From assembly GCA_963803145.1 (NCBI GenBank), contig CAWDLW010000002.1, positions 1 to 31,958 of the forward strand: a stretch of DNA of 31,958 nt, read 5' to 3'. This stretch comes from Methanotrichaceae archaeon. GTDB taxonomy: Archaea > Halobacteriota > Methanosarcinia > Methanotrichales > Methanotrichaceae. Every line of letters begins with the position of its first letter. The stretch's first letter is position 1. Shown here piece by piece: positions 1 through 31,958 of the stretch. The position numbers were made by a program, and so were the translations under genes. Under the pieces are notes generated by a model. That model was not told the origin of the DNA. It ran no database searches and worked only from the letters and a program-made list of their open reading frames with translations.

Positions 1-124
1 TCTTCAAAAATTCAGTTCCGACTAAAACCATTGCTACGGTCTTAATTTGGGCATAACGCAGACTGCAGTTGCATTCGCTGGCTCAAGGAATATCTATAAT
101 AGGGTTTATCACAATTTTTAGGCC

Positions 125-1101
125 ATGAAGATAGTTGTGGCAGATCCAGTACCTATGAATGAAAAATACAAGCGAAAGCTTGGAACCTTTGGGGAGCTGG
201 AAGTATTCGATGGCATGCCTGCATCAGCTAATGATTATGCTGAAAGGGTTAAGGACGCAGAGATACTTTTAGTGGGAAAGGACTTCGTCTCTCGTGATGT
301 ATTCCAGCATGCAGGCAACTTAAAGATGATTTGCGTTTGTCATACAGGCTATGACAATGTCGATCTGGAGGCTGCCACAGCTCGCGGCATAATAGTCTCT
401 AACGTCCCTAATTATGCCTCTGAAGCAGTGGCTGAGTTCGTTTTTGCCGTTGCTCTGGATCTCTTGAGGAAGATTGAGGTCGCTGATGTCATGGCGCATA
501 AAGGTGAGTTCGATGACCACTACTATGTCCATAACCGACTTTTGGCTGGCAAGACCATCGGAGTAATTGGCGCTGGGGATATCGGCAGGAGAGTGATGCA
601 AATTGCCCACACATTCAACATGAATGTGATTTCAACAACGGCACACCCAAGCTCTGAAAGAGAAGCGGAACTGGGAGTGAGGTTCGTGCCACTGGATAAC
701 CTTCTGACAGAGAGTGATATAATAACTTTGCATGTTCCTCTATCACCAAAGACTAAGCATATGATAGACATCCGAGAGCTGAAGCTGCTGAAACCGACTG
801 CAATCCTGATAAACACCTCCCGGGGTAAAATCATTAACGAGGATGCACTAATAGAAATACTCCGGAATGAAGCGATAGCTGGGGCTGCTCTGGACGTCTT
901 TGAGAAGGAGACTTTAAAGGCGGACAGCCCTATGATGAAGCTAGAAAATCTTGTCCTTACACCTCATATAGCCTATTTATCTGAAGAGACTACAGATAAG
1001 TGTGCTAGTATTGTTAGGAAAGCGTGGAGATGTTTCTGAAAGGCAATCCTCAGAACGTGGTTAATCCCGGTGTGCTTGGGAAGGGACAGCAGCAAAGCTG
1101 A
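125..1101 (+). CDS. D-isomer-specific 2-hydroxyacid dehydrogenase (glycerate/phosphoglycerate DH-like); frameshift near 1013-1022
   Basis: Motifs GYDNVD, GVIGAGDIG, LHVPL, INTSRG, ALDVF, LTPHIA. The track ORF ends at 1039, but another frame from 1021 reads SVEMFLKGNPQNVVNPGVLGKGQQQS* (TGA 1099-1101), the usual family C-terminus. Confidence 0.88.
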
Positions 1102-1131
1102 TTGGCACTATCAGACATCTAGCATCATGCT

Positions 1132-1153
1132 AAGAGAGGATGACTCCTCTCTT
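1132..1153. terminator. Hairpin between convergent genes
   Basis: AAGAGAGGA-TGAC-TCCTCTCTT, perfect 9-bp stem between the two stop codons. Confidence 0.4.
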
Positions 1154-1164
1154 TCAAAACACCC

Positions 1165-1675
1165 TTACTCCTTCATTGCAGCCATATAGTAATCGTAAAC
1201 CCTTCTGTTAAAGCAGACAACTGTCATCTCAATTGAGCCGTTCCTATCCAGAAATGCTCTCATCTCCCTGACAGCAATCTTGGATGCGCGCTCAGTGGGA
1301 AACCCATAGGCCCCAGTGCTGATAGAGGGAAATGCTATGCTTTTTATCCCGTGCTTTTCCCGCCAGATCAAAGCAGCTTCTGTAGCATTTGGCAAGAAGC
1401 CCATCCTCCCCACGGTTCCTGCCATGCCAGATAGGTCCAACTGTGTGAATTACCAAGCCCGCAGGCAGCCTGTAGCCCTTTGTAATCCTTGCCTCGCCTG
1501 TTGGACAGCCTCCGAGCTTTCGACACACCTCAAGAAGCTCAGGCCCTGCTGCACGGTGGATCGCGCCATCAACGCCTCCGCCGCCGAGAAGCGAGCTATT
1601 GGCGGCGTTCACTATGGCATCCACGCTCATAGTAGTAATATCGCCCATTACTACTGCAATTGTGCCTTTGCCCAC
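1165..1675 (-). pseudogene. Macro-domain protein (O-acetyl-ADP-ribose deacetylase, YmdB-like), split by a frameshift at ~1355-1361
   Basis: ORF 1292-1675 has [32 protein letters not shown]; ORF 1165-1440 supplies [15 protein letters not shown]. Removing one base in the TTTTCCC run joins them. Confidence 0.85.
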
Positions 1676-2021
1676 CGAAGGTTATTCATATCCCTAAATT
1701 ATATGCCCCAGATAAAAGGTTTTCTTATCATACTATTTCCCTATTACCGCTCTTCCAGGGAGCTTTTAACTACTTATATTATGAAAATGCTATCTCATTT
1801 TATTAAAAATAGTAATTCGCACTTTGAATAGGACATGCACAAATTATGCCTTTGGATATCGTTTAAATAACTTCAATTGTATAGGGTATGGATGAATCGG
1901 GCAGTGGTGAGGATGCTTCTCTTATTGAAAGACATATCATTTTTTTGGACTATATATATTGCATAATTTCAACAGTTAAATTTATATATGTGTAAGCGCT
2001 TATAAATATTGGGGTAATAAA

Positions 2022-2437
2022 GTGGTTGAAGGGAGCTTTAAACAGCCACATATTTTACTTGCTGAAGACGATGCAACAAATCAAAAGTAGCGATGTTAAT
2101 GCTAAAACGTCTGGGCTACAATGCCGATGCCGTTTCTAATGGCCGCGAGGCTATCCAAGCCACTAAGCGCCAGAAATACGATCTTGTTCTTATGAATATA
2201 GTCATGCCTGAGATAGATGGTCTGGAAGCCACTAGAGAAATACGCAAGCTCGGCCAAAATGGGCTGAAGATAATAGCAATTACTGCATACGTTTTTCCAG
2301 GTGCCAGGGAGATGTGTATGGATGCGGGAATGGATGACTATATCCCCAAGCCTGTGAGGATCACTGATCTGGCTAATGCAATAGAAAAATGTAACCTATA
2401 TACCAGCAAATGTCCACAGATGCAAACTAACCACTGA
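2022..2437 (+). pseudogene. Stand-alone CheY-like receiver, frameshifted, phospho-acceptor Asp replaced by Asn
   Basis: GTG 2022 frame reads VVEGSFKQPHILLAEDDATNQK then TAG; adding one A to the run at 2083-2086 joins it to ORF 2093-2437 (DLVLMNIVMPEIDG, IIAITA, YIPKP). Confidence 0.8.
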
Positions 2438-2533
2438 AGCCATTATCATTTTTTTAGCATACGCAACATTTATAAAGAATAACGTTTCATTCTGATAAAT
2501 ACAAATGATCGCATAGTATGCGGTGAGGTTCTG

Positions 2534-2914
2534 ATGGGTTGTGCAGATAGCAAACGTTTATGCGTACTCCTTGCAGAGGATAACCTAGTTAACCAGAAAG
2601 TAACCCAAAAGATGCTTAGGCATCTAGGGTATAACTCAGATGTGGCTGCCAATGGCATTGAGGCATTGCGGGCCATGGAAAATCAATTTTACAAAATCAT
2701 TTTGATGGATATACAGATGCCTGAGATGGACGGCATAGAGGCGACTAAGATCATCCGTCAACGCTGGCCCGCAGGACCGAAGATTATAGCTATCACGGCC
2801 TATGCTCTGGATTACAGCAGAGAGACGTGCCTGGAAGCAGGCATGGATGACTATATTGCCAAGCCAGTGAAAATGGATGAGCTTGCTGATGTGCTGAGAA
2901 GACATCTGACATGA
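2534..2914 (+). CDS. Stand-alone response regulator receiver (CheY-like), intact
   Basis: LLAEDN, ILMDIQMPEMDG, IIAITA, DDYIAKP. Confidence 0.93.
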   Translation: MGCADSKRLCVLLAEDNLVNQKVTQKMLRHLGYNSDVAANGIEALRAMENQFYKIILMDIQMPEMDGIEATKIIRQRWPAGPKIIAITAYALDYSRETCLEAGMDDYIAKPVKMDELADVLRRHLT

Positions 2915-2972
2915 ATAAGCTCCTAAGCAAGCCTTAAAGATAAAAATGGGCATTTTCATTTTGGCCGATATC

Positions 2973-4130
2973 CTAATTGGATGCCATTCTGCGCATCAAG
3001 GCCATTATCCCTGGCTTCCCACTCCTGGCACTGGCAGGCCCCGGTCCAAGACCGAACATTTCCATGCCTGATGACCCAAATAGCTCCTTATTGAACCTGT
3101 CGTTTATCTCGTCAAATATCCTCTTGTAAGCGACGCAATGTGGGTCAACGCCTTTGATCTCACCATCGGTGGGGGCTATGGCATTGTAGGGACATCCGCC
3201 CCGACAGTACCTGATATGTTTGCATCCTTTGCACGCCTGATCAACATATTCCTTAAACTGGAACATGAGCTTCCATGCATAAGACTGAGCAAGGTCTTCC
3301 TTGCTTGGATGGTCGTGGACATTTCCCATAACATATTTGGGCATGCCTATGAAGCGATAGCATGGATATATACCGCCATCAGGCCCAACTGCAAAAGTGT
3401 TCCCCATACAATCCGCGTAGGTACAGACAGTGCCCCGGCCCGTGAATACGCATCTACATAGATCATTGATATTTCTGATTTCAATCCTGTCAATGTTCTC
3501 TAAATATTGATCAAGAAGATATACCAGCAATTCTCCATACTCTTTAGGATCAAGTGCCCATTTTTCGGGATTTTGGTCGCGTAAGGATGGCAATGCTGGA
3601 TGCAATTTAAGTGTTTGACCATTTTCCAGGAAATACTTGAAAATCTCCTCCTTGAACTTCACAGACTGTGATGTAAATGTGCAGATGAATTGTACCCTGA
3701 GGCCGTGGGCTTTTGCAATTTCATAGCCCCGCATGGTCTTTTCGTAATATCCTTTTCCTCTCTGTAGATCATTAAGCTCCTGTGGTCCGTCCAAGCTGGA
3801 ACCGATAGGAATATCATGCTCCGCAAGAACCTCCGCCAGCTCTGGTGTGAGCCTCCAAAGATTGGTTTGCAATGCAAAAGCGGGCTTTAGATGGCTTAAA
3901 TTCTCAGACAGCAGCGGTAAAGCTTTGCGATAGAAATCTGCACCTGCAAGGAGAGGTTCGCCGCCGTGAAACGTAAATGTAACTGAATCATTCCTGAAAT
4001 CCTTGAGCCATTCTACAACTTCGTTAATCGTATCAATGCTCATTATAGGAGATCGTTCCTCAGAACTCCAGCAGTAACTACAATGAGAAGGGCAGCCCAG
4101 AGTGGGGATGATCATAACGTGAAAAGGCAT
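2973..4130 (-). CDS. Radical SAM/SPASM enzyme, methanogen peptide-modifying type (TIGR04083-like)
   Basis: CPSHCSYC radical SAM motif, FHGGEPLL, SPASM cysteines (YPCYRF...CKGCKHIRYCRGGCP); N-terminus MPFHVMIIPTLGC recalled as typical of this family. Confidence 0.88.
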   Translation of the reverse strand: MPFHVMIIPTLGCPSHCSYCWSSEERSPIMSIDTINEVVEWLKDFRNDSVTFTFHGGEPLLAGADFYRKALPLLSENLSHLKPAFALQTNLWRLTPELAEVLAEHDIPIGSSLDGPQELNDLQRGKGYYEKTMRGYEIAKAHGLRVQFICTFTSQSVKFKEEIFKYFLENGQTLKLHPALPSLRDQNPEKWALDPKEYGELLVYLLDQYLENIDRIEIRNINDLCRCVFTGRGTVCTYADCMGNTFAVGPDGGIYPCYRFIGMPKYVMGNVHDHPSKEDLAQSYAWKLMFQFKEYVDQACKGCKHIRYCRGGCPYNAIAPTDGEIKGVDPHCVAYKRIFDEINDRFNKELFGSSGMEMFGLGPGPASARSGKPGIMALMRRMASN

Positions 4131-4291
4131 TTTAACTACACCTTTAGCTATACCTCTATTGACCTTCCCAGAACCATTAAAGCATTAATAGTTTTCCCGC
4201 AGCCTTTAGCATTAACACAAATAGAAAATTCATCCTGACCGCAATTTAGAAGTAGTCGAAATATGTTAATATAATTATTGAAGGTGATGTT

Positions 4292-4525
4292 ATGGCGACA
4301 AGGATTCTGAAGGTAGGGGAGAGTATTAGCGGTAAGTATGGGGGCATGATACTGGACCCAAATAAAAAATCCTTTATGTTAATGCTTGGGAACCATGAGA
4401 TATATCTGCCTAAGGATGTTGGAAATTCTCTGCTGAAGAGGTACGAACAGGGTCATGACACGTTCACGATCCATCGTACGATTGATGTTTACGAGATAAA
4501 GCCTGAGATAGGAAGGGAGGTATAA
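4292..4525 (+). CDS. Small hypothetical protein (77 aa)
   Basis: ATG preceded by AGGTGA Shine-Dalgarno and an AT-rich TATA-like stretch; protein-like composition. Confidence 0.65.
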   Translation: MATRILKVGESISGKYGGMILDPNKKSFMLMLGNHEIYLPKDVGNSLLKRYEQGHDTFTIHRTIDVYEIKPEIGREV

Positions 4526-4948
4526 CTGCATAAACGTGTGGTTTATTAGGCAGAGATGGCAGTCGTTTTTTGCTTACAGCTTGTCCTAAATAATTTTTTA
4601 GTTCCGTTTATGATGCCATTCTGAAACGTTGTCTTGCAACTCCAAAATCTCCCCCGAGGAGAAGTGGTCGATCATCCAAGTAGCACTTGAAGCCTGCATG
4701 GAATCATGTCTTAGGATATCGGAGGAATGTATGTCTTAATTACGCCTGAAGGATAGATCTCATATGATCTTAGCGATCCTAACAAGCAGAAAATTAGAAT
4801 TATGGCGAGCGGTCTGTAAATCATGGCCTCTCCATATAGCCCTACTATTTATTTAGACTGTGTTGGTTAGACCAGGAATATGCGTGGATATATACCCGCT
4901 CTATGTAGTTATAATGATAACTATTGCAATTATATGGTGGCAGGCCAA

Positions 4949-5743
4949 TCAGATAACAGCCTTCACCTTATCATAGCTGAACACAGGTCCATCCCGGCAC
5001 GCGTGATATGGTCCTATCATGCAGTGCTCGCATTTGCCAAGGCCGCACTTCATGTGCCTCTCCATTGAGACATAGATATCTGAATGGTTGAAACCGCGTT
5101 CCATCAGTTTTTTCGCAACGGCATTAATCATGATCGGCGGCCCACATATCGCCGCAGAGCCGGGGGGAAGCTCAAACCTGTCTATCAGCGATGTTACAAG
5201 CCCAACATTCCCCTTCCAGGATTCATCGCCGATATCTACTGTTATCCCAACCTCGACTCCAGCCTGCTGCCAGCTCTTATACTCCTGCATGAAGTAGAGG
5301 TCCTGGCGAGTCCGCGCTCCATACGCAACGGCAACCTTGCCGAACTCTTCACGCTTGTCTACAATGTAGTTGACCAACGAGCGCAATGTGGCAAAGCCGG
5401 AGCCTCCTCCGGCTATCACTATATCCTTCTTCATGCTTTCGAGCGGAAAGCCGTTGCCACATGGTCCTCTTATGCCTAATATGTCTCCGACAAGACAATC
5501 CATTATTCCGCTGGTGATTTTTCCTGCGCGTCTTATGCAGAGCTGCAGTGTTTTCCGGGTAGGCGAGGAGGTTATCGATATGGGACATTCGCCCAGGCCA
5601 AATACGGAGACCATAGCGAACTGGCCGGGCTTATAGCGGAACTCTGCACCCTCGTCCAATAGCTTGAGCGAGATGAGGTATGTGTTCGGCGACTCGATAT
5701 CTATATCCACGATCTCTGCCTGCATTGGAATGTATTCGCTCAC
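4949..5743 (-). CDS. FAD/NAD(P)-binding 2Fe-2S subunit (AsrB / sulfhydrogenase gamma / PyrK-like)
   Basis: PGQF, GIRGPCGNGF, AGGGSG, AICGPPIM, SMERHMKCGLGKCEHC, CRDGPVF. Likely GTG start at 5743 overlapping the corrected upstream stop. Confidence 0.88.
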   Translation of the reverse strand: MSEYIPMQAEIVDIDIESPNTYLISLKLLDEGAEFRYKPGQFAMVSVFGLGECPISITSSPTRKTLQLCIRRAGKITSGIMDCLVGDILGIRGPCGNGFPLESMKKDIVIAGGGSGFATLRSLVNYIVDKREEFGKVAVAYGARTRQDLYFMQEYKSWQQAGVEVGITVDIGDESWKGNVGLVTSLIDRFELPPGSAAICGPPIMINAVAKKLMERGFNHSDIYVSMERHMKCGLGKCEHCMIGPYHACRDGPVFSYDKVKAVI

Positions 5744-6727
5744 CTTGATACCTCCAGGTTCCATCTATCGATCTCTGCGAGGCATACAATGCCACATCTG
5801 CCCGCATCCAACACAGCCTACCATGCCTATCTTCTCGGGCAAATACTCAAACTTGTCCATGAACCAGTTCTGCATCCTCTCTCCCTGGCTCCTTCTGGGG
5901 TTAGCACCGCCAGCCATTCTTGAGAACCCAGAGAAAATGCAGGAGTCGCGGCATCTTACGCGCTCGCCATCTGGCACGCCGACATCTAAGATGTTAAAGC
6001 AATGGCAAACGGGGCAGATAAATGTACAGCCCCCACAGCTCAGGCACTGCCTGCCAATGGCGACCCAATCGGCATTCTTTATAGCCTTGCGTATCCCCTC
6101 AAGGGTCTGTTTCCTTGATTCAGCAACTCTTTTGGCATCATCCACCAGCTTACGCTTTTCAGATATCTGAGATTCTTCAGGCTGGTGAAAGAACTGGGGA
6201 TAATCCTTCAATATCAACATGCCCGCAGGCGATCCAGTCTCGATCAGATAGCCCGAGGGAAGTTCAGTCATAAGCAGGTCATAGCCCTCTTTGCATTCGG
6301 GGCCTGACCCCAGCTTTGCACATAAACACTTCTCATCTGGATTGATGCAGTTGAGCGCCACCACAATTGTAGATCTTCTTTTTTCCAAATACGCAATATC
6401 CTGCGGCTCGGAGCCGAATATTCTATCGAGTATTGAGATAGCTTTGAGATCGCAGGGCCTGATCCCAAAAAGCATCCTTGACTTTGGCGGCGGCTCTTCA
6501 AAGGTATATCTTCCACAGTCTTGTATGTACTTGAAGAGCGTCTCCTTTTGAGGCATGAGAAACTCCGTCGGAGGATAAAGTGTATTTTTATCGAGCGCAA
6601 GTTTTTGCCCGCTCCATGTGCCAAAAGAGGGCTCTCCCTCAATCATAATGGGCGCTATGATCTCAAGCTTCTCTCCGAGTTTAGAGAGCAGAGAGATAAG
6701 CTCATCCTTTGTAAGGAAGGCAATCAT
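5740..6727 (-). CDS. 4Fe-4S dicluster subunit (AsrA / sulfhydrogenase beta-like); frameshift at ~5801-5803
   Basis: FGIRPCD, CLSCGGCTFICPVCHCF, GCVGCG; removing one C at 5801-5803 restores GCVGCGRCGIVC...WNLEVSR* ending at TGA 5740-5742. Confidence 0.85.
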
Positions 6728-8757
6728 CGATCAGCCCTCCTTATCCTTGCAGCAGCTACCTTAAACTCAGGTATCTTAGATAAGGGATCAAGTGCCTGCG
6801 ATGTTAAGGCATTGGCAGGGGCCTCACTGAAATGGAACGGAATAAATAGCGTTTTCTCCGGGATATCAGGTGTAACTTTGGCATCCATATATAGATGCCC
6901 TCTTCGTGATTCGACAATAACTCTCTGGCCGTTTCTTATGCCCAGCTTCTCGGCATCATGCGGGTTGATCTCGACTGTGGGAAGAGGAATCTCCCTATCA
7001 AGAAGCGAGGTCCTGCGGGTCATTGTGCCCGTATGGAAGTGATAAAGGCTCCGTCCCGTTGTTAGAATGAAAGGATATTCATCGTCCGGAAGCTCCTGGG
7101 GATCGTGGTGCTCTACAGCCCTGAACCTTGCGAGACCAATTGGGAACAACTCTTTATGAAGTATTCCAGTCCCGGGATGGGCGCTGTCTGGACAGGGCCA
7201 CTGCAGACCGTTTATTCCCAGGCGATCGTAATGAACTCCGCCATAGTTTGGAGAAAGCGATGCGATCTCATCCATTATGTCGGCCGGGGATCTGTAATCC
7301 GCCTTAATGCCGAACCGTGTGAGAAGTTGGCTTATGATCTCCCATTCTGTCTTAGAATTGCCAACAGGTTCAACAGCTTTGCGCACCCTCTGGATTCGCC
7401 TCTCTGTGGAGGTAAATGTTCCATCCTTCTCTGCAAAGGATGCTGCAGGCAGCACAACATCTGCAAGCTCAGTTGTCTCGTTCGGAAATATATCAATAAC
7501 CGCCAGAAAATCAAGCTTCTTGAGTGCGTTTTTAACTTTACTGCTGTCAGGATAGCTCATTACAGGATTTTCGCCCACTATTAGAAGTCCCTTTAATTTG
7601 CCTTCTTCTGCGGCGGCCATCATCTCCAATGCCGTAAGACCTGGTTTGTCGGGCAGATCAGTCGACCATGCAGCCTCGAACTTCTTGCGGGCATCAGGGA
7701 CTGAGACCTTCTGGTACCCTGAGTAAAGATCAGGCAATGCACCCATATCGCATGCGCCCTGAACGTTCTGGTGGCCACGAAGGGGGTATAGTCCAGTTCC
7801 CTCGCGGCCTATATTTCCCGTTGCCAACACCAGATTTGCCAGCGCCTGAACATTATCGGTCCCTGTTGTGTGCTGGGTTATCCCCATTGCGTAAATTATA
7901 GCGGCATTCTTTGCTGAGCCGTATGCTTCTGCAGCCGCTCTTATTTTCTCTGCGGGTATGCCGGAGATTTGCTCTACAACCTCAGGCGTGTACTTTGAGA
8001 CGGCGTTACGCACTTCATCGAACCCTGTTGTTCTCTTTGAGATGAAATCCTCATCAATAAGACCATCTTGGATTATGATATTGAGAAGGGCGTTTATCCA
8101 GGCGATATCGCTCCCTGGTCTCGGAGAAATCCAGATATCTGCCATATCTGCTATCTGTGTTTTCCTGGGATCTGCTACGATTAGCTTTGCGCCTTTGGAC
8201 CTTGCCTCAAGAACATAAGAGGCAACAAGAGGATGCTGCCCAGTAGTATTTGATCCAACTATCAGTATTGCATCTGCCTTGGCGAGGCTTGATATAGGAT
8301 TGGTTGTTGCGCCGCTGCCGAAGGCATAGCTGAGCCCTGCAACAGTTGGAGCATGGCAGAGCCTCGCCACATGATCGACATTGTTCGTCTTGAAGGCTCC
8401 ACGCGCGAGCTTCATAAGCAGATAGTTCTCCTCGTTGGTGCCCTTGGCGGAGGTTAAAACACCCAATGAATCTGGGCCAAACTCATCTCGTAAGTGTTTT
8501 AACCGCTCGGCAATGAGATCTAATGCCTCATTCCAGCCTGCTTTGACGATTATGTCACCTTTCCTGATTAAGGGTATCCTAAGCCTATCAGGATGACCTA
8601 CAAACTCTCCTGCCAGCCAGCCTTTGATGCAAAGTCTTCCCTTGGAGAGGGGATGTGAATATGAGGGCGAAGCACCCACTATCCTATCATCCTCTACGTG
8701 GAGCAATACTCCGCAGCCACAACCGCAATAGGTACAAACGGTATGAACCTTCTTCAT
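6724..8757 (-). CDS. fdhA: Formate dehydrogenase alpha subunit (Mo/W-bis-PGD, Cys ligand)
   Basis: CTYCGCGC...LCIKG cluster motif, ARLCHAPT active-site Cys-His, PLRGHQNVQGACDMG, KIPEFK C-terminus; probable start MKKVHT at 8757. Confidence 0.92.
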   Translation of the reverse strand: MKKVHTVCTYCGCGCGVLLHVEDDRIVGASPSYSHPLSKGRLCIKGWLAGEFVGHPDRLRIPLIRKGDIIVKAGWNEALDLIAERLKHLRDEFGPDSLGVLTSAKGTNEENYLLMKLARGAFKTNNVDHVARLCHAPTVAGLSYAFGSGATTNPISSLAKADAILIVGSNTTGQHPLVASYVLEARSKGAKLIVADPRKTQIADMADIWISPRPGSDIAWINALLNIIIQDGLIDEDFISKRTTGFDEVRNAVSKYTPEVVEQISGIPAEKIRAAAEAYGSAKNAAIIYAMGITQHTTGTDNVQALANLVLATGNIGREGTGLYPLRGHQNVQGACDMGALPDLYSGYQKVSVPDARKKFEAAWSTDLPDKPGLTALEMMAAAEEGKLKGLLIVGENPVMSYPDSSKVKNALKKLDFLAVIDIFPNETTELADVVLPAASFAEKDGTFTSTERRIQRVRKAVEPVGNSKTEWEIISQLLTRFGIKADYRSPADIMDEIASLSPNYGGVHYDRLGINGLQWPCPDSAHPGTGILHKELFPIGLARFRAVEHHDPQELPDDEYPFILTTGRSLYHFHTGTMTRRTSLLDREIPLPTVEINPHDAEKLGIRNGQRVIVESRRGHLYMDAKVTPDIPEKTLFIPFHFSEAPANALTSQALDPLSKIPEFKVAAARIRRADR

Positions 8758-8943
8758 GAACGTCCAGGATAGACCTTTCCGCCATTTGATATAACAAAGT
8801 TTTGGACAGGATAGTTCTTGGGGCTGAATACACAAGATATTTATAGTTAATGTTAAATGGAGAGCATATACAAATAATAAAGTAAGCGCGTAAAAATATT
8901 TGCGCAGATATGGGATTCGCCTTTCCTTGGGAGTGGGAAAAGA

Positions 8944-10602
8944 ATGAGGGGAGTAGCGCTAATAGTAGTAATATTAGTTTTTGCTGTTGCCATATCTTTA
9001 GGCAGTCCGCCCATAAAGGAGCCTGTACAATATGAGCAGCTCGGTAGCGGCCTGAATGTGAGCGGCACAGGCATAATTGATATGAGCACATCTGCAGTCG
9101 ATAAACGAATTGCCCTCGACTATTTCAATTCACTTTCAGGCAACGGCAGCCTGGAGATGAATTCTGAGAGAGTATTCTCTGAGTCGGCCAGAAAGATAAG
9201 CAGAGATATAGGAATGGAAAACCTGTCCAATATGAACCTTTTTGACAGGTCCAAGATCACCTATTCAGGCGAAAGTCCCCTTGTAGGCAGCAAATCCCTC
9301 GGCTCCCAGTCATTTTACGGCGGCATCGGCGCGGATGCATTGGAGTCCTTCAGCGTCAACGAGTTTGAAGGCGAGCTGAAAAGCTACTTCGGCTCGACTT
9401 CAACTGCAACGAATGCTCACCTCGTAGGCTTGGATACCAAAAGCATCTTCAACGGAACATGGACGACGGACACAAGCTTGCATAAGCTACTTGAAAAGAA
9501 CATCAATTCGCATCAATCATTCTCAGGAAAGTTCGAGATAGATAGGCAGATAGAGATGCATGAGAAGGCAACATACAAATCGGCCATAAAGTGTGCGAAG
9601 ACTCCATCATCCGTCAATGTTAGCGTTGGGGATGTTGTGACGTATGAGTATAATGTTTACAACCCAAGCGACACAGTGATCTCAGGCATAAGCTTGGTTG
9701 ATAGCGATCTCGGCAAAATAAAGCTTGGTAGGACTGCGCTTGGGCCTAATGAGAGCACGAAAGGCGTTGCAGCTTATACCGTCACTGAGGATGATATCCT
9801 GGCAGGTCCTAGAGAAACCATAGCTACAGTTACCGGCGTAGACAATATGAATGAGCGTGTGGAGTCCCATTGCAGCTCATGGCTCGTGCCTGTAGCAGAA
9901 TACTACGAAGGCAATGCTCTTACAGCAACTAAGTGCCCTGAATGCGAGAATTGTGAGTTGCCGAAAGACAGCCAATCCTGTGCCGGATGCGATGTAGCTC
10001 CTGGCTCTTTCAATCTATACAAAGGAAACCTGACCATCTATGCCCTGGATGTGAATATGACAGAGAGCCGCTATCCGTTGCCCAATTGTCCATATGAAGG
10101 CTGGCCGGACCCTGAAACTTCAACGATCATAGAGTTCGGTGCTACGAACAGCAATGAGGTAAATGCAGCCGATCCCAACGCCTCTGTATGGCAGAGCTTG
10201 AGCCTAGAGCCTGGGGTTTACCTGGCCAAGCAGGCATATAGAGGCATTGATGGGGACGTAGTATCAGGAGGAACATATAGCTGGAATACGCCCTACGGAG
10301 GTTCGAGCCCCAACGGAGGCTTCCATTGCACAGGAGATCCGGAATATGATAGCTTTGATCTGAAATTGGTGCTTACCGATCTCGGACCGGGTGCGGGCTT
10401 CAGGACAGATGCATACCAGAGGGTATACAAGAGCGCTGATCAAAGTGAGAATGCCTACGATTGGCGGGAGATAGGCTCGCAGGTGGTGCCTGAGGAAGCG
10501 ATTGATAAGACGGATCTCAAGCCGTTTATCCTTGTGGCAAATGCGAGGAATAGCACAGGAGGAGGCACTATATCCTGGTCAAAGGTTATCGCAGCCGATT
10601 AG
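8944..10602 (+). CDS. Secreted/cell-surface protein with Ig-like (DUF11/DUF7507-like) module and Cys-rich linker
   Basis: Hydrophobic signal peptide; VGDVVTYEYNVYNPSD...LGPNES...YTVTEDD module; CPECENC...CAGC linker. Confidence 0.75.
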   Translation: MRGVALIVVILVFAVAISLGSPPIKEPVQYEQLGSGLNVSGTGIIDMSTSAVDKRIALDYFNSLSGNGSLEMNSERVFSESARKISRDIGMENLSNMNLFDRSKITYSGESPLVGSKSLGSQSFYGGIGADALESFSVNEFEGELKSYFGSTSTATNAHLVGLDTKSIFNGTWTTDTSLHKLLEKNINSHQSFSGKFEIDRQIEMHEKATYKSAIKCAKTPSSVNVSVGDVVTYEYNVYNPSDTVISGISLVDSDLGKIKLGRTALGPNESTKGVAAYTVTEDDILAGPRETIATVTGVDNMNERVESHCSSWLVPVAEYYEGNALTATKCPECENCELPKDSQSCAGCDVAPGSFNLYKGNLTIYALDVNMTESRYPLPNCPYEGWPDPETSTIIEFGATNSNEVNAADPNASVWQSLSLEPGVYLAKQAYRGIDGDVVSGGTYSWNTPYGGSSPNGGFHCTGDPEYDSFDLKLVLTDLGPGAGFRTDAYQRVYKSADQSENAYDWREIGSQVVPEEAIDKTDLKPFILVANARNSTGGGTISWSKVIAAD

Positions 10603-10839
10603 TCGGATGCCGCTTCAGCTCAGCACATCTGAGACAGCCCACTTATTTTTAAACGCAATGCTCCGCAGCTTGCCGCACAGGCACGCCGCCGTCATTTGAC
10701 TTGATGATTTAATAAGCTATAACAATGAGATTCTATAGTCTACCATAATTGAGTTGATGAATCGAGTTTCCTCATAGATCAAATTTTACCATCTGTCTAT
10801 AAGCCGCGTCTTAGTCAAACTTACAGCTCTCTAATTTCG

Positions 10840-11913
10840 GAATGCCCGCGAGTCGCTTCGCTCCCGCGCTGGCTGTTTACGGGGCTGTCGCGTGAGTCGC
10901 CGCGATGGGCTACCCTCCGGGACGGTTCACACGAGGAGGTAACAGGCTGTTGATTGATTGCCTGTCTCCTCGGTTGTCTGGGCATCTGCGCCGGTTCCAG
11001 CCATACCCACAATACGGCTGATTCACCTCACCACCGTGCCTTGAGAGCGGCACTACCTCAAAGTGATGCCCAAGGTACAGGGCGAGGGGATCAACTCGTG
11101 GTGAGTTAAGGGAGACCTCCTGGCAATTTAGTGTCTCCCTTGTGTGAGATGGTAGGAGGAAGAGATACTATGCCGTAATATTCATTAGCAAGTCGAATGC
11201 CAGAATCTTTCAGAGGTTCACCCACCGATACTAATCATATGCATAACAGAAGGGAACCTCCGAAAAGATTCTACCCTAAAGCTCGCATGCTCTAAGGGAG
11301 GAGGTTCTCGTGCATAACGCCTCAAAATGTGCTATGCAATTTCTGATTTCCATTATAATCAGAAATTTACCTTGGGCTTAAAGCCAATTTAATCCTACCA
11401 ACAAGTGTATATTCTATAACGATTAGATAGTTAATTTGCCGCGAAATAGGGCTGTAGCCGATTAAGCATCGGGGGCAGTATGTCACCTCCAATGGAGCGC
11501 CTCGCTTAACAGCGAAGTCTTCGGTGAAAGCGAGTTAAGGCATACATCGTTCAGTTCGTATATAAGCGCGGCAAGTAACGTCGTGTGCAGGCGAAGTGAG
11601 AGCAGGCCCCTCATCTTTGATGAAAGGGTCCCCGTAAGAAGGGCGCTGTGCTAGATACCAGTGCTGTCTCGCATTGCCTGTGTGAAGGCACAGGGCGGGC
11701 TTAAAATCGCCACTGCGGTGGCTGATTCCTCTGAGGAGGGCGCTGTGAGTCAGCGTTTGGCTCGCCTAAAACTTCACAGTACTATTCTCGTAGGTACATT
11801 CTGGGTTTGATGTTTGCTTACTGGTAATTGCCAGGCAGTGCAATCGGTATGCTGCCTACAGATATGTTTTTGATAAAAGTGTTTACGTGCGGGGGATGAG
11901 ATCCCCGCACGTA
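10840..11913 (+). ncRNA. Putative large structured non-coding RNA (~1.07 kb), family not recognised
   Basis: No credible ORF; more than 20 helices visible, including long-range pairs 10842-47/10980-85, 11027-34/11098-105, 11150-57/11393-400, 11436-43/11567-74, 11589-94/11762-67. G-U wobbles favour the + strand. Boundaries approximate. Confidence 0.7.
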
Positions 11914-12138
11914 TTTGGTTTAGAAGAATATCATCCTCCCAGCTTTGCAACTAAAGTACGGGGCATGTAAAATCACAAGTTTCAATTTTCATCAGGAATT
12001 TAAAATTTAAGTTGTAGAATTAACATGTAATTTACTTTAGGTGCAAATCCCGTCCTCCCGCAGCCTTTAAATAGAAGTAAAAATACTTAGCCATTAACCA
12101 TTATAGATCAAAAAGATAGTAAAGCTAGGGAGGAAGCG

Positions 12139-12558
12139 ATATCCGCTAATAGATTAATTTTAGTTGCTTTTTTCCTGATTGTACTTGTAGGATCATCTGT
12201 TGGATCATATAGTGAAACGACAACGGCCTCGTGGGATACAGTTACTCATTACGAGTATCATCATTGGGCCGGGAGAGAACCACTTGCCCCTCCGTGGTTT
12301 GAGGTTGTGGACACGTGGGATACGGCTAAGTCCTGTTCCTCCTCCAAAACCGATACCTTTTGTTGTAATGGTGATTTGTTATCTGAGGGCGATTGGAGCC
12401 CAGATTCATGCGGTGATCAATCAGCACCGTACAATGAGCATTGGCATCCGTTCGCCGGAATTTCCTGGAGCCTAGATGAACCTGATGCATATACCCGTGA
12501 GTCCACAACTCTCCAAAATTATCGAGAAACAACAACATGGAGCGGATCATGTCCCTAG
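12139..12558 (+). CDS. Small secreted Ser/Thr/Trp/Cys-rich protein (139 aa), apparent ATA start
   Basis: The frame of track ORF 12307-12558 stays open back to TAG 12088 and encodes a signal peptide ISANRLILVAFFLIVLVGSSVG; GGGAGG lies 5 nt before ATA 12139. Confidence 0.6.
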   Translation: MSANRLILVAFFLIVLVGSSVGSYSETTTASWDTVTHYEYHHWAGREPLAPPWFEVVDTWDTAKSCSSSKTDTFCCNGDLLSEGDWSPDSCGDQSAPYNEHWHPFAGISWSLDEPDAYTRESTTLQNYRETTTWSGSCP

Positions 12559-12569
12559 TGAGCAGCTAT

Positions 12570-13754
12570 ATGAAACTACGGAGACAGTTTCAACTCAAGT
12601 TGTTATATCATGCTTTAGTTGTTCTATTTGTGATTACTATTCTTAATAATTCAGTAGCGATGCCTGAACAGATGGGTGACATAACAATAATAGAAAAAAA
12701 TTTTGGTCATGTCGAGCCATACGCGTCTGTCATCCATAATACAACAATCAATTCCAGCAATCGTGAAGTATATTTCCTGGTCGCTTGGAAGAATAAATCT
12801 AATGAATTAGATATGATCTTGAATTCACCGAAAGGCATTCGTATCGAGCCGTCCTCTAACTATTCTAATATAAACTACTTAAAAAATGCAACGTTCAAAT
12901 ACTATGATATAAAAAATCCCGATCCTGGTGTTTGGACTATGGAGATTCTGCCTAGCAAGATGGAAACAATGCGAGAAGATTATTGTGTCATAATCAGCTC
13001 TCCATCGACCAAATATTATAATTTGCAAGAACCTAACGCAAACCTCAGTAACCTCTACAGCTCTCATGCGATTGACGATGATCGGGACGGATTTTATGAT
13101 CACATAGACGTGACGGTATATGTTCTGGTAAAGGTAGCTTGGATTTATAAAGTAAGCGCATCGCTTTACGATGATAAGGAGGTAGAAGTCGCCAATGCCT
13201 CTCAAGGAGCTTTCTTGAATCCCGTTATGCCATCAGTTATACTAAAGTTTTATGGAATACCTCATTCTGGAGTGTATCATCTTAAAAATGTAACTCTCTA
13301 CGACAATCTTGGAAAGATATTGGACAGACGCAATGGTGCCTATAGCACGCCTATGTATAAAAATTTCACCCCCAACCCACAGCTAGCCAAATTGACTAGA
13401 AATTATACGGACCATGGCATCGATATCAACGGCGATGGGAAATATGAGTTCCTGATCGTGAATATAGGTATAAATGCAATTTTTCCAGGGAACTATACAC
13501 TACAAGGATGGCTACATGACATAAATGGGTCTGAAGTTAGCTGGTCAGTAGATCAAGGCATCTTTAAGCCAGGATATCACATAATGAATCTCTCTTTTGA
13601 TGGCAAAACTATCGCGAAACACAAGGAAAATGGGCCATATCGCCTCGAAGATATCACCCTTTCTTCCAGGAGAGAAAAGGGAATTTCGACAGTGAATGAC
13701 TTTGAAAACGTTTACATCACCGATGAATATAAATATTCAGATTTCAGAGTCTGA
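12570..13754 (+). CDS. Secreted protein with PPC-like N-domain and two Dx[DN]xDG-containing repeats
   Basis: Signal peptide after MKLRR; DMILNSPKG...NPDPGVWTMEI; repeats DDDRDGFYD...GVYHLKNVTL and DINGDGKYE...GPYRLEDITL. Start could be 12537, 12549 or 12570. Confidence 0.78.
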   Translation: MKLRRQFQLKLLYHALVVLFVITILNNSVAMPEQMGDITIIEKNFGHVEPYASVIHNTTINSSNREVYFLVAWKNKSNELDMILNSPKGIRIEPSSNYSNINYLKNATFKYYDIKNPDPGVWTMEILPSKMETMREDYCVIISSPSTKYYNLQEPNANLSNLYSSHAIDDDRDGFYDHIDVTVYVLVKVAWIYKVSASLYDDKEVEVANASQGAFLNPVMPSVILKFYGIPHSGVYHLKNVTLYDNLGKILDRRNGAYSTPMYKNFTPNPQLAKLTRNYTDHGIDINGDGKYEFLIVNIGINAIFPGNYTLQGWLHDINGSEVSWSVDQGIFKPGYHIMNLSFDGKTIAKHKENGPYRLEDITLSSRREKGISTVNDFENVYITDEYKYSDFRV

Positions 13755-13791
13755 AGTAGATCTAGATATTATAGGAGATAAGCTAGAATAG

Positions 13792-14502
13792 ATGAATTCG
13801 GCAATGAGACGGCACTCAATAATACTAACATTATTTATCTTACTCAACTTATTTTCTTACATAGGATCTGCATCTGAAGGTAGGAAGGTAATTTCAGGAG
13901 CAGGCTCCGGAGAACTTCTCCTGAATTTTACAATTCGTTCCATAGCCCCAGTCTTTCTCGGCAGCTATATCTACGATCTCGTCGGCATCCATATTCCGCC
14001 TATCTCCTCTACTTTCAATGTTTCTTTTTCACCTATCACAAAGAAGCTTTATGGGTACGCCTACGATGCCGAAGGCATCTATATGCCCAGCATGCCTAAC
14101 AACTTCACAGTTTCTGCAGCAGGAGTAAAGAACCTGAACATAGGCTTAAAGAAGCAACAGGGCAGCTATGAAAACTCAAGCGATATCTGGAAGGATAAGT
14201 ATTCCAGGATCTGGATCAGCAGTCAGGCTGAGGCCAATAATCAAGGTATAGCGACACTTGAGTCATACCTCATCTCTCCTGGCGTCTACCAGGTCAAGAT
14301 CTTCGGCGATGCGGCGCAGAATGTATCCCAGGTGAACATAATCATGTCCTTGACTAAAAAAATAATCGTAAATGGTAAGTTTAACATCGGTATCAACACC
14401 ACAGGATTTCCATCAGGCAATTATTCAATAACTGCAAAGGCATTGAATGGATCTCTTCGCTTAGATCAGATCGAGTTAGAGGACATTTCTGCTCTGGGAT
14501 AA
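13792..14502 (+). CDS. Secreted hypothetical protein, beta-rich
   Basis: N-terminal basic and hydrophobic signal; PGVYQVKI and SGNYSITA Ig-like strand motifs; AGGAG upstream. Confidence 0.75.
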   Translation: MNSAMRRHSIILTLFILLNLFSYIGSASEGRKVISGAGSGELLLNFTIRSIAPVFLGSYIYDLVGIHIPPISSTFNVSFSPITKKLYGYAYDAEGIYMPSMPNNFTVSAAGVKNLNIGLKKQQGSYENSSDIWKDKYSRIWISSQAEANNQGIATLESYLISPGVYQVKIFGDAAQNVSQVNIIMSLTKKIIVNGKFNIGINTTGFPSGNYSITAKALNGSLRLDQIELEDISALG

Positions 14503-14531
14503 GTATCCGATAAAACTCAAATGAGTATGTA

Positions 14532-14825
14532 CCTAAGCTCCCGAAAAAATTAGGCGTATAGGTTAGACGCACGAAAAATTTTTCCTAGTTACTTTAATAT
14601 TTCTATTCAATTAACCATAGATAAGACAATATAAATTACTTTTATCTACATATTTCCTTTCTTTTTGATTATGAGCATAGATCTCATGCCGCGCCTACAA
14701 AAAGTAAGCGCATAAAGTCTAAATTACTCCCCATTGAGAACACCTAATTTAGGTTATTTTTTGAAATAGAGCGTTCTTTATCGAGATCGCTTACTTTATG
14801 CGCCTGCTTAATCCGGGAGTTTAGG
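14532..14825. mobile_element. MITE / non-autonomous IS remnant, 294 bp, possibly IS1634-family derived
   Basis: Imperfect TIRs CCTAAGCTCCCG...AGGCGTATA and (revcomp) CCTAAACTCCCG...AGGCGCATA; exact 6-bp direct repeat TATGTA at 14526-31 and 14826-31; no transposase ORF. Confidence 0.8.
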
Positions 14826-15340
14826 TATGTATAACCTGTAAGCAAACCTCTCTATTTTTTAGTATCTATCGGACCTGTGAGGATTCCTAAAAACCTGCTG
14901 AAAATCCAATTGCTTTATATGACGTTTATAAAGATTAGGCCAAAATTAGAGGTTAATAGGAATCCTCCTGTAGATATTATTATAAAGACCATTAAGCCCT
15001 ACAACTCTATAGGTCTGCGCACCAGATTCTATATCTCAATTTCCGCTATGCTGTGGCCACGCTGACCGATATCGAGCTTGGTAGCTCATCCATGCATATA
15101 GTTTGTGGAATAAAAAGTTGATTAGAATATGTGTTAGATCGGGTTAAGCATTTTTGCAAGTTATATATTTTGCTACATCTAACTGCCAGGCTGAATATGT
15201 ACAACCAGGAAATAGTTCCATGACATTCATTCTGGGAAAGATTAGAGCAATGATGATAGATAAAAGAGAGCTTAATGAGAGTTCAGTAACGAGAAAAATA
15301 GTATCTTGGGCCTTAACTCTAAGCCCAAACTTTTAGGCTT

Positions 15341-16939
15341 TTATGGTGTAATTGCATCCAGTATATTCTCGGCCTCATCCCTGCGGGCATCCATCACATA
15401 GGGTATGCCTGAGACCATTGATGCCTCCTCCGTGAGAGCCATCAGATCATCGCGGGAGATGGTTGAAAGTCTGAAGTTCCTCGAGCCTGCCATAAGCTGC
15501 TGCAGCCCAGTCTTGAACTTCTGGCCGTAGGTGTAGATGGCCATGGCGCCAAAGGGTATATCCTTGAAGTCGTTTCCGTACTTCGCCTTCAGCTCCTCAT
15601 ATGCGACGAAGATCTCCTCAGGCTTGCTCCCGAACTTGGAGACTGTCTTGGGCAGGTCATTCTTTGCCATCCAGTCCTGGATGTTTTTGCCCACCATTCC
15701 TGGTATCATCAGAGCACGTCCCATACAAACAGCCTTGAAGTAGGGGCTTCCCATTGCCAGAACCTTGAAGACTCCGTCCTCGGTAGAGAATCCCCCTGCC
15801 ATTGCCAGATCAGGCACGCGCATTCCACGCCTTGTCAACCGGTTGGCGAACTCAATTGCCAGAGACTGCAGATAAAATGTCGGTATTCCCCACTCGTTCA
15901 TCATCGGCCATGGGCTCATACCGGTTCCGCCGGGCGCTCCATCTATTGTGAGCAAATCCAGCTTTGCCTCAGATCCATAGCGCAAAGCCATTGCCAGCTC
16001 GACCATGGAATATGCTCCGGTCTTGAGGGTGATCCTCTTGAATCCGAGGTCTCTAAGCCTATCGATCTCTGCCATGAATCCGTCATAGGTGACGAATCCA
16101 AGGCGGGAGTGCCTCTCGAATTCTTTTATAGCTCCAGCCTTGAAAGCTGCCTGGATCTCGGGGAGAGTCGGATCAGGTGAAACTACATATCCTCTCTTTT
16201 TAAGTTCCAGTGCCCGCTCAAGGCTCTTCACCTTGATCTCGCCGCCGATGCACTTGGCTCCCTGGCCCCACTTGAGCTCAATGGTATCCAGGTTGTGCTT
16301 GGAAGAGACATACTCTGCTACTCCCAGCCTTGTGTCCTCGACGTTCATCTGCACAAGTATCTCGCCATAGCCATTATAGAACTTCTTGTAGGTGTTGATT
16401 CTTCTGTCCATCTCAGGGGACTTGGCTACCTTTCCATTGCTGGTTCTCTCAAGCCCTGGGTCAATTCCGCAGACGTTTTCACCGCAGACGAGGGTAATGC
16501 CGGTGATAGCGGCACCAATGGCGAAGTGCTCCCAGTTCTTTCTGGCTATCTCAGTCGAGCCCAGAGCGCCCGTGAATATGGGCACCTGCATCTTGACCTT
16601 CTTGGACCAACCATATTCAGTCTGGGTATCGACCTTCGGGAACAGAGCTGTATCTGGACCTACCTCAACTCCCTCGGGTAGACCTTCTGCCCCGACTGCA
16701 TAACCCTGAATGCTCAGATGAGAGTAATCTATGGGATAATCTTTATCGGCTCCTGCAGTTATTTCTCCGAAGGGTCCTGGATAAAGCACTTCTCGTCCTC
16801 TGAAGGATGCGAGCCAAGTCTCGCATCCGCCTCTGCATCCATCCAGACAATCAGAGCAAATTCCTGACATAGGAACTACGCTTCTGGATCGGTTGAATGT
16901 TCCAGTAGCTGCACTGGAGTTCGGTCTTCTAAGGTTCAA
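15341..16939 (-). CDS. FMN-binding glutamate synthase family protein (GltB domain 2-like)
   Basis: IELKWGQGAKCIGGEIK, IDGAPGGTGMSP, MAGGF, MGRALM; N-terminal CSDCLDGCRGGC; TTG start with GGAGG SD. Confidence 0.9.
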   Translation of the reverse strand: MNLRRPNSSAATGTFNRSRSVVPMSGICSDCLDGCRGGCETWLASFRGREVLYPGPFGEITAGADKDYPIDYSHLSIQGYAVGAEGLPEGVEVGPDTALFPKVDTQTEYGWSKKVKMQVPIFTGALGSTEIARKNWEHFAIGAAITGITLVCGENVCGIDPGLERTSNGKVAKSPEMDRRINTYKKFYNGYGEILVQMNVEDTRLGVAEYVSSKHNLDTIELKWGQGAKCIGGEIKVKSLERALELKKRGYVVSPDPTLPEIQAAFKAGAIKEFERHSRLGFVTYDGFMAEIDRLRDLGFKRITLKTGAYSMVELAMALRYGSEAKLDLLTIDGAPGGTGMSPWPMMNEWGIPTFYLQSLAIEFANRLTRRGMRVPDLAMAGGFSTEDGVFKVLAMGSPYFKAVCMGRALMIPGMVGKNIQDWMAKNDLPKTVSKFGSKPEEIFVAYEELKAKYGNDFKDIPFGAMAIYTYGQKFKTGLQQLMAGSRNFRLSTISRDDLMALTEEASMVSGIPYVMDARRDEAENILDAITP

Positions 16940-17231
16940 ATTTTTGCCTCCTCTTGATCTTGTTCTTACCTTTTATATGATAGAGATTGGTTGAGCCTAA
17001 CTTGTATTTAACAAACAAATCAGTAATATTATTACAAAATATCTACTTTTAAACTTAAACATCCCATTCAGCTGATTTACGTCCAATGATGACTTTGATC
17101 TTGATTTTATTTCGGCAAAGATCTTGATCGCATATCTTCCCAATATGTCTAAGAATGTCCTCATTTTTCAGCCTTTAGGGAGATTCTCTAAGAAAGCCTT
17201 TCAACAATTTTACTTTGACTGAAATATCATG

Positions 17232-17390
17232 TATATAAGGATTGTTATGAATTATTCATAAACTATATGAACATTTCATAATTTTGATGCCGATTTCTAT
17301 ATTATATGAATAAGTCCCCGGTTGTCGAGACATTTCATATATAAAGATTGTTATGAATCTTTCACTATTGTTAAGAATGATTCTTAACAA
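17232..17390. promoter_or_regulatory. Duplicated TATA box plus tandem palindromic operator-like sites between the gltB-like gene and glnA
   Basis: TATATAAG 17232-39 and TATATAAA 17338-45, each followed by two TATGAA-N3-TTCATA-like palindromes 20 bp apart (17245-61, 17266-80; 17351-67, 17368-90). Confidence 0.65.
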
Positions 17391-17624
17391 CTCAAAATAA
17401 ATTTTCAATTATGTATATAGACTAAATTAATGTATTAAATTTCAGATGAAATGATGCCTTTTCACTCAAATGGATAGTATATTATACCCATAGGTCATTC
17501 TGGTTCATAAATCTTCATAATGCATGATAGATAGCATAATTGATTACCCAAACCACCAAAATGAAGAGATGCACTTTTCATCAAAGCGCAGTAAAATCAA
17601 TGATAGATTTGCTATTTAGATGAA

Positions 17625-18968
17625 ATGGAGTGGATAAATGACATGTATTCCCAAGAACAGGTATTAAGCACTATCAAAGAGAAAAACGTGGAGTTCATCA
17701 GACTGCAGTTTTCGGATATCCAAGGAAGGGTTAAGAATGTAGCTATACCCATAACCCAGCTTGGAAAAGCCCTGAAAAATGGTATATCCTTCGATGGCTC
17801 TTCTATCGAGGGATTTGCTAGGATTCAGGAATCGGATATGGTTCTTAGGCCTGATATTTCCACCTTCAACCTCCTTCCCTGGAAGGCCCAGGACGGGTCG
17901 AACGAGGCACGGTTCATCTGCGACGTATATTATCCGAATGGCAGTCCATTCGAGGGCGATCCCAGATATGTCCTCAGACATATGTTGGATCAAGCCAGGG
18001 AGATAGGTTACACAATGAACGTAGGGCCTGAACTGGAATTCTATCTATTCGAAAAACAGAATGGAGGTTCAGCTACAAAGCCTCAAGACTTTGGCGGATA
18101 TTTTGATTTAGGACCAGTTGACCTAGCGGAGAGCATACGGAAAAAGATTATGAAAGCTCTGATAGAGATGGATTTTACTATCGAGGCCTCCCATCACGAA
18201 GTTGGCAAAGGCCAGCATGAGATAGACTTCGTCTACGATGATGCGCTCAGAAATGCCGATAAAGTTGTCACCTTCAAGTATGTTACCAAGACCATTGCCA
18301 TGATGGAAGGATTACGAGCTACTTTCATGCCCAAACCCATCTATGGGACTGCTGGAACTGGGATGCACTGCAACGTTTCACTCTTCCGCGGCAGCGAAAA
18401 CGCCTTCTTTGATCCCGAGATGCCTATGAATATAAGCGATTTGGCCAGGCATTTCGTCGGCGGGCTCAAGGAGCATGCCCGCGCTATAACAGCAATAGCG
18501 AATCCGCTGATCAACTCATATAAGAGACTGGTCTCAGGTTTCGAGGCTCCGGTATATGTAAGCTGGTCAGGGCCAAATAGATCATCGCTTATTAGAATAC
18601 CGGCCGGTCGTGGCCTCTCCACACGTCTCGAGTTCAGGTCTCCTGATCCGACCTGCAATCCATATCTGACATTTGCCGTCATCCTGGCCGCTGGTCTAGA
18701 CGGCATTAAGAGAAGCATTGATCCGGGAGAGCCTGTAGATCTCAACGTCTACGATTTGTCCAGCGAGGAACGTGAGGCTCTAGGTATTGGGACTTTACCG
18801 GGAAATCTGAAAGACGCCCTGGACAGCCTGGAAGAAGATAAAGTCATACAAAACGCTCTTGGTGAGCATATCTTCAATAACATAATGCGCCTTGGGAACC
18901 TGGAGTGGGAGGCGTATAACACCTGGGTGCATGATTGGGAGATCGAACGATATATAAATAATTTTTGA
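17625..18968 (+). CDS. glnA: Glutamine synthetase type I
   Basis: FDGSSIEGFARIQESDM, EASHHEV, ATFMPKP, GTGMHCN, NSYKRLV, RLEFRSPDP. Start may be a few codons downstream (MYSQEQ). Confidence 0.97.
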   Translation: MEWINDMYSQEQVLSTIKEKNVEFIRLQFSDIQGRVKNVAIPITQLGKALKNGISFDGSSIEGFARIQESDMVLRPDISTFNLLPWKAQDGSNEARFICDVYYPNGSPFEGDPRYVLRHMLDQAREIGYTMNVGPELEFYLFEKQNGGSATKPQDFGGYFDLGPVDLAESIRKKIMKALIEMDFTIEASHHEVGKGQHEIDFVYDDALRNADKVVTFKYVTKTIAMMEGLRATFMPKPIYGTAGTGMHCNVSLFRGSENAFFDPEMPMNISDLARHFVGGLKEHARAITAIANPLINSYKRLVSGFEAPVYVSWSGPNRSSLIRIPAGRGLSTRLEFRSPDPTCNPYLTFAVILAAGLDGIKRSIDPGEPVDLNVYDLSSEEREALGIGTLPGNLKDALDSLEEDKVIQNALGEHIFNNIMRLGNLEWEAYNTWVHDWEIERYINNF

Positions 18969-19030
18969 GAAATCTATCTTTTTCTTTTTAGTCCGCTCAT
19001 TCATTTCGGGAAGATATATATCGGACCAGA

Positions 19031-19044
19031 GGAAAGGCTATTCC
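19031..19044. promoter_or_regulatory. NrpR-type operator-like palindrome upstream of hisH
   Basis: GGAA-AGGCTA-TTCC (GGAA-N6-TTCC) just downstream of an ATATATAT TATA-like box. Confidence 0.4.
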
Positions 19045-19072
19045 GGCTAATGAAAATCGGACTTTGGTCTCC

Positions 19073-19675
19073 ATGATAGCTATAGTAGATTACGGGATGG
19101 GCAACTTGTTCAGCATCTACAACGCTGTGAACCACATTGAAGGCGGACCGGTGATTGTCAGAGAGCCGGAAGAGTTGAAAGGTGCTGACGGCGTGATAGT
19201 GCCTGGAGTAGGTGCCTTTGGAAGATGCATGGAAAGGCTCTCACGCTTTGAGACTGCCCTCTCAAACGTTTTGAGTGATGGAACTCCAGTCCTCGGCATA
19301 TGCATTGGCCTTCAAGTTCTCTTCGAGCGAAGCCAGGAGAGTCCGGGGGCAAAGGGCTTAGGCTGGATTAAAGGAGATGTGGTAAAGCTGCCGGATGGTG
19401 TGACCATTCCACAAATGGGCTGGAACAGCTTGTCCATTAAGCGCCGCATAGATCTACTGGATGGAATAGATGACGGCGATATGTTCTATTTCGTTCACTC
19501 TTATTATGGCCAGCCCCGAGATAAATCGGTGATAGTGGCAACTACTGAACATGGAGTAGACGTGACTGCCATGGTCTCTAGAGATAATCTGGCTGCAACC
19601 CAGTTCCATCCTGAAAAATCAGGGTCCAAGGGACTCAGAATACTCGAGAACTTTGTGAGGTCTACCAGATGCTAG
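19073..19675 (+). CDS. hisH: Imidazole glycerol phosphate synthase, glutaminase subunit
   Basis: [37 protein letters not shown]. Confidence 0.96.
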
Positions 19676-20481
19676 CCAGAAGGATCATTCCTTGCCTTGA
19701 TTGCGACCTGGGTGTTCCGGGCGGCAGGGTTGTAAAGGGCATAGAGTTCAAGCAGATCAGGTATGCAGGCGTACCGTGGGAGCTGGCAGGCAGATACTAT
19801 GAAGACGGAGCAGACGAGATTGTCTTCCTGGATATAACTGCATCCCATGAGCGTAGAGACACTATGACGAGTGTTATTAGTAAAACCTCTGAATCGGTCT
19901 TTGTGCCTCTGGCTGTCGGCGGAGGAATCAAAAGCGTAGAAGAGGCAAGAGCCGTCTTCAATGCAGGGGCCGATAAGGTAACTATGAATACATCAGCCTT
20001 GAAGCGCCCCGAACTAATAGTCGAGATATCCGATAGATATGGAAACCAGGCAGTTGTAGTGGCAATTGATGCCAAACGCAGATATAACCTGGAAGAAGGT
20101 CGTGAGATCATCGATACGCCTGAAGGCCGCTGCTGGTTCGAGTGCTCATTTTATGGAGGTCGCGAGTTCACAGGCATAGATGCCATAGCTTGGGCAAAGG
20201 AGGCCGAGCGGCTTGGAGCAGGCGAGATCCTTTTGACAAGCATGGATAGAGATGGAACATATGACGGCTTTGACATACCACTCACTAAGGAAGTATCTGA
20301 GCGGGTTAGAATACCGGTTATCGCCTCTGGCGGATGTGCCAGCCCCGATCATATGCTGGAGGTTTTCCAGAAGACAGATGCCTCTGCAGCTTTAGCAGCT
20401 AGCATATTTCATTTCGGCGAGTACAAAATCATGGATGTGAAGAGATACCTGGCAGAGCGCGGAATAAACGTCAGGGTCTGA
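19669..20481 (+). CDS. hisF: Imidazole glycerol phosphate synthase, cyclase subunit
   Basis: [53 protein letters not shown]. Confidence 0.97.
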
Positions 20482-20646
20482 GAAGAAGACTGCCATTCGG
20501 AGAGCCTGTAGTTGTAGAAGTAGATGGTTCAAAGATTTCTCTTGGGCAGGGATCGCATCGAAAATAGAGGTAGAAGTGCTTGTGCCTTCTCCCTGAATAT
20601 CTATTCTAAAGATTGTTCAAACACTCGATGAGTGAGTGCCTAGGGC

Positions 20647-21024
20647 TTAGGATGATATTAGCTCCTTCAGCCTCTGAATGCTCTCCATGGCCTGAGCAGA
20701 TTCATGGAGTTTTTGTTCCTCATAATGTCTTATGATGTCATCGATGCTCGCATGCAGAGCATAGACCTTCATTGGTCTTCCCTTTCCCTCCCTCTTGATC
20801 TCCCTCTCCTCGATCCACTGGTTATCGCGCAGGGTGCGCATTGCAATACTGACCTCGGGCTGCCTTAGATCAGAGCCCATCTCTATCTCCCTTGATGATG
20901 CCTCATCTATATTGGCTAGGAAGGTGATAAGCGTCGCTACATTTCGCGGAACGCCCAAGGATCGCAGGGTTTCCACGAACTCCATATCCTTATCATCGAG
21001 GATCTTCACAGTGGATTCTTTCAT
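20647..21024 (-). CDS. Winged-helix transcriptional regulator (methanogen ArsR/TrmB-like)
   Basis: SSREIEMGSDLRQPEVSIAMRTL helix-turn-helix and GKGRPMKVY wing; GGTGAG SD before MKES at 21024. Confidence 0.85.
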   Translation of the reverse strand: MKESTVKILDDKDMEFVETLRSLGVPRNVATLITFLANIDEASSREIEMGSDLRQPEVSIAMRTLRDNQWIEEREIKREGKGRPMKVYALHASIDDIIRHYEEQKLHESAQAMESIQRLKELISS

Positions 21025-21251
21025 AAAGCTCACCGTATTTTTAAGGCACAAATACTTAATCATATAAATAATTTGTTTTGAAACGCTGTTTCATTAAAAT
21101 TTTCCCAATTAAACTAATATCCGCTGCGTCTGTATAAATTGTGTTAGAATTTGCCCATAGTAGTAATCTGTGCCAGTATCCCTACTAGCGCTATTATACA
21201 TGGCCACGTGCATCTGGAAGGCATAAATATCTGTGCCGGACAGGATAGCTT

Positions 21252-21806
21252 ATGATTCCCATTGAGATCAGCAAGAAGGATATTATGGACCTGGCCAAGA
21301 CCGAGGTCCGGAATTTGCCGGGGGCGCTCTTTGTTGGAGCGAGCCCACTTCTTAAGCCCTTCATGAAAAAGTTTGAGTGCCTTCTGCCAGCTGAGAGGAT
21401 GGGGCGAGGAGACAGCTATACTCTATCTGCACTGCATTCTCACATAGATGAGGTCCATGCCGATGATGAAAGGATCCTTGTAAAGAGCGGTGACAAGGTT
21501 GTGACTATTAGCCGTGACGAACTCTGCTACATGGTTGGAGAGAAATATCCCTCTACAGATCATCACAGACTGAATCTGCCAGGCCTGTTGTTCCTTCAAA
21601 GCAGCCCTAGCCTTCAGGCAGTGGCCGCTTCCAAGCTACGGAAAGAGCATAATCTCTGCATCCCTGAAGGCAGGAGGACAATGCGCTATATCTTTCACAT
21701 TGCTGTTACATCCATCGATGCTGATAAAGAGAAGGTAAGGATTGCATTTGATCCCGAGCGACTGCCCAAGAGGGCCGACGGCACAGGAGTTCTTGAGCAG
21801 AGATGA
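21252..21806 (+). CDS. Hypothetical protein (184 aa)
   Basis: Long ORF filling the intergenic space; no recognised motif. Confidence 0.75.
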   Translation: MIPIEISKKDIMDLAKTEVRNLPGALFVGASPLLKPFMKKFECLLPAERMGRGDSYTLSALHSHIDEVHADDERILVKSGDKVVTISRDELCYMVGEKYPSTDHHRLNLPGLLFLQSSPSLQAVAASKLRKEHNLCIPEGRRTMRYIFHIAVTSIDADKEKVRIAFDPERLPKRADGTGVLEQR

Positions 21807-21828
21807 TAAAATGAGTCATAGAGCGATC

Positions 21829-22200
21829 TCAATCCTCTTCTTTAAATTCGCAAAGCTCGCAGCTATGGTGCCAATCAGGCTCTGCCTTAAGCTTCAGGGG
21901 AATGTTAGTCATCTGCTTTCCTTGCCTTAGATCACGAATGAAACTGCCAATTTCAAAGGCGCTAGCACCTAAAGGCTTTATTCTGCCAACCTCACGGCCC
22001 TTGACCATGAGGCCGTCAACCTCATCGATTTTCACTGCTGCATACTCTGGAGTATCCTCACGGTCACTATCATTTAGGAAGAGGAGGTCATCAAACTCGA
22101 AGCCCATGCATAAGGGCCATTTATGCTCAGCCATAACATTTATCAGATCTCTTTCGGAATCTACAGCTTTTACACCGTGGGTGCGATCGGGATGGATCAT
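21829..22200 (-). CDS. Hypothetical protein (123 aa)
   Basis: AGGTGA SD before ATG; C-terminal HHSCELC putative metal site. Confidence 0.75.
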   Translation of the reverse strand: MIHPDRTHGVKAVDSERDLINVMAEHKWPLCMGFEFDDLLFLNDSDREDTPEYAAVKIDEVDGLMVKGREVGRIKPLGASAFEIGSFIRDLRQGKQMTNIPLKLKAEPDWHHSCELCEFKEED

Positions 22201-22318
22201 GATATCACCTTAGATTGTTATGATTACAATTGTTTAAAAATTTAAATAGTTTCCTTCGAGAATTTCTAAGATGAAATACTCAAATACTATAAAATAAAAT
22301 AGAAATTATAAAACTAGC

Positions 22319-23494
22319 TCATATTACCAGATGCCTCAGCTCCCACAGAAGCTTGGGATTCAGGCGGAAGAGCACGCGCAGCATTCCTCGCAGGTCCATC
22401 TTGGCGATATCCTCATTCTTCAGCGAGCCTATGAGCTGATTGAGCTGCTCATCGGTCAGCTTTACGAAAAACTCCTTAAACTCGTAGCTTCTGGCATTAT
22501 GCTTCCCGATTGTTGCCCTCCAGCGATCCTCATACTCTTTTAGCCCCGCCTTGCTTACATCGCCCGTCGCGATGGCCTTGGCCGCAACCTCGCCAGCAAT
22601 GATTCCTGCTTGCATTGCGCTGAGAATCCCTCCTCCAGTCAAGGGATCTGTCTGGCGTGCCGCATCTCCAACAAGCATCATCCCGTCCGCTGTTGTCGTC
22701 TCAAGCGGCGCACCACATGGATCTCCACCGACAACCATCTCGACTACCCGTCCGTCAGGGAAATGAGATTTCATGAACTCGCGAAGAAGCCTTACAGCCT
22801 CGCCAGGCTTGGATTTGGAGCCGAGGATTCCAAGGCCGACGTTGGCAAGATTCTCACCTTTTGGGAATGACCAGACATAGCCTGATGGTGCAATCGAATT
22901 TCCAAAGAAGAATTCGCAGTATTGATCATCTATCGCTCTGTCTGAGACAAGGAACTGGGCGCAGGTCTCTACATCCCTAAGATTCATGGTTGTATCTATT
23001 CCAGCCCATCTCCCAACTTTAGACTCAACTCCATCTGCGCCTATTACCAGTGGAGCCTCGATTTGAAATGTCTCGCCTAGGCGCATGGCGGAGACTCCTG
23101 AAATCTTGCCATCTTTCATTGTCAGGCCTAGGGCTCTCGTCTTTACCATCACCTTGGCTCCGAGCCGGGCTGCTTCCATTGCAAGTCCTCGATCGAAGAC
23201 CTTCCTCTCTAAAACATAGCCAACTTCAGAACCTGCGCTGCTCTCAGACATAGCTATTTTTGTGCCATTAGGCGCATAGAGCCTTGCACCCTTAACCTCT
23301 GCCGCAATCCAATCAGGTTCAGGCTTGACCATCTCCTCGAAGGCTCTTTTGCCAACACCTTCAGCACAGCGAACTGGATCCCCAATCTCCTGGCGTTTTT
23401 CTAGAAGCGCAACATTTAAGCCTGCCTGGGCTGCAGCCTTAGCTGCCATTGATCCTCCGGGCCCTGCGCCTACCACCACTACATCGCACTTCAT
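22319..23494 (-). CDS. Digeranylgeranylglycerophospholipid (geranylgeranyl) reductase
   Basis: VVGAGPGGS, PVRCAEG, GADGVES, GYVWSFPKG, LVGDAARQTDPLTGGGI; start MKCDVV overlaps the ferredoxin stop (ATGA). Confidence 0.93.
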   Translation of the reverse strand: MKCDVVVVGAGPGGSMAAKAAAQAGLNVALLEKRQEIGDPVRCAEGVGKRAFEEMVKPEPDWIAAEVKGARLYAPNGTKIAMSESSAGSEVGYVLERKVFDRGLAMEAARLGAKVMVKTRALGLTMKDGKISGVSAMRLGETFQIEAPLVIGADGVESKVGRWAGIDTTMNLRDVETCAQFLVSDRAIDDQYCEFFFGNSIAPSGYVWSFPKGENLANVGLGILGSKSKPGEAVRLLREFMKSHFPDGRVVEMVVGGDPCGAPLETTTADGMMLVGDAARQTDPLTGGGILSAMQAGIIAGEVAAKAIATGDVSKAGLKEYEDRWRATIGKHNARSYEFKEFFVKLTDEQLNQLIGSLKNEDIAKMDLRGMLRVLFRLNPKLLWELRHLVI

Positions 23495-23661
23495 GCCTTG
23501 ACCTCCAGAGCGCCGACTGGACAGATCTTGGCACAGATGCCGCACTCCTTGCATGTCTCAGAAACTTCAAGCCATGTCTCAACCAGCTCAAGAGAGCAGG
23601 TTGGGCAGACTCCGACGCAAGCACCGCAGTAGCAGCATTTGTATCTGTTAATTGTAAGCAA
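23491..23661 (-). CDS. 2x[4Fe-4S] ferredoxin (56 aa), absent from the ORF track
   Basis: Hand translation MLTINRYKCCYCGACVGVCPTCSLELVETWLEVSETCKECGICAKICPVGALEVKA; two CxxCxxCxxxCP motifs; TTG start after GGTGA. Confidence 0.92.
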   Translation of the reverse strand: MLTINRYKCCYCGACVGVCPTCSLELVETWLEVSETCKECGICAKICPVGALEVKA

Positions 23662-23669
23662 GAAATCAC

Positions 23670-23942
23670 CTATTCATAAATTATCTTGAAATCCTCATAG
23701 TTCTTGCAACGGATCTCCGATAGTTCTATTCCGGAGACCATTGCGCTTGTTGGGCCTGTCTTCATCATGGCCAGAAGCTCCCCGATCTTCTGCCGCTCTC
23801 CCTCAAGCACAGCCTCCACGCCGCCACCCGGAATATTTCTGACCCAACCATTTATCTCCAAACCCTTTGCTTTATCTCTGGTGAAGGCCCTGTAGAAAAC
23901 TCCCTGAACCATGCCTGAAACTCGAACATGAATGCAGATCAT
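23670..23942 (-). CDS. acyP: Acylphosphatase
   Basis: VSGMVQGVFYR, GWVRN, VEAVLEG. Confidence 0.93.
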   Translation of the reverse strand: MICIHVRVSGMVQGVFYRAFTRDKAKGLEINGWVRNIPGGGVEAVLEGERQKIGELLAMMKTGPTSAMVSGIELSEIRCKNYEDFKIIYE

Positions 23943-24607
23943 TTTTTAGCTCCAGTTACAAGGTCTTCCAGCGCCTTTCGCTGATCCTTGGCCTTGATTA
24001 TGCCTGATGCAAGCAATACGCCCTCAGATCCCAAATCCAAGGCGGCCTTTAGATCCTCTCCGCGAGTTATCCCCGCGCCACATAAAACGCCCACTGTCGG
24101 AGCGATATCTTTGACTGCATCTACAGAATCACGAACAATGTCTGGATCTGCCTTTGAGACTGGTATTCCACTGCCGATAAGTTCAGGCGGCTCAATGGCC
24201 ACATAATTTGGATCAAGCGCAGCTGCCGCCCGCGTCGTAGCAACATTATTTGTGCAAATAATAGCAGTAAGCCCTGATGATTTGCATGCTAAAAGAGATG
24301 CCTCGATCTCAGCCAGCTTGAGCCTGCGCTCAGAATGGTTTATTAGAGAGCCACTTGCTCCAGCAGCCTTTATGGATGCAGCCGTCACATGGCCAGTGAA
24401 GCCGCCATAGCCAACACCGTCGACATGTTGGGCATAAACTGGAATCTTTACAGCCTCAGAGATTACATGTATATCAGCAACCTGAGGAGCAACGGCAATC
24501 TTTACAGAGTACTCCTTGGATATATCCTCGCAGATCTCAGCCAGGCGAAGGGCAGCATCTCCGGTAGATTCACGATAGGTCTTAAAGTTGAGCACGATCA
24601 ATGTCAT
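23939..24607 (-). CDS. tpiA: Triosephosphate isomerase, archaeal type
   Basis: VLNFKTY, YAQHVD, LINHSE, AIEPPELIG, LCGAGI, GVLLASG; start MTLIVL at 24607. Confidence 0.96.
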   Translation of the reverse strand: MTLIVLNFKTYRESTGDAALRLAEICEDISKEYSVKIAVAPQVADIHVISEAVKIPVYAQHVDGVGYGGFTGHVTAASIKAAGASGSLINHSERRLKLAEIEASLLACKSSGLTAIICTNNVATTRAAAALDPNYVAIEPPELIGSGIPVSKADPDIVRDSVDAVKDIAPTVGVLCGAGITRGEDLKAALDLGSEGVLLASGIIKAKDQRKALEDLVTGAKK

Positions 24608-24657
24608 AATATCCCACACTTCCGGCCTTATAACCTTAAAGGGCATATATATTTTGG

Positions 24658-25915
24658 GTGACTACTTCCCCGACTGAAGTCGGGGACATCTAGGCATTCG
24701 CCACAGACTGTAGCCCCAGTCTGAGAATGTTTATGGCTGCGTTATGATCTCTATCAAGAGTCAATCCACAGAATAAACACCTATGAACCCTCTCAGATAG
24801 ATCTTTTTGAACCAGTTGACCGCAGCCAGAGCATATTTGGGATGTATTTGAAGGATTCACCAGTTCGACACGTTTACCGGCCCATTCTGCCTTGTAAGAC
24901 GTGGCAGTTATCAGTTTGTTCCAGGCAGCATCCGCAATATGCTTTGCGAGACAATGATTCTTGATCATGCCCTTGATATTCAGATCTTCAAAGGCTATCA
25001 GATCATATGACTTCACAAGTTTCAGAGACAACTTTTGAACAAAGTCGTCTCTCTTGTTGGTGATTCTTTCATGAACGCGATGAACCGTTTTCAAGGCTCT
25101 CGCTCTTTCAGGTGTTCCTTTCTTTGCTTTGGATAGTCTCTTCTGAGCCTTTGCTAGAGCATTTTCTTCGTGAACGAAGAACCTTGGATTATCTACGTGT
25201 TCGCCGCTTGATAGAGTAATGAAACTTTTCAAGCCAACGTCGACACCAATCGACAATCCCGTTTTTGGAAGAGGATCGGATGGTTCAACTTCCACAAGGA
25301 AGGACGCAAACCATTTTCCTGTTGGCATTCTTCGGATGTTAAGCCTTTGGATATCTCCCTCTATGGCCCTATGCAACTTGATCTTAATATCTCCGATCTT
25401 GGAGAGCCAGAGTTTGCCGGGTTTCAGGGAAAAGCCTGATTGAGTGTAGGTGAAGCTATCGTACCTGCCATATCCCTTGAATCTTGGATAACCGGGATCT
25501 TCGCCATCTTTGACTCTACGGAAGAAAGCCTGATATGCCAGATCAACCCTCTTGACCGCTTCCTGCAGAACCTGTGAATGAGCGCTTTTCAATTCAGGTT
25601 TCTCTTCTTTCCACTGCGGCAAGAGCTTCTTTGTCTCGTAGTATGAAACTGATTTACCATCTTGCTCGTAGGCATTCTTTCTAGCTGCCAGTGTTTCATT
25701 ATAGGTCCATCGGCAAAGCTCCAGGGTATCAATCATCTTGGACCTCTGAAATTTTGAAGGATAGATTCTATACCGAAGCACTTTCAGCAAGTCACTTCAC
25801 CTTTTGTGTAGTCATAGATTTTGGAAGATATATAGACAATGTACGCGAGGCGAAAGTGATAGGTACGGGCTGTATCTCGCCAATGAATTGGCGGGGATTA
25901 GCCCTGTTTTCTTCC
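24658..25915 (-). mobile_element. IS200/IS605-family element, tnpB only (IS1341-like)
   Basis: Right-end hairpin CCCCGAC-TTCA-GTCGGGG followed by AAGTAGTCAC (minus strand, ends 24658); left-end hairpin CGCCAAT/ATTGGCG at 25877-92; no tnpA. Left boundary approximate. Confidence 0.85.
24690..25790 (-). CDS. tnpB: RNA-guided endonuclease TnpB
   Basis: YRIYP, GYPRFK, RuvC residues GVDVGL / AFEDL / DRDHNAAIN, zinc ribbon CSGC...CLFC. Confidence 0.96.
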   Translation of the reverse strand: MLKVLRYRIYPSKFQRSKMIDTLELCRWTYNETLAARKNAYEQDGKSVSYYETKKLLPQWKEEKPELKSAHSQVLQEAVKRVDLAYQAFFRRVKDGEDPGYPRFKGYGRYDSFTYTQSGFSLKPGKLWLSKIGDIKIKLHRAIEGDIQRLNIRRMPTGKWFASFLVEVEPSDPLPKTGLSIGVDVGLKSFITLSSGEHVDNPRFFVHEENALAKAQKRLSKAKKGTPERARALKTVHRVHERITNKRDDFVQKLSLKLVKSYDLIAFEDLNIKGMIKNHCLAKHIADAAWNKLITATSYKAEWAGKRVELVNPSNTSQICSGCGQLVQKDLSERVHRCLFCGLTLDRDHNAAINILRLGLQSVANA

Positions 25916-25944
25916 TAAATTCGACCATGGTCTTTGTAATACTC

Positions 25945-26415
25945 TTATTGCCTCAGCTTAGGCGCACACCCCTCTTGGTAATACTTCTCATATACCTCAG
26001 GGTGAATACAAACGCCTGTGAATATCATTTTTATGTGGCCTTGGAAGATCATAGCGATCATCGGGAGCATTCCTGTCTCCTCTTGGCTGATCATATGATA
26101 CAGCATGCCTTCTGGATCTGAGTAATCCACTGTTATAAGATCAAGATCAGAATGAGCTTGAATGAACTTCTCAAGCTCAGGCTTGCTTTTCTGGCAGATC
26201 GCACATCCCTTTCGCCATATAAAAAGCAGCACAGGCTTATCTTTCCTTGATATTGCCTCAGCCATATTCAGAGCGGGACCATATGTATTCGCCAGGAACT
26301 CTGAGACATTATCTTCAACCTCACTCACAGGAACGCCATACTTTTCCGCGAGCTCTGAGCTGAAGCTCTTGAGCTTAGAGTTCATGAACCCAGTTACGCG
26401 GTCCATCAGATCCAT
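25945..26415 (-). CDS. Thioredoxin-like protein with N-terminal helical extension
   Basis: KPVLLFIWRKGCAICQ CxxC motif; cis-Pro-like GMLP. Confidence 0.75.
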   Translation of the reverse strand: MDLMDRVTGFMNSKLKSFSSELAEKYGVPVSEVEDNVSEFLANTYGPALNMAEAISRKDKPVLLFIWRKGCAICQKSKPELEKFIQAHSDLDLITVDYSDPEGMLYHMISQEETGMLPMIAMIFQGHIKMIFTGVCIHPEVYEKYYQEGCAPKLRQ

Positions 26416-26530
26416 GGATTGTGATTATGCCCTTATTCCATAAAACTATGGTGCTTAGGATCGATCCAGTAACCGACCAAAAATAACGGTTAAAATATCC
26501 GAGGGCAGGTAGTTCAAGGATTAGGCCCGA

Positions 26531-26938
26531 TTAGGCGAGCACCTGCTCCTTCAAGATATACCGTATAAGATCCTCAGAAAGTTTAGTCTCCCTCTGAACT
26601 TTTTTGACTGTGTCGTCTATGCTATGGCCTTCAGAAATTAGGCCGGATATCCTCTTAATAACCTTATCGCTAACTGTATAATACTCATCTATATCCTTGC
26701 GGTGTCCCCAGACATCGCCCTTAAGCAGCTGAACACCCTGTATTTCCAGGAACTGTTGCGCGGCTTTTGACATAGTTTCATGATATGATGGAGGGATCTG
26801 CACTGCTCTTAAACGCGGACAGGACTGAACAAGCCCCATGACATCCATATTCGAGGCGCGAAAGGCGAGGTGAACTATCTGTTCGTTTCTGCCAAGATCC
26901 GAGATCTCCCTCTTTGAACTCACTACCCTCAGCTTCAT
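26531..26938 (-). CDS. DUF1699-family protein
   Basis: MKLRVVSS, VHLAFRASN, GDVWGHRKDIDEYY recalled as the family signature. Confidence 0.85.
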   Translation of the reverse strand: MKLRVVSSKREISDLGRNEQIVHLAFRASNMDVMGLVQSCPRLRAVQIPPSYHETMSKAAQQFLEIQGVQLLKGDVWGHRKDIDEYYTVSDKVIKRISGLISEGHSIDDTVKKVQRETKLSEDLIRYILKEQVLA

Positions 26939-27124
26939 GATACTTACGAATGCTCTTAAAATATTTATAGATAATGGTAATCATAGTAATCCACTAGCGA
27001 ATATACCTCAATGAGAAACTGGAGCTATAGAATATTTATGCATAGGTGATTATCAGATAAAATATATACAGAGGTATGATAATGATTGCAATACTTTTTT
27101 ATAATAAGTAACGTTTTATATTTA

Positions 27125-28114
27125 CTAAGCATGGCCTTCTTCATTGCACTTGCTGAGAAACGATTTCAGTGATAGAGCACAGTTTGATAAAAGCATGCTC
27201 GCCATCATCTGGCTCGGCCAGGAGCCGAGGCCGCAATCTGGGCCTACTGACCGAAGTCGATCGCCAAACAGGGAATATGCATGTTCAAGCCTTTTCTCAA
27301 TTATCTGCGGCGACTCAATGCTCATAATCTCCCTCTCGAGCCTTGCAGGATCATCCCAGAGATTAATGCCGAGTTTATCATTAAGTCCTGCAGCCATTGA
27401 GAGTATATCGGTCCTGGCTACTCCTGCGCGCAAATATTTGTCAGTATCATCGAGCAGCTTTCTATCTATCAGCCTCAGGTAATCAGGGTGTGCGGCCGAT
27501 TCTATGCCGACGATGTTTATTCCGGGAACATGTGTGCACAGTCCGACGTATAACGGTGAATGAAGATGTACTTCGCAATCGATCTTCTTGATCTTCTCGC
27601 AAGGAACGCTTGCTATCTCAAGAGCCTTGAGAATATCCGCCTCCTCGAAGACAATATTTGAGCTGATGCCTAAACTAGGTTCATCCAATGATGCTACAGC
27701 GACATTATTTTGCTCTTTTGCCTTTTCTATGAAACGGGCTACGCTTTCGGCAAGGTTAAAAAGTATATCTGTATAGTTTGTTGCCCCGAATGCTGAGATG
27801 TAGAGCTCAATTGGACCAGTGACGCATACGCGCACCGTCCGGTCTTTGGGAACTGCCTTCAGCTCCAATATATCGGCATACTCCCTCTTTATGAGATAAG
27901 GGCTCTCCGCAAGGTCAGGATTCTCTATAGGATTCATAAACATGCGTATCATATCTCTAAACTGAGGATAGGTCGGCACCTCAACGCCTGCCGAAATCTT
28001 TTGCACAAATGTATCCTTAACAAGTTCAAGGTATTGGTCTTGGGATATATCCTTCAGCTTCATGCCCTTAGGCAGAGGGTAGCTGCCTATGTCATCAAAA
28101 AAAATTTCGGCCAT
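27125..28114 (-). CDS. Archaeal methionine synthase, MetE catalytic-domain-only type
   Basis: DDIGSYPLP, YPQFRDM, VTGP, LDEPS, VHLH, VGPDCGLGSW; overlaps or abuts the thrC stop. Confidence 0.82.
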   Translation of the reverse strand: MAEIFFDDIGSYPLPKGMKLKDISQDQYLELVKDTFVQKISAGVEVPTYPQFRDMIRMFMNPIENPDLAESPYLIKREYADILELKAVPKDRTVRVCVTGPIELYISAFGATNYTDILFNLAESVARFIEKAKEQNNVAVASLDEPSLGISSNIVFEEADILKALEIASVPCEKIKKIDCEVHLHSPLYVGLCTHVPGINIVGIESAAHPDYLRLIDRKLLDDTDKYLRAGVARTDILSMAAGLNDKLGINLWDDPARLEREIMSIESPQIIEKRLEHAYSLFGDRLRSVGPDCGLGSWPSQMMASMLLSNCALSLKSFLSKCNEEGHA

Positions 28115-28116
28115 CC

Positions 28117-29472
28117 TCATCCTTCCATACCTTGAATAAGATAGCCCTTCAGGGAGGTGTAGTCTCCCTTCATCATCTTGAAGTGCTCCTCCAGATGATC
28201 CAGATCTGCCATTGCCTTAGGAAGCAGAGGATTTACACCCGTGAGCTTGACGATCTCATCCGGGAACTTCGCTGGATCGGCGGTCTCCAGGGATATGCAC
28301 GGGCTAAAGTCGCCACACTCATCCAGGTACTTCATCAGGCCAGCCCAGCCTACAGAGCCGTGAGGCTCAAGCAGAATTCTGTATTCATTGTATACTTCTC
28401 TGATGGTCCTGCGAGTCTCGACGTCGGATATCGAAATGGCGAACAGATCCTTCCTCATTGCGCTAAGATCTGGCTGCTTATTTACGTGGCCGTTCTCAGT
28501 CATCTGGCCGCCGTAAAGGCTGAATACGCGAGCCAGATTGCTCGGATGACCGACATTCATAGCGTTGGAGATGCAGTTCTTGCTCGGCTTTATGGGCTCA
28601 TAGATGCCTGTCTTCATAAAATGAGGAAACTCATTGTTCTCATTGGTGGCGGCAATAAACTTGTGCACGGGCAGTCCCATCTTCATGGCGATGAGCCCAC
28701 CCATCAGATCCCCGAAGTTCCCGCTCGGGACTGAGAAGACAACAGGCTCGGCATCGCTGCTTACTCTTGAGTATGCATAGAAATAATAGACAGCCTGTGG
28801 CAGGAGCCTCCCGATGTTTATAGAATTAGCTGAAGATAGGTTCAGATCTTTCAGCTCGGGATCGGCAAATGCCTGTTTAACCAATGCCTGGCAGTCATCG
28901 AACTTGCCATCCACTGCAAGGGGATGGATATTTCCACCAAGTGTAGTCATCTGCCGTCTTTGTCTCTCCGTAACCTCTTTTTCGGGGAATAACACTACTA
29001 CGCGTATATTGTCTAAGCCATAGAAGGCATGAGCGACCGCCGAGCCAGTATCGCCTGAGGTTGCGGTTAATATTATTATGTTCTTGCCCTCCTGGCTCAG
29101 GAAGTAATGAATCAACCTTGCCATCATCCGGGCTGCAAAGTCCTTGAATGAACAAGTAGGGCCTCTATCGAGACGAAGGATATACTTGTCATCGTAGACC
29201 ATCTCCACGGGGACCTCATAATTGTATGCATCACGGAGGATGGCCTTAAGCGCATCATCTTGGATAAGGTCGCCCAGATACGGCTTGACAACCTCATAAG
29301 CGATATCCGGGTAGTTCATCATCGAGAACTGCAGTATCTTCTCGATTGGGATTGTGGGGATTGCCTCAGGCATATAGAGTCCCTTATCCGGGGCCTGGCC
29401 TATAAGCAGGGCCTGGCGGAAATCAATGCGATCTGGGCTGCCATTTGTGCTGAAGAAGGTAATTCGCGACAT
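28117..29472 (-). CDS. thrC: Threonine synthase
   Basis: GPTCSFKDF PLP lysine, ATSGDTG, FDDCQALVK, SANSINIGRL, VPSGNFG, TADPAKF. Confidence 0.95.
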   Translation of the reverse strand: MSRITFFSTNGSPDRIDFRQALLIGQAPDKGLYMPEAIPTIPIEKILQFSMMNYPDIAYEVVKPYLGDLIQDDALKAILRDAYNYEVPVEMVYDDKYILRLDRGPTCSFKDFAARMMARLIHYFLSQEGKNIIILTATSGDTGSAVAHAFYGLDNIRVVVLFPEKEVTERQRRQMTTLGGNIHPLAVDGKFDDCQALVKQAFADPELKDLNLSSANSINIGRLLPQAVYYFYAYSRVSSDAEPVVFSVPSGNFGDLMGGLIAMKMGLPVHKFIAATNENNEFPHFMKTGIYEPIKPSKNCISNAMNVGHPSNLARVFSLYGGQMTENGHVNKQPDLSAMRKDLFAISISDVETRRTIREVYNEYRILLEPHGSVGWAGLMKYLDECGDFSPCISLETADPAKFPDEIVKLTGVNPLLPKAMADLDHLEEHFKMMKGDYTSLKGYLIQGMEG

Positions 29473-29755
29473 GGGTATAATGAAGAATGTGCGATATGCT
29501 CTTTAAGTCTTTGCCAGAAGGATGAGTGCACAAATTCAAACAGGAAATTCTCCGCGGATACGGATTCAATGGATCAGTATTCTATGCATTATGTAATTGA
29601 TTTGCCATCTCAGTTGGCTTTTTATTTATGTTTAGTTTCTATATCTGATTCTAAAATATTCATAAAACATATAATAATTTATAGGCTGGTCAAAGCCGCC
29701 AGCCTATTAGACGCTAAATTCGCCCCGATCATTACAGCGCTCGGTCTTAATCGCG

Positions 29756-30475
29756 TTAGGCTATTGGAGTAAGCCGCACGTTATTTATTTTTACTAAAAG
29801 ACCTCCGTCAGGATAGTTTAGGTATACTTCATCGCCATCGTCGTAAAAGCCGTCGCCATTTTTATCAAAATACGCGATAGGTCCCAAAGAAGCTGGATTG
29901 AGCCCCAATAGTTTGTTGCGATCTGAGTCTAGATCAAATATTTTGGTCCCTGCCGATGCCGTGCCTCCTGTTACGGCGGGAACATTTGTTAATCTAACAT
30001 CGTAATTGATAGTCTCGAAGGCGCCAGGAGAATTAAGGTTTTGATGAAGATACACTGGATCATCAAGATCATAGCCCGTACTGCCATATTGATCCATGTA
30101 GCGAACTACCGCTCCAGGGAAGGGCTTTAATGGCTTTCCTAGGTCCTGATCATTTATAGCTACCTTTGAACCTGCAGGCAAAGGTCCAAAGGGTGTTAGA
30201 CGCACATCATTATCATTTACTTGAAGATCGGGAGGTTGTGCGCCTTTCGGTACATGTAGATAAACAACATCTCCTTGATCGTACCCAGGTGCTCCTGTGT
30301 CCCAGAAAGCAAAAATCGTTCCAGCTGGTATGGTATTTAATGATCGCGATAAATCACTATCACCGTTCTGCACTTTCGTTCCAAATGCATATGGTGCTCC
30401 TTCAGCCCCAGCAATACATAAAATCAACAATACTAAGCCTACCGCCAGCAAGGCAATTTTTTTGCGTATTCTCAT
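29756..30475 (-). CDS. Secreted protein with three internal repeats
   Basis: Signal peptide after MRIRKK; three copies of G[TS]K[VI]..xDxD...YD..D.VYL...VRLT. Confidence 0.8.
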   Translation of the reverse strand: MRIRKKIALLAVGLVLLILCIAGAEGAPYAFGTKVQNGDSDLSRSLNTIPAGTIFAFWDTGAPGYDQGDVVYLHVPKGAQPPDLQVNDNDVRLTPFGPLPAGSKVAINDQDLGKPLKPFPGAVVRYMDQYGSTGYDLDDPVYLHQNLNSPGAFETINYDVRLTNVPAVTGGTASAGTKIFDLDSDRNKLLGLNPASLGPIAYFDKNGDGFYDDGDEVYLNYPDGGLLVKINNVRLTPIA

Positions 30476-30678
30476 TTCAGTTCCCCCTTCAATTGGCAAT
30501 TAACTATATAAATTATGATTGTAGTATAAATAGATTTTTTTATTCTAAATTCGAATATTTTCCCTGACGTATTCTAGGTTAATTTATTCAATTTAAAACT
30601 TAATAAAATTAAACTGTTATCTCAATAAGGATGGCCGTTTATGAAATTTTTAAAAATAATGGAATAATTAAAAGCTAT

Positions 30679-31797
30679 CTAATCTGGCCCCGAAAGCCGC
30701 ACATCATTCACTTTTACAGAGCTCTTGGATGCTTCTCCAGTGATATCCAAGTATATATCATCGGAGGAGTCATAGACCCCGTTGCCGTTTGCATCAAAAT
30801 ACAGGATCTTCGCTGCATCTGTTGCTTGTCCAGGGAAGCTCAATAAAGGCGGGAATGAGAGCAATTTATTCTGATCGATATCAAAATCAATTACTTTGGT
30901 TCCTGCAACCAGATTCAAATTTGAACTCAATCTGATGTCGTTAGTGAGAATAAGCTTGTTTGCTGGGAGAATCTCAATATTGCAGGTCGTATTGCAGCCA
31001 TTTGCGTCGCCATTGAGACCACTACTACTAGCGCTCGTATTGACCTGAGCTATTTTTACAAGCCATGTATTAAGGACATGATAATAATTATTTTTCACGC
31101 CATGAATTACTTCAATATCAGAACCCTGCCATTTGCCGACTACTTCAGGAATATCACTAATTAATTGATCTGAGATCAATAGTTTATAGCCATCAGTAAA
31201 GACAATATAATTTGCTCTCACAAAGGGATTTTTGCTGCCAAAATATGGAAGCCTTTCCTGATACTCGCCCCCTATATCTGCAGCCGCTTCTCCATTCATG
31301 CATATACAGCCAGAACTATTTATATTTTGATCTCTGCTTATATTTATGCCGTAATTATCGAGGCTGAGCTGATGCAGGTATATAGAATCTTCAAGATCAT
31401 ATTCTCGACCGCCACGCAAGTTTAGATAATTGATTGTTGAAGGAAGCATTGTCAGCTGCTTATCCATATCTATGTCTTGTGCTGTCACTTTTGATCCTGC
31501 GATATGTCCTTGAAAAGATGTAAGCCGTAAATCATTATCATTTACTTGCAGATACGAATCAGGCTCGCCTTTTGGCATATGGAGATAAACAGCATCTTCC
31601 TCACCATATCCAGGGGCTCCTGTATCCAAATAGCCCATAGTCGTTCCAGCAGGCATATCATAAAGCGGTCTCCCCATATCCGTATCAGCCGATAAGACCT
31701 TGGTTCCAAAGGCATATTCTGAGCCGCTTGCCAGATTCAGCATCAAGATCAGACTTATTAGTAGGGAGACTTTTATCAATCTCTTAGCCCCGTTCAT
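30679..31797 (-). CDS. Secreted paralogue of the downstream gene with a large insertion
   Basis: Shares YAFGTKV, DTGAPGY, VYLH.PKG, LQVNDND.RLT, YFD.NG.G.YD with 29756-30475. Confidence 0.82.
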   Translation of the reverse strand: MNGAKRLIKVSLLISLILMLNLASGSEYAFGTKVLSADTDMGRPLYDMPAGTTMGYLDTGAPGYGEEDAVYLHMPKGEPDSYLQVNDNDLRLTSFQGHIAGSKVTAQDIDMDKQLTMLPSTINYLNLRGGREYDLEDSIYLHQLSLDNYGINISRDQNINSSGCICMNGEAAADIGGEYQERLPYFGSKNPFVRANYIVFTDGYKLLISDQLISDIPEVVGKWQGSDIEVIHGVKNNYYHVLNTWLVKIAQVNTSASSSGLNGDANGCNTTCNIEILPANKLILTNDIRLSSNLNLVAGTKVIDFDIDQNKLLSFPPLLSFPGQATDAAKILYFDANGNGVYDSSDDIYLDITGEASKSSVKVNDVRLSGPD

Positions 31798-31958
31798 ATT
31801 ATAGATTTATCAGCAAGAGCTGTCTTATGATCATTCACCTATAAATGATTTTTGTGATTTAATATTGCCGAATTTAACCATGAAGACAAAAGCACAAAGC
31901 TGTCATTCAATCATCAAATATTATCAAAATCATCACCACCTCCTTTTTAAAGTAATAA

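Follow-up and report, generated by a model that had tools for sequence, protein, structure and literature searches.

The window analysed here is a stretch of 31,958 nucleotides from a Methanotrichaceae archaeon, in which the interval 10736-11913 is intergenic. An earlier note had read 10840-11913 as one ~1.1-kb structured RNA with five folding domains, D1 to D5, in an ORF-free block. The block does lack ORFs of 100 aa or more, from 10603 to 12536, and the short ORFs there measure 41-65 aa. When 10700-12000 was used as a query, it split into pieces whose copy numbers differ in this genome and whose ranges differ across 41 genomes. The following modules and parts were distinguished.

10736-10763, no strand assigned: short repeated motif of 28 nt, upstream of repeat A
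10769-10972, no strand assigned: repeat A (D1), a genus-specific multi-copy element
10973-11337, no strand assigned: extension of repeat A (D2 and most of D3), holding a long foldback at 11202-11272
11338-11368, no strand assigned: H1, a palindrome of 31 nt whose 11-bp arms flank a conserved, asymmetric 9-nt spacer
11388-11425, + strand: upstream element, a TTTAATCC word and then a BRE/TATA-like stretch ~25-30 nt 5′ of the first helix
11436-11574, + strand: 5′ domain (D4), with TTGCCGCG/CGCGGCAA as its closure, the invariant word GCCGAUUAAG and a loop cUUCGg
11593-11771, + strand: 3′ domain (D5), a tandem of two four-way junctions that defines the family (model R1)
11772-11786, + strand: conserved 3′ trailer, AAAAC.TCAC.., where cross-genus similarity ends
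11787-11883, + strand: genome-specific tail, part of the 95%-identical duplicated unit and holding the first T5 run after the RNA
11884-11913, no strand assigned: H2, a terminal 11-bp hairpin, the repeated palindrome that ends the duplicated unit

Repeat A consists of a nearly invariant core of ~95 nt (~10845-10935) followed by a variable hairpin. It has 14 further copies in this genome (80-88% identity), intergenic and in both orientations relative to their neighbours, and many copies in the same-genus genomes G001 and G002. In other genera no match of its length was found, only a 35-nt match in G014. The 28-nt motif occurs in 100% copies at G000:C17:253108-253135 and C9:5438-5465, and in 89-90% copies 5′ of two further repeat A copies (C17, C25). 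The extension is rare, with a single other copy at G000:C38:3917-4099(-), where an IS630-like transposase (DDE_3 and HTH) lies between the repeat A core and the extension, and with no homologue in G001 or G002.

The palindrome H1 was found at 21 sites in this genome (up to 5 mismatches). Of the 14 other repeat A copies, 5 are directly followed by it; it also follows the long copy on C38, precedes all three B-type copies in this genome and is a module-boundary element. Downstream of it lies a duplicated unit, 11339-11913, of which a 95%-identical copy is located at G000:C18:43305-43886 with sharp edges at 11339 and 11913. An 83% copy on C11 stops at 11787, and the piece 11806-11915 is also present upstream of DUF6612 genes on C1, C46 and C23. 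H2 has 4 sites in this genome (up to 5 mismatches) and short 90-97% matches in G005, G019, G012 and G002, several of them near contig ends; in G001 and G002 it follows some copies of repeat A. The region resembles a junkyard of intergenic repeats.

Judged from its conservation, D4+D5 is a separate unit with its own predicted promoter, and the core of the duplicated unit would be a stand-alone structured ncRNA gene of ~340-350 nt (~11436-11786, + strand). The upstream element is kept in 28 full-length copies from 7 genera; hsp20-linked paralogues show the same upstream arrangement, and the distance to the promoter-like element, so named after what we take to be the BRE/TATA consensus, is fixed in B-type and hsp20-type copies. 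Members of the family have in common this BRE/TATA-like promoter, a 5′ helix UUGYCGCG...CGCGRCAA around a lineage-variable domain, and a constant 179-nt 3′ domain. In the window copy the promoter-like element is found at 11398-11425 and the helix UUGYCGCG/CGCGRCAA at 11436-43/11567-74, enclosing GCCGAUUAAG, and both are likewise kept by the hsp20-linked copies and by 28 copies of the B type. In the helix that closes the 5′ domain, pairing reaches 92-94% and 2 pairs have changed on both sides; the interior varies by lineage, the GTATGTC arm missing in 15 of 28 copies. The two halves of the 3′ domain align to each other (z 2.9, a score reached by 2/500 shuffles). Directly after the conserved 3′ end no T-rich terminator was found, and the first T5 run comes ~90 nt downstream. 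We infer the transcription start site, the 3′ end, the strand and transcription itself from conservation only.

The conserved fold is strongly supported by covariation in the aligned copies. R1, a covariance model of the 3′ domain with 179 positions and 50 pairs, scores 187.3 bits at window:11593-11771:+ over positions 1-179 (full length), a match that is given by construction because R1 was built partly from the window sequence; independent support comes from 40+ diverged paralogues that match at full length. In 28 close copies 97.2% of the pairs are formed and 20/81 pairs show compensatory changes, as compared to 8.4±1.9 in shuffled controls (0/500 as high) and 4-8 in slid controls. Across 65 diverse, distinct copies pairing holds in 93.4% of cells, the pairing being inflated in alignment A3, which was fitted to the model; here 36/50 pairs are compensatory as against 22.5±2.0 shuffled (0/500) and 11-20 slid, with 299 compensatory cells against 88±12, and the shuffle control ignores relatedness. 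Many of the pair positions in D4-D5 are G-U on the + strand, and therefore the pairing works on one strand only. The helices drawn for D4 and D5 in the earlier note are 88.5% paired in alignment A1 and covary weakly (8/28 pairs vs 4.7±1.4 shuffled, 15/500 shuffles as high), and the closure proposed for D5, AGGCGA/TCGCCT at 11589-94/11762-67, stands against a rival, mutually exclusive helix that covaries far better.

The RNA family is undescribed, and the undescribed archaeal class of structured RNA that had been proposed is present in the form of D4+D5. Rfam returned no gathering matches in the window, and with E up to 10 on 10600-12200 gave only chance-level miRNA-type matches (E at least 0.11), the best being mir-296 with 22.4 bits against a gathering threshold of 66 (E 0.11). 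On the loci of the paralogues there were no Rfam matches for the element, the only gathering matches being 3 tRNA genes elsewhere in three loci, and ARAGORN found no tRNA or tRNA-like gene in the window. The absence of RNase P and SRP hallmarks was borne out by a lack of matches in the window to RF00373 and RF01857; genuine RNase P RNA (3 copies, 208-215 bits) and SRP RNA (1 copy, 181 bits) are located on other contigs. A group II intron was rejected, as no Rfam intron model matched at E up to 10, no ORF in the interval exceeds 65 aa, and the neighbours of 10 copies are housekeeping genes. In the literature reached by full-text search nothing was found on Methanothrix or Methanosaeta non-coding RNAs, and the accessible text of 2026 preprints on intergenic-sequence atlases makes no mention of Methanothrix or methanogens, while their supplements might list such a cluster.

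Among the genomes searched the family is, by sequence and model matches, restricted to Methanotrichaceae. Queried with 11395-11790, D4+D5 has matches in 61/105 genomes of this family. In this genome R1 matches at 10 sites (9 full-length), and the 3′ domain reaches up to 10 copies per genome. Among the searched genomes most Methanothrix (g2) carry the RNA, and those of g6, g5 and g12 do not. Within the class R1 was found in 49/151 genomes, all in f1 (48/74, vs 0/76 in other families), and in a phylum sample in 0/150 other genomes. All named archaeal records with the core word are Methanothrix or Methanotrichaceae, and the 4 bacterial core-word matches tested all fail the model. A word scan of viral contigs gave 3 stretches, 1 of which matches the model; this copy lies at one end of a contig predicted to be viral or mobile, which has an ArdC-like gene, and none of the 8 ORFs scanned is a clear hallmark of a virus. 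The RNA paralogues are only 55-76% identical to each other, and across genera the 3′ domain is 80% identical in the subtype of the window vs 65% in the syntenic hsp20-linked paralogue.

The distribution is partly non-syntenic. Copies of the window's subtype occupy different loci in different genomes, with empty sites, and at the junction between LarA and a histidine kinase G097 and G081 carry a copy, whereas the site is empty in G089, G104, G099 and G088. Copies at other loci are 93-94% identical vs 88-91% for the flanking genes. The filled sites are probably insertions, and deletion at the empty ones is the less likely alternative. A 9-bp direct repeat flanks the copy in G097, not clearly that in G081, and it overlaps or resembles a word conserved before most copies. 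These filled and empty sites, the non-syntenic copies, the conservation above that of flanking genes, the bracketing of the unit by H1 and H2 in this genome and the copy that ends the predicted viral or mobile contig could all be explained if D4+D5 were only non-autonomous mobile DNA of the MITE or PATE kind, its structure owed to DNA-level constraint or shared descent and no functional RNA being made. We consider this unlikely, as compensatory changes keep the 36 pairs across such diverged paralogues, pairing depends on G-U and one strand, and the hsp20-linked paralogue is syntenic in 15 loci of 3 genera. Moreover, inspection by eye of 17 aligned copies and their flanks showed no terminal inverted repeats, no transposase is linked to the family loci, and H1 and H2, which bracket the unit in this genome only, are absent from RNA copies of other genera. 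With the structured RNA gene as the preferred reading, the window's subtype would also spread between loci and genomes, as a promoter-plus-RNA cassette of ~400 nt.

An ωRNA or a PATE derived from IS200/IS605 was tried and rejected. No TnpB, IscB or IS110 gene is adjacent in 61 loci and no HEARO match was obtained; the TnpB gene of the window (24690-25790) is 13 kb away and without shared sequence, and the subterminal hairpins that a PATE would have, here H1 and H2, are confined to this genome's unit.

The neighbouring genes bear on whether the family acts in cis on the gene downstream, as a regulatory leader of the riboswitch or RNA-thermometer kind. Such a role is suggested by 15/61 examined loci, in 3 genera, at which the RNA precedes a same-strand Hsp20 gene (PF00011), and by one further locus where it precedes an MC1 chromatin protein gene. 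However, 120-310 nt beyond the RNA end hsp20 has a conserved BRE/TATA and a 5′ leader of its own, and B-type copies have unrelated housekeeping genes as neighbours, in either orientation and often convergent or divergent. In the window the next ORF starts ~370 nt downstream, and the unit is duplicated without that ORF. RNAduplex of the hsp20-linked RNA against the hsp20 translation start gave z values of -1.7 and 0.05 at the 2/15 loci found by the anchor pattern, too few to inform either way. With such heterogeneous downstream genes and a separate hsp20 promoter, the leader was rejected for the window copy and is improbable for the family as a whole. The RNA gene is thus independent of its neighbours, and on its synteny one paralogue appears to have been fixed beside the heat-shock gene since before the genera split.

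That the whole of 10840-11913 is one + strand ncRNA, an archaeal counterpart of GOLLD, ROOL or OLE, is very improbable. All the helices named for it exist (8/8 closing or terminal helices and 12/12 internal motifs, perfectly complementary), the block as a whole folds to -407.3 kcal/mol on the + strand vs -384.7 on the - strand, and it is without ORF or Rfam match. The hypothesis nevertheless fails the comparative test, because the modules are independent in copy number, taxonomic range and edges; D1 to D5 occur together at no second locus in 105 family genomes. The conserved promoter-like element (~11398-11425) would sit in the middle of such a transcript, and the D3 closure, 11150-57/11393-400, links two independent and unrelated repeat modules. 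By our own arithmetic 1074 nt should hold by chance ~140 complementary pairs of 6-mers, ~9 of 8-mers and ~0.14 of 11-mers, and since chance yields so many, the 6-bp closures of D1 and D5 and the 8-bp closures of D2, D3 and D4 are not significant alone; by length alone only the two 11-bp hairpins are.

The block had been described as GC-rich between AT-rich flanks, which applies to 10801-11200 (GC 0.555) and not to the next bins (0.443, 0.482, vs 0.468 and 0.410 in the flanks). The two TATA-like words, at ~10708 and ~10797, both exist, the second of them without conservation among the remaining copies of repeat A. Excess stability, measured against 100 dinucleotide shuffles each, is moderate and inconsistent between strands: the folding z is -0.48 on + and -3.92 on - for the D1 block, -4.96 and -6.59 for D2-D3, -2.44 and -2.24 for D4+D5, where the strands differ little, and -3.28 and -4.13 for the tail, with CDS controls at +0.3 to +2.1. 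The proposed preference of G-U pairs for the + strand holds for D4-D5, whereas for D1-D3 the opposite strand gives the more stable fold. Both strands of repeat A were folded, with 10 and then with all 35 aligned copies, and the core is too invariant to decide between them or to show whether it is an RNA; D2-D3 are without a cross-species homologue, hence without a sequence set for a covariation test. The case is a caution for readings made from sequence only, as a plausible nested fold of 1.1 kb can be drawn over unrelated repeats.

Decayed protein-coding genes, to which the 41-65-aa ORFs on both strands and the 80-129-aa frames across the core of some homologues might point, can be set aside: the D4+D5 copies carry no coding signal, with column entropies by codon phase of 0.469, 0.460 and 0.482 (no 3-periodicity), no frame open in all copies, open frames that differ in strand and frame among copies, and indels that are not multiples of three.

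The interval 10736-11913 is then, in our judgement of the sequence comparisons, probably an intergenic patchwork of independent repeat modules together with a real structured-RNA gene family, a judgement that covers the mosaic and the family and leaves function aside. The order of modules would be repeat A with its rare extension (10769-11337), the palindrome H1, and the duplicated unit of ~575 nt (11339-11913). As to function, it is plausible, if at somewhat less than even chances, that the RNA has its own promoter for transcription and works in trans while bound by protein; the constant 3′ domain would then serve as a common protein-binding or structural handle, and the variable 5′ domain would set the specificity of each paralogue. 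Trans action as an RNP is a guess drawn from architecture. More speculatively, and with a rather small likelihood, the family could be the RNA core of a new RNA-protein system found only in Methanotrichaceae, with a 3′ domain for handling or self-assembly, exchangeable guide-like 5′ domains and autonomous promoter-plus-RNA cassettes. In such a system a site-specific recombinase might spread the cassettes by acting at H1 and similar palindromes; the layout of H1, 11-bp arms about a 9-bp spacer, resembles a recombinase core site. If true, this would be a mobile RNA gene without a linked protein gene, and we know of no such gene in archaea.

Large structured RNAs known from archaea are very few once rRNA and the RNAs of RNase P and SRP are set aside. 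Relatives of Methanothrix belong to the chief biological sources of methane. An RNA confined to one lineage, 340-500 nt long and with as many as ten paralogues in a genome, is a concrete object for transcriptomics, structure probing and pull-downs, and the family may reveal a new RNP or a new mode of RNA-gene movement.

Compared with known systems, H1, H2, repeat A and the overall look of 10736-11913 fit the type of the promoter-bearing bacterial elements Correia/NEMIS, ERIC and REP/BIME, which likewise are short, partly palindromic non-coding modules forming intergenic mosaics. Those elements are usually <200 nt with a simple hairpin, whereas D4+D5 keeps a multi-junction fold across genera by compensatory changes. 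The ωRNA of TnpB and IscB (HEARO) and the bridge RNA of IS110 are also multi-copy RNAs of ~150-400 nt that travel with mobile DNA and combine a constant scaffold with a variable part, but they are located in the 3′ end or 5′ UTR of a transposase gene, whereas the new RNA has its own promoter-like element. In a genome of this kind the only other structured RNAs above 300 nt that one would expect to have their own promoters are archaeal RNase P RNA and SRP RNA. The likeness to GOLLD, ROOL and OLE did not hold for one 1.1-kb RNA, which has no covariance-model match to any Rfam 15 family. It returns in part for the new RNA: OLE, GOLLD and ROOL, bacterial RNAs whose function is unknown or only now emerging, are likewise long, intricately folded, covarying and lineage-restricted, sometimes lie on mobile DNA, and were found comparatively before their function. 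The new RNA differs from them in being archaeal, of ~340-500 nt instead of 600-800 nt, present in up to 10 diverged paralogues per genome, without sequence or structure match among the 4227 Rfam models, and modular, with a variable 5′ domain joined to a constant 3′ domain of tandem four-way junctions.

The block at 10840-11913, which an earlier note had proposed as a single ~1.1-kb RNA of five domains (D1-D5) on the + strand, was correctly observed but wrongly interpreted as one RNA: it is a mosaic of repeat pieces and includes one well-supported representative of a new family of structured archaeal RNAs. All 8 closing or terminal helices and all 12 internal motifs named were found in place and perfectly complementary, and the 1.9-kb gap between the + strand ORFs 8944-10602 and 12537-13754 contains no ORF of at least 100 aa. 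The reported GC richness applies to 10801-11200 (GC 0.555), the remainder (0.443 and 0.482) being near the window average. The host is a methanogen, since mcrA is present in the window's own genome (G000) and every named record containing the conserved core word is from Methanothrix or Methanotrichaceae. Simple arithmetic gives about 140 6-mer, 9 8-mer and 0.14 11-mer complementary pairs by chance in 1074 nt, so that no helix other than the two 11-bp hairpins is significant by itself. Folding energies were low to a moderate degree relative to 100 dinucleotide shuffles per block:

D1 block: z -0.48 on +, -3.92 on -
D2-D3: z -4.96 on +, -6.59 on -
D4+D5: z -2.44 on +, -2.24 on -
Tail: z -3.28 on +, -4.13 on -
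CDS controls: z +0.3 to +2.1 on either strand

Stability favours the minus strand in the left half of the block and the plus strand in the right half (MFE of D4+D5 -131.8 on + versus -109.1 on -), which is inconsistent with a single + strand transcript. When 10700-12000 was searched against G000 and the genomes of 40 relatives, the region fell apart into pieces whose copy numbers and ranges bear no relation to each other:

10769-10972: repeat A (D1), 14 other copies in G000 at 80-88% identity
10973-11337: extension of repeat A (D2 and most of D3), a single other locus, on contig C38
11338-11368: palindrome H1, 31 nt, perfect 11-bp arms and a conserved asymmetric 9-nt spacer, 21 sites in G000
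11339-11913: duplicated unit, a 95% copy on contig C18 with sharp edges and an 83% copy on C11 ending at 11787

Repeat A consists of a ~95-nt nearly invariant core and a variable hairpin; all 14 copies in G000 are intergenic, in either orientation to their neighbours. Many copies occur in both same-genus genomes, and the other 38 genomes gave no match of this length, the sole hit being 35 nt (G014). No homologue of the extension was found in the sister species. The closing helix proposed for D3 pairs part of the extension with the start of the duplicated unit and thereby spans two modules with separate edges and copy numbers. H1 directly follows repeat A in 5 of the 14 other copies; it also comes after the long C38 copy and before each of the three duplicated-unit copies in G000, marking an edge of repeat A as well as of the RNA cassette. 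This layout is shared by tyrosine-recombinase core sites and the operators of dimeric regulators. H2, the terminal hairpin of the duplicated unit, is a second dispersed palindrome, and the tail (11806-11915) was also found upstream of DUF6612 genes elsewhere. H1, H2 and repeat A are like bacterial intergenic repeat mosaics. An IS630-like transposase (L257, C38:4127-5124, -), divided between an HTH ORF (157 aa) and a DDE_3 ORF (155 aa), has inserted between core and extension on C38, the one further locus with a long copy of repeat A.

On comparative evidence from sequence, D4+D5 (~11436-11786, +) is a conserved structured RNA gene. Conservation beyond the genus is limited to ~11397-11786, with matches (E of 1e-5 or better) in 61 of 105 family genomes, full length in about 30 of the 61 at 71-81% identity. 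Aligning 28 full-length copies from 7 genera gave an RNAalifold consensus of 81 pairs, with 97.2% of cells paired and 20 pairs changed on both sides, where shuffles gave 8.4±1.9 (0/500 as high) and slid partners 4-8. Many pairs are G-U on the + strand, as had been claimed, and the D4+D5 fold is therefore confined to that strand. As to a decayed protein gene, no coding signal was found in D4+D5, column entropy being flat by codon phase (0.469, 0.460, 0.482) and no reading frame being open across all aligned copies. A block upstream is also conserved in the 28 copies. It contains a TTTAATCC word followed by a CCGAAAAC-TGTATTATCTATAA-like sequence, putatively BRE/TATA by its consensus, which precedes the first helix by ~25-30 nt. 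The AGGCGA/TCGCCT closure of D5 is kept in close copies, but barely covaries and competes with a GGGCGG/CUCGCC(U) stem in which 7/7 pairs covary.

A covariance model of the 3' domain (R1; 11593-11771, 179 positions, 50 pairs) matched 10 sites in G000, 9 of them full length, and 48 of 74 other family genomes with up to 10 sites each, but none of 76 genomes from four other families of the class and none of 150 others sampled across the phylum. Of the 67 hits aligned to the model, 65 were distinct, and many shared no more than 55-76% identity with the window copy. In this alignment 93.4% of cells were paired and 36/50 pairs changed on both sides, where shuffles gave 22.5±2.0 (0/500) and slid partners 11-20, and there were 299 compensatory cells versus 88±12; fitting to R1 favours pairing, yet the margin over controls is still large. 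The domain forms two tandem four-way junctions of the same layout. In each, a closing stem of ~10 bp leads into three hairpins, a long one containing an internal loop, a short one, and one of 5-6 bp that carries GYRCUGUG...CRGUGC. The two halves of the domain align with each other better than 498/500 shuffles. On the 5' side the paralogues share a helix UUGYCGCG, a small hairpin with GCCGAUUAAG and the word GUCUUCGG, and otherwise vary in length, the predicted RNAs ranging from ~340 nt (window type) to ~500 nt. No Rfam 15 family matched the RNA in the window or at any paralogue locus. The suggestion of an undescribed archaeal RNA class, untenable for the whole block, holds for D4+D5 with its covarying fold.

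Genuine RNase P RNA (3 copies) and SRP RNA (1 copy) are located elsewhere in G000. Three full-length RNase P RNA genes (C9:3971-4272, C38:46773-47074, C17:254301-254602; 208-215 bits) are an unusual number. Identical copies of a 28-nt motif (10736-10763) ~1.2 kb from two of them suggest a duplicated segment, assembly redundancy being also possible (contamination 6.77%). In one paralogue subgroup (C18:129165-129345, C42:11990-12150, C17:1450-1630) another strong BRE/TATA-like element and then a 10-bp hairpin (GGCAAAAGTC...GACTTTTGCC) come after the RNA, perhaps representing an additional small transcription unit or a bidirectional terminator.

We tentatively favour an RNA that would be transcribed from its own putative promoter and work in trans as a component of an RNP, the constant 3' domain serving as a handle common to all paralogues and the variable 5' domain as the source of specificity. 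The window's subtype also shows signs of movement. The junction of the LarA and histidine-kinase genes is occupied by the RNA unit in two relatives (G097, G081), whereas in four others (G089, G104, G099, G088) the genes lie 6-33 nt apart and the unit is absent. In two of these four (G089, G099) another locus holds copies that share 93-94% identity with the G097 unit, compared with 88-91% for the flanking genes. A comparison of the window's genus with Methanothrix gave 3' domain identities of 80% for the window subtype and 65% for the syntenic hsp20-linked paralogue. The moved unit of ~400 nt comprises the promoter-like block and the RNA, and since the promoter travels with it, movement as DNA is a likelier explanation than retroposition. 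The G097 copy has a 9-bp direct repeat at its two sides, but this resembles a word conserved before most copies. A predicted viral/mobile contig (L239, IMGVR_UViG_3300036987_000262), which also encodes an ArdC-like anti-restriction/metallopeptidase protein, ends inside a window-type copy (1-133, -; 150.9 bits). Neither terminal inverted repeats nor a linked transposase were seen at the aligned window-subtype copies with their flanks. A selfish mobile element without RNA function appears unlikely. A TnpB-type gene at 24690-25790 (-; OrfB_IS605, Cas12f1-like TNB, HTH_OrfB_IS605) shows that IS200/IS605-type elements are present in G000; it shares no sequence with 10600-12540.

Flanking reading frames were clustered for 61 loci, of which 15 form one orthologous subgroup from three genera, on the same strand upstream of an Hsp20 gene; another paralogue lies upstream of an MC1 chromatin-protein gene. 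A cis-leader of the downstream gene is nevertheless improbable, as window-type copies adjoin unrelated housekeeping genes (LarA, histidine kinases, radical SAM, Pus10, DUF6612) in any orientation, and an hsp20 leader is ruled out because RNA and hsp20 each have their own conserved BRE/TATA-like element, with 120-310 nt from RNA end to hsp20 start, making the RNA a separate gene. The hsp20 promoter is near-identical across three genera (AAAATTTATATCC; L051, L178 and 13 other loci), and the conserved ~55-nt hsp20 leader has a CACTA..GGTTAGT hairpin just 5' of an AGGTGA ribosome-binding word, a feature that might itself serve as an RNA thermometer. Downstream of the window's RNA, an open frame at 12139-12558 (+) has a signal-peptide-like start after a GGGAGG word, begins with ATA, lacks ATG/GTG/TTG before 12307, overlaps ORF 12537-13754 (+) in another frame and has no Pfam hit; it may reflect a non-canonical start, a frameshifted gene or a sequencing error. 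Nearby genes at 4949-8835 (-) and 17625-20481 (+) are of ordinary metabolism (formate-dehydrogenase-like molybdopterin oxidoreductase with Fe-S and FAD/NAD subunits, glutamine synthetase, HisH/HisF-like).

The D4+D5 RNA family, for which a trans-acting role is tentatively favoured, is the part of the block worth pursuing, and nothing on such an RNA in Methanothrix was found in the article texts searched. It is like OLE, GOLLD and ROOL only in that all are long, covarying, lineage-restricted RNAs of unknown role. The protein genes of the omega and bridge RNA systems are missing here, whereas the RNAs themselves are alike in being multi-copy, partly mobile and built of constant and variable parts.
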